Shown here piece after piece: positions 1-64,000 of a DNA stretch of 64,000 nt. Position 1 is the stretch's first letter; every line of letters starts with the position of its first letter. The DNA is taken from positions 88,226,001 through 88,290,000 of the forward strand of contig OZ024746.1 of NCBI GenBank assembly GCA_964016885.1. Reading direction: 5' to 3'. A program made the translations under genes and the position numbers. The stretch comes from Eledone cirrhosa. Taxonomy: Eukaryota. The notes beneath the pieces are model-generated. The model made no database searches and was not told where the DNA came from. It worked only from the letters and a program-made list of their open reading frames with translations.

Positions 1-158
1 AATGTGCTAATAATGAGTTATTTTAAACTTCTTCAACTTTATCCAAGCTCCTACAGACATCTTGGTTCGTGAGTAGTCGTATTCAAAACTCCAAAGACAC
101 AGACGATCAGAGGGACACATCAAAGAAATGCGCATATTTCCAAGGATTATGAGAGTAC
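1..158 (-). CDS. Possible coding exon of an unknown minus-strand gene running off the window edge
   Basis: Acceptor ttcttatttcag precedes position 158 on the minus strand. One frame stays open to the window edge (TLIILGNMRISLMCPSDRLCLWSFEYDYSRTKMSVGAWIKLKKFKNNSLLAH). No homology recognised. Confidence 0.25.
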
Positions 159-1274
159 CTGAAATAAGAATTGCAAACAATAATACAGGGCTATCAAAGG
201 CACGTTAACAAGCACGATATTAGTTCCTGGATACATGACTACTAGCTCTTTTTCAGTGAAAGCTTTATGGACGGGCACTGGGGAACATTAACACTGCATT
301 ATCTTATTTTCTCAACATAATAAAACGATGTCAAATGAAATGATTAGTAGGCGAAATAAATGTACCCCAACGTAAACTATATTTGTTCATAATATTTTGT
401 AAGAAATGGCAGATTGCCTTACATAGTGCATTGTATTTAACGACCGTTGAAATTATCGTTTTGTTTCGAAATAAGATTCTACTTCTTTCTATCGGAATAG
501 CACATTGTCATTTCCACTAATAACTACAGTTAGAACGGACGTTCTCAAAGTATAAATATCTATTAAGTCCATATTGTTACAAAGCAAAGCTATAGTTGGA
601 AAATCTATATTTCTACCCAAATAATTATGATGGAAAATGGTAATATACAAGTATTAATTGGTTTCACACATATAAGTTATCTAATTTTATTTTGTTGCGA
701 AAAAATCTACTCGAAAATAGGTCTTCACACGAAGACCCTCGTTGTTTTGAAAAACCCTTTATATTAGTTTTGTAATTATATCTTACAGAAATCGGTATTG
801 ATTGTGTTTCCTTACAAACTGTCCTTGCATATATACTTTAGTTAAACAAAAATATACTTCAAGGTAATGTAGTAAATTCAGTTATATAGTTAGAGAGAGA
901 TGTGAACTAGTAGAATTCTACATGTTTGTGAATTCTTGTTTTAAGTTGTGATTGTAGAGGGAGGGAAGGAAAAACCAATTACGTAAAATATAAAGCACGA
1001 TATTCATATATATGCTTTCGCCTTCTTGATATATTCTTAGTTCAAATCTTACCGTTTTCTAATAAGTTGTATTTCCTAATGAAACAAATCATTTCTCCAT
1101 ACACAAATACTGAGAGACTATTAGATACCATTATCTCAAAAGAATATGTATCTCCATATTATATGTATCATTTAGTGGAGACAATCTTTATTATTGGGGT
1201 GTTGATATTTCTAATGTTGTCATTCAGAATGAATACATATTCAAAATTATGGTAGCATTCATAAGAGAAATAAT

Positions 1275-1420
1275 TGATTCTACTTTTGGCAAAAGGCCAG
1301 AAATTACCCCAATGCATTAGTAGTGCTTTATTTTATCGACCCTGTAAAGATGAAAGGCAAAGTTAACCTCGATGCGATTTGAACCCTGATCATAAAGGGT
1401 CGTTACTCTATGCTGAAATA
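1275..1420 (-). mobile_element. tRNA-derived SINE (MetaSINE/MESC-like core), partial
   Basis: Matches the 45751-45931 copy in reverse (ttttatcgaccctgtaaagatgaaaggcaaagttaacctc...atttgaac). Confidence 0.75.
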
Positions 1421-1802
1421 ATTCAGTATTATTTATAGTATGGACGTATTTATTGAAATAGCATACACCTCATCTACTAAAATTGATCCACATTTTCACA
1501 ATTTACTTAAGGATTAAATCCATTATGTTTGGCTTCATGTTCTAAGTTGTTTTGCCCATTTTCTATACTTCTAGTTGTTTGCCTTAGTAAAGGAAATTCT
1601 ATCTCTCTAACGTTTATAGTTTCTTAATAATATCTATTTTGTGCTAGAAACTTTGAGAATAAAATAGCCATTAGAATAAGGAGAACTGGTGGAAGGAATG
1701 GCGTTAAATTACTTTGTTACTGATTTAAGACTCTAGGGGTATGAAACAGTTAGATATGTAAATGAAACAAAAATGTTGGGTATTTCTATTCTATATCTAA
1801 TA

Positions 1803-1985
1803 ATTGTTTCAACTTTTGGCCCATGGCCAGCAATTACAACAGTGTATTACTGGTGCTTTATTTAACGACCCCTTAAGGATGAAAGGCAAAGTTAACTTCG
1901 GTGGGATTTGAACTCATACCGTAAAAGGCATAACTCTATGCTACAAAGCATGATATCCGACCCTCTACCATTACTGCCAATCCAG
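1803..1985 (-). mobile_element. tRNA-derived SINE (MetaSINE/MESC-like core)
   Basis: Full-length reverse match to the 45751 copy, including the A- and B-box regions. Confidence 0.8.
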
Positions 1986-2154
1986 CGATGCAAATATACA
2001 GCCACGTTAGCGTTAATCAATATATTTAAAGGAATATGTGAGATAACACAATGTTACTTATCTAAATGTATTATGCTTTTGTTAATAATAATCCTCACTC
2101 CAGTGGGTAAATAATTTTAGTATAATTCCAAAGACACTCACACACGGACACACA

Positions 2155-3039
<885 letters not shown>

Positions 3040-3041
<2 letters not shown>

Positions 3042-3915
3042 AAAGACGTAAAATAAGAACATTTTAAAAAAATTTAAAAAATTTTTTAAATTAACTTACT
3101 TACTAAAATGTTCACTCCAACTAATTAGTTTCTGCAATGGGATAAAGACAGTTACGTAATATAACTGTCGAGAATTCATTGCGTCATCAGGGAGTCTATT
3201 CTCAGCTAAGTCTCCAGGCAATGCGCGGACACTGGGGACTCATATAAAAATAATAATAATTCGGTAGATGGAACAGCTAGCGGGGACTGGATTCCATGCA
3301 CTGAAAAGCTCGCTGTCTCTGGTCAAATGGCAGATTCTAAAGAATCAATCACGTGACACTGAGGCTAGTCGGTAGGAGTGGGATGGTAAGATGCAGGTGC
3401 CTACTATCACACCAATAAATTAGTAGTGGTTTTGGCAGCAAATATAAAGAGAGTTGCTGGCACTAACTTTCTGGTGTTTTCTACGGTGTTTGTTGCTTAT
3501 TGTTTGCTGTATGATAGGGGTATCCATGGTTTTAGGTATGTACAATATTTTAACTTTATAGCCACTTCTAATTAAAGCCTCATTATAATAAGGGTACATT
3601 TTTATAGAATATTTCTTCACTATATGATAATTTAGATATCTGAGTGAGATACTGTAGACTAGATTTTTTAGTTTGGAACTAGGGTGGTTCGATAGTGAAT
3701 GTTTATATTGGAGGTTTTGGTTTGGTTTGTGGTAGGGTTGGTAAGTTCCTGTTGATAGGTCAAAAGAGATGTAGCGGAAATTTACCATTTTAGGGCTATT
3801 TTCAAAAGTAACCGTTAGATTATAGTAATTTTTGAGGAATTTCCTAATATGCTTTTTATTTCTCTCAATTGAGAGACTAAGATTATTATCTAAAAGAAGA
3901 CAGTCATCGCGATTT
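3040..3915 (-). mobile_element. Decayed Penelope/Poseidon-type PLE fragment (RT C-terminus plus 3' pLTR)
   Basis: ORF 3420-3788 (VNFRYISFDLSTGTYQPYHKPNQNLQYKHSLSNHP) is typical PLE RT thumb sequence. An RDD remnant lies near 3905, a hammerhead lies downstream, and the fragment ends at a TA tract. Confidence 0.8.
3114..3195 (-). ncRNA. Type I hammerhead ribozyme with a long branched stem II
   Basis: Minus strand: ACTCC CTGATGA C-GCAATG..(internal hairpin GACAGTTA/TAACTGTC)..CATTGC-A GAAA CTAATTAG TT GGAGT. Stem I is ACTCC/GGAGT and loop III is palindromic. Confidence 0.75.
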
Positions 3916-4809
3916 CAAATATTCGCCATGATATTTCGGACAGTTAAACGTGTTTGTTTGACCGAATATATAGATTAAATATAATTAATTGATGAAACAC
4001 ATTTTTCATAATGATACATTAACAATACAGTTTTCTACACAGTCACCTAAAAGAAATATGCTACGTAATATCTCTGGAGGTTTTTAGAGGCTTGATTATT
4101 CCTCACATATCATAAACGTCTGATAATTAGTAATTCTTCTCATGGTATTCAATTCTATTTTTATTCTATCTTCAATAAATAGTAATTACTAAAGTCTGAC
4201 TCCAAAGAACTTATAATGATGTCGAATGTAATGAACATGATTTCATACTGACGATGAATTCATGACACAAATGATGATTGCATTCATTACTTTGATGATG
4301 ATTATGATGGTGTTGTTTGTGTTAATGATATTGAAGGAGATGGTAACTCATGATAGTTGATGGTGGATGTAGAGGTGGCAGGAATGAATGTCTCGATATT
4401 ATCAGCATTAGTTGTTCAGCTCAGTTGTGTTAAATATTCTATTGTTAGTATCATACACATAATATCAATTATCTAATGGATTCGATGAGAAAATTGAATT
4501 TAGTATTGGGTGTAAAACGAAAAACGAAAATAAGAAAGGGAAAACCAGTGCACGAGACGATAATTATGTCTGGTTAATTCAGGCCATATCTGTAATTGCT
4601 TTAACTTAAATAGTTCTATGTTAGACTTAAAATACAAAATGTAAGTGAAGATTTAAAAAGCACAATGAAAATATAAAGAGAGTTGATGCAACACCTACAT
4701 GAATAAAGACATAACTCCCCTAATCTATCAATCTCTATATATATTTTTTTCTCTCTCTGTCTATCTATATATCTATCTAGTTAGCCAGCTATATATCTAT
4801 CTCTCACAG

Positions 4810-5130
4810 GCTCCAACGGTTCATTCCGTATCCGCCACTCCTACACATGTACCTCCACCCACGTTGCCTATGCCCGCCAGTGTTCGCAATTCGGGGCCTT
4901 ATACATCTGCACATGGCAGACAGTTTTGCTGAACATTTGAGGGACATACTCCTCGGTTTGGATACTACCGTCGCCCGTCATTTTCGTTACCCAGGTCACT
5001 CTTCCTACATGCCAAAGTCGGTGGTGTCTGTTTACATCACGGACCACAGGCCCCACGCACCAGGACTGTTCAGAGTATGATTTACCGCATTAGGTCCCGT
5101 TTTCCTCATAGATACAGCTCCCCCTCCCAA
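4810..5130 (+). mobile_element. Decayed PLE GIY-YIG endonuclease fragment (Neptune-like)
   Basis: Frameshifted TCTSTHVAYARQCSQFGALY..ADSFAEHLRDI..TTVARHFRYPGHS motifs. Confidence 0.65.
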
Positions 5131-5967
5131 TTTTTGTAATGCCCGTTTCATATGGCACCTTATCGTCAGAAATATATACTCATACAGCTGATACAGACCA
5201 ATCAAATACGCACACTCTACGTTTCAATTCACAGCTCTTTATATACACACACACACTTATATTAACATACATTTCCTCTATTTCTTCATATACATGGCAG
5301 AAAACTACCACCACCACCACGGGAGATTGTGGCAGGAGGGATGAAGAAACACACACACAGATACTTCTGAATTGTCAGCAGCAGCAAGAAATAAGCTGAT
5401 CACAACATCAACAACACTACCAAAATAATGGTAAAGATCAGATGTACATAACAATAGCAAACACAAACACTACAGGGAGCCTCACCCCAGAAATTATTCC
5501 TATAGACTTTGGACTGAGGAATGCTCTCAAAACTGACCAATGGGAAGAGTGAACTTACAAATCTGTATAACATTGAGATGGGTATAACACACACATTTTA
5601 TTCCATTATTTTATTTTATTTTGTCCCTTTACCAGCTTATTCCTTCTACCACTTTATCACACTTTTTTTAGCTGACTCCAACAAAAACACCACTACCAAC
5701 ATAAGAATAGAGGTCAGATGTACCTAATAAAAACAAGAGCAACAGCTACAGATTGGGTTGCCTCAGGACGAATTTCTATAGACTTTTGACTGAGGAATGT
5801 TCTAACAACTGACCAATGAGAGGAGAAAAGGCCCTTTGACGTTTGTTTAAATATAATTATAGTTCCTCAGTGAAAAATCAACCCAACCAGGAACTGGGCA
5901 TATCAGATTATTGACAATGTTATACACCTCAACATCGTGTGTACTCGTCTCTACCACACTAATTCGG

Positions 5968-6022
5968 ACTGCATGAAGAGGTCACAGCCAAAAATGGCTG
6001 TCACCGAAATATATATAGCAGT
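5968..6022 (+). ncRNA. Type I hammerhead ribozyme (core C3 mutated to A)
   Basis: ACTGC ATGAAGA GGTCACAGCCA AAAA TGGCTGTCACC GAAA TATATA TA GCAGT. Homologous to 24950-25005. Confidence 0.75.
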
Positions 6023-6073
6023 AATAAACGAAGCCAAATTTCAAACTCAAACATTAGACATATTTATTTATTT

Positions 6074-6130
<57 letters not shown>

Positions 6131-6131
<1 letters not shown>

Positions 6132-6378
6132 CAAAGGAATTGTGGTAAGGAACTAGATGGACCATAACGCACCAGAGTACTCAATACTTAGACTAGTAGA
6201 GTGGGAAATAGGAAACAGTATGACTCCGACGGCAGAGGTCAAGCCGTTTCGACGACTATTTCTGGACTAAATTAGAACTTTTAGCCTGGTGATTCACCAG
6301 GCTAAAAATTCTAATTTAGTTCAGAAATAGCCCTCGAAACGGCTTGAGCTCAGCCGTCGCGATCCTACTCGTTCCTAT
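6131..6378 (-). mobile_element. Short TA-targeted non-autonomous element with 5' inversion (family F2)
   Basis: Shared sequence gtggtaaggaac(c)agatggaccataacgcaccagagtactcaatacttag... plus a palindrome centred near 6291. Other copies at 26330, 52725 and 57181. Confidence 0.8.
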
Positions 6379-6384
6379 ATTACA

Positions 6385-6957
6385 ATGCTTGGCCTGTTTG
6401 TAAACAAACATCCCGAATTAAGCTGTAGTGTTTAGCAACCATTGTTGCCCTTTTGTTCAACACTGACAAAGGAACGATGTACTAGTTTCAAGCTTATTAG
6501 CTTGTAATAAATGTTCGGTGAATCCATACGTACATATATATATATATGTGTGCCTGTATGTATATATATACATACTACTGTACGTCTGTATACATATATG
6601 TATGTACGTATACATACTTATATTTAAGTATGTGCCGTACTAAGAGTGAGAAATGAAATTTTGTTTCATTTTTTCCATTTATCGTTTTCGGTGTGACGGG
6701 CCGATTAACTCACCCGATATGCAAATTAGGCTGCTCAGCCGTTAATATGCATAAGGAAAGTATATACTTTCAGACCTTCAATCATCTGGCAGGAAGGTAT
6801 ACGGTGCTGACGATAGCTAATAAGCTTGAAACTAGTACATCGGTCCTTTGTCAGTATTGAACAAAAGGGCCACGGCGTTTGATAAACACTGTACGGCTTA
6901 ATTCGGGATGTTTGTTTACACACAAATCGAGCATTATATGTTCGATGTATCCATACG

Positions 6958-6960
<3 letters not shown>
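6385..6960 (+). mobile_element. Hammerhead-bearing non-autonomous element (family F1, retrozyme-like) with inverted 5' segment
   Basis: About one ~424-bp unit (6505-6960) preceded by an inverted piece (6390-6502). Same family as 37715 and 49803. Confidence 0.85.
6801..6843 (+). ncRNA. Minimal type I hammerhead ribozyme (F1)
   Basis: ACGGTG CTGACGA TAGCTAATAAGCTT GAAA CTAG TA CATCG. Confidence 0.85.
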
Positions 6961-6993
<33 letters not shown>

Positions 6994-7043
6994 AGCCGTG
7001 TGTTTCCCCATCCGCTTAATTTACATTTACTCACTACGGTCTC

Positions 7044-7405
<362 letters not shown>

Positions 7406-8149
7406 ACGTCATCTTTCTTAATGCTTATGTATGAGTGTATTAGTGTGTTAGTGTTTGCTTCGTGCTTTTTCCTGATGTTACATCCAATATGTTTTGCGAA
7501 CTCCTCTGTTCATCAGAAATTATCAATCGCTAAATGGCGGAATCCGATTATCTCAAAAGTAATCGGTGCGAACGTAGTGGAAACAAATGTTATCACTTAT
7601 TGCTTGAATCACAGAGACTGCTGAACATAAATTTATCAAGAATTAAATCTTGTGTCAATTCAAGTGAGCCAGTCTAAATCTTGCTGACTTTGACTTATTC
7701 AAAATTTTTCAAACTATGATGTTGAAAATGCTGAATAATTAAGGCAATATCAAAGGTTCTTACTTTACATTTACAATACATTGGTTAAACCATTTGTTTT
7801 TTTATGCTTTTATCGATATCCCAACAATTATATCAATGTATAAATGATTAGGAGAACATTTTCTGAAATATTTTCTAAAATTTTAATCCACCAGCATTTT
7901 TTACTGATTAATCAGTAAATGGCGTAATGCTTATTATATATTTCTTTGTTTGTACCAGCAGAAGCCTGATTAAGGAGATCTGTTATCAAAGTGATACAAG
8001 CGAAATCAAAATTACCCCTTTAGAATTATTTCTAGGGAAGCCCTATCTAAATATGTCGTTTTTTTTTAAAGAAAAGAGGACATTGATGGTGATTACTCGA
8101 CTAAATTTTCCAGGGTAGTTGAAATATTTTTAAAATGATCTTTGACTCC

Positions 8150-8640
8150 GACATGCTGCACGCTGTGAATAAAAATCAATGATACAAATACCGAGACAAC
8201 CCTCCTCTCAATCATGCATGTGCAGTGCACTCTACACGGGAGAGAATATTCACTGAAGAAGGTGATGAATAACAGGCAACTCGAGGCCGTGTTGGAAGGC
8301 ATGGAGCTGATTTATAAATAGGAATTTCAGGAGCTAGCGTAGTAAAGCAAAAACATCACCATTCGCTCATCAGAAGAAATGTCTTAAGTTTAAAAGCCAA
8401 ACTCACAATCGTGACTTCGGTATTCGTGTAATAAATATAGTCATGAATTTTGCGCAATGACCTATATCATTCGATCGCAATTAGAAGCGGCGGAATTGGG
8501 GTTCCTCCATAGGGGTTTGTAGAAAAGTTACTCAATAGAATAAGGAGCTAGGATGTCAGAGAATCGCTCCAGGTTGATCTGCGCATCTCTGATTTGGAGA
8601 ACAGTTCCTTTATTACGAACATGAATATGTGGGCGAAAAG
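8150..8640 (+). pseudogene. Old RTE-type LINE RT 3' remnant
   Basis: RSQLEAAELGFLHR..LLNRIRS*DVRESLQV motif with stops. Confidence 0.5.
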
Positions 8641-9561
8641 CAATGAGAAGAAGTACCTTAACTATTAAAGGATTGCCTCTAGGAGTCATAATGCTTCCAT
8701 TACAAATAATTACCTTCCGTTATCTGGCTATTAACTAAACATATTAATTGAAGTTAGATTATGAACTCCAAACTTCTATACTGTGAAAGGATTATTATTA
8801 ATAAATATCGATCAATATATTACCTTTTTATCATTTCCTTAATTCAAATTTCTCAAGTAACAACGAGGAATAAATTGTATAAAACACACGTGAAAAATTG
8901 AAGAAAATATATACATATATTATATTAGTTAATGCTGAAGAATCTGGATGGCAGTAATTATTTACTGCCCAACAAATATCAGTACAGAAGCCAGCAGTGT
9001 GTTTTTAATTTAAACCCATAAAAATGTTATCTGAAAAATGACAATTTCTTTACTATATTTTAAGCACGAATTTAAATTTCGAATGTTGGGCATTTGTTAA
9101 AATGTTTCTATTTCTTTATTTCACCTGTTGCTGATACAAAGTTAAAGCGAACATTAACATAGCCAGAGTCAGATTATATACACAGATATGGAAGTAATTC
9201 TGAAAAAATAATTAGAATTAAAATAGAACATGATTAAAAATGTTAAGGAAAATTACATATTCAATAACATTCATAACATGATCTTTATTTCATGAATGCA
9301 AATGTGTTTCCAGTTCAATTCAATTACACACACACACGCACACGCACACGCACACACACACATATATATATATATATATTAATAAGACATAGCTATAACA
9401 GATTTATAGTAGATTGGTCCGTTGGTCTAATCATCTCATCATTCACAGTCTCCAGTCAACAAACCCTCCATTTGCAATTCTAGTCGCGTTTTCAATAGGT
9501 TTTCCTTATAATTTCACCCGGGTAGGACATCTCGTTTTTTTGTTAAAAAGAAGTTAGTTTT

Positions 9562-9618
<57 letters not shown>

Positions 9619-10746
9619 AGAGGGGTAGATTAATAGATTGTTGGATATAGCGTATTATATAACAATTTAGAGTTTGTGGCTTAATAAAAAAAAATCATCA
9701 TTCTTATTTTGGAGAATGGAAAGAAAACGTAAAGTTATAAGAAGTAGGCAATTACATATGAAAATGAAAATATAAGAAACATACAGTAAAATGAGACATA
9801 TAAAGTAAAAATTGCAAAGAACAAATAGCAGCTCATTAAAAAAAAAAGAAAAAAAAAATTAAATTCAAAGAAAGCAGGCAAAATAAGTATATTTGTATAA
9901 TATTATGAAATGTTTATAGCTTCTGTAACAGACGAAGAAATACATTTCTTTAATTGAAAGCCAGATTTCAGACCGATAAAATATAACAACACATAGGGAT
10001 AAAGAATAAACAGAATGATAGCTGTAGTGTGTGATAGAATATATGTGTAGACAATAAAATAATGTTAGGAAATGAAGGCAAATTAAGGTTGGGAGGAAAC
10101 TATAACATAAACGTTACGTATAAAGCTACATTTATTAATGCCTTCTTTTTAAAAGTTATGTATAATATCGAAGCTTCTTATAGAAAATATTAGGAAATGT
10201 CCAACTAAACAGTGAGATAATGGTGGGAATCTAGACAGGATAAAGCCATACGGAGGGCACACATACGAGAAGGGGGGGGGGGGGTATACATATGTTGAAA
10301 AGTATGTACGTTATTTAGTGACGCAAAAAAGGTAAATATTTATATAAGGATTATATGGGAATTGACAATATATAAGGATGGGAAATGCAAGCAGGTTGGT
10401 GTGGTTTCATATATTCTAACATAAAGAGAAAGAATAGGCTGATAAAATAAAATAAAATAAATAAACTAAACTTACGAATATTCGTTATATTTAAATGCAG
10501 GTACAGCTTTCAGGACAGGCACATTGGCACAGTATTGTGAAGATTAATGAGTAACTATTACAGTATCATAACGAAATGCTAATCAATATAAATAAAATTA
10601 AAATTATAAAATGTTTTAACATATGGTTGTCTGGATACTAGTGCCGAAAATAGTGTGCTGTGTTATTTAGATAATAATTATAAATTTCATCTCATGGGGA
10701 TAATGACGAACTAATATTAACTTCCAGTTATCATATGATTCAGAGA

Positions 10747-10972
10747 TCATATGGATCTTATATATATCATAATCATTCTTCTGATATATGGATGATCAGT
10801 TGAACTTGAAATTATAAATGATTCGTGCTTTCTGTGATATTTAGAGTATTTTGTGTTAATTTTTATTTGACAGAGTGTGAATATTGGAGTATCTGCTAAA
10901 TAGAAATAACTCTCTCTAACTGATTTGTTAGAATATATTCTCGCTGTAAAATCTCTTCGGAGAGTAGTATTC
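10747..10972 (-). CDS. Candidate host gene, exon 3 (terminal)
   Basis: Acceptor ttctcttttatggtttgcag; phase 2 matches exon 2; open to TGA at 10747 (NTTLRRDFTARIYSNKSVRESYFYLADTPIFTLCQIK...). Confidence 0.55.
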
Positions 10973-11356
10973 CTGCAAACCATAAAAGAGAATCAATGTC
11001 AATCATCAGCGGTCATAGTTATAACTGGATGGAATATTTCCATACGGTTGGTATTCTGCTACTACCGGAAACAACGCATCGTAATTTAAAACTATTTTAA
11101 ATCGTACGTATGTAATTATTTGCATTATTATCATATTCAATGCATTACGGTATCGTTTTCATGGCAAATGCATTGTTGTGATATGTGATACAGGGTGAGG
11201 CAGATATGATGTATAGTAAAATCCATTTCTTTTATTAGAATGCTTAAATAGCAGGCACATTATTATTCTGTTTCGAAGGTTCACGTATTTAAAAAAATAC
11301 ATTCTTCCTTTGTAAAACATCTTTCAAATATACCGTTATATGTAATACGGAGTTAC

Positions 11357-11619
11357 AATAGCTGCACATGCTCCATCTCTTTGATATTGGATATCATCAA
11401 TCTTTGAATATGTGTATATGTATATAAGATGGACTCCCCCGTCGATATCTGACGTATGAGCGCCCAATAAAAGTTAAATGTGAGAAAGTGAACTGATGTT
11501 GAACTATCGACACAAAGTTTTGTTTTAAGTGGTGAAGGCTTGTGTAGGACCAACCACACATTTTTGAACTGACAACATATGTCTACGGTGCACATTTTTG
11601 CCACGGAATATATGACAGC
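11357..11619 (-). CDS. Candidate host gene, exon 2
   Basis: Acceptor ttttattctttttattttaag, 263 nt open (AVIYSVAKMCTVDICCQFKNVWLVLHKP...EMEHVQL), donor GTAACT; phase 0 to phase 2. Confidence 0.55.
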
Positions 11620-12118
11620 CTTAAAATAAAAAGAATAAAAACTATTTGGATGGTCGTTGACTCTGCTGAGTTCCTACACCCTTTGCGGGGTCTTGTATTT
11701 CATCCTGCAGGGTGTCCAAATATTACCCTCCTCACCAAACAAGCTTGGTGGTGGGGTTGGCGGTTTAATCACCGACCACCCGATCATGAGACAGGTTTTG
11801 CTGGGTTACATGTTACCAGTAGCACTCGACTCGAGATTGACCTGACATATGTATATATATATATATATACATACACACACACACACACAAACACACATAT
11901 TTATATATATATATATATATATTAGAAAATGATGTTTTTTTTACGAAATGAAAAAAAAATGAGATGTCCTACACTAGTGAAATATAAGGAAAAAAGATGA
12001 AATCTCAATTTTGAAAAGCACAAGAAGTGCGAAACCGGTAAAAGGGCCAAATAAATACTTTATAAAAGTCTCCAGTTGCATTTCGATTTCATCTTTATTC
12101 CCTATATATATATATGTA

Positions 12119-13570
12119 TATATTTATTAAAATAACAGATTAAAGTGTAAGCAAAGAATTGTTGCTTTCACCCTTAACGGGATCTTCTGAAATTAAAAAA
12201 GTAAATCTGTGAACGCAGAAGTAAATATTTCAAAAATCGTTGCAGCCGGAGGAGACAGGAAGACGATAATTTGGTTCGTTGAAACGTTCCCTGGCAAAAG
12301 ACGGGGAAGACGAAGATAATACGTCATTATTTGGAGCGGTGAAAAACAATTACACGCAAAGACAAAGCCACGTTTATGGTATAAAAGAAGTCGTAGACTA
12401 ATATTATATTAGGTGGTTCATGGAGCCGTTCTCTGGCAATGAACGCAAACAACGAAGATAATACGTCATATGTGGAGCGTGGAGAACAATTGCACGCAAA
12501 GACAAAACCACGTAAATGGTATAACTCAAGTCGTAGACTAAAATTCTAACTAGGAAACCGAATGATTCTCGACTTCAGAGTTAACAATAAAGTACATAAA
12601 ATACAGAGGTAATTGAAATTAAATAAATACATACACACAACCATATACGTACATACATAAGCATACGCGAAAACACTCGCCATAGGTATACAAATAGAAG
12701 CACGTACACACAAAAAAAACGCACGCACATACAGAACGTACGCGACGCCTGTACCCGCACACATACGAATGTATACACCAAATACACATGAAAATATATA
12801 TATAAAAAAAAAATATATATATATATATGCGCGTGTGTGTGCGTGTATACAAATAATTAAATAAAATTATATAAATAAATAAATACGTATATAACGCGCG
12901 CACAAACATACCTACATGTAAATACACATATGTTCGGAGACGTACGTCAACCAAAACACAAAGCACACATAACACACACCCTACATACGTACGAACCCAC
13001 ATACTCACACAGACGCAAAACTCGCGTATACACATAACCAAATGCATATGTACCAGAATATATAATATATACGCCATAACATATACGTGGTTTTGTCTTT
13101 GCGTGAAATTGTTCTCCCCCGCTCCACATATGACGTATTATCTTCGTTTTTCTTGTCCATTGCCAGATAACGTCTCCATGAATCACCTAAGAGAATATTA
13201 GTCTACGACTTCTTTTATACCATAAACGTGGTTTTGTCTTTGCGTGTAATTGTTTTTCACCGCTCCATTAATAACATATTACCTTCGTTTTTTCCCGTTC
13301 TTTGCCAGGGAACGTTTCCGCGAACCAAAGTATCGTCTTCCTCTCTTCCTCCGGTTGGAACGTTTTTTGAAATATTTACTTCTGCGTTCACATATTGACT
13401 CTTTTAGTTTTAGAAGATCCCGTTAAGGGTGAAAGCCGCGATTATTTGCTTAAAATTTAATCTGTTATTTTAATAAATATTTGCTCTACGGTTCTTATAT
13501 ATTTGATATATATATTTATTCTTACCGAGCCCTTTTGGATGTTTAGTCCTCAAATTTATTATTATTACTA
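12119..13570. mobile_element. Fold-back made of Poseidon-type PLE 3' UTR/pLTR sequence
   Basis: Diverged ~400-bp inverted arms (12119-12530 vs 13085-13481). 12119-13080 aligns with 45533-46390, the 3' UTR of the PLE at 45533-47600. Flanked by TA. Confidence 0.8.
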
Positions 13571-13589
13571 TATATATATATATATATAT

Positions 13590-16247
13590 TGTTATACTTT
13601 GGGAGGGTCATGTTGCCAATAAGAAACACACGCACCAGTGATTTCACTTTAATTTATTATAATAAATTTATAAATTTATAAATTTCTGGTTGGTTGGTTG
13701 GTTGGTTCCACAACCAGATAGTTGTTTATATATAGTCATAGTTCTTTCGTCACGCACTATGTGACCTCTTCAGTGACTGGGGATTCCTTTCTTTGTTTCT
13801 GTGCCTCTCCTTCGTTCTGTCCTATGCCATTTTGTTTCTGTGTGTCTGTTGTGTGCTCAGTCTGCGCATGCGCCACATCCGGGTGTTTGTGTGTGTTTAT
13901 GTTCATTTATTTATTTGTTTATTTACATGTTACTGGTTGTTTCTTTGTTCTATGTGTGTGTGTGTTTTCATTTTGTCCTTAATTGTAAGTTGTGATGTTG
14001 CTGTTCCACTCATATTTTTTATTTAATTTTGGTTGTAATTCTTTTATGTGTATTGCCTCTGTAATTTGTCTTAACATTGCGTCTTTTCTGTGTGTAGATT
14101 CTATTTTTATTTCTATGTTCTCTAATTTACCCTTGTGTTCTATTTTAGCATGTTGGTAGAGTACAGATGATTCTTTACTATCTTGAAGGTCTCGCCAGTG
14201 TTCATTTATCCGTTCCCCTACACTACGAGCTGTCTCACTTTTGTACACTATATTTTTGTCTCTACATTGTCCTTCAGTACATATTATGCTATACACTACA
14301 TTTCTAGTTTTACAGTTAATATGGGGGCTTATTTTACAGGTTATACATTTCTTATCTATACATGAGGGTCTTTGGAAAGGGTATGTCTTGCTAATAATGT
14401 TTTTACGGAGGTACCTGGTCTTTCTACTATCTTAATATTGAGTTTATGTTTATTTAGGGCCCTTCTAAATTTGTAAGCTAATTCACCTCTAGGGGTTGTA
14501 TCGATGAACATTACACTCTGGTATTTATTGCTATCATACCATGAGTTTATTCTATTAGCTTTGTTCCTAGTTCTTTCTATTATATTCCAAAATTTGCTCC
14601 TATACAAGTGGCAGGTCCCATTTATGTCATTATTTACCATTTTTCCCATTTAGTTCTGGCTCCTCTATACACTCTGATTGTATCTCTCTGATTGTAGCCG
14701 GAGAACTGCATACGGTGGATGAAGTGTTGTATGTGTCTCTCTAGTTCTTCGGGGTTGCACATGCGGGGCACGTTTCTCATCTCCCGTACCAAATCCGCAA
14801 TCAGTATGTTGATTTTGGTATGGTCCGAAACGGCCGAGTTTCGGTGGATCAGATGTTTGGAAGTCATGGGTTTGGCATAATGGGAATGGAGGATTTGTGT
14901 TTTGTTATTAATGGTATCTAACCAGAGCTCTGTGTCTAGTACAGGTAATCGATGGTTGGGGTGTTTACTTGGGTAGTCTATAGTAACTCTAATGCTCTGG
15001 TGGATGGAGTTAGCTATTTGCTGGATGCTTTCCATTGTGTTTTTCTCTAGTTCCTGACTGTTCTCTAGTGGGGGTGTCTTAACTACGATGTTTATATCAT
15101 CAACGTAGCGGGAGTACATTATCAGGGTTAAGGGGTCTTCTAATTGTTCTTTAAGTTTAATTTTAAGTCTACTGTTCCACCATACCATGAATAAGTTAGC
15201 TATGTCGCCTGCAATGCTAACACCAGTGGCTGCTCCTTCCTCTTGGGCATATGTTTTTCCATTAAATTTGAACATATGTTCCTTGAGGGTTAGTTTTATG
15301 CTGGCCCCTACCGCATGTGCAATCATTTTCTTCAGTTCATCGTGGTTTTCGGGTGTCCGTATGGCTCTGGTCCACCCGTTCCATCTATCTGTGTGGGTTT
15401 TCTTGGCCATTGAGGTAATGGTAGGTGGTCTGCCTCTTTCTGGTCTTGTAGGGCACAGGTTGCTAAGGTCATATGTGTCTAGGTAATTATTACTATAGGT
15501 AAATTTAAGTAGGAGTCCCAGCTCACTGGTATCAATCCAAAGGAACTCAATATTGCTCTCACTGATCATTTCTACGCATTTCTCCACAGTAAAATCCACG
15601 TCAAGAGATGGATACAGGGACACAACATCCATACTACCTATTATGGAGTTTGTTAGGTCCCTAGATCGGTTACTCACGCCGATTCTGCTGAGGAAGTCCT
15701 CCGTGCTGTCACATACATCTGGGGACATTTCAATGATGGGGCGTATGATCAGGGAGAGGAAGTAGGACAGTCTGTAGTTACTAGCAATGTTAGCTCCACA
15801 GACCGGCCGCGTTGGTGGTCCCGCGACAGGGTCACTGCCCGTTTTATGGTCTTTTCGAAGCCCATACAACGCCGGCACGTCATTGTTCCAGGCCTGGAAG
15901 TTGTTGGCAGTCCTTTTGTTGGGCTGCATGTGGGCATTGTGGGCGTTTTCACTATCCTCATGCTCCTGTGGTGTTACCTCTCTTGTGTTAGTGATGTGGG
16001 GTTGCATTGCCTGGATGTAGTTTGGCAGGCTGTCAACCGACATTCTGCCAGACTTGTCTGTTGGAAAGCATGCTATCTTTCGATTACGCGAGCGCTGCAT
16101 GAGCTTGCGCAAGCCATTTGCAGATGTTTCTTCCAGTTGCTGGGCCTCCATTCTATTATGCTTCTTGCTATACTGTTCTATAATATTTCTAAGTTCGGAT
16201 CTAGATATTCTAAATTGTGCTTCTGTTTGTTCATCGACCTGCGACGT

Positions 16248-16250
<3 letters not shown>
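13590..16250 (-). mobile_element. Penelope-like retroelement (RT + GIY-YIG, tentatively Naiad-like), 5'-truncated and frameshifted
   Basis: ORF 14634-16151 has TDKSG, GSMDVVSLYPS, YSRYVDD and LPVLDTELW. After two frameshifts come CIDKKCITC..C and the GIY-YIG ORF 13979-14296 (VVYSIIC..ETARSVGERINEH..LN). The pLTR holds a hammerhead. Both ends lie in (TA)n. Confidence 0.95.
13734..13778 (-). ncRNA. Minimal type I hammerhead ribozyme in PLE pLTR
   Basis: Minus strand: AGTCA CTGAAGA G GTCAC ATAGTGC GTGAC GAAA GAAC TA TGACT. Confidence 0.9.
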
Positions 16251-16297
<47 letters not shown>

Positions 16298-16299
16298 TA

Positions 16300-17130
16300 T
16301 GTGTAAGTGTGTATATTCATCTGGATGCTAAATTTAAATTATTTATCCTGATGCTCATATCAGCGAGTTTAGAAATTGTCCAACTCAGTCAAGCCATGGT
16401 TTATACCCAACTGGTTCAAATGTTTTACATCTAGAGTACTAATATTCAAGTGTTCAGTCGCATAATTGCAGAATCAGCATATTGGATCTACTCCATATCT
16501 CATCAAATTGGCTTGATTGTTCCGTGTTTATAAGCTTCGATGTTGGGCAGCTAAAAGTAAGTCCTTACTCTCTGCCTTCATCCATCAGCTACATACTTAC
16601 TGATGGTTATGCTTTTTATCAATATCAGCTTTTTCCCCACGGGCCATATATGTGCAAAGCAGAGTTTCCTGCTTTTACATAGAAGTAAATGGTTCATGCC
16701 TTTTTTATTAACCATTAATTGTACTTGCTTTGCAGCAACAGTTGTCACATTTCCCTCATTCTCTTTAGCCAAGATATTAGTCATAAAATCAGTAGACAGT
16801 TGTTTGATGCTACAATTATGGTGGGGTTTAAGACGGTTCAAACCGGATGAAGTCTGTGCCTCCTTGGATTCTCGGAAGTCACAGCAGATCAATATGTGTC
16901 TTTGAGTGGTTAATCTTTTTACAAGTCAGCAACTTACGAATTTATGCGTTATTTTTTTTATTATTTCACTGATATTCCATTTCAACCCGTTAAAGATATA
17001 TCTAGCAACTGCTATTGCTAAGCAATGTTTCCTATGCTTGGAGGCCGTAGCAAAAGAAGTTCTGTGGTGAACGAGGCTGAAATGACTGAAGACAGAAACA
17101 TTACTCATCAGCCAATCCCTCATCATTTGT
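16300..17130 (-). pseudogene. Highly decayed LINE RT remnant
   Basis: YADSAIM (YADD-like) near 16470 and other weak RT-like stretches. Confidence 0.35.
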
Positions 17131-18251
17131 TTCAAGTTTCACTTGGAAGGAAAGGTGATGGGGGAGACTGATATACTGCCCTACTCCCCAGTATATTTGA
17201 TAAATGATGGGTGAATGCTGTGAGAAAGGTCCGTGTGAATGCGCCAACTCTGATCATGCGTCTAAAGGCTGGGTTTTTTTAAATGTGGAAGTGTGCCCAT
17301 CAGGTGTCCTCTCGGAGTATCGGGGGTTAATAATTGGGTAGGGGTGTTCTGCGGCGGTACTTGGCGATTCTGCTCCTCTCTGGGAATATAAATTTTTATA
17401 ATTCTATTGTTTAATTGTATATTTTCTATATTGTTTACTCGATTTTATTGTATAGACGCATGGTCTCTTTCTTTTGTATTGTCCACTATATGTCAGCCCC
17501 TGTGGCCCAGGGAGAAATCATCATTGTTATTTTTTATTATGATTATATAATTTTATTATTGTTATTGTGTGTCTTATTGTGTTGATAGAGGTGGCATGTG
17601 GTATTTCTTTTTAATACCTGTATCAAATTCTATTCTGATAGTGTGTTATGGATTGAGGCAAGGTTTTCTTCGAGGAAATGTGCAAACGTTGAAAGTTCAT
17701 GGAATCTCATATCGAGATGTGTTAGTAGTGATTCAGGAAATACATGTTATTATGGTATAGATGTGTACGCAGGTGTATCAGCAAGTAATATGTGAGTCAC
17801 CATATGCATTTGATGTTTGTATATAAAATTATATTGCAATATTTATTTTCCTTTTTGCCATTATGTTAAGATTTCCTGCATTTCAGTTATAACGGCCATT
17901 AAAATACCACGTTACAGTGTTGGTAGAGGTTCTTTATTCAACATACTGAGAAAATTCCTCTTCATAGACCACTTGTCTCCAAATCGATGTATTATACAAA
18001 TACGCCAATTGTTTGCATTCATAGAAAATGTGAAAGCTTTAATATGCGTTTGTACATCATATTGTTCGGGCATAGAGGAAATAATTGGTAGTTATTAAAG
18101 AATCTTGGTTCAAGCAGCAACACACATACATTGTGGAAGTAATCGTGTGACATATTCAATGGTATTCAAATGCGTATGTATAAATGCAACATTCTTTAGA
18201 GCAACAATGTAGCTCATCATATCTAATTCTCTTCCGCTCTTTATATTTATG

Positions 18252-18291
<40 letters not shown>

Positions 18292-19799
18292 TAGAGAGAG
18301 GGGGAGGGAGGGAGAGAGAAAGAGAAAGGGAGAAATAATTATATATATATATATGCCACAGACAAAAGAGAGTCTGTGTTACGACGAATGGAATTTATTG
18401 GCCATATTACAATCGTTTCTCTGGCGACCAGCTCGAGGCACGATCGATGTGATGATCGAACCTGACCCTGAAAATCGCATGGTCCACAGAAACGTCTTCA
18501 TTATATATATATAAATACACCTCCCCCACACACACACATATATATATATATGCAGAGTGTGTGTGTGTGTATCGGTGTGTATATTCAATACAATATATTT
18601 GGCAGAAATTAAAACATAGATGCTTCAGATGCCATGTAATGAGGGGAGGGGGACCCATTTACACAGTCCGAAACACAGTGGTTCAACTCCGGTCCAATTT
18701 CGCCTTGAATTGGTGCGTGGTTGACGCGTTGATTCGCCATATCACAATTTCAATCTTCAAGCGAATTAATGCAGAAGGAACATTAGTATAATATTTAAGG
18801 CCAGCTAGAAACAAAGCAATTTTTGGGATGATCAGTGTTAACAGCCTTCCTATTCAAGGTAATATAATTCATTTAAATTCATTACTTAGCTTATAGGACA
18901 CCCGTGTTGCCATTTGACAATTCTAACTCGACTAAGAGCTTATATCGTCAAATTATTAGAGTTCTTGATTCAAACAATCGCTTGGCTGAGTTGAGTTTAA
19001 TACGGGAATTCAGAGAGACAAGCATTTGCACACCTTCAGTAAGTTGAATATCCAGGAATTCAACGCATATACGACATTTCTAATAGCCTATTTTTTCCAT
19101 GATAATTTATGACAATGTCTATCTATCTAACAAATACACCAATTGTACACTAATACCAAAGATGAGATAGTAAACTATCCGAAGCCTTAATCGTCACTTG
19201 GGTTTAGACAAATTCATCTTTTTAAACTAAACATGAATAAGTAGTAAATTGAAGCGTTCGATATGTAATAAGTCTGATCAACGTGGCTCATAGAATACTT
19301 TTAATTAAAATAGGCTTTAAATAGCTCTTCATTACTTACATATTCACACATACACACGCATATATATATAAATATATATATGTACTTATATATATATATA
19401 TATGTGTATACATAGCCACATCATTGTTACCCTCGCCTGTCTCTCTAGCGGTATTTTCTCATTTACACTTGCAGAGGTCAGTCGTGTCTTTTTTCTCATC
19501 CGCACAACTAGGACTTATGTTAAGTCATTGTCGTGGAATTTCATTTTCTCTCTTTGATTTGTTCACACACTCTTCGTTTTGTTATTTCCCAGTTTTTTCC
19601 GGCGGTTTCCTCTTTTCTCTTTTCTTCCCAATTCCCTTCTGTTATCCTATATTTTTCTCTCCCTCCTTTCTTTTCCCAATAACTTACCTTAGTTATTAAA
19701 CGCACTGGGCGAGATATATTGTCTTTTATGAGTAGAAATATATGAAAGCCCCGAAACTGCCGAAGACTTTCCTCCGTTCATGCTTTCTTCTTATTTTTA

Positions 19800-20391
<592 letters not shown>

Positions 20392-21822
20392 AACAATTGT
20401 AATGTCAAAACCAAAGATATTTCCTTCAACTATGTCGGCTCTACTTCGTCAGACTTCAAATCTCGTTTCAATAAACATAAATGTTCCTTTACGAATATTA
20501 CCAACAAATCTTCAACTTCTCTTTCCAACTTATTATGGAATTTAAAATCCAAGAATATAAACTACTCTTTATTTTGGAATATTGTCTCCAAAAGCACCAT
20601 CTTACGAAGCTCTATCCCAATGTTGTAGCCTTTGCGTAGAGGAAATATTCGTTATACTAAAATCTAAGAACTCTGTTAATTTGCGGAATAATTTATTTAG
20701 TTCTTGTAAACATCGGTTAAACTCAACTTTTAGATATATATATAAAATGTAATATATGTTCATTCTTCCTTACATAACGTTTTCTACATCCAAACACCTA
20801 TAATCTCTTCCCTCAGATTATATATATCAATATAATTATAACCTTCCTAAATATATAAAGTATACTTATCAATTTTAATTTTAATTTACTCCTTGAAAAT
20901 CTTTACTTTCTAATACTTATATTATCGTGCTCTCCACTAATGCTTTTATGAAAATGTTTTGAAACATTCTAAAAATTTCCTTCTAAACACCTCTTGAAAA
21001 TGTTTGTAAAACATATGATTACATTTTTGAAAAGTTCTTTTGAAAGATACGAAAAACCATTATTTCATATCTTCCATTACCCCTACATCTTCCAATATTC
21101 TAAACATGTTTAATACTTATGTATTTTCTTATATATCCAACTATTTTTAATACTTATGTATGTTCATATATATCTAATCATTTATATTATTTATATATAT
21201 GTGGAATAATTATGTCCTATATTTAAATTATATTTTAAGATGAATTTTTTAACTTCTTATAACTTACGTAGTGATTTTTATTTATCCTTGGAGTTATTTG
21301 GGTTTTAAGAAAATTCCTTTTAACTTCCTTTAAACTTCCTTGTTGTTTTTATAATCTCAATATTTATAGTCTTAATTTATAGTCGAAATTGTAAATTGTT
21401 TTAATATATACTCCTAATTAAATAATTTTTCCTTTCTAAACTTTCGTAAATCTTTATAAATATTTGATGTTTAAGATTTAACTTACAACTATTAATAAAC
21501 TCTGGCTAAATATAATGTTGCCAAACTTATTTTAATCAATTAAAATATACTTGTTTTTTTTCCAATGCAAAATACTATACATTCAAATAATTTATAACCC
21601 ATAACATAAAATACCCATCTAAACCTATATATTATTAATACATCTTAATACATTTTAAATACTTCTTTTTGTAATATAGCTATTGTAATTAATTCAATTT
21701 TAATTATATTTTAATTAAATTTTAATTACATTTCTGGTTAAATTTTTAAATAAACTATAACAATATTATTTTGTAAAGATGTGTTAATAATAATTTAATT
21801 TTTTAACTTTACCTTTATAAAT

Positions 21823-22002
21823 AATTGTTTCTACTTTTGGCACAAGGCCAGCAATCACCCAGTATTGGTACTTTAATTTATCGACCCCGTAAGGATGAAA
21901 GGCAAAGTTAGCCTCGGTGGGATTTGAACTCAGAATGGCAAGGGCCGTAACTCTATGCGTCAAAGCATGGCGTCCAAACCTCTAACGATACTGCCAATTC
22001 AC
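21823..22002 (-). mobile_element. tRNA-derived SINE (MetaSINE/MESC-like core)
   Basis: Full-length reverse match to the 45751 copy. Confidence 0.85.
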
Positions 22003-22608
22003 TATAAACACAACATAATGAAAGATATATTTACATTCTGACCAGTCATCTATATAAATTTATTTCTTCGCTCACTTCGCTCCTCTTTCTCTTTCATCTC
22101 TCTCCCTATCACTAATCTTTCTCCCTCTTTTTTTCAATATTGTTTTCAATATTCTTTTCTCTCTCCCTCTCAATACTTTTTCCTTACTCTCTCCATCTCA
22201 ATATTTCTTCTTTCCTTCACTCTCTCTCAATATTATATATTTTCTCTTTTTTTTTCTATCTCTCTCTTTCTCTTTCTATACTCTTCTCGCTCCCATCTCA
22301 CTATTCTATCTCACTCGCTTTCAATATATTTTTTCTCTCTATCTCTCTCCCTCTCAACTTTTTTTCTCTTTATATCTCTCCTTCTCAATTTATTGTCTCT
22401 CTCCCTTTAACATCCATATTGTCTCTCTTCCTTTTACATCTATTTACTTCCAACAGTTTAATCTAAATAAACTGTTGTTTTTTCAATTATTCTGACACTC
22501 AAAACTCTGTATCACCCTCAATTATCTCCACTATCCAACGAATTTCAACCGGGGAGGTTGTATTTTTTCCGGGTATGTCAATATTTATTTATGAAACAAA
22601 TCTGTATA

Positions 22609-22666
22609 TTATCTGATGAAAGCGCACCATAATTTAACTTGGTCGCCCGTGAAATATATATAATAA
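22609..22666 (+). ncRNA. Hammerhead ribozyme motif, partly degenerate
   Basis: TTAT CTGATGA AAGCGCACCA..TGGTCGCCCGT GAAA TATATA TA ATAA. Confidence 0.6.
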
Positions 22667-22708
22667 AATAATTATGGTTTTATAAATATAGTTTCTATTT
22701 ATTAATAT

Positions 22709-22783
<75 letters not shown>

Positions 22784-24864
22784 CTAAAATGTATGAAAAT
22801 GCCGTGTCACAATTTCTGAATTTACATCAGGTACATGCATATATATATGTAAAAATATATTGTAAAATTATTTAATCACTAAAATTAAAATCACTAGCTG
22901 TTATAGGAATCAACTCTATTTCAGGCTTTTAAAAACGATGCTCTCTATTTTATAGTCAACCAGTCTCGAAGGCTCGGAAATGGCCGAATCACTCTTCGCA
23001 TCCATTCAGACATAACTTAAAAAAAGAGAATCAATACCTAGAAAATCATATCTTTTCTTAACTAGTAATATAACAGCTATATAAATTATCGTTGGTTATA
23101 AGCGAATATAACAATAATTAGATATTATTATTCTGAGAATATCATTGTAACATAGTTTATTGATTTTAAACCATGACATGAATATGAATATATGTGGTAT
23201 AAGATGAGAACATGTCTCGAACCGAAGCCCCACAAGGCAAAATAATGAAATATTTTCTCAAATAAATAACATCTCAATTCAATTTTGAACTTATTTCATG
23301 ATATTATGTTTGAAATCTTCACACAACTAATTTCAGAGTCACTAAAATTCCAAATAAGTGATAACACTCACTTAATTGATAATCGCTTACTTATGTAATT
23401 CATTATATAACATTTTAACTCATGTATTTAAAATATTTAAAATATTTCATTCATAGTTGACGAGATTTAATTATACAAATTTCTACTTCGTCTTATAAAT
23501 TATATTTGTCAATTAGGAAATAAAAGTTATATTATGTTACACGTTTGATATTATTCATAAATGTGTGCACTCGATTATGTACAATTTATAGTAAAATATG
23601 ACAAAGTTTAATCAAATGTACCGCTAATCGAAAAACTTTCTAGTAGAGTGCTTGCTATTTGAAAGCCGTTACTGCGGCTATTTTCTTGTTGATCCCATTA
23701 CAGCTAAGTTCGATTCACAATATGACAAAATATAAGTTATGAATGGGACATTTTTGTATTAGGCATTATTCAAGATTCTGTTTTTTATAGGATGTGCGAT
23801 TGTGGGAATATGTGGCCATCACTATGATCTTGTTAAAGTATTATGATAAATAAAATCAATTATTTTATAACAGAATGCCTATATGGGGATGAACGGCTGA
23901 TCACCTAGTTTACAGATTGTATGGTAAGAATTCGCAGAGCAAAATTACATTTCACCTCAAATTTATAGTATTAGAAATGAGTATTTTAATTAAACTTCCA
24001 TAACACTATGTCATTTTACATTTCTTTTCGCAATATGAAAGTTTCTTAAATATTGTGTTTGCAATCAAATTTTCAGAATAACGAATGAACTCCTTATAAA
24101 TTCCACTTTGTAAAACGGTGCCATCAATTAGTCAGCAGTAATAAAACTCGAAACCATTATGTATATTTTAAGAGAAGAATATATGTCACAGTAGCTGAAG
24201 ATTGTAAATAACATTTATAACAGTTGTTGTTAATAAATAGGTAATATAATTTATGACATCACTTCATATTCTAATAAGCCTAATGCAACAGTATTGCAAT
24301 GTTAGTTTTCATTTTATAATTATTTCTAATTATGATATTTAGCTCTGTAAAACAGCCAGAAATTTACTCAATAAATCAATAGGAGTTTTATCGGGATAAT
24401 ATATACTTATTGTAATGTAGTGCAGCGTAAATGGAAACGCAATACTTAGCATCAATATTGACGTGGTTAAGAACTCTCCTTCATTAAAGTCTAATTTTCA
24501 GAAACATTAATGCACATATTCCAAGAAACAAAATTTCTTCTCGCATTAACTACATTTACTTAGATGATTTATCATGCCAACTGATGTGATCTAACAGACC
24601 TCTTAAACTATATAATTTGTTGTTTGAAATGCCTCTAGTGTTCTGTGGAAATAAAATCAGTTCAATTTATTCCTCAACAGCATATACAATTTCAATTGTA
24701 AATACGCTTAGCATGAAATGTATCTGTTGATATCTTGAAACATGCAATGGGCAGCCAACTATAAAAACCCTAAACCTACGCTAAGGTTCATAGTCTCTTT
24801 TATATCTCACTGTATATCCCTGACTCTCGCTATCAATCTCTCTTAATCTCTTTCAATCTCTCTC

Positions 24865-24906
<42 letters not shown>

Positions 24907-24949
24907 GACGAAACATAAGTCAATTGTATGAACTCATAATCCTTTATTT

Positions 24950-25005
24950 ACTGCTATATATATTTCGATGATAGCCATTAAGTGGCTATGACCTCATCAG
25001 GCAGT
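24950..25005 (-). ncRNA. Type I hammerhead ribozyme with intact core
   Basis: Minus strand: ACTGC CTGATGA GGTC ATAGCCA CTTAA TGGCTAT CATC GAAA TATATA TA GCAGT. Sits in a ~320-bp segment (24903-25222) bounded by TA. Confidence 0.9.
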
Positions 25006-25723
25006 TAGTCAGTTCTTAGATATGCCAGCTCTGTGTTTATGGTGTTGATTGTATCAGAGCCTTGGGACATATCAGCTTATTAGGAATAATTTAATGTTGT
25101 CAGCAGGAACAGTAGGGTTGGTATTTCACCTCAAAGAGGCAGGTGGTGTTGTAAAGTTCAAACCATCAGACATGATGACAATAGTTCCATATGACTAATT
25201 TCCACAAAAAGCATTCCTGGTCATATATATATATATAAACCCTAGAAAATGCTATTTTCATCATTTCTAAAAATAGCAAAACAATTGATGCTTTGGATAG
25301 GGTCAAATAGAAGTCGTTAAACATGCTCAACCAACCATGACGCCTAAACCAATCAGCTTTAGAAAACTACTGAAACCACACACAGATTGGTCGAATTACA
25401 GTTTGCAAAACATAACATTCTGTAGGCCCGTTTTACTGTATATGAGGCACATACTTTAACCATCTCATTACAGTTGAAAATGCAAGCTTGACTGTCACCA
25501 CTGAATATGAGCCTGAGGATTGCGAAAGCAAGCATGAAAGTACTTGTTCAATTAACATATAATATTTAATATTCTACCATACTATTTCATTATAATATCA
25601 TTATAATTTGAAAGGATTGTAAATAAAACGAGTTAATCAGAAAAAGTTGGAATTCCTTTTATTAATATATATATAAACTTCTATACACTCTCATACACAC
25701 CCGTTTATATTTATATTTATATA

Positions 25724-25824
<101 letters not shown>

Positions 25825-25831
25825 TATATAC

Positions 25832-25884
<53 letters not shown>

Positions 25885-26065
25885 CATATATATATACATA
25901 TATCCATGGATTGTACTGTGAAGTTACTATAAGTTTAGCCAGGTGAGCAATCGATGTTTATATCCACGTCTGTACAGTGGTGTAGAGCTAAACAAAGTGT
26001 AAATATAATAATACAAGGACGATTTGTTATGTCTGCATTACGTAATGAAGACTTAATAAATCGTC

Positions 26066-26228
26066 CGGCAGTATCGGTCGAGGGTCGAACAACATGCTTT
26101 GACGCATTCAGAGTTGAGAGCCCGCCGAGGTTACCTTTACCTTTTATCCTTACGGGTTTCGATCAAATAAAGTACCAGTAATGCACTGGAATAATTGCTG
26201 GCATTGTGCCAAACGTAGAAACAATTAA
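26066..26228 (+). mobile_element. tRNA-derived SINE (MetaSINE/MESC-like core), diverged
   Basis: ggcagtatcggt...gaggttacctttaccttttatccttacgggtttcgatcaaataaagtaccag. Confidence 0.75.
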
Positions 26229-26271
26229 TACACACACACACGCGCAAACACACGCACACACACACACACAT

Positions 26272-26312
<41 letters not shown>

Positions 26313-26329
26313 CACATATATATATATCG

Positions 26330-26534
26330 AAGGAAATGTGGTAAGGAACCAGATGGACCACAACGGATCAAAGTACTCAATACTTAGGGTAGTAGAGTGG
26401 GTAATAGGAACGACTAGGACCCCGACGGCTGAGCTCAAGCCGTTTCGACGGCTAATTGTGGACTAAAAAAAAAAAAGTCCAGAATTAGTCGTCGAAATGG
26501 CTTGAGCTCAGCCGTCGGGGTCCTACTCGTTCCT

Positions 26535-26536
<2 letters not shown>
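26330..26536 (-). mobile_element. Family F2 element with 5' inversion
   Basis: Same sequence as 6131; palindrome centred on a poly-A near 26470; TA flanks. Confidence 0.8.
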
Positions 26537-26581
<45 letters not shown>

Positions 26582-26699
26582 AATAAAAAAAAAACTGTGT
26601 TAAAGACTCAAGTTAATCCCCTATAATTTAATGAGCTCAAAGTTAAGATTCCGGCCCCCTTATGAATCAGTAAATAGAGAGATGTACACATAGAGCTAT

Positions 26700-27400
26700 G
26701 TGTTTAATTTCGGATGAATCCTTGTAATTGTGTGTTTAGAGGAGGGTGTTTAAAGCCATATACATGTATGCGTTGTCAATAATTTTGCTAATTGGCAAAT
26801 TTAGTTCTGAATAAAATTGAAGTATCTTCATGCCATTTCCATTCACATTACCGATACCATACCCGCCAAGAACATTCCAAATCTCACAGACTGTGTCAAT
26901 ACCTGTATTGAAGTGACCAAGAAGTATTAGCTTCTCATCATTCGGTTTGCTTTCATAGTGTGCCATAACATTCTCTTCGTTAGATTGGTGAATTTTAGCA
27001 TAAATTGAAAAGTGATGTCGCCAAACTTCCATACCAATCCAGAGAAACGTATATTCGTAGATAGAGTATTAATGGATAGATGATGAGAACCCCGAATTAA
27101 CACTGTGTGCAAAGAAAACACTTCTCTTCAGCAAGTGTATTAATGCGAGGAAAATATCAACCAGAGCAGCAAAGTTGATTTCAAAATGAACTCGATTGGC
27201 GGACGGGATGTTTCGGATTTCATAATGTCGAATGCAGTGATATATGAAGGCATTTAGAATTAATGCAAATGCTCATCCAGACGGCGATAGTCTTCATGGC
27301 ACCAACAGTAGCACTCCTGGCAAATGGCGAGGGAAAGCGTTCTCTTTTCAATCAGAGGGCTAGCCGGCGGTTGCACTTCATCTGAGCCGAACAAGTCAAA
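26700..27400 (-). pseudogene. RTE-type LINE AP-endonuclease remnant
   Basis: FSIYA..LILLGHFN..GIGNVNGNGMKILQF.SELNL (degenerate GDFN and N.NG motifs). Confidence 0.65.
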
Positions 27401-28204
27401 CGGGCTCAGTATAATGCCCTAGAACATATTTCATGCGTAAAATTCATGGTGAAATTCTGTGTTGGTTGATCGCGTTTTGTCTGTGTTACCGCTGGCTTCA
27501 TTCCGACTCGTATTGGATATGCAAATCGATTTCCTTCTCCGCACATTATCATAGTGAGATGATATACATAAGCTTTATAGAAGGTATAACGGCCAACCGG
27601 AATCAACTGATTTAGCCAGGTATTAGTAGTGTCCACATCAATGTCACCATCCAATTTTCCCTTGTGCTGTTTTAAGAAAGATGTGCGAGAATTTTCCATC
27701 ACAAAACTTCAAGGAACTGCAGCGATGTGGGCTTACATTGTGAATCTGAATAAATACGTACTACACAATGAATGTTTTCGAGAGAAAATTAAAACATTGT
27801 CATCAAGGAAATGCTGATGGCTGTCATTGTTGCAAGCAATCTTCATCAGGCAGACATATAGCCAAAACTATTCCAGTAGTGAGATTCTCACATATATAGA
27901 ATCACACCAAATTATGATATCAATCCATCTTATATTTATATAAAATTGTTAAGAACTGAAATATATGTTGCTGTTATTTATTGCATATCAACAACCACAT
28001 GAAGCCAGCCTTATAGTTATGTAGTAGTATGCATCATATTAATAACTATTTATTCACTGCATGACACTAGTTAACTCGTATAATACGAAATGGTAAGACA
28101 TATAGAAACAAGAAATTAGTTGCAAGTGAGCTAATTCTGTTCCTGTCTTCATTTATGTATTGATAAATTAATGAGTTTAAAATGCCCTCAAACCTATGTA
28201 TTAC

Positions 28205-30660
28205 ATTATTTTATATGTTACGTGCTAGGAGCATATGCATTCTGAAAGACAGACTAAAACCCTCTCTCGATACACAGAAAGACATTTGTTGACCACCAGG
28301 CTGCCCTTCGGTACCAAGTGAATCGTCTGTATTTTGAGATCCACGTTTTTTTCGAAACAGAACATCAACTCCCTCTCCGTAGATCTCAAAATCATCGAAC
28401 ATGGGGGTTAGCTACTGCTTGTCGTGAATCTTAGACTCGGTGATGGCTATCACATCTATACGATGTGACCTGAGATAATTTAAAAGCTGGCCCGGTTTCC
28501 AGGCCACGGCCATGTACATTCAAACATCCAACTTGTATAGTCGCCATGTTGGTGAAGAAGAGTTAAGGAGCGAAAAGGCAGGAACATTTACCTTTTCGTT
28601 TCCTGGATGTCGAGTTATTCGACCTCCATTCCAGATTGGTGCTGTTTGGGGAGGTAGGGAGTCATTTTAGCAGGACACAGTTAAAGGGCATTTGCCACAT
28701 CATGTGGGAAGTTCTCTTTTAAAGTTTCATACTGTAGGGTTGTTACCCTGATATGGTTGAGGTTTGGGTGTGGGTCGTTGGTCGGGAAGGTTTTCCCTTC
28801 CGTTTGTATAGTAGGTCCTTCGGACAGTTTCCAGCGATTCTTTGTTATGTGTTTTTATGTATGTGTATTGTGCTTTGTTTTTTATGTGTACTGTTTCTGT
28901 TTGTAGTTTTCTTTTTGTGGTTGGGGTTTGTGATTGCGGTGGTGTGGGTGTTTGTTTTGTTGGTGAAGTGTTTGGTTGTGTTGGTGGTGATTGTCTTGTT
29001 GGTGTGTTTAATGTTTGTGGCAGTGTGTTTATGGTGGAGTTGGGTGTGTGCGTGTTTTCTGTAGATGTGTTTGTGTCTTTTTTGTTTTTTGGATTTTTGG
29101 GGTTCCTGTTCGTTCTGACTTGGAGATGTAGAGGTTCCCGTGTCTGAGACTTCTGAATCAGGGGTACATGGGAGGGTATGTTGTGTGGTGGAGTGTTTGT
29201 GCCGGTGTTTTGGGAAGTATTTGACAAGGAGGAAAGAGGCAATGGAGGGTTTTTCAGTGCGATTGTATCTGTGTGGTTGTCTCTGGTCTGTGGTGGTGTG
29301 GGAGTGGATGTTGCAGGTATTTGTGTTGTGTTTGCTTTGAGGTGTTGATGTTGGGGTTTTGGTGTTCGTAATAACACATTGTTTGTCCTCGGTTTGTTTA
29401 AGAGAGGGCAAAAGGCCTTTAAGTGTGTGGTTTTCCCACACATATGGCACTGAGGTCTTTGCCCCTCCACTAAAATGGGGATGACATCTTCCTCAAGGAC
29501 GATCATGTCCGGTATTTTCTCAACTCGCTCTAGCCTCATTTGTACCAGAACCTCGATGCAGGCTCTAAACCAGTTATGCCGATCTGTCCTGTCTACAGAT
29601 AGGAGGGTGTCCTCATCCTTCTTGAGGATGCAGCGTAGGATCCACCATATATTGACCTGGGCTCGGATCCTGGTTATTTTTATTTTGTAGGATTTCTTCC
29701 CATGTATGTGGGGAAGATGTGTTGATCCGTTTTTTATTGGGTGAACCGAGTATTTTTGTGACAGAGTTTGACTCTTAATGAGAACTGACACACTTCCATA
29801 CTGTTTATCTCTTTGGAGGTATGCCACATCAGGCTTGATATCTTTTAGTGCAGCTTCAATAGTGCTTGTTGGGAGCGTTATGTGTTTTTTGGTAATTATG
29901 TCAACTGTTCTATAAATTAGTTTCTTTTTATGTGTCATTTCTCTTACTTGTGGGGGTATGTGTATGTGTGGGGCGTCTCCCTCAAACGTCACATAGTTGG
30001 AAGCTTCTTCCAAATATTGGGACTTTTGGGAAATGTCCATTGAGTATTATTTAACATGCTGTTGCTTAGCAACGGTTGCTGCAAATGAAATTTTGTTATT
30101 GCTGTTGGTGGTGTTGATGATGGTCTCATTCGTTGTGTTGCCACTAATTCGTTTTGTTTTATTGTTGTAGTTCCCATTTATTGGGTTGTTGTTGTTGTTG
30201 TTTTTGCGGTGGTGTTAGTATTTGCTACATATACTTCCTTCTGTGCGTGAATACATGTGACGTTTGTGACGTCAGGCGTGTTCAGTTGCTTACAAGAAGG
30301 TGAAGCTTGTTCCTCTTCAAAATGTTGAGGCAATAGTGTTGGAATTCCTTTGTCCATGTCTGCTGCTACCTGCTGGTCAAGTAGGCATGGCTTTCCCTTC
30401 CCATCTTCTTGTTTTGACAAAAAAGTAGGTTCCTTTGCTTCGGCAATTTTTTAAAAATTGAAATGTTTTGCAAAAATATTTTCGAAAATATGTTGGATGT
30501 TTTTGCCCTGAGAGGCACGATATTTTGGGAGACTGACCAGATCAAAATTTGACCTGTTAGTCCCTCTAAAAATGTTTATAAAAATAAAAGTTCACAATGA
30601 TGAATTTCTAAAGAAATTTAAACAAAATTTACCGAGCAAGTTTAACACGTGTCCATCCCA
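28205..30660 (-). mobile_element. L1/Tx1-like LINE 5' half (5' UTR, ORF1 and start of ORF2 APE)
   Basis: ORF1 28727-30040 has a CCHC knuckle (CHMCGKTTHLKAFC) and a Pro/Thr-rich tail. ORF2 starts MATIQVGCLNV at ~28548 with DVIAITESK and GVDVLF. The RT portion is absent. Confidence 0.8.
28727..30040 (-). CDS. LINE ORF1 gag-like zinc-knuckle protein (probably disrupted)
   Basis: 437-aa ORF with ILVEGQRPQCHMCGKTTHLKAFCP. Confidence 0.75.
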   Translation of the reverse strand: MDISQKSQYLEEASNYVTFEGDAPHIHIPPQVREMTHKKKLIYRTVDIITKKHITLPTSTIEAALKDIKPDVAYLQRDKQYGSVSVLIKSQTLSQKYSVHPIKNGSTHLPHIHGKKSYKIKITRIRAQVNIWWILRCILKKDEDTLLSVDRTDRHNWFRACIEVLVQMRLERVEKIPDMIVLEEDVIPILVEGQRPQCHMCGKTTHLKAFCPLLNKPRTNNVLLRTPKPQHQHLKANTTQIPATSTPTPPQTRDNHTDTIALKNPPLPLSSLSNTSQNTGTNTPPHNIPSHVPLIQKSQTREPLHLQVRTNRNPKNPKNKKDTNTSTENTHTPNSTINTLPQTLNTPTRQSPPTQPNTSPTKQTPTPPQSQTPTTKRKLQTETVHIKNKAQYTYIKTHNKESLETVRRTYYTNGRENLPDQRPTPKPQPYQGNNPTV

Positions 30661-32016
30661 AGATAGATAGATAGAATTATAGAATAATATAGTTATCTAC
30701 AATTGAGCATTTATGTGGATTCCACTGCGATTATAACTCTACACCAGTGGATTCCACTACGATTATAACTCTAAAATAAAAATCGTACGCTTTAAAAACT
30801 ACATTTGGAAATAATGTTAGAGACTTGATCTCCCACTACGGTTTCGCAAAACAAAGATACTTAAAGCAACAAGTAAACAGGGTTAAATGACTGAAGAGAA
30901 CATAAGCTAATGCTTATATGATGTTCAGTATTTCTGTGGTAATTATAGGCCATGTCACGTCGAATATTCATCCACATATGCAATTTATTAAAGTACGTTT
31001 GTCATAATTGTTATCCCATTCAAATATATAGAAGCACTCTTGTCTATATTCCTAACAAACTAACATCTTATGACATATAGGTGGACATTAATTTCATGTT
31101 AATTATTTATATCATATGTAAATGCTTGAAAGTAAAAAATAAAGCTGAAATAAATGACCTAAAGACCCAAATAGTATGGCGTGTCCCATCTTAAGGGCAA
31201 ACGCCTATGCCATATCCCCCCCCCCCCCCCCCAGAAAAAAAGAAATAACGGTTTATATAACTTGAAAACGAACTTTCTGGAACTCAAAATTACGTTATCA
31301 ACATCAATCGCCAATAAAAAAAATAATAATTATATATAGCAAAAATTGAATAAGTCTACGCAGGAATTATCAAATGCAATGTGGAGCTGAATGGAATTTG
31401 AACTCAGATAAGGAATGTACGAAACTTTATACATCATTGTGTTTCTTTCGACACTACAAATTCTGCATTCTTTGTAACATTGATTTTGCAATATTTGAAA
31501 CTAATAATTAGAAATCACCACCTCGTCATTTTGTTGCATTCCACGAACAATGTCAAAAATAAAGACAGTAAGAAAACAATGAATGGAAACAATAAAGGAA
31601 ATGCTTCCTCTCCAACAGACCGAAAATATCTAATGAATCTAAAGGAACCGACCAAGACTCTATGAGTTGTATACTAATTAGACACTTACGTCACCATCGC
31701 TAATTACATGGTTAGAATAATTTGCTGTTATATTTGCAAATTGTTACCTTTCATCTAAAAGGAAATAATTGATACCGACCACTATATTACTACTAATATC
31801 ACATTAATCCCTAATTATTTTCCTTAAAGACTATATTTTATTCCTTAAAGCTATTATTCTACATCTGTTGGATGTTTATTGTATTAGAGAGTGTATTTGT
31901 TTTATCATTATTACGTTTATTTTTTTAATATTATATTCATAGATTCGTTCACTCATTCCTTCGTTCAATCACGTACATAGAATATTGCTTGGTTATTGTC
32001 GAAATGTTACGCTTAC

Positions 32017-32250
32017 TCTCTTCAAGTAGAAGGAGAGAAATATATGTTTTACAACTACATTTAGAGGTGTTTGCCCGTAGATAATGAACGGCTTATCGTA
32101 ATATCCATAAGTCCAGTTTTGCATAACGTCTATACTCAGAAAGCATTTTATCATAGACTCCTCCGGGTTTGCTGAATGACAAATATTCGATAGTTGTAAT
32201 AGTAGAATAAATATAAAACAAGTTTCAATCGGAATTCGATTACATAACAT
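32017..32250 (-). CDS. Candidate host gene, exon 1 (signal peptide)
   Basis: ATG, hydrophobic leader CFIFILLLQLSNICHS-AN, 78 codons, then strong phase-0 donor AGA|GTAAGC. Confidence 0.6.
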
Positions 32251-32369
32251 TTCACGTATCGCAATATATGTAATTCTATTTCATATCAATAAAATTGTTT
32301 TATGTGGTCGTGAAGAGAGTATGTATGCATGTATGTTGGTATGTATATATATCTATATGTATATGTCGA

Positions 32370-32950
32370 GTCACTCTTGAGCGCTACTGGTAACATCTAA
32401 TCCAGTACAACCTGTCGCATGGTCGGGTCGTCGGCAACTAAACCGGCAGCCCAACCAAATTTACTTGGTGAGGGAGATTTTGGACACACTGCAGGACAAA
32501 CAAAAACCTGGCAAAGGGAGGAAGAACACATAAGAGTCATCGGCCATCCAAAAATGTGTAAATATGTATATGCATATATGTATGTATATATATGTATGTA
32601 TATTTATATATGCGCTGGGACATAGAAAGAATAGGGCTGGATACCCGATCACGCCTTTAAACCACTGGGAGTGAAGAGCTACTAGCCTTTTTCAGGACAT
32701 TCTCCTAGGAGAAGGCAACTCAGGAAACTTGGATAACTTCGACATAAAAGCGGCGGCTCAGTATTTACCGATGATGGTGATCTTCTTCTTCCTTTCGGGC
32801 CATAGCTTCTGTCGCTCAGAGAATGGAATTGGCTCAGCGCACAGTCTTTCCTCACGTTAAAAACAAATTATTACGCACAGACATTTCACGATAGAATTAA
32901 CTAATAATTATTAATAATGGTATATCGTGCAATGGCCATACTCGATATTG
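32370..32950 (+). mobile_element. Probable RTE-type LINE 5' UTR remnant
   Basis: Motifs such as ctcctaggagaaggcaactc recall RTE 5' ends; no intact ORF. Confidence 0.35.
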
Positions 32951-33129
32951 AGGGGACAGCCATCATATGTACGTATGTATTTATGTATGAATGTTCTTCT
33001 GGTATTATAATTTCACAATGTATGTATTTATGTAGGTATGTATTTATGTGTGAATGTTATCTCTTTCTCATAATTTCGAGTATATGTTTGACCTGCCACC
33101 TTGCTGGTGGCAAAGTTGTAAAAGAAAAG

Positions 33130-34290
33130 AAATTGTGATCCCTTGAATCGCAAGAATGTTTTGCAAATTTTGAAGGTGCCAGCTATCGCAGCCATTTGTA
33201 GACTATGAATTAGGGAGCTGCGCTCTTTGTCCGCAAATCCAAATTCAGCTATACATTGGTCCAAGCGGGTTGGTATATTACCCGTAGCTCCAATAATGAT
33301 GGGTATGAAGCTAAAGGTGTATCTTGGATACTGGATTTGTAAACTCCTCATCAATGGTCCGTAGATGTACTCCTCCTGTATTTTACTCACAACGTTTACA
33401 CAAGTGGGCAGCTGATCTCCACACCAGAACACATTTTCAATGTGTGGTCCCAAACAACAATATCAGGCCGGTTGTGGTGGCAGTTTTTATTTTCAGGTTC
33501 CACCAGTATTCCTTAGTACCATCTGTCTCAATATATTCTTCCTCGTTTGTTTTTAATTTTGTGTTCCGAAGTGCGTTCTAGATGGTTCTAGCTATCCCAT
33601 CGTGTTTCATGGGGAGGTAGTAGCGAGATGACATTCTTTCGCAGCTGGCAACAATGTGGCTTAGATCTCCGATCTTTGTTTTACATAGCCTCCATTTAAT
33701 ATTCAGCTGATGGCGCTCCTCTTTTGTGCAGCAGATATTTGGTAGGGAGTTCTTGTTGCTGTATTGCATAGAGATATCCCTCAAGGTGTGATGTCATAAA
33801 CTTGTCGGAACTCCATGCCAGGCTTATTGAGTGGTTTATCCCCTCTATGATCTGTGTTTTACGTCTCAAGTATCCGTGCACAACTTTTTCTGTAAATTGG
33901 TCAATTGTTTCATCTTGTTTTAACATTGCATAGGATCTTCCGATTTCTCTGGTGAGAGATTTATATCAGGCTTTATTCCATATCTCTCCTCCAGGTCAGT
34001 GTCTATCCTAATGATATGTTTTTCTTCATGCTCAATAACCTGGGCAAGATGGTTGCCAACCTTTTTCCTCTGTTGAAGATGTTGCTTCATTGTTACTATC
34101 TGGGTCTCATGTAATGTTAATATGGATTTTAGACCCCGGTCAACTTCCTTGCGTGAGAAGTATAGCCTATCCACATCACCATTGATGTTAAAGTTCCCAG
34201 TAACACTGAGAAGTTTGCGAGTTCTAACATCTATCTCACTTAGTTCTTGCAATGATCAGTTCATCAGGTCAAATGCTGGCGTGAGAATTG
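33130..34290 (-). pseudogene. R4/Dong-type RLE LINE 3' remnant
   Basis: Frameshifted pieces: DVDRLYFSRKEVDRGL, VHGY, AIQQQELPTKY, RLCKTK..LSHIVASC..HD, PDIVV and IPIIIGATG. Confidence 0.85.
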
Positions 34291-34489
34291 GCACAGCATA
34301 AGTATTGTTGGCAATGTACTTGTTGTACGCTGACAATTCTGATGACCATATTTTCTTTACTCTATGTATGTATTTATGAATGTATATATGTATTTATGTA
34401 TGTATATATGTATTTATGTATGTATATATGTATTTATGTATGTATATATTTATTTACAATACATCACCTGCTATTTCTTCCTTTCTGCG

Positions 34490-34770
34490 CCAACAGTGTC
34501 CAGCAAATCTGAGTCTCTGTCCACGTATTGACCTGCTGATAGGTGGTATATTGCCATAGAGATCCTTATTTGTTGGGTGTTCCCTCCAAGACATCCCATG
34601 GAGCAAGACACGCTGGTCGTTCCAAGAAGACATACGTCAAGCAACTTGAGGACGATACTGGATGCACTACGGAAGAACTGGCAAAGGCTATGAGAGACAT
34701 AGATGGATGGAGGAAACGTGTCATAGAAAACCGAGCAAGTTCGACCTGATGATGATGATGATGATAATGA
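34490..34770 (+). pseudogene. RTE-type LINE 3' end with (TGA)n tail
   Basis: HGARHAGRSKKTYVKQLEDDTG..LAKAMRDIDGWRKRV followed by tgatgatga. Confidence 0.75.
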
Positions 34771-35089
34771 TATTTATGTATGCATATATGCTTGTCTGTA
34801 TACATATAGTATGTATGTATATGTTTATTTGTATGTATTTATGTATGCATGCATATATGTATATACGTATGTTCTTTTGTATTATGTTATAAACAGGGAG
34901 AGCGTCCCGCTTTCTAAGATAGCAAAAAAAACGTTCGTTGGTATTCAAACAATACCAACTAGGTAAATACCAACGTACGTCTGCATGCGTTTGTGTGTGT
35001 AAATGTGTCTGCGATATTTCATGTGTGAATCTGTATGTTTGAGACTTATGTGAACACGTGTGAAAATGTGTGTATCTCAACGTTTATAT

Positions 35090-35330
35090 ATGCAATTACC
35101 GAGCTCCTCCGCAAAATGGGAGCGTTTGTGGCCTTTTTGAGGAGGGAGCCCCGAGTCGTTGGGTGGCTGTTGCAGCGGGTCTCACTGGCCGTAGTCGGCG
35201 GGATTGGTTTTGCCGACTTAGCACTTCTGCCCTTTTATACTAGGCCCTAAGCCTAATCACCCTCCTCCTTCACACCTTCTCTTCTGCGACGCCAGAGTGC
35301 TTGCCACCCGCTTCCTGTTATTTTTCTTCA
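35090..35330 (+). pseudogene. Possible CRE-type LINE 3' remnant
   Basis: WLLQRVSLAVVGG resembles the terminal L.QR.S.A..RGN motif; GC-rich island. Confidence 0.45.
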
Positions 35331-35909
35331 TTCCTTCTCACTTGTTTCACTATATTTCCTTATTCTTTCTTTTCTTTTGTTTCCCTTTATTATTATTCCC
35401 CTCATTATAGTTGTCATAATTATTATTGGTATTGCAGAAAATAAAACATTAAAAAAATAATTATTATTATCTGTGTGTATATATGCAACATGGTTTTGTG
35501 AGGTCCAGGTTCTCGGTATTTGTACTGAGGCAGTTAGTAACACATGCCAGAGACCGAATGATGACAGGTAGAAATTTACAGATATACATATTTTGGAATA
35601 TCTACAGATTCCTCATTAGTTCTGCAAAAAAAACTTTTTGCTAATCCTTAGCATAATATCTACAGATGTTAGACACCTGATTTACATTACAGTGCACCCT
35701 TCATTGTTATGTGTCATATCACTATGTCTGGACTGTTATGTTTGCATTATATTGGGGTTTGACTACAATATGTAGACAGTACTCTTTTATTTCTATGCCT
35801 ATGTCTTCCACGTTACTGTACCTTTTTTATACCTTTATTCTCTGGGTTCTTCTTCAAACGGATTACTTTGAATAGTATTTTGTTCAATACACGATGCCTC
35901 ATATGTACA

Positions 35910-36012
35910 TAATTGTTTCTACTTTTGGCACAAGGCCAGCAATTACATTACCGGTACTTTATGTTATCGATCCCGTAAGGATGAAAGGCAAAGTTAACCT
36001 CGGTGGGATTAA
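35910..36012 (-). mobile_element. SINE 3' half (MetaSINE/MESC-like core)
   Basis: Matches the family core. cctcatatgtacataat occurs on both sides (possible TSD). Confidence 0.75.
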
Positions 36013-36837
36013 CCTCATATGTACATAATATCATGATGAAATCTTCGATGGGTGCCCTCTTCGATATCGGCATTTATATTCGTAACAAGTTGTTTTCGCA
36101 ACCTGTCTATCTCTTTCAGCACCAGGTATTTTGGTGTTATTACCTTTTCTTGGATTGCAAAAGCATATCATGCAAATAGCCATGAATAATATTTTTTGCT
36201 GATAAGCATTTCATGCAGGGATTCATTGTGGAATCGCTATGCAATTTTGCTGAGGGTGATGTTTTTAGATAGAATGTAGGGATTATTTGTCTTGGAGCTG
36301 CTTCACAAAACTTATGTTTTTACTTCATTCATGTACATTTGGTTTATACTTGGGCTTCTAGGCTTGGTGATCCGTAGATGTTGAGGGGAGTGCATTATAG
36401 GATAGGCCTCTATATTTCTGTCTTTCTGTATTTCTGTTGACATATATATACGCTGGTAACAAACCGGAATGTTATATCCCTAGTAAGTAGAGCACTTAGT
36501 CTAAAGGAGGAGTTCGGTATAGAGTTATTTCCTCAACAAATTAGCAAATCATACTCGTTGACGTGCGTTCCACCGAACAGATCATTGTCGATGTGGAATT
36601 TCCTGGCATCGGTTAGACCATTAGGGTTTTAGCATTATTGTATGGGACCCCATTTTGCGTTCAGTCAAGTAGTAGAAAAATCGGTTTCAACATGGGCACA
36701 GCAAACTCATTTAGTGCTGCTGGTATATTGAATGTATGTATGTGTATGTATACATATGTATATAGGTATGTATGTATATATGCATGTATGAATGTATTTA
36801 CTGCTGTCTGACTGTCTGTATCAATATATATATGTAT

Positions 36838-37350
36838 GCAGTGTCTCCGAATGATTTTCGATATCAAGTGACAGCTGAGTGATGTTGAGGCCCTTGAGAG
36901 AGGTGAGTGTCGGTACATTGAAAGTATCACCCAGCAACGATGTTTGTGATGGAGCTGATATCTCAGCAGAATGGAGGATGAGCGAATCACGAACAAACGT
37001 TTGTATGGCGAGCTTTGTAAATGTAAGAGACCAGCTAACAAAGAAAAGTTCCGCTTCGAAGATTGTGTAAGGACTCACTAAACAAAAAACTGATTTGATG
37101 GTGGCTGTTTGGCAGATAGAAGCTCTTGAAAGAGAAACTTGGCGTGGAATGGTGATTGATGGGGTCCATAATTTAGAGAACAGAGGTATAGGGCACGAGC
37201 AGATCAAATGGGATTTGTGTAAGCAATGCCTTGGTGTATTTCTCGAAACGATCGGTGTCTCCATTGAAATTATGTGTCCTGGGACTGGAAAGATTTGCTC
37301 GTGCAAATCTGGACTCAGGATTCACAGTCGCCGCCATGTTGAATGAAACC
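36838..37350 (+). pseudogene. RTE/BovB-like LINE 3' remnant
   Basis: CLRMIF..ISRMEDERI..RLYGEL..RFEDCV..ALERETWR and a terminal C2H2-like CKSGLRIHSRRH. Confidence 0.75.
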
Positions 37351-37442
37351 CAGTGAAATAACATATCCACGGTATTGTGAATGTCCTCAAGCAACCTGTT
37401 GCAAGACCTGGCCCAGAGAGACGCGGTTTGCATACATATACA

Positions 37443-37718
<276 letters not shown>

Positions 37719-37921
37719 ATTGTATACGTACATACATATATGTATACATACGTACAGTAGTATGAATATATATATACATACATGCACACATATATCTATG
37801 TAAGTATCGATTTACCGAACATTTATTATAATGCTCGGTTTGTTTGTAAACAAACATCCCGAATTAAGCTGTACAGTGTTTAGCTACCATCGTTGCCCTT
37901 TTGTTCAACACTGACAAAGGA

Positions 37922-37964
37922 ACGATGTACTAGTTTCAAGCTTATTAGCTATCGTCAGCACCGT
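37922..37964 (-). ncRNA. Minimal type I hammerhead ribozyme (F1)
   Basis: ACGGTG CTGACGA TAGCTAATAAGCTT GAAA CTAG TA CATCGT on the minus strand. Confidence 0.88.
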
Positions 37965-38094
37965 ATACCTTCCTACCAGATGATTGAACGTCTGAAAGTA
38001 TATACTTTCTTCACGCTTATTAGGTTGCTCAGCCGTTAATATGCATCAGGAAGGTATATACTTTCAGACGTTCAATCATCTGGCAGGAAAGTAT

Positions 38095-38137
38095 ACGGTG
38101 CTGACGATAGCTAATAAGCTTGAAACTAGTACATCGT
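38095..38137 (+). ncRNA. Minimal type I hammerhead ribozyme (F1)
   Basis: Identical motif on the plus strand. Confidence 0.88.
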
Positions 38138-38382
38138 TCCTATGCACACACACATATATATATATATGTGTGTGTGCATGTATGTATATATATACGTACT
38201 ACTGTACGTATGTATACATATATGTATGTACGTATACATACTTATATATAAGCAACAGCCGTACTAAGAGTGAGAAATGAAATTTCGTTTCTTTTTTCCA
38301 TATATATATATATATATACAGAAAGAGAGAGAGGGGGGAGAGAGAGAGGCAGAGAGACACAGAGAGCGAGAGAGAGAGAGAG

Positions 38383-38471
<89 letters not shown>

Positions 38472-39029
38472 AGTGAGAGAATTTAGATGATTCTGGCTTT
38501 GCATTAATTCCTCTAGACAGTAAAATTTCAAAGTGGTGCTGGAATCTGGGTTGATGCAGTAATACGTGGTATTCAATGCTGATTGAAGACATTGTCATTG
38601 ATATGATGTGCCGTGAGATGTGTTAATATTGTTACTGAATCCAGCAAAAAGGGTCACAATACTAATTTGTTGGAGCAAAAGAAAGAGGAGAGATGTTATA
38701 ATAGTATGAGAAACAGGAGTATTTTCAACAAATATTGATGTTTCGCCATTCGATATTTCACCAGCTAAACGTCTTTTATTTTTAGTTTCATCACTGAATT
38801 TCGATAATTATTCGCTTTAACCAACTTCGCTTGGTTCTGTTGCCCTTGCCATTTGGAAGTTCTAGAATGATAAATGTGTTGGAAGTTATGACATTTTGAG
38901 TGAAAAGGTAGACTGTTATCGGCAAAATGATGGTAAATTCTGGGTTAGAAGCTGGATATATTGACTCATCCGCTTCTTTGCCAAAACCAAATCGGTGGAT
39001 GCGTGAAAACCTTTGACTCACACATTGTA

Positions 39030-39248
39030 CAGGGTGACCACAAAAACACTCCTTGATTTGAAATACTTATAATATCAAAACTTAAATGAATATCCCTACG
39101 ATATTTTAACTTCAGTTGATAAACTAACAAGTCTTCTTTCCTTAATTGCAGAATTGACAGGATCCATCCGCTAAACTGAAGAGTAATTCAGGTTCGCGTA
39201 CAAACCACAACAATGCAGCTGTTGTGTTGTTTTTTTTTGGTCACCCTG
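39030..39248. mobile_element. Tc1/mariner MITE
   Basis: TA|CAGGGTGACCA...TGGTCACCCTG|TA terminal inverted repeats with TA TSD. Confidence 0.85.
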
Positions 39249-40452
39249 TATATAACCAGAGAGATTGGAATATATTTTCTACCGGTTAGTAGAAAATATT
39301 GGACGGTACAATTATTCTGTATTCATCTAAGTCACTGCAATGTGTTGAAATTGTTTAATTTGAATGTTTTGCTTTTAACATTATAATATTTTGTATTTAT
39401 ATATTTTATCATTAATTTGGAATATTTAATTGTAAAGGTATTTAGCTGTTGTTTGGTAATTTAAATACATACATGTGTTCGATTTAATTTATTTCTATTT
39501 TGTATTGAGGTATATATTCATTTAACGTATTTAGTTTCGTATGATTGCGATTTCTGGAACGATTTCATTTTATCGTCTTGTTAATTTAATTTTATTGTTA
39601 AGTTAAGGAGTTGTTAAAATAGGTTCGTGTCGTTTTTATTTGATCGTTAACTCAGTTGTTTATTTCTGGAAGATTATTTGATCCTGTGTAATTGATAGTT
39701 ACGAGGATTTAATTTCAGTCGTTTCCGTTCAATTTAATCGTTCTGTGAGAGTTTTACGTCGTTGCTTTTAGGTTAAATGTCAATTGCGAAGATTTCTTTA
39801 TAATACTGCGCTTAGTTACACATTGATCCCATTTATTTTCTTTTTTTAATTAGAATTATTGATACAATTAAACATTTGATCGTAGTGCTATTCAATTTGG
39901 GTTCGGATCTCTTTTCTATATATATTAAATTAATTACATTTTAATAACATTATTTGGTTCAATATTAATTGTTGGCAACATACCTACTTACTAGATAACC
40001 GATGCATCCATATTATAAAGGAATTTCAATTACTCAGGAATATATATATATGTATGTATATGGATATGAATGTTTCAAATGCATGTAGCACACACATGCA
40101 CCAACACAGAAACACAGTCACACAAACACACATACACACAAATATATATATATATATGTAAGTGTTTCGGTAACCTAACTTCTAAATCAAGGAAACTTAC
40201 ACTGGCATACAGGCACACACATACACTACAAACAAATGTAATCTCCGATCACGACATCGAGTTCGCACGGAACATATACATATATATATATACGATATTA
40301 ACAAATGGAAACTATATTTATAAAACCATATTTAAATATAGTTTCCATTTGTTAATATCGTATTTTTACTCCAAATATTTGTTGAGTGTTTTATATCAGT
40401 TATAAAAATATTTGCTTGTTGTATCCCAACAATTTAAATAGAACTTTTACAT

Positions 40453-40605
<153 letters not shown>

Positions 40606-41039
40606 AAGATATTTGGAGAGAAAACTCACATAGGTTAGGACTGCCTACAGATGTGAGAATAAACTGTTTCATTTGAAAATATTTACACACCATTCAAAAC
40701 TGATAATATTTAACAAAATTTAAATCCATTTTATGTAACAATTATAAAAGCATTCATTCTGTCGGATTAAAGGTAAAAATATTCTTTAAATATAACCCTG
40801 TGCTTTTTCACTTCTAATGTGTATTTAATATTTTTTATATTTATTTAATTTTATTTAATTGGAACTACTTCAGTATTCAACTATATATATATGCTCACTT
40901 AATCAGGATCCAGCTGTCGAAACGCCAAGGCTCAGCGTCGGGATCCTGACTAATCTGTCTCTCTCTCTCTATTTGTTGTGTGTGTGTGTCTGAGAGAGAG
41001 AAAAACACTCTATATGTGTTTAATATATATATATACACA

Positions 41040-41056
41040 CATACGATAACACACAA

Positions 41057-41099
<43 letters not shown>

Positions 41100-41535
41100 C
41101 ATACACACAAACACACGACAGCCTAGGTTGAAGCAAGCAGAATTTTGGCTGCTTACTAAAACGTATGGATACTAAAAAGTTAACACGCACATACACAGAC
41201 ACACACATAGACACAGACACATACACACAAACACACGACAGCTTGGGGCAAGCATAATGTTGACTGCTTAATAAATCGTAGACACATATAAATATAACAC
41301 ACACACACACACGCATACACATAAAAACACGACAGCGTAGGTTGAAGCAAGCAGAATTTTGGCTGCTTACTAAAACGTATGGACACAAAAAACTAACACG
41401 CACATACACACACACACATACACGCAGACACATACAGACAAACACACCACAACTTGGGGCAAGTAGAATTTTGACTGCTTACTAAATTGTAGACACATAA
41501 AAATATAACACACACACACACACACTAATACACAC
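41040..41535. repeat. Minisatellite of ~110-bp units in ABAB higher-order arrangement
   Basis: Type A (..taggttgaagcaagcagaattttggctgc..) at 41112 and 41327; type B (..cttggggcaag..ttgactgc..) at 41232 and 41445; separated by (CA)n. Confidence 0.85.
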
Positions 41536-41638
41536 AATATAACACTGAATGCGGCTTTGGGGGGGGGGAGGCAGCAAGCCTCACTTTCCGCTATAGCGAT
41601 TGGACTGCATGCCCTGCTTTCCAGGTTACCCTTCGCCA

Positions 41639-41673
<35 letters not shown>

Positions 41674-42063
41674 TTGCGAGGTTTTTTATATGAAATCGTG
41701 TGTCGAAACAGATATTGTTATATTTGGGGAGGGTCATATTTGCGTAATATTGCCAGAATTAATAACAGAACACACTCACTGTTTGGTTGGTTTTCGCTTC
41801 TCGCTGTCTTTTATATATATATATCTGCGATCTAACTTACTCGGTCCTCAATGTTGCCATTGACTGACCGGCGGTCAAAAATAATACAGATACAATATAG
41901 ACAAACACATATATATATAGTTTACATAAATCTTTCGTTGCACATCTGCAACATCGTCAGTGGTGTTATATTCATTGTTCCTCCTGTTGTGTTGTATGTC
42001 TACGCCATTTTTTTTTTTTGTTCAGTCTGTCTATATATTTATTTATTTATTTGCTTATTTATT

Positions 42064-44983
42064 CACAAAAATACGTTGGAATGCAAAGGTAAACAACAAC
42101 AACAATAATAACGGTAGTAGTAATATAAACAATAACTCTGGGTATAGAAATAACAGCCATAACCATAACAATGGCAGGAAAGTGAGAAATAGTGATAATG
42201 GTAATAATACTAGCGATAGACAGAACAACAACAACCACAATAATAATAATAATAGAAACGTTAACCACAGACACAGCAACAGTGACCACAGTAGTAATAA
42301 CGGTAACAATACGAACAACAACAACAACAATAACCACAGTGGTAATAATGGAAATAGTACATGTAGCAACATCAACAAAAACAAGAAACATAATAATAGT
42401 AACAACCACAATGGTAGAAATAGCAGTAACAACAACAACAATAACGGTGAAGTAAACAACAATACATCTAGCAATCATAACAATAATAATATTAATGCTA
42501 AGGATAGAAACAACAACAACCACCATGATAACAATAATAGCAACACACACAACTATGACGATAGAAATAACGACAACCCCTTAGAGAAACTATTTTTCAA
42601 CCCAGCTGACAAAACATATAAGATGGGTAATATCTATCCTACGAGGTTACCCTTTAATAAAAGAGTTTGCATACCACAACAAATAGATGACGAGACGGAG
42701 GCACAGTTCACCATAGCTAGAAATAAGATTAGACAAGTAGTAGACAGGTACACTATGAGACAGAGCAGACCAGAGGCCCAACAACTTGGGATAAAACCTG
42801 TAGAAGGCTTGGTTAGCCTCAAGCAGCGCACAAGGGATGGTGAGGTAGTGTGTCTACCCACAGATAAGTCTGGTAGGATGTCAATAGATAGCATGCCGAA
42901 CTACATCGAGGCAATGCAACCCCACATCACCAACACGAGCGAAGTTGCACAACTAACACACGATGGGAGAGAAAAAATCCTCAACGCTCACATGATGATG
43001 TGGACTGACATCCTAAAGCCAAGCAGACGCACTGCCAACAACTTCCAGGCGTCTAACAATGGCATACCACCCTTGTATGGGCTCCGCAAAGACCACAAGA
43101 CTGTCGACGACCCGACAATAGGACCACCAACAAGACCTGTATGCGGAGCTAATATAGCTAGCAACTACAGGATCTCCTACTTCCTCTCAATGGTTATACG
43201 CCCCATAATCAAGATGTCCCCAGATGTATGTGAAAGTACAGAGGACCTCCTCAGCAGAATCAGTGAGTGCAACAAAAACAGGAGCCTATCCAACTGCATA
43301 ATAGGCAGCATGGATGTGGTGTCACTGTACCCATCCATTAACATTGATTTTGCTGTGAAAAGATGTGTGGAGATGATCATTGAGAGTGAGGTGGAGTTCT
43401 GCGACGTCGACACAGACGAACTGGGCCTCCTACTTAGACTTACCTACGACACTGACTACCTAGACAGCCATGACCTTAGATGTTTCTGCCCTAGTAGACC
43501 TATAAGAGGTAGACCCCCCACCATAACCTCAATGGCTAAAAAGACTCCCATAGGAAGGTGGATTGGGTGGACCAAAGCTATACGGACCCCCCAAAACACT
43601 GATCAGGTAAGAAAAATGGTCGCACATGCAATAGGGGCTAGTATCAAAACTACCCTAAAGGGCCACATATTTAAGTTCAATGAGAAAGTCTACACCCAAA
43701 ATGAGGGAGCAGCCATCGGCGTCAGCATAGCTGGCGATGTTGCCAACCTTTTCATGGTATGGTGGGAAAGGAGACTTAAAGATCTCCTTAATGAAAGCTC
43801 CATAGACCTCATCATGTACTCTCGTTATGTAGACGATATCAATATAGTTATAAGAACACCCCCACTAGAGAGCACTAACAAGTTTGATTTAGAACGTAGC
43901 ACGATGGAAAGCATCCAGCAGATAGCTAATTCCATACACCAGAGTATAACTGTAACTATAGACTTCCCTTCCAAACACCCTAACAATAGACTACCTGTAT
44001 TAGACACAGAACTCTGGATCAACACTATAGACGAGAGAGCCCAAATTCTCCACTCACACTATGCTAAACCCATGGCCTCCAAATACCTGATACTCAAAAA
44101 CTCAGCAATGTCCAGTAGTGCTAAGTTTAATATTCTGATCGCAGATTTGGTACGAGTGATGAAGAATGTGTCCAGCATGTGCGACCCAACAGAAATGGAA
44201 GGACACATCCAACACTTCATCAACCGCATGCAGTTCTCTGGCTACAACCAAAGAGACAGAGTCAGAGTATACGAAGGAGCCATGGAAAAGTATAAGACCC
44301 TCATAGAACTGGACATGAAAGGAATTTGCCCACTATACAGGAGCAAATCATGGAATAGCTTAGATAGGGCTAGACATAAGATAGGGAAGGCCACATCATG
44401 GTACGACAACCAGAGATATCAGAGTGTCATGTTTGTGGACGCCACCCCTGGAGGGAAATTAGCTAACCAGTGTAGAAAGGCCCTGAGAAAGACCCACTTA
44501 AAAATAAAGGTGGTAGAAAAGCCAGGAACCACCATAAAATCCCTGATCAGCAAAACCTACCCTTTTAAGAAAACCCACTGTACCAATAGGTAATGTATCA
44601 TATGTAAGGTGAACCCCCGGATAAACTGTAAAACTAGAAACGTAGTCTATAGCATAAGATGTACAGAGGGTACTTGCAGAAACACGACAACAACATACAT
44701 AGGTGAGACAGCTCGTAGCATAGGTGAAAGGATAGACCAACACTGGGGGGAACTAAAAGGACGAAAAAACGGGTCAGTACTATACGAACATGCTAGACAA
44801 CATCATGACGGTAACATAGACAACATAGAAATTAGAATAATATCTAAACATAGGAATGACCCAGCAGATAGGCAAATCAGAGAGGCCAGTGAAATAGAAA
44901 TTAGAAGACCAAAGCTAAACAGAAAGAATGAGTGGAACAACAACAACACCCAAACAAACAACACTGACCTAAGAGAAGTATAA
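42064..44983 (+). CDS. PLE polyprotein: Asn-rich region, RT, Cys linker and GIY-YIG; 5'-truncated, one in-frame TAA at 44591
   Basis: TDKSG, GSMDVVSLYPSI, GAAIGVSIAGDVANLFM, YSRYVDD, CTNR*CIIC..C, VVYSIRC..YIGETARSIGERIDQH..REA..LN. ORFs 41960-44593 and 44609-44983 are in the same frame. Confidence 0.93.
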
Positions 44984-45253
44984 ATAAATAAGTAAATTGA
45001 ATTAAATAAAATAAGATAAATAAATACATACACAAGCACATAAACACACACTAGTCACCCAGCAGACACAACACTATACACACTAGTCACACATCACACA
45101 TAACACTATACACACACGCAAACGCATGCGCAAAGAAGACAAAATAAAATAAGATAAACAAACAAGCAAATAAATAAATAAATATATAGACAGACTGAAC
45201 AAAAAAAAAAAATGGCGTAGACATACAACACAACAGGAGGAACAATGAATATA

Positions 45254-45296
45254 ACACCACTGACGATGTTGCAGATGTGCAACGAAAGATTTATGT
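45254..45296 (+). ncRNA. Hammerhead motif in pLTR with weak stem I (mirror copy at 41924-41966 on the minus strand)
   Basis: ACACCA CTGACGA T GTTGCA GATG TGCAAC GAAA GATT TA TGT. Core and stem II are perfect; stem I has only 2 contiguous pairs. Confidence 0.65.
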
Positions 45297-45532
45297 AAAC
45301 TATATATATATGTGTTTGTCTATATTGTATCTGTATTATTTTTGACCACCGGTCAGTCAATGGCAACATTGAGGACCGAGTAAGTTAGATCGCAGATATA
45401 TATATATAAAAGACAGCGAGAAGCGAAAACCAACCAAACAGTGAGTGTGTTCTGTTATTAATTCTGGCAATATTACGCAAATATGACCCTCCCCAAATAT
45501 AACTATATATATATATATATATATATAAATTA

Positions 45533-47600
45533 ATTATTAAAATAACAGATTAAAGTTTAAGCAAAGAATCGCTGCTTTCACCCTTAACGGGATCTTCTGA
45601 ATCTAAACAAGTTAATCGGTGAACGCAGAAGCAAATATTTCAAAAGACGTTGCAACAGGAGGAAGACAGGAAGACGATACTTTGCTTCGTGGAAACGTTC
45701 CCTGGCAATGAAAGGAAAAAGAACGAAGATAATACGTAATTATTTGGAGCAGTGAATTGGCAGTATCGGTAGAGGGTCGGACGCCATGCTTTTCTAGCAT
45801 AGTTACGTCCCTTTACAGTCTGAGTTCAAATCCCGCCGAGGTTAACTTTGCCTTTCATCCTTACGGGGTCGATAAAATAAAGTACCAGTAATGCACTGCG
45901 TAATTGCTGGCCTTGTGCCTAAAGTAGAAACAATTATTTGGAGCGATGAAAATAATTACACGCAATGACAAAACCACGTTTGTGGTATAAATGAAGTCGT
46001 AGATTAATATTCTATTAGGTGGTTCAAGGAGACGTTCTCTGGCAATCAACGGAAAAAACGCAAAGACAAAACCACGTAAATGCTATAACCGAAGTCGTAG
46101 ACTAAAATTCTAAGTTGGAAACCGAATTCAGAGTTAAGAACAAAGTAAATAAAATACAGAGGTAATTGAAATTAAATAAATACATACACGCATCCATATA
46201 GTACATACATAAGCAGACGCGAAACACACGTCATAGGTATGTCCGCAGGCGTACGCCGACCAAAACACAAAGTACACATATACACACACCCTACATACGT
46301 ACCAACCCGCGTACTCGCACAGACGCAAAACGCGCGTATACACATAACCAAACGCACATGTACCAGAATATATATTATATACACCGTAACATATACAGGC
46401 AAATATGCGTTCGAGAAAGTATACGTACCTTCACAAAACATACATGTAATATATACTTACCTATACAAATAAATAAGGTATAAACATAACATATACTTAG
46501 CTAACACATCAAGACGTAAAATATCCGCGTATAGTTCGTACTATACGTTAGGGTATAATGTGGGGCTGAAATACAGAAAGGTTTTGTGCAATTTATGTTT
46601 ACAAGCCGAAATTACCTCAGATTCTTTGTTTAAGATGTGGTCTTTGACGTAAGGTATTTCCAGGGCCTCATCAGCGCAGAGGTCACATGGTATTTTATTT
46701 CCGTTATACGATCTATCCCTAGCTAGGATCTCCCAGTGTTATTTATAGTGTGTGTGGTTGTCTTTTAGACTCCAGATATCAGCTGAAAGGGTTCAGAAAA
46801 GAATGGGTATGCATGTAAAGACGCTGCTTGGATCTATTGGCGGTTAACACTATGTAGGCCCTACGGGACGTGGGTGTTTCAAGCAACATTTGTAGACAAT
46901 ATTACTAGAGAAGCATTTCCCGCATAGGGGGCAGTAAACCCGATTCCTACAATTACAGTTATTACTAGCTACAGGATTGCACGTGTTCCTACGGCTAGAT
47001 AGTTTAGCTATATTTGAAGCTGTGATGTTACGTGCAAGGTTAGGAGTCGTAGAGTAAGACATTTTAATGCTATTTCTATTAAGCATTTTACTATATTTAA
47101 ATGCTTCATAATAAAGGAGAGAAAGATCTTAGCTAATGGTGTGGTCACCTCCATATTATATGGTGGGTTATACCATTAAATGCGTAGGGATTTATTTTTC
47201 ATAGGTCTATTCTCGTACTCTGTATATGCTACCTTATCGACGAATCCACACCGAGCAAGAGCTTCATTGTAATATCTGGAATGGTCGTTGAAATCATATT
47301 CGTTAGTAGATAGACGGAAAAATCATCAAATAAACGTTTCTTACCAGGTTCTTGGTTATGCTGGCAGGATGGTTGAGAATGCTTACTTATATAATTAAGC
47401 GTATCATTCGGCTTTCTATACGGATAGGGCAAGCTATTCGACAAATTGAGGGTAACGTCGAGGTAATTACCGACCGAGAGGTTGGCCTGAACCTGTATGG
47501 AGAGGTTGCCTTAAAGAAGCTGTGAGTTCTTTTCTGAACCTGTCGCAAGCACGTGGGCCGCACTTTGTCGTAGTAACTGTAAGATATTGACAGAGTTGTA
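45533..47600 (-). mobile_element. Decayed Penelope/Poseidon-type PLE (RT end, GIY-YIG and ~1-kb 3' UTR)
   Basis: PYRKPNDTLNYISKHS, IKMSYSTTPNL..CNCRNRVYCPLCGKCFSSNIVYKC and CDLC..E..LNK.SE.ISACKHK. A degenerate hammerhead-like motif (CAGAAGA TCCCGTTAAGGGT GAAA) lies near 45580. Confidence 0.85.
45751..45931 (+). mobile_element. tRNA-derived SINE (MetaSINE/MESC-like core) with 13-bp TSD, nested in a PLE UTR
   Basis: A box TGGCAGTATCGG, B box GAGTTCAAATCC, core gcctttcatccttacggggtcgataaaataaagtaccag. TSD aattatttggagc at 45738-45750 and 45932-45944. Confidence 0.9.
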
Positions 47601-48125
47601 TTACGCAGATGATTTGGCATTATTAGGGAACAAATTTGGAACAAATCAAAATTGCAACTCAGAAGAATCTGCATTAAAATTTGAACCCAGAATTAACAGT
47701 GAAAAGAACAGAGTGGTGCACCATACGGAGCACATATCCGGGAAAGTGAACATTGAAACACAGTAAATAGAATAGGTCAACCCAATAACCTATTTCAGTA
47801 GCATATTCTTCATGTAAGGCGTCAATGAGCTTAATGTAAACTACAGAAATGGAAAGACATCATGCGTGTTTCAGCGCATGAGAAATATTTGGTCCCCCCA
47901 TATAAATTCCACACCCATCAATCTGCAGCTCTTCAACACCATTATAATCAATGCCATATATGCTAACGAAACCTGGAAAATGACTGCGAGAATTCTAAAG
48001 AGGCTCAAATATTTCTTACAGATTTGTTTCAGAAAAATACAGAAAATGATGTATGAAGACCGGATTACAAATGTAGAGGATAGGGGTTGAATGAAGGTAA
48101 ACAGCCTTCTAACTGATAATATCGC
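47600..48125 (+). pseudogene. RTE-type LINE RT remnant
   Basis: YADD-like tacgcagatgat at ~47602 and LQLFNTII..IYANETWKMT..L..F...CFRKI. Confidence 0.7.
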
Positions 48126-48167
48126 ACCGAAATGCGGCATATATATATATATATATATATGTATATA

Positions 48168-49190
48168 TCATCATCTACACTAATGACATTACTGTCATCA
48201 GCAAGCACAGCAACGTAAGAATCTTCGCCGATGATTCCAGGCTCTAAAGGGTCATCAATCAGGTGGGTGACCGGACTTGCCTTCAGTCAGACATACTGGC
48301 TGTTATCCAATCGGCAAAAATGAATAATATGCTGTTGAGTGAGGATAGGTTTTTGAATTAATCCACTTTGGAAAACATTATGCCCTGAAACTACAATAAC
48401 CTTTTCCTTCGGGTGAAACTCTGGTGGCATCCAAGAACATCAGAGACCTGGGAGTAATTGTGGACAACAACATAAGCTGGGCCACTCATATAAACCGCAA
48501 AGTTGATATGGCCCGCAGAATGTGTTCCTGGATTCTCAGAACTTTCCACTCGAGATATATCCACACTGCTATCCTTCTCTTCTCCACTTTTGCACGACCC
48601 CACCTTGAAGACTGTTGTCCACTGTGATCTCCCCATACTAAACAAAGTATCATGAAAGTCGAAGTACCCCAAAGGTCAATTAAAAAAAATATAGATGGCG
48701 TGACAGGCCTTGACTATGGGAGTCGATTAGAAACGCTCAACCTTTATTCTCTCCAACATCGCCGTGAACGCTACATTATCTGTATGATGTGGAAAATATT
48801 CCATCAGCTTTGCCCAAATGATGTTGGCATCACCTTTATTGTACACCGCACTATGCTATCCGCCCACGACAAAGATCTCACTCGCATCTCGTAAAAACAA
48901 TACGGCACAATTATTTCACCTCACTTGGTCCTGCACTATTTAACGTTACACGAAATTACATCAAAGCAGAAACAGAGCCCATCAAGTTAAAGAAGTCATT
49001 GGACAAATTCCTTCAAGAAATTCCACCTAAGCCTCCTACATCGGGATATGCCTCCGTAAACAATAACTCTCTGCTCGAGTGGGCCATGGTGACCAAACAC
49101 TGATGTGTAAGACTTCGCCAGGTGTTGCTATTAAGTTAGACATGGTCTGGGCCAATACTGGTCGAAACCTATCAAAATTATCAAAGTTAT
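48168..49190 (+). pseudogene. CR1-type LINE RT 3' portion
   Basis: IYTNDI..VRIFADDS, IRDLGVIVDNNISWATHI, RPHLEDCCPL, RLETLNLYSLQHRRER, and a short tandem tail atcaaaatt/atcaaagtt. Confidence 0.85.
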
Positions 49191-49244
49191 ATATATATAT
49201 ATATATGTATACATATATATTATATATATATATATATATATATC

Positions 49245-49288
<44 letters not shown>

Positions 49289-49291
49289 ATC

Positions 49292-49359
<68 letters not shown>

Positions 49360-49757
49360 CTGCTTGACCGGCAACCGCTCAGTAAAATCAGTTCCTGATT
49401 ATTTACTAGAATTCTATGAGAACCAAATATCCATGATTTCAGCAGATACTACCCTACTATACTACCCTAATTATTGAGTACTCTGATGTGTTACGGTCCA
49501 TCTGGTTCCTTACCACATTTCCTTTGTTTTATATATATATAAATATGCACATGTATGTTGATATCGGACGAGAGTAAAGAGTACTCAATGTTGAAGTAAA
49601 GTTTAACTATTCCGTTACTATTTCTAATTGGTAGAGTCTAAACAGGGTAATCACAGATGATTGTCTTTAGCCATAACGAAACAATTTGGTTACAAAATAC
49701 CACACACTGACCCCCAACTCAAACACACACACACACACACACACTCACACACACACA

Positions 49758-49802
<45 letters not shown>

Positions 49803-49809
<7 letters not shown>

Positions 49810-50586
49810 TATGTACACGTACATACATATATGTATACCGACGTACAGTAGTATGTATATATATATATATACATACATGCACACATATATATATGCACGT
49901 ATGGATTCACCGAACATTTATTATAATGCTCGGTGTGTTTATAAACAAACATCCCGTATTAAGCCGTAGTGTCTAGCATTTATTATAATAAATATTCGGT
50001 GAATCCATACGTGCATATATATATATGTGCATGTATGTATATATATATATATACATACTACTGTACGTCGGTATACATATATGTATGTACGTGTACATAC
50101 TTATATTTAAGTAACAGCCGTACTAAGAGTGGGAAATGAAATATCGTTTCATTTTTTCCGTTTATCGTTTTCGGTGCACCCGTCCGATTAACCCACTCGA
50201 TATGCAAATTGGGCTACTCAGCCGTTAATATGCATAAGGTAAGTATATACGTTCAACAATCTGGCAGGAAGGTATACGTTGCTGACGATAGCTAACAAGC
50301 TTGAAACTAGTACAGCGTTCCTTTGTCAGTGTTGAACAAACGAGCAACGGTGGTTGCTAGACACTACGGCTTAATACGGGATGTTTGTTTACAAACACAC
50401 CGAGCATTATAATAAATGTTCGGTGAATCCATACGTGCATATATATATGTGTGCATGTATGTATATATATATATACATGCTACTGTACGTCGGTATACAT
50501 ATATGTATGTACGTGTACATACTTATATTTAAGTAACAGCCGTACTAAGTGTGGGAAATGAAATATCGTTTCATTTTTTCCGTTTA
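49803..50586 (+). mobile_element. Family F1 element: 1.4 tandem ~424-bp units plus inverted 5' arm
   Basis: 49983-50165 repeats at 50407-50586; 49805-49978 is inverted; hammerhead at 50276; TA flanks. Confidence 0.9.
50276..50318 (+). ncRNA. Minimal type I hammerhead ribozyme (F1 variant)
   Basis: ACGTTG CTGACGA TAGCTAACAAGCTT GAAA CTAG TA CAGCGT. Stem I shows a G-U to U-G swap relative to the other copies. Confidence 0.88.
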
Positions 50587-50604
50587 TATCTATATATATA
50601 TATG

Positions 50605-51070
50605 TAAAAGGTAAACCGAAATAACAGCACAATCGGTACAGTATATGGAAGGGATATATTAGGTTAACGCTTGATATAGCAAGAAGGGGTTCTTAACGTT
50701 TCGGACGCTAGTCTATCATCACAAGTACGAATGAGAAATAAGATAGATTTAGGGGACGATTGGGTTGTAATTGGGAAAAATGTCTATAGATAGAAAATAT
50801 TTGAGATTGGGCAGAGTATTTTGGGTCCAGGAACAATGGAAAAAAATGCCCTAATATTCATCCATATATTGTTCTGCCACCTTTTCATAAGTAAGGGTTG
50901 TGTCTGTTCTGTTTCCTGAATTCTATTCTGTTAATTAGCAATATGAAGATTGATGTGGTGTACTAGCAGAGACAGCTGGATGGCCGTACATCATGGGCAA
51001 ATATCATCAAGTATATTTATTTGGGAAAAGGCTCGTGTAAGATGGTGTTCTGAAGCGTTCACCACTTAAG
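50605..51070 (-). mobile_element. Decayed PLE 3' end with degenerate hammerhead (50692-50725)
   Basis: Minus strand CTT GTGATGA TAGACTAGCGTCC GAAA CG TT AAG. A related motif lies at 63571-63600(+). Confidence 0.5.
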
Positions 51071-51369
51071 CGGGATTCAAGGGCAGTGTCTGCAAAAATT
51101 CAAAATGAATTTCTGTGGAATGTATGTTACCAATTTTGAGTAAAATGTGAGAATGTGCTGCCGCTTCACACTCTGTCTTAAATTTGCAATGGCTATGACT
51201 TATATTGCAAGTCAGCTAGTGGACTGACAAGGCATGGTAGAATGCGTATAGTCACACACATGACGCTGTAGTCAGGAGACAAAGTTATATAGTAATATGC
51301 GTGAACGTGACTGCAAAACAAAAGCGAGTTGGTACTAAAATGTTCAATGCAGAGTTGGCACTCGTCATA

Positions 51370-51405
<36 letters not shown>

Positions 51406-51564
51406 TAGTAAAGTTGTATGCCAATGTTACTAAGTAGTTGCATTGGATGGAGTCAACCGACGTCAGAGATTGCTCAACGTATAATAAAGTGTGTTTTAAA
51501 ATCCGGAGAAAATATGGAGAAGAAGTAATAAATTATGTATACTCGCATTTCCGTTTCATAAACT

Positions 51565-51629
<65 letters not shown>

Positions 51630-52658
51630 ATGTATGTGTTTTTATATCTGTGTTTTTACATCTATGTGTTTTACATTCTTATTTTTATGTGTGTGCGTGT
51701 AAGCGGGTCAATGTACGTGAATATGTATGTGTGTATGTGTGTATATATGTATTGTATGTATGGGTGTGTATGTATGTGTGTATGTTTGTGTGTAAGTGTG
51801 CGATATGTATGTATATATATACGTGCATCCTGTGTATGTATGTACGCATGCATACGCTTTTGTCTGTACGTATTGCGTGTATATATATTTGTTAATAGAT
51901 ATATGTTTTTATAGATATATGTGTATGTACGCGTGTACCTTGTTTCTTTTGTTTTGTTTTCTTTTCTTTTCTTTTCTTTTCTTTATTAATTGACTACTTT
52001 CTCTTTCATTTAAAAATGTGTTCTTTCTCATATATTGTTTCATTTTTATACATATATCGAGAATGATACTTTCTTTTAACTATTACACTCCCTTCCCTCT
52101 TTTTCTTCCGCATATAAATGATCGCGCGTGTGTGTGTGTTTATACGCGTGCTTTCATACTCATATGTGTATCTAATACCTGTTTCTGGATATGTGTCAAC
52201 TAGATTATCATTTTCATTTTTATATCCGTATTTGTGGTTACATATACACAAATATACTTGCCCTCATATGTGTACTTACGCACACATTTTCACCATACAC
52301 ACGCATTTGTACATACATATGTACATTTGTGAGTGTATATACATACATATGCACACACCTAACTATATTTCCTTATATGTGTTTATATATTTTATATATC
52401 TATTGCATGACTTTTATTTATATATATATATATTTTTTTTGCATTTCTTGAGGAGACTTTCCAAATATTTCACTATGTTTTATATTGCCTTGTCCGACGT
52501 ACGAATGAGGACGTTTCTTTCGTATTCGTCTTATTCGGGAAACCTCTGGTAATGAGGTAATTATATTGTATTGTTTATTATACATTAAATTTTGCTCTAG
52601 TACTTACATAGAGCACTCTTCACTCCTATGACTTTTTCAATTTTCAACGGAGACTTCA

Positions 52659-52695
<37 letters not shown>

Positions 52696-52724
52696 GAGAG
52701 AGAGAGAGGGTGAGAGAGAGAGTA

Positions 52725-52909
52725 GAAAGTATGACACCGACGGCAGAGATCAAGCCGTTTCGACTGCTATTTCTGGACGGCCAATTCCGTCGAAACGGGT
52801 TGAGCTCTGCCGTCGGGGTCATACTTTCTTCTATTACCCACTCTACTACACTAAGTATTGAGTACTCTGGTGCGTTATGGTCCATTTGGTTCCTTACCAC
52901 AACTCCTCT

Positions 52910-52910
<1 letters not shown>
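52725..52910 (+). mobile_element. Family F2 element with 5' inversion
   Basis: Opposite orientation to 6131; palindrome centred near 52778. Confidence 0.8.
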
Positions 52911-52997
<87 letters not shown>

Positions 52998-54062
52998 GAT
53001 ATAGATGTGTATGTGCGGATATAGATATTTATGGATATGTATGTATATGATTATGTGCATACGTGTAAATGTGTATTTAGGTTTGCATCTATGTATGCGT
53101 ATGTATATTCTCGATTGGATATCAATATAACTGCACCTCTCTCTATATGTGGTGTGAATATATGCACTTTGTAATCTATGGAATTTATGTGTTTTAACTA
53201 TGCCAAAAAGTATTTATCTGTGTTTGATTATTTATACATAAACATACTTGATGGTATTTTAGAGCGTATCATATGCTATATTATGCTAAGTGCAATTTAC
53301 TATACCGTACTATATTGTGTTGGTTAAGATGTATATTATCGCATTACTGTATTTCATTATCTTATTATATTATATCATCATCTTATTATAATTTTCATAT
53401 TTTAATGTACTATTCTTCCTAGCCATAACCTTAATTTATATTCACCTTAAAACTCAATACAACACTAATCACCATTTATTTTGACTTTCCTTTAAAATTC
53501 ACATTACCAGATACATTCAACTATCAGTTTGACAATCCCTTTCCTCCTAATAGATTGTTATGCCAATTCTACTATTAACACCCTTTCAAAGGGTCATGAC
53601 CTCAACTAAAGTGTATTACTTTTCATCTTAACACCATATGAAAACATTTGATTCGTTAGTTCTTCAACGGCCTCCAAATAAGGACATAATACTAACATAC
53701 TACTAATTCTGAATAACATTATTATTGAACAACATTATTATTGCTTTTGAAAACAGCTGATGATATGCATGTAAGTAAATATTCTCTTTATTTGATAGTT
53801 TGTACCTAACATTACATAGATCAATAACTGTGTAGATACAATGTATTATCATCATCTAGAAACGATCGTAAAGCAGTGAAATATATCTCTAATGACTTGA
53901 TTTTTCATTTCATTGTTTTAACTTATATATATATATTTATATATGTATATATATATATTTGAGGGCGACTGGCCTAGGTGAAGACAGCTAGTTGGTCAGT
54001 CGTCCTCTCTGTCTCTGATTTTCGGACCCGTGGTTTTTACATATTGCTTTGTTATGTTTCAA

Positions 54063-54120
54063 ATACCTGATGATATCACCGGATTCATATGGAACTCGGT
54101 CATTGAAATGATCATAGTAT
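54063..54120 (+). ncRNA. Type I hammerhead ribozyme
   Basis: ATAC CTGATGA TATCACCGG..CTCGGTCATT GAAA TGATCA TA GTAT. Sits in a ~200-bp segment (53958-54160) bounded by TA. Confidence 0.75.
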
Positions 54121-54159
54121 AATAAACGTTTCAAGGATTTAGACCAGTCCAGCCTCCTG

Positions 54160-54234
<75 letters not shown>

Positions 54235-54272
54235 TATAGATATGTGTGTGTGTGTGTGTATATATATGTATA

Positions 54273-54342
<70 letters not shown>

Positions 54343-54406
54343 ACGGAGGAGTTGTGGTAAGGAACCAGATGGACCACAACGCGCCAGATATATATACATA
54401 CATATG

Positions 54407-54611
54407 CAGGGTGTTTAATTTAATATCGTTTGAGATGTAAATATCCCAGAAACTACAAGGTCTACGACAACGAAACTGGCAGGCTCCGTGTTGGGTAAGA
54501 CAAAATGTATTCCTCGAAACATGTCCACGTTATAACATTAATTCACAATATATATTTCAACGTGACAACCTTGGGAAGAGCCCATTGATATCAAATTGTT
54601 TGAAGCACCCT
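54407..54611. mobile_element. Degenerate mariner-type MITE
   Basis: CAGGGTGTTTAA...TTGAAGCACCCT imperfect TIRs in TA context. Confidence 0.55.
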
Positions 54612-54678
54612 ATATATATATATATATGTGTGTGTATATTTGTTAACATACAGATACGTACACATACACACACACATA

Positions 54679-54773
<95 letters not shown>

Positions 54774-55230
54774 TGTATAATACATTAGTCATGGCAATAG
54801 ATATTATGTATGCCTACCTTTTTTATGTGAATATGTAATATAATAAACTAATATATAAATAATGTACTGCATATATATATTCATTGAAGTATTAAATAAA
54901 CAGGAAGCAAATTGTGTATTAAATCCTTTCATACAGATTCATTTTTTAATGGCTTTAAGCATGAATTACTTCATGCATACAAGTTACATATGGAATTGTA
55001 GACTACATAACTGTTATAGTTAATATAGGAAATATTAGTATTTTATGGAATTATTCTCAATACATTACGTAACGTGCAGCATCACAGTAACATAAATGCA
55101 TTCTAGCTTTTTAATGCTTTCTTTCCTATCACCGTGAATTATTTGAACGACTGAATATAAGTGTGTTTAGAGTTACAGTAACAAAATATATGGTAGACAT
55201 ATCTGAATGCACAGATATATATATATATAT

Positions 55231-55820
55231 GAGAAATTAGAAATTATAAGCTTTCACCGTATTTTAGACTAAAGAAATGTCTAGCCTGATAGTGGGGTTT
55301 ATAACCCTCGGAGAAATGGAAAAAGATGATAACCAAAGATGTGGGTTCGACTCCCATGTACGGCAACACTCATCTTTTTCCATTTCTCCGAGGGTTATAA
55401 ACCTCACTACCAAGCTAGAAATTTCTTTAGTCTAAAATGCGGTGAAAGCTTATAATTTCTAATTTCTAATTTTCAAACTCGCGTACCGTTTCAAAAACAT
55501 AATTACATGTTTACATTTATAATTTGCTTGCTTATCATTCACTTGCTAAGTTCAAAGCTTCTAATTCGAATGGAAGGAGACGGGATGTGTATTGGTGTAA
55601 TGGTACCACATTGGTCTGGATAACCAAAGATGTGGGTTCGACTCCCATGTACGGCAACACTCATCTTTTTCCATTTCTCCGAGGGTTATAAACCCCACTA
55701 TCAGGCTAGAAATTTCTTTAGTCTAAAATACGGTGAAAGCTTATAATTTCTAATTTCTAATTTTCAAATTCGCGTACCGTTTCAAAAACATACTTACATG
55801 TTTACATTTTTAATTTGCTT
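55231..55820 (+). mobile_element. Tandem 291-bp-unit element containing a tRNA-like cassette, with inverted 5' arm
   Basis: 55330-55530 repeats at 55621-55820; 55233-55329 is an inverted copy; TA flanks. Confidence 0.85.
55584..55656 (+). pseudogene. tRNA-like sequence (D, anticodon and T arms paired; acceptor stem degraded)
   Basis: TGGT-GTAATGGT-ACCA, TTGGT-CTGGATA-ACCAA, GTGGG-TTCGACT-CCCAT. Confidence 0.7.
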
Positions 55821-56064
55821 GTATATATATATACATATATATATATGTGTGAGTGTATATAAATATATATATATATATATACATATGTGTGTATCTGTGC
55901 ATATATATATATATATATTGAGAAGAGTTACACAAAATTCGATGAGTATATCAAAGAATGAGTGTTACAGTAAATTGTAAGCACTCTACGGAGAAATAAT
56001 TTTCCGGGGTTATTAATATTACAATATAAATATTAATAAAATAGATGTTCTTTCGATCAATTAC

Positions 56065-56117
56065 ATTTTATTATACATATTTCGGATGTAAAACAGTACG
56101 TCCTCAGCAGACAAAAT
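56065..56117 (-). ncRNA. Degenerate hammerhead (core A6 mutated to C)
   Basis: Minus strand ATTTTGT CTGCTGA GGACGTA CTGTTT TACATCC GAAA TATGTA TA ATAAAAT. Confidence 0.6.
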
Positions 56118-56170
56118 ATAGTGATACATGACATACCCTGAGATGTTAAATGGTTAAGATTTGTTGAGAT

Positions 56171-56670
56171 GTTTGTGTTCATTTTTCTATTTTTCTATTT
56201 ATATTTTATATTTTTATATTTGTTTATTTAAATATAAATATAAATAGAAAATATAAATAGAAAAATAGAAAAATGAACACAAACACACACAGACACCCGG
56301 ATGTGGCGCATGTGCAAACTGAGCACACAACACACACACAGAAACAAAATGGCGTAGGATAGAAGAAAGGAAAGGCACAGAAACGAAGAAAGGAATCCCC
56401 AGTCACTGAAGAGGTCACAGAGTGTGTGACGAAAGGACTATGACTATATATATAAACAACTATCTGGTTGTGGAACCAACCAACCAACCAGAAATTTATA
56501 AGTTTGTAAATATGTAAATTTGTAAATTTATGAATATATAATAAATTGAAGTGAAAGCAACTGGTGCGTGTGTTTATTATTGGCAACATGACCCTCCCAA
56601 AGTATAACAATATCGGTTTCAACACACGATTTCAGATAAAGAATCTTGCTAAACAAATTCAGAAACGAAA
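56171..56670 (+). mobile_element. Solo pLTR of the 13590-16250 PLE subfamily with small 5' inversion and ORF-start tail
   Basis: 56272-56610 aligns with the reverse complement of 13590-13905. Palindrome 56171-56284. The tail encodes [28 protein letters not shown]. Confidence 0.9.
56401..56445 (+). ncRNA. Minimal type I hammerhead ribozyme in solo pLTR
   Basis: AGTCA CTGAAGA G GTCACA GAGTG TGTGAC GAAA GGAC TA TGACT. Confidence 0.9.
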
Positions 56671-56751
<81 letters not shown>

Positions 56752-56983
56752 AAGGCGGGTAAAATTCCCGAGATCCATGGACGAGTTCTCTCCAGCGGTC
56801 TCTGTCCCTCATTATCGCTGCCATGTCCTGCATCTCCAACAGACCAGTGTCTGTCCTGAGGGCATCAACATACGTTAACCTTGGTCTTCCTCTTCTAGTG
56901 TGTCCATGTATATGTATATATAGATATATATAAATATTTTACTTACACACACACACAAGCACATTTATATATATATACATATG

Positions 56984-57079
<96 letters not shown>

Positions 57080-57180
57080 TATATACATATATATATATAT
57101 ATACACACAGACACACACATGTATATGAATATACATATATATATACACACACCCACTTACATATATATATATATATATAT

Positions 57181-57372
57181 AACAAAGGTATTGTGGTAAG
57201 GAACCAGATGGATCATAACGCACCAGAGTACTCAATACTTAGGGAAGTAGAGTGGGAAATAGGAAAAAAATATGACCCCGACGGCAGACCTAAAGCCGTT
57301 TCGACGGTTATTTCTGGAAATAGACGTCGACGCGGCTTGAGCTCTGCCGTCGGGGTCATACTTTTTCCTATA
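57181..57372 (-). mobile_element. Family F2 element with 5' inversion
   Basis: Same sequence as 6131; palindrome centred near 57316. Confidence 0.8.
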
Positions 57373-57439
57373 TATAAATTACCCCTCATCTTTCATATAT
57401 ATATATATATATATATATGCATGCATACACATACACACA

Positions 57440-57499
<60 letters not shown>

Positions 57500-59356
57500 G
57501 GTGTGTGTGTGTGTGTATGTATATGCTTGCATATATATATAATATATTTTCCTCGTGATGTAATAGTAAATATGATGTCATATTGTTACATAACACAAGT
57601 AATTGCCAAAAGAAAACCGTTGATCAATGCAACATGTAAAGTTAGCCGAGAGTTATTTCCATCCGGTTCCTCACTCAACTAGTGTAAAAGCGGGTCGCAA
57701 TTTGGACTTCCTTCATTAATCAACTTATTTTAATCCATAGCGCTGTCTATCAGTCAATCTAATCAGTCTGTAACACACTATATACAAACCGTTTATTGAA
57801 TTTTATCTTTCATGAAATTACATTTGTGTTCATCCATTATACTCAGTTGGCTGTCTGTTACGTATATAACAAGGGATTTGAAATCTATCTCCATTTTGTG
57901 ATATAGTCTTGAATAATAGTGTAGTTGTTCTTCGTAGCCCTCATTTGAATTTTACACAGTATATTCAATAGCATATCTACTGTAGTTTTGGTCTCGTCGA
58001 AGACGTGGGAAGTAGAATATCTACAAATGTTCACATATATTTCATATGGTTAAAAAGTCAATTATCCGTTTTTCTATTTAAGAGCTATGCGCATGTATAC
58101 ATCTCCGAGTCATTTGCAGTTGTAATAAATCTGGTTTGTATGTAGTGACAGCTATAATGAAAACCCTTGTTAGACTACGTAGACATACGCCATTCTACTT
58201 CAAAACATCTGTCATAACTGTATTAAAGAACTGAATTTAAGAAAGAATAATTTATATAATCTGCTGGTTGGGATTTAGAAATCCACAACATTAATTGTAA
58301 TCAGTGTCAAAATATAGACTACTGGTGTGGCATTGAAAATTATAGTAACTATTTCATATTGTTCTATTTTTGCTGTAAATTCCGAAAGATGTCCAGTGTT
58401 TCGACGCGTAATTCATAATATATTTTAGCGACATATGCATCCTGGTGAATAAGTTTTATAGACGCATTTTTTAGTATCCATTTACATGTAAACATTGAAA
58501 AAGCCGCAGTCATTTGCAGTTGTAATAAATCTATGTTTTATGTAGTGACAGCTATAATGAGAAACCTTTATCGTCCTGAAGGATAACATCGGAAATTAAT
58601 GGAGCGAGATTAGAGAGGAGTAGATAGAAGTTTAAGAAGAATGACAAAATTATTTTGAACCTGATGAAAATATAATTCATCAATACTAGCTTATCCGTTT
58701 AAAATACCACAGTGTTAAAATCAATTAAGTATTTATTATATACTATTCTATCAACGTCCTATTAATTATGCAATGTGTGGCAGTATCATGGGCAGCAAAA
58801 GAAAACATTTTCCCTTTCCTTTAGGTTACCTTATGGGCGAACAAATGCTATTGTTTTTTAATAACTATAAGTTATCCGTGGTCACAACACACTATACTTA
58901 CCATTTTTAGAATATTTCGAAAGCAAACGTAAAATAGTGATTGTTGGTTGAATTTAAATTGTACAACAATTTCTGCTTGAAATTAATATGTTATATGACG
59001 AATATAAAACACCTCTCATAAAACCAATTTTATTTGCTCCATTTCACAGCTCTTCAGTTACAAAAGAAATGACTAACAGAAAATCCTATCCGACCAGTGG
59101 AAGAAATGCTTTTAATTTCTTGGTGTAAATTTATTAGAGGATTACTTTGTCTCTCTGGAGATTCCAGTGCCTAGTAGTATGAGCTGTTTGATTGGTGACA
59201 ATATGTTTGAGGCATATGTTTGAGGTTGATTTGCATGCTATACAAGAATACGAACATTTTTTCATAGTGTCACGTATTATAGTCAGTTAAACGGCATTAA
59301 TCAAATTTGTAGAGAGAAGATTGCTATTCATAGTTATCCCAGTTTATAAATACCAT

Positions 59357-59606
59357 TCAAAATACGGACATTAAAAATATTATCATGCATATAGTACAAC
59401 CCACTGCCTTATAACACACTCCAACAAAAGAGTGAATAATTTCTGCGTGTACATTTATAGCTCTGATTCTGTTCCATATTCTCAATAAAGAAAATAATTT
59501 TAATTCAATGTATACTCGTGCAACACATATGTGCGCATATAGGTACAGAGGTTTCATTAGATAAATGAGTGCAGTATGTGTATGTAAATTCCCAGGCGTA
59601 TATATC
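59357..59606 (-). CDS. Possible terminal exon of a paralogous gene or pseudogene
   Basis: Acceptor gtgtgttccag, phase 2, 250 nt open to TGA, hydrophobic C-terminus. HTALIYLMKP loosely resembles FTARIYSNKS in the exon at 10972. Confidence 0.3.
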
Positions 59607-61576
59607 CTGGAACACACACATGCATACATGATATATATAAAGAAGATCGATAGGAAGATGAACGTTATTATACATCTCGTCCTTATATGTATTCATATTG
59701 ATATACGTATATACGTTTATGATTTCATTTATGCCATTTTTATTGTTCGTTTATATGAAATTGGTTTTACTTTCTATTACAAGAATGACTAAAGACTGAA
59801 GCCGGAAGAAATATATATCATATAAAAAGGATGACCTCATTTCTTTCAAGGAAAATACATACATCACTATGACAACTATTTCTATGTGAAGAAATATAAA
59901 ACGAAATACAATATTCTTATTGTAGAAAAGAAAGAAAATTAATTTGACTAGATTCAAAGTTCAGTTTTTTAATGACGTTGTATAGATGAAAAGGTCATGA
60001 AACATTGGTTCTATTATTGAAACTGCATATTCTAAGAAGGACAATATAATGCGTCAAATCCGATTCTCTATTTTAAGTGAGAAGAATGAAATTGTTGAAG
60101 ATCTGGTATATCTATATCATATCTATTTCTATAACATACACAAAAATAAGGTAGTATCTATAATAATTTGAAATAATTATTTCTCGTATATCACCCATTC
60201 ACCTATGATTGTCATTTTTTTATGTTGTTTAGATTTATGTCCGAGCCAGGCGTATATCTCGTGTATCTACTTATATTATAACCAAATTATCCCTCCATTT
60301 CCAAATGAAGTTGTATATGATTTATGCCATTTTCTAGACTTTGAGGAGCCACGTAGGAGGTCTCTCATCGCCTAGAATATATATGGGTTCATGCCATTAT
60401 ATTACATATTTATATGTGCGTCACGGTTATCATTATGTTAAAGATATACATCTCTACTCTAACGGCTTGGTCTTATAATCGGTTTCCGAATGTTGCGTCA
60501 CATCTAAAATATTGATTATATAGAAGTAAAAACTGTAAACCATAGATGTGTGTTAGAGACTATTGCCAGGCACTAGCTCAGTAACAAAGTGAGGTGAAAA
60601 TAACTATGAAGCCTTTTTCTCGGAAATATCTATGACGACATTTCAAGGAAAATAATTATCGAGCATTTTCTCGGTATTTGCTATGAAGCCTTTTTCTTGG
60701 AAAGATGAGAAATGTAGGGTGGACAGAATACTCGACACGGAGTCATGCACATCATATTTTATGCAATCCAAAATTAGTGGATAACAAATAAATACATATT
60801 CTACATTGTGGTGATTTTAAACCACCGAAACGAGACAAAGAATTCACTGAGGATACTAATAAATTGCATTAAATCGTGTAAGCGTTATATTCCCAGGTAT
60901 CAATATTTCTCGTAAAAAATCCATAGCAGAAAAACTGATTGTGTTAAAATATATAATTAAAATATTTCTAACTTTTCGTACATACGTAAATTATATGCAA
61001 GAGAGGTTTTGGTGCTACACACTTCTTTCCGTCAAATACTAACCGAACAGGGATAACATACTTCATTTTGAAGTATGTATGTAGGATTACCAGTGGCTAT
61101 TAGGATTTTCTTCAAAATCAGTGAGAAAGAGATCGGTTATGAATAAAGCCTTTAGCATTTGTAACATTTCTATTCCGATTTAATTTCATATTAATACCTG
61201 TTAATATTTATGAACTTTGCTATAATCAGAAGCAGCCCACAAGAAGAAATCATTTTGCAAATGCATTCTCTATTATATATAGAGGAAGATATATATCATA
61301 ATAATCAATTGTATAACAATGTTCATATGTTACATGTAAATTAACAGTGACCTTATCTTAAATATTCTGTATAAATATGGCCGTCAAAACAATATAGTTC
61401 TTCCGTTATTATTATGGAGATTATAAGGGGTCTTTATTAAATAAAAGAAAGCATTTTAATGACTTTTAAATTTAAATACATGTCATATATTCCACAGCGT
61501 AATTGATATTTCATTATATTGATAGTCTCTAAAATTATGTTTATTTATAAATGTGTAAATGCTGGGTATAAAGTCT

Positions 61577-61867
61577 ATGTACAAGTATAGCAATTTCGGT
61601 GCAATTCCGTGAGAGATTCTAAGAGGAGATGTGTGCCAAAAATCGATAGACAGACAGACAACCACAGTTTTATATATATAGATTATGTTGAATATAATTT
61701 CAATCCTATATGTTTTCATTGCAAATGAAAACATATAGGATTGAAATTATATTCAACATAATCTATATATATAAAACTGTGGTTGTCTGTCTGTCTATCG
61801 ATTTTTGGCACACATCTCCTCTTAGAATCTCTCACGGAATTGCACCGAAATTGCTATACTTGTACAT
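61577..61867. repeat. Perfect palindrome, 144-bp arms with 3-nt loop
   Basis: 61577-61720 is the reverse complement of 61724-61867; loop gca. Confidence 0.95.
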
Positions 61868-62541
61868 TGAGCCCTAGCGAAGACATCGGAAAAAAATAAT
61901 TTCAAATTGACCCACCCTATGTGACGAAATCGAATATAATGTATCGATTTTTGAGCGTAAGTTATCAGTTATTTCCCTTTGTTCTGTTTACATTGAGCGT
62001 CTTACGTAAAAAATTACGCTGGCTTTCTCAGCGTTTAAAATGACATTAACACAATACACGAACAGATCAGTTCGAACACTAAGCTTCCGTTTTGCTTCAT
62101 TTCCATTTAAAAGCATTTTAAAACAATATTTTTACTTGAAAACAAGTCTATTTAAAGACTACGTAAAACAAGCAAATATTTCAGGCGTGCAGACAGACAG
62201 TCGTGCAGAGAGGTGATATAGGCGTGCAGACAGACATAACTGATAATTTGATTACGCTAATGTTTTTCTCTGCGTTGCAGTGTTTACATTTTCGATCTTT
62301 GTTAATAAATAACCAGTGCAGTTTTTATCCCCAGCATCCTCTTTTGTTATAACATTCGGGTTATCGTTATGTTTTCTTAACTTCATAAGGCATATTGTTG
62401 GTTGAGGGAATATTAATCAAAAACACCACATGCAAGTCTGCACAGTAGATACTACAGTTTTTAAGCCAAAAAAGAAACTTAACATTGTAACTTTAACACA
62501 GCTACTGAGCGACCCCGAGCAACGCCGGGCTTTACTGCTAG
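61762..62541 (+). mobile_element. Non-autonomous Helitron
   Basis: A|TCTATATATATAAAA 5' end, (GTCT)n near the start, subterminal hairpin CCCGAGCAACGCCGGG, and 3' CTAG|T. Confidence 0.85.
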
Positions 62542-64000
62542 TAGTTAAATATAAACAAAACGAATATTCACAGAAAGCATTTCAAATACGTATAATTGTT
62601 TGCCCAAATATTTCGAAATATCAACAATATATTGCAGATTTATTTATTCGGGCATAAATCCATTTTTCTGAATTGTCAGTTACAATTCATGATTGTGTGT
62701 ATGTGGTTCCCTTTCTGACGTCAGTATATAAATATATAATTGATGGTACATTTCCAACTGTCCTATAGGTGGATCCAGACCCCATAGGAATACAACCTAT
62801 TGAGCCATTTTTACACCACTAGAAGTTTTCCTATGATATTATGCTGGCTCACAGTCATGAGTTCAAATGGAAATATACCCAACATACACAATCAATTCGA
62901 TGCAAGAAAAGGGATAATTCCAACTTCCTGTTGTCCAGTGTGAAAGTGCGGTTCCATGATGAAGTCTATAACGTCCCCAGAAGGAAGTGAAGCATTTATT
63001 AACAGAAACACTTTCAATGCCTCGAGAGAGTTCACATGCGATGTTGTGATCTATAAACATCAGGCACATTATGCAAATACTAATACAAAGTCCACCTTAG
63101 GCAATCATTCAGACAGCCACAGCACATTCACAGTGAATACACAAAGATGACAATGTTATGTTAACCTCAATAAGACCCCATGTTTATATGGCTCTGTTAT
63201 GATCAGAGACACACTCTTACAGATAACACAGACCAACAATTATAACATGCCACAATTGCTCAGAGATTCGTCCTTACGAACGCACAGACACACAGAGTTA
63301 TACATACATATACATATATATCCTCCTAGTTTCGAACGGACTAATAGCTAACACACACATACAGTCACACACGTATACGCACAAGCACGTGTATAGCTCT
63401 ATATTTAAAAAAAGAATGGCCTTTTTACTTTTTGAGTGATTCGCCCGATCATCGCCTTTTAAATCAACATTTGATAGAGTTTGTGGCAGGAATGGACTTG
63501 TGTTTCACTTTCAGCCACTTCCCTACTTCTCAAACCTTCTATTTCTATTTTAATTTCTCATTCTATATTTTTACGAAGGACTAGCGTCCGAAATATTAAG
63601 GCCTGCTTCTCCATTACGAGCCCATTATTCGCTTTATCTAGTCATACCATATTAGCTGAGGACTTCCGAATGACATTTCTGCCCACGCATGTAACACTCG
63701 TTAACATCATGGATCCACCAATTATCACTGAACCGTGTGGCACATCAGGTCAGTCTGAATTCGTTCAAACAGTTATCAGCGATAAGGTCATCCCCTCCAG
63801 TTCTTTCCCTCACCTGATCTCTTCGTTTCCAATGTAACCTCTCAAAGAGCTTCCCAGTATCGCCTTTTCCATGGCTCTTTGCATAGAACATTGCAGGTAG
63901 ACGCGTCAGTTTGAATAAGTATGCACGAGTTGCTTTGCTGAAATCCTATTAAACATGTCGCGTTTCTTGGTTATATCTAGGCTAGGATACACATAAACTT

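Follow-up and report, generated by a model that had tools for sequence, protein, structure and literature searches.

A 5'-truncated Penelope-like element (PLE) copy from Eledone cirrhosa whose family carries a conserved motif A-B insertion in its RT, likely the mark of a separate PLE lineage

The RTs of PLEs are the sister group of telomerase. In the current classification, elements with an N-terminal endonuclease (EN) carry an IFD, unlike canonical PLEs, and the Naiads are defined by an N-terminal EN together with a DKA motif; the corresponding DK motif is DKG in canonical PLEs and DKT in Hydra (PMC8557442). Some Naiads retain a hammerhead core, and Naiads are present in octopuses. Sporadic inserts between RT motifs 3 and 4 are described for Adineta Pen3 and Pen5a (PMC3846280) and for some Coprina. 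Young Penelope copies have already been reported in Octopus vulgaris, where thirty recently active Penelope families are listed without clade names.

The element described here occupies positions 41671..45503 of the window, i.e. the whole stretch of 64,000 nucleotides of E. cirrhosa DNA that was analysed. We read it with considerable confidence as a 5'-truncated PLE copy with a C-terminal EN, which is likely dead and was likely inserted within the last ~2 My, and in whose RT a conserved insertion of ~70 residues, lying between motifs A and B, is likely the hallmark of a PLE lineage of its own. The order-level traits of PLEs are present: pLTRs, an inverted copy, a one-sided tail, a telomerase-related RT (TERT as top folds, YVDD, motif A) and, in frame with it, a GIY-YIG endonuclease.

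Structure and age of the inserted copy

The following features describe the copy and its arms.
41671..45503, + strand: the complete insertion within (TA)n, a PLE truncated on the 5' side, where it carries an inverted pLTR
41671..41716, - strand: 46-nt tail at the left end, extending the pLTR reading frame to codon 22
41717..42056, - strand: inverted pLTR copy, 340 bp, with the hammerhead core at 41960-41933 and a likely start codon at 41737
42057..42061, no strand: head-to-head junction of two 5'-truncated copies; arm identity stops at 42056 and coding homology runs from 42062
42062..44983, + strand: what is left of a single RT-EN ORF, from the conserved xRW motif onwards, with ~200 N-terminal codons absent
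42080..42577, + strand: in-frame Asn-rich tract, 166 aa, 50% Asn
45164..45503, + strand: 3' pLTR, 340 bp, in which the ORF likely starts at 45483, 7 codons ahead of the TA tract
45260..45310, + strand: minimal hammerhead-type motif, core intact, stem II of 6 bp, stem I with just 2 proximal bp
45326..45400, + strand: stable hairpin (z = -4.8), absent from the sister pLTR and containing the sole arm mismatch

A preliminary description of this DNA had presented it as a PLE with inverted pLTRs that targets TA, and indeed (TA)n is found at both ends, where a target-site duplication is unreadable. The 340-bp inverted arms (41717-42056 and 45164-45503) differ, as had been reported, at one position only; the mismatch at 41872 is a CpG transition, C against T in aligned orientation, and the T12, (TA)6, (TA)5 and (ATTT)4 tracts are of equal length in both arms. 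An insertion age of ~0.4 My is estimated from this single mismatch at a CpG, with a range of 0.01-2.3 My. Of the earlier wording "very young", "probably young" can be retained, but the estimate derives from one mismatch and carries that whole range, and gene conversion between the inverted arms could hide an older insertion date. The 46-nt tail, compared with 30-40 nt described for PLE tails, is present at the left end only, and a homologous tail occurs in a solo pLTR near 56588-56670. The one-sided tail, the hammerhead core in both arms and the pLTR start codon had been missed in the preliminary description, as had the 5' truncation, the 166-residue Asn tract and the long motif A-B insertion.

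Among 30 relatives with more than 1000 aa, a Met start and a pattern match, 28 have 184-269 residues before xRW and the other two have 666 and 705, versus 4 in the present copy. Judged by this comparison, the copy is 5'-truncated and lacks ~200 N-terminal codons and the direct pLTR, which makes the earlier phrase "one stop away from an intact RT-EN frame" misleading. With an HMM of the relatives' N-termini, nothing in the window scored significantly (best E = 0.056). The coding sequence derived from the element opens at 42062 with FTKIRW, matching FTKLRW of relative P0005 and lying two bases from the start of ~42064 proposed before. The linker region that holds the Asn tract measures 188 aa here versus 27-75 aa in 38 of 41 relatives.

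GTG 41960 does lie inside the inverted arm, as first described, together with ATG 41996; both were rejected as start codons, being within the antisense pLTR arm. The sequence suggests that the ORF start codon likely lies within the pLTR (ATG 41737 / 45483). When the 22-codon frame from ATG 41737 is compared with a sister-family solo pLTR, 7 of the 9 differing sites fall on third positions and 6 codons are synonymous (binomial p = 0.008). A [FY][DN]TR motif near the N-terminus, picked post hoc, is present in 2 of 59 full-length relatives versus 0.03 expected, and BLASTP of the pLTR peptide found nothing significant among the relatives (E = 33 and 0.10). Donor-like sites were identified in the 3' pLTR (GTAAGT 45380 and GTGAGT 45441), the second without a downstream AG; through the site at 45441 the pLTR ATG could be intronic. 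The same anatomy is known from Adineta Pen2a, with an ORF that starts in the pLTR and 22 codons with the tail (PMC3846280).

The hammerhead core is present in both arms. Core plus stem II occurs four times in the window, always in pLTRs, versus 0.13 in shuffles, and the sister pLTR has a full minimal hammerhead with a 5-bp stem I. The whole motif of the present family folds no better than shuffles (z -0.14), and Rfam gave no hammerhead match.

With the anole element studied in vitro as mechanistic analogue (PMC11167929), we propose that an intact copy, or a helper, would have supplied an RT-EN protein that made nicks in the two strands of a (TA)n tract, and that reverse transcription would have been primed at two internal RNA sites just inside the ORF start. 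The first cDNA would have run from codon 7 over ~3.4 kb and stopped at the xRW motif, and the second from codon 22 over ~390 nt; head-to-head joining of the two would give the inverted arms and a tail on one end only.

Motifs, linker and clade placement

The coding remnant carries the following motifs and domains.
42863..42871, + strand: DKS motif
43307..43720, + strand: from motif A of the RT at 43307 to motif B at 43706, a distance of 133 aa
43397..43600, + strand (limits approximate): fingers insertion of ~68 aa in the place of the IFD; it has conserved E, P, R, G, P, W and P and is predicted to be folded
43826..43837, + strand: catalytic YVDD (motif C)
44579..44605, + strand: C-x4-CxxC linker motif, with the next Cys 7 residues on (Nematis-type spacing)
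44594..44983, + strand: GIY-YIG endonuclease at the C-terminus, with the CCHH residues and with R, H, E and N of catalytic type, assigned by eye against Fig. S2

A profile of the relatives matches the GIY-YIG region (E = 3e-37), while Pfam gave no match for the endonuclease and only a sub-threshold RVT_1 match for the RT. The linker spacing of 7 is shared by 104 of 157 relatives. DKS was found in 70 and DKT in 5 of the 75 scorable among 122 relatives. The motif set of the group is DKS, KDHK and GxxIG with a Nematis-type EN linker. The A-to-B distance is 122-158 aa (median 134) in every one of the 191 sequences that have both motifs (271 were examined); its uniformity is partly a matter of selection, because the relatives were collected with queries that themselves contained the insertion. 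Elsewhere this distance is 62-65 in canonical PLEs, ~86-89 in Naiads and 112-154 in telomerases.

We tentatively propose, at a little under an even chance, that the group may be an undescribed deep PLE clade, mobile in octopuses and widespread in aquatic animals (a host range that rests on a few named matches), combining a Nematis-type C-terminal EN and Hydra-like N-terminal RT motifs with a fingers insertion of telomerase size. The tree of relatives contains neither named clade references nor an outgroup. The searches retrieved no reference protein with a clade name, an EN-only search aimed at other clades returned 2 unnamed proteins, motif searches of supplementary material gave 0 matches for RKDHK, RPVCG, GGAIG and GGPIG, and no description of the group was found in a literature search that covered sources other than Arkhipova 2006, Repbase and Dfam. 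The Atlas clusters of the group are unnamed or labelled DUF8422/HTH_animal.

The group could also be a branch of Nematis (or of a paraphyletic Neptune) that has been catalogued before, has gained the insertion and is kept under generic Penelope names in Repbase or Dfam, a serious possibility that we nevertheless lean against. Its linker spacing of 7 is that of three Nematis rows in Fig. S2 and its post-thumb VVEKPG resembles a Nematis row, in addition to the sporadic motif 3-4 inserts and the thirty O. vulgaris families cited above, and many members already carry PF28514 (DUF8422) in Pfam 38.1. The Nematis and Neptune rows compared, however, have A-to-B distances of 62-65, DKG or DKR, K[TI]HK and GxAMG, whereas the group has ~134, DKS in nearly all scorable members, KDHK and GxxIG, and shares xRW and KDHK with Hydra instead. 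The present element itself resembles Nematis in its C-terminal GIY-YIG EN with CCHH, the short CX2-5CxxC linker, the 7 residues to the next Cys and the post-thumb segment, but it differs in its A-to-B distance (133 versus ~65) and in having DKS, RKDHK and GxAIG rather than DKG/DKR, YKTHK and GLAMG. With Neptune it shares the C-terminal EN, the Cys linker and a microsatellite bias; its linker spacer is 7 versus ~25, it has DKS rather than DKG, and the Neptune rows compared have no fingers insertion.

Other families are similar in part. The likeness to Hydra extends to the C-terminal EN, the conserved xRW (an RWK-type motif in Hydra), KDHK, (TA)n targeting, the hammerhead-type motif and aquatic hosts. 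Hydra elements, in contrast, have CxCX5C and no CCHH, where CCHH and CX4CxxC are found here; they lack an IFD, have DKT instead of DKS and an unlike motif B, and are shorter than 3 kb, versus an ORF of ~1,000-1,200 aa in the group. The Penelope elements of Adineta vaga (PMC3846280) also have an inverted pLTR with a one-sided tail, an ORF start in the pLTR that extends over 22 codons when the tail is included, Asn-rich tracts in frame and frequent single stops. Their Pen3/Pen5a motif 3-4 insert is short and Cys-rich, however, their Asn inserts lie elsewhere, and they group with Penelope/Poseidon, which have no RT-EN Cys linker such as is present here.

The fingers insertion and telomerase

Mean conservation within the insertion is 0.43, which is near the 0.45-0.55 of the flanking RT. 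AlphaFold2 models have a mean pLDDT of 92 and 94, with ten-residue blocks across the insertion at 87-98, and predict two short helices plus loops with almost no strands. A likely role of the insertion, which we propose by analogy with the IFD helices of telomerase, would be to brace the fingers or else the duplex of template and primer.

Telomerases are the top structural matches, with Z 13-14 for the long AlphaFold2 model; the core model superposes on yeast TERT with Z 15.9 and an rmsd of 3.3 over 280 aligned residues. TERTs are thus the closest solved folds (Z 13-16) with a similar A-to-B distance, but at 10-14% identity and without a GIY-YIG EN, and the likeness was measured over the whole domain. 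Homology of the insertion to the telomerase IFD/TRAP, kept from a common ancestor of PLEs and TERT, is unlikely in our estimation, even though it occupies the same position, has a matching length range (TERT rows of Fig. S1: 112-154) and has telomerases leading the structural matches. Tribolium TERT, with 289 residues over the same model range, still aligns over 274 residues, and yeast, Candida and human TERT, at 280-292, are barely above it; therefore most of the 68 inserted residues seem not to superpose on the longer IFDs, although these superpositions were of the whole domain, for which aligned lengths barely grow with IFD length. The near absence of strands in the modelled insertion also counts against homology, as does a profile search that gave no TERT sequence match. 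Sequence searches of the PDB returned weak bacterial RT matches only, and no TERT or PLE. Independent gain of the fingers insertion is the more likely explanation, rather than inheritance from telomerase.

Internal stop, domain order and significance

44591..44593, + strand: in-frame TAA, at a non-conserved position in the Cys linker

The RT and GIY-YIG regions had been described as sharing one frame split by this single TAA, with AAA in the sister element; both points hold, since the frame 41930-44983 has one internal stop and the aligned sister codon is AAA. The same frame has zero in-frame TGA codons, in agreement with the earlier view that this copy is not of the selenoprotein type, and a selenoprotein was rejected on that ground. 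TAA 44591 is most likely a private nonsense mutation, judging from the alignments, because 187 of 269 relatives align for at least 30 aa beyond that point within one ORF (BLAST-based). The column at the TAA shows 15 different residues, and two more private substitutions, at 43340 and 43766, fall in columns that are at least 90% conserved. The stop would most likely have arisen by one post-insertion substitution, or else have been copied from a defective template; it may also be an assembly error.

Coleoid cephalopods show heavy recoding through A-to-I editing, which would speak for the TAA being a programmed feature of an active family (stop-codon readthrough, conversion of UAA into a Trp codon by A-to-I editing, or a design with two ORFs), and 4 of the 269 relatives end within 15 aa of that point in the same BLAST-based comparison. 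We regard a programmed stop as very improbable, given the frame that is open in those 187 relatives as well as in the sister copy and in P0001, a relative from O. vulgaris, the unconserved position inside the Cys linker, and the probability of 15% (0.4-59%) for at least one chance nonsense change at the estimated age. UAA followed by U is not known as a leaky context.

The preliminary assignment to the Naiad clade is wrong and retains practically no probability: (TA)n targeting, the CX2-5CxxC motif, and a hammerhead core, octopus occurrence and an IFD in Naiads favour it, but the defining feature, domain order, refutes it, with the EN C-terminal here and in 156 of the 157 relatives with both motifs, DKS instead of DKA, an insertion of ~70 aa versus a Naiad IFD of ~20 aa, a full minimal hammerhead in the sister family, and TA targeting and a Cys motif that are common to Neptune, Nematis or Hydra. 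The (TA)n bias is thus a Naiad trait, yet not diagnostic, and the motifs cited for that assignment (searched as GAAIG and LPVLD) have 0 occurrences in the supplement of PMC8557442 with its Naiad, Chlamys and Hydra sequences. Naiad and Chlamys elements do share an insertion at the IFD position, an inverted pLTR, a tail and 5' truncation (and Naiad the (TA)n bias), but their EN is N-terminal, they lack the DKS found here, and the insertion is ~20 aa in Naiad and ~20-40 aa in Chlamys, one Chlamys row having an A-to-B distance of 124. Naiads also have a CxC motif and a KR-rich block between EN and RT, a region that the truncated copy lacks. The sole relative with an EN only before the RT, P0156, starts with linker and EN, and its RT match ends before the thumb-linker; we read it from its sequence as a probable tandem read-through, not a permuted form.

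As a single copy the element is ordinary, since there are ample descriptions of truncated, broken PLEs that have inverted pLTRs and tails; the RT type carries greater weight than the copy itself. Whether the IFD is ancestral or was repeatedly gained is a question to which this large group, with its C-terminal EN and its conserved, telomerase-length insertion, is relevant. If confirmed as a clade, the group would break the rule that such insertions are confined to PLEs with an N-terminal EN, and no earlier PLE clade with a C-terminal EN would have been defined by one. The group would require its own clade label in repeat libraries, and may serve as a single-protein system for testing the effect of the insertion on processivity and internal priming.

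Structure of the copy and of its surroundings

The Penelope-like element (PLE) at 41671–45503, with a reverse transcriptase (RT) and a GIY-YIG endonuclease (EN), is flanked on both sides by (TA)n tracts, in a window rich in microsatellites. Its arms (41717–42056 and 45164–45503; 340 bp each) have homopolymer and microsatellite tracts of equal length, and their sole mismatch, at 41872, is a CpG transition. The left end carries 46 nt missing from the right end, the 'tail' of PLEs. The window also contains the following.

Further features of the window (pLTR, PLE terminal repeat)
13586–16251 (-), sister PLE of the same group, 5'-truncated, frameshifts near 14640 and 14400
13773–13745, full minimal hammerhead in the sister's 3' pLTR, which ends in (TA)n
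56260–56670 (+), solo pLTR of the sister family, 87% to the sister pLTR, tail about 27 codons, hammerhead 56406–56434
45528–46400 (+), 13482–13012 (-), 12124–12689 (+), repeat of unnamed type, may be a further TA-associated element
28727–30046 (-), 439-aa open frame with CX2CX4HX4C knuckle and Thr/Pro-rich tail, resembling LINE ORF1; Pfam search without match
61574–61870, 37915–38144, 6208–6378, long self-palindromes (98%, 90%, 85%), probably foldback or inverted repeat insertions
55232–55821, duplicated and inverted block with tRNA-like match 55589–55653 (Rfam 39.5 bits), probably a tRNA-derived SINE head

At 45528–46400 and 13482–13012 the unnamed repeat begins right past the (TA)n that closes each PLE on its 3' side, and 12124–12522 and 13476–13076 form an inverted pair (89%). 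Four hammerhead cores with a paired stem II are present in the window, each inside a pLTR, versus 0.13 in 100 shuffles; an Rfam search for hammerheads gave no match. Stem I has 5 bp in the sister family, like the minimal motif of PMC4209133, and only two proximal pairs in the element's own family.

On the sense strand, the 3' end of the pLTR contains an ATG frame of 7 codons, lengthened to 22 by the tail. The solo pLTR of the sister family retains this frame, with 7 of 9 differences at third positions and 6 codons differing synonymously from the element (p = 0.008). A short motif of the frame, picked post hoc, recurs near the N-terminus of two of 59 full-length relatives (0.03 expected); BLASTP of the peptide against the relatives gave no significant match. 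Adineta Pen2a has the same plan, with the ORF starting in the pLTR (PMC3846280). Upstream of the ATG lie a strong hairpin (45326–45400, z -4.8) and splice-donor-like hexamers at 45380 and 45441, the latter partly kept in the sister pLTR; by analogy with Penelope and Chlamys-3, an intron in the 5' region is possible.

Truncation, age and the TAA codon

The frame 41930–44983 has a single internal stop, TAA at 44591, where the aligned sister codon is AAA, and lacks TGA. In these points, as in the single arm mismatch, the sequence statements of the preliminary description all hold, and its interpretation does so only in part. The copy had been thought one stop away from an intact frame, but the ORF body begins at 42062, at the motif xRW, with the first Met of element-derived coding sequence at 42623. 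Since 28 of 30 Met-initiated proteins of >1000 aa matching the pattern carry 184–269 residues ahead of xRW, the copy is, by this comparison, missing about 200 codons and the direct pLTR, and it cannot encode the full protein. After xRW follows an Asn-rich tract (166 residues, 50% Asn) in a region that spans 27–75 aa in 38 of 41 relatives, with Asn at most 21%; Adineta Penelopes have Asn-rich inserts at other positions (PMC3846280).

One mismatch in 340 bp corresponds to about 0.4 My (0.01–2.3) at 0.0036 per My, the O. bimaculoides rate of PMC13282606, assuming arms that started out identical when the element inserted and have undergone no conversion since. For O. vulgaris the same source already records 30 Penelope families as recently active, with 329 insertions. 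At this arm divergence about 4 substitutions are computed for the ORF, and the probability of at least one nonsense change is 15% (0.4–59%); two further private changes hit conserved columns. The most fitting reading of the TAA is a lesion private to this copy: 187 of 269 relatives align at least 30 residues beyond its position in one ORF, and four have their end no more than 15 residues away.

The sequence itself shows the domains, ends, tail, truncation and stop. In PMC11167929, a PLE protein is reported to have cut both strands of AT-rich DNA and primed at two internal RNA sites bounding the tail; by analogy, two cDNAs would have started at about codons 7 and 22 and then been joined head to head. 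The pLTRs of the copy might be open to mobilisation in trans, as reported in Adineta (PMC3846280). The copy itself is ordinary.

An insertion in the RT fingers

Motifs A and B of the element are 133 residues apart. Among 271 sequences examined (269 matches collected with insertion-containing queries, the window protein and the sister), all 191 with both motifs aligned have a distance of 122–158 (median 134); an earlier count of 105 sequences included one fused, internally deleted protein with 93. A manual count of this distance from the Fig. S1 text of PMC8557442 puts one Penelope, one Nematis, one Neptune and one Hydra row at 62–65, two Naiads that have an IFD (fingers insertion) at 86 and 89, two Chlamys rows at 107 and 124, and four TERTs at 112–154.

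Two AlphaFold2 models (pLDDT 92 and 94) give the insertion, of about 68–70 aa at the IFD position, a confident fold of two short helices plus loops, and its conservation is close to that of the flanking RT. The best structural matches are telomerases, as expected for any PLE. Because the short Tribolium TERT (289 residues over the model range) aligns nearly as many residues, 274, as yeast, Candida and human TERT (280–292), the modelled insertion seems poorly superposable on the longer IFDs. On these models, independent gain is more likely than homology to the telomerase IFD. In TERT the fingers are braced by the IFD helices, which also help repeat-addition processivity (PMC8740718), and by analogy the insertion may have a like role.

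Placement, hosts and meaning of the group

The suggested Naiad identity is rejected: according to PMC8557442, the EN of Naiads is N-terminal, their motif is DKA and their IFD measures about 20 aa, whereas EN is C-terminal in the element and in 156 of 157 relatives having both motifs, and DKS is found in the element and in 70 of 75 scorable relatives. The EN linker spacer is 7 in the element and in 104 of 157 relatives, equal to that in the Nematis rows of Fig. S2 of PMC8557442, versus 17–27 in the Neptune and Naiad rows counted there. Hydra, in the published rows, has xRW and KDHK in common with the group, but differs in motif B and in the CCHH present in the group. The element, the sister (71% nucleotide identity over 2197 bp) and the O. 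vulgaris relative P0001 cluster with support 1.0 in a midpoint-rooted FastTree of 148 sequences (43 of 191 removed as poorly covered or without motif C), which kept the insertion and comprised group members only, placement among named clades lying outside its reach. In the relative P0156, linker and EN precede the N-terminal region and RT, probably a tandem read-through rather than a permuted form.

No description of the group was found in the literature and supplements searched, a scope outside which Arkhipova 2006, Repbase and Dfam fall. Against novelty, short inserts at the same site are reported in Adineta Pen3/Pen5a (PMC3846280), inserts there are known in some Coprina, and many group members already fall under one Pfam DUF. 

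A profile search with E up to 1e-30 gave 2461 clusters (50% identity level); the best 150 were inspected, and those beyond may include other clades. Hosts known by name are O. vulgaris, whose proteins are the nearest named matches to the window protein (52–76% identity), Holothuria leucospilota and Argonauta hians. The O. vulgaris matches and the microsatellite content of the DNA suggest that the element comes from an octopod. Atlas clusters indicate rotifers, arthropods and chordates, from few records, and the EukProt entries P0038 and P0078 sit within the group. What gives the element its significance is the insertion in the RT together with a possibly new clade, not the youth of the copy. 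If P0038 and P0078 are of protist origin, the host range of PLEs with C-terminal EN would reach past animals and conifers.

Follow-up and report, generated by a model that had tools for sequence, protein, structure and literature searches.

Penelope-like elements (PLEs) that bear an endonuclease are known to end in a tail that is the start of their own ORF, and this feature has been published. In Pen2a_Av, an endonuclease-bearing PLE of Adineta vaga, the pLTR is followed by a tail comprising the first 22 codons (PMC3846280). The protein of Poseidon_Ac from Anolis cleaves both strands and extends them, beginning 111-118 nt within the ORF with no homology to the target, and the genomic ends of Poseidon coincide with the start sites used in vitro (Frangieh et al. 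2024; PMC11167929). Partial tandems, inverted arms, tails of 30-40 bp and a (TA)n bias were described in PLEs by Craig et al. 2021 (PMC8557442), and circular templates were proposed by Cervera and de la Pena 2014 (PMC4209133).

The window, i.e. the whole 64-kb stretch of DNA that was analysed, contains three insertions of two related PLE families: a young copy, an older copy and a solo 3' end. Relative to Pen2a_Av, the short tails comprise 7-8 codons and the long ones 22-28, the extension being 41-46 nt or more; an Asn-rich insert precedes the RT, and the (TA)n target masks any duplication. As in Poseidon_Ac, the 3' ends probably lie inside the ORF start, two neighbouring end points occur, the target is AT-rich, the pLTR contains a hammerhead core and the protein is predicted from a relative to have long N-terminal helices. 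Initiation in Poseidon_Ac lies near +111 to +118, whereas the ends here, as read from sequence alone, lie at +21/+26, +67 and about +85. The hammerhead of Poseidon_Ac overlaps the start codon; here it lies 162-223 nt upstream. The window provides a clean genomic example of a PLE tail that is likely the ORF start, with a test of selection, in a lineage distant from that used for the in vitro work.

Insertions in the window

The features were as follows.

13586-16250, minus strand: older copy
13586-13611, minus strand: older copy, short tail of 24-26 nt holding 8 codons, with ATAT common to the tail and the (TA)n target
13612-13978, minus strand: 3' UTR/pLTR of the older copy, hammerhead core at 13745-13773
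13979-16250, minus strand: ORF of the older copy, 5'-truncated and broken; over 749 codons its amino acids are 64% identical to those of the young copy
41671-45508: young copy, with inverted left arm
41671-41737, minus strand: young copy, long tail of 67 nt with 22 codons, forming the outer end of the inverted left arm
41738-42063, minus strand: inverted left arm (pLTR) of the young copy, hammerhead core at 41933-41960
42062-44983, plus strand: PLE ORF of the young copy, 5'-truncated, from FTKIRW
44984-45482, plus strand: 3' UTR/pLTR of the young copy, hammerhead core at 45260-45287
45483-45508, plus strand: young copy, short tail (ATG plus 7 codons) followed by (TA)n; end at +21 (45503), or at +26 with one mismatch
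56170-56285: palindrome of 116 bp, 89.7%, a true local fold-back where the solo copy is truncated at its 5' end
56248-56672: solo 3' end, subfamily O/S
56248-56587, plus strand: solo copy, 3' UTR/pLTR with 87% identity to 13586-13931 and a hammerhead core at 56406-56434
56588-56672, plus strand: solo copy, long tail (ATG plus 28 codons) running into (TA)n

The direct or inverted pLTRs, the 5' truncation and the one-sided tail are those of an EN+ PLE. In the young copy the long tail adjoins (AT)14.5 at 41642-41670, and the left and right arms differ at one position in 340 nt (within 41717-42056), the inner junction of the left arm lying somewhere in 42057-42063. Its ORF comprises, in order, the Asn-rich insert (about 42092-42574), DKSG, the RT (YVDD) and, at the C terminus, a GIY-YIG nuclease with a CX4CxxC linker. 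The in-frame stop at 44591-44593 is private to this copy; contigs of three sequencing runs have another base there. The Asn-rich insert (42092-42574) is in frame directly after KIRW, at which place the Octopus vulgaris protein P0002 (69% identity) has a different low-complexity stretch. The 5' end of the older copy adjoins (TA)n without an inverted arm. The end of the solo tail lies at +83 to +85, its exact place being blurred by the (TA)n repeat. One repeat family, at 13076-13519 and 45510-45756 (also 12103-12343), adjoins both ORF-bearing copies across their 3' (TA)n; this common neighbour may reflect chance, a shared target context or co-mobilisation.

A hammerhead core was present in the pLTR in 4 of 4 copies, 162-223 nt before the ATG, with a predicted stem II of 5-6 pairs. 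The window contains six such cores, against 0.25 expected. An Rfam search of the window reported no hammerhead, its sole match being tRNA-like (55589-55653). The sixth core, with a long stem, lies outside these elements at 24963-25000 on the minus strand.

Reading frame and homology of the tails

The original prediction was that the two subfamilies have largely dissimilar pLTRs and end in the same ATG-initiated frame. Both statements were borne out: the pLTRs are dissimilar between subfamilies (179/292 aligned positions, tail included), and the four tails hold 28, 22, 8 and 7 codons of one frame before (TA)n. Over the 22 codons common to the long tails there are six synonymous changes (codons 4, 5 and 18-21) and three replacements (G10C, N12D and Q16H), again as predicted. 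The selection check that had been proposed for the tails gave pN 0.058 and pS 0.43 (22 codons; Fisher p=0.0019), compared with pN 0.207 and pS 0.61 for the ORF bodies of the young and older copies (749 codons). A pN as low as that of the tail was found in only 13 of 728 22-codon windows of the ORF body. Of the six frames, that of the tail changes the fewest residues (3, vs 4-9 in the others), and the 21-nt start motif occurs four times in the window against 0.01 expected, a count reached by 0 of 100 shuffles. Synonymous divergence of the tail was lower than that of the body, but not significantly so (p=0.13). The tail frame is shared between the subfamilies and is under purifying selection. 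Such selection would act on the tail codons in intact source copies, where the identical letters would be the translated start; the tails in the window would be dead copies that are not translated into the ORF.

The six closest full-length relatives were used to place the tail in the protein. In five of them the xLRW motif begins at residue 229-231, the sixth being missed by the pattern, and 30 of the 64 scorable proteins among 120 aligned have 215-250 residues before the W. The young copy begins at FTKIRW and so lacks about 225-230 residues, of which the tails account for 22-28. A profile of the six N-termini, built without any sequence from the window, put the two long tails in first and second place among 2686 segments of the window, with E-values (0.2 and 0.69) that are not significant alone; the six relatives had been chosen after their likeness to the tails was noticed. 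When Met-anchored scores were added up over seven N-termini, 0 of 2000 shuffles equalled either long tail; in single comparisons of a tail with an N-terminus 0 to 843 of 2000 shuffles were as good. With a broad profile of 30 full-length N-termini, mostly distant, neither long tail was among the top 14.

Searches for the tail itself were as follows. The tail peptide gave two candidates, none scored, against proteins of 71-2000 aa, and two weak matches, both unrelated repeat proteins, against 1.84 billion representative proteins. The N-terminal profile and the tails together, run against proteins of 413-2000 aa, gave seven matches, all previously known relatives and none holding the continuation of the tail. 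A 27-nt tail pattern had 0 matches in metagenome contigs, and 20 pattern matches in viral contigs included 0 relatives. No RNA run was among those listed by the search of sequencing runs. The tail motif was absent from the supplements of PMC8557442 and PMC13282606 in the parts available. Among contigs aligned on the young copy, one record has 319 unaligned letters upstream of 42067; in this alignment the tail end lay within a repeat that was skipped.

Related metagenome contigs contain the ORF start in its wider context. Relatives are encoded by 9 of 115 pattern matches; four of these nine have terminal repeats that connect the 5' end with the 3' UTR, and three of the four (L002, L003 and L006) carry start codons of the ORF within the repeat. 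Terminal repeats of assembled contigs may come from tandem arrays, circles or collapsed copies. In L002, whose RT is 49.5% identical, the hammerhead is followed by ATG MVKTKLPCFGLSFNTR.., letters that are repeated at the contig start and lead in frame to FTKLRWK; MVKTKLPCFGLSFNTRDKITHLSNSI begins 73 nt after the hammerhead and is in frame for 233 codons to FTKLRWK, after which there is an in-frame stop. From the corresponding ATG of L006 the ORF runs without a break. The order pLTR, hammerhead, ATG, ORF is thus present in related contigs. L001, a distant relative (46% identity), has at 2575-2600 an ATG plus 8 codons (MVLATINY) and then (TA)n; this end falls at the same codon position as the short ends in the window and is blurred into (TA)n in the same way.

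The tails had been described as the missing N-terminus of the ORF. They are likely its start, judging from homology, selection and relatives rather than from a continuation in the host, and they comprise just the first 22-28 of about 230 residues. A direct junction of tail and KIRW was ruled out, since about 230 residues precede xRW in relatives and the tail makes up about a tenth of these. Tails of this kind would reveal the true start codon for families known from truncated copies alone.

Lineage of the element

Residues 175-843 of the young copy, used as a query, gave 322 relatives, the best among the 120 listed being Octopus vulgaris P0002 (69%), which suggests that the host is probably an octopus. 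The RVT_1 match was below the curated cut-off (E 0.00019), and a PDB sequence search gave two weak RT matches. The structure model of a full-length relative, P0019 (pLDDT 93), has long N-terminal helices, and its top five PDB matches were telomerases; by the RVT_1 match and this model the element has a telomerase-related RT, as expected of an EN+ PLE. The C-terminal GIY-YIG nuclease in the same ORF was recognised by motif (VVYSIRC...YIGET..R..H, vs the Fig. S2 rows of PMC8557442); Pfam gave no match for the nuclease piece.

RT motifs A and B are 133 aa apart (window 43307-43708; P0001 residues 416-549), and the spacing was 131-140 aa in 110 of 111 scorable proteins among 123. Hand counts from Fig. 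S1 of PMC8557442 gave about 62 for Neptune, 86 for Naiad, 107 for Chlamys and 120 for human TERT, and relative to the Neptune and Penelope rows there are about 70 extra residues between the motifs here. The comparison with these hand counts points to a telomerase-sized insert between motifs A and B in a PLE lineage with a C-terminal nuclease.

Assignment to a described clade was examined against the same paper, which was the only one recovered by a literature search on these clades. By eye, the element resembles Neptune/Nematis in its C-terminal GIY-YIG, its CX2-5CxxC linker and its internal cysteines and histidines (CCHH); the short linker is like that of the Nematis rows, and (TA)n targets also occur in Neptune/Nematis. 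Those clades are described as having no insertion in the fingers, whereas the spacing here is 131-140 aa against about 62 (hand count). With the Hydra clade it shares the C-terminal nuclease, the RW motif, the hammerhead and (TA)n insertion (PMC8557442). That clade is described as having DKT, a CxCX5C linker, no CCHH, no insertion in the fingers and a length of <3 kb (PMC8557442), whereas this element has DKSG, CX4CxxC, a long insert (133-aa A-B spacing) and an ORF of >3 kb and is placed outside it. Naiad and Chlamys, defined by an N-terminal nuclease and no canonical hammerhead, were also rejected. We tentatively consider, as a possibility rather than an expectation, that the element belongs to an undescribed marine PLE lineage (C-terminal nuclease, helical N-terminus of 230 residues, telomerase-sized A-B insert) whose first 85 ORF nt are dual-coded, serving as protein start and as a conserved signal for the start of RT; the short end at codon 7-8 would then be retained across hosts in which protein similarity is only 46%. 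If the lineage is unnamed, the telomerase-sized insert bears on the relationship between PLE and telomerase RTs.

Proposed template, priming and two-ended insertion

The tails are likely the first 7-28 codons of the element's own ORF, i.e. the known Penelope tail, and probably arise from an RT that starts inside the ORF. The template RNA would comprise a pLTR followed by the start of the next ORF, and reverse transcription beginning inside that ORF would leave the tail at the 3' end. A tandem or circular template had been proposed; a pLTR followed by the ORF start is found in relatives and in published elements, and tandem and circular forms would look alike in these data. The GIY-YIG nuclease would nick (TA)n on both strands. 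For the young copy, one 3'-OH may have primed at +21/+26, with 3.44 kb copied back to FTKIRW, and the other at +67, with about 390 nt copied; the two cDNA ends, each truncated independently, would have been joined head to head. The end points +21/+26, +67 and about +85 are predictions of RT start sites.

In the young copy the sequence mirrored by the left arm is not adjacent to it but lies 3.1 kb away, and both arms share three alleles that are minor in sequencing run X1. Contigs of X1 contain joints in which tail-bearing left arms of 67-126 nt meet, head to head, bodies truncated at 43943-45054; there were three such joints among the 15 of 62 shown and one more in a separate table, with one contig each. 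The summed depth of the X1 contigs, which is not a copy number, goes from 590,299 near the 3' end to 1,624-43,061 in the 5' part. The layout and the X1 joints fit the proposal that the two arms came from separate primings; priming twice, at fixed sites in the ORF start, would be the simplest reading, and trimming of a longer intermediate a less probable one. The left arm is indeed longer than the right, by 41-46 nt rather than by exactly 46, since the end near 45503 is at +21 or +26. The copies had also been said to stop at TATAAC before (TA)n; this is so at 45503 if the end is +21, whereas at 13590 the match runs 3-5 nt further (to 13586-13588).

A single priming, in which the tail is again the ORF start but a longer cDNA or double-stranded intermediate was copied or folded and one end trimmed by nuclease, is in our view unlikely. 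It has precedent, in that Craig et al. attribute the tail to nuclease resolution of an intermediate (PMC8557442) and Arkhipova et al. favour self-priming (PMC3846280), and it is consistent with the real fold-back palindrome in the solo copy (56170-56285) and with the arms of the young copy differing at only 1 of 340 nt. The young left arm, however, mirrors not its neighbour but sequence 3.1 kb off; left-arm and body truncation points vary independently in X1, and in vitro the Poseidon protein uses two internal sites to cleave and extend both strands (PMC11167929). The length difference between the arms does not decide the matter: it had been taken to rule out a DNA fold-back, but arm length alone leaves resolution of a longer intermediate possible. 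In L1-type twin priming a single RNA is used, and the inverted part starts where the direct part stops. Its classic form would give the head-to-head layout and near-identical arms seen here, but +67 of the left arm and the inner end of the body are separated by about 610 nt of ORF, as estimated from relatives, and in X1 this gap is at least 2.5 kb while the arm keeps its tail, which makes it very improbable.

Separate primings inside the ORF, the reading we prefer, need not depend on pairing between a (TA)n primer and ATAT in the RNA, and we regard such dependence as doubtful. The original prediction of TA microhomology is compatible with the two short ends, where ATAT at +23 to +26 keeps the register of the target, but microhomology is not evident at +67, where the paralogous continuation in the other subfamily is unlike (TA)n. 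The L001 end is equally blurred into (TA)n. On the other hand, the base beside the junction at 45503 is mismatched, agreement in register has a 1-in-2 chance, and Poseidon initiates without target homology (PMC11167929). Conservation of the tail chiefly for an RNA signal, a bulged hairpin spanning +25 to +43, with the reading frame incidental, is the least probable of these alternatives. Such a signal would account for the identity of 57 of 66 tail nt between subfamilies, a level reached by 1 of 728 body windows, and for the lack of synonymous change in codons 6-17. The hairpin is weak (-1.7 and -0.5 kcal/mol) and no better than in shuffles (z +1.17 and +0.50), and the run of nine identical codons, which was picked out post hoc, has counterparts in 13 of 437 body windows. 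Changes in the tail are mostly synonymous, and the peptide resembles the N-termini of relatives.

Two further observations were made near the solo copy and elsewhere in the window. A segment of another family at 55918-56170 (minus strand) stands head to head with the solo copy and ends in (TA)n; it has a hammerhead-like core at 56080-56107, and the pair is possibly a two-family composite insertion. Long palindromic repeats, of up to 297 bp at 98%, are present at 61574-61870, 55229-55821, 37915-38144 and 49800-50109.
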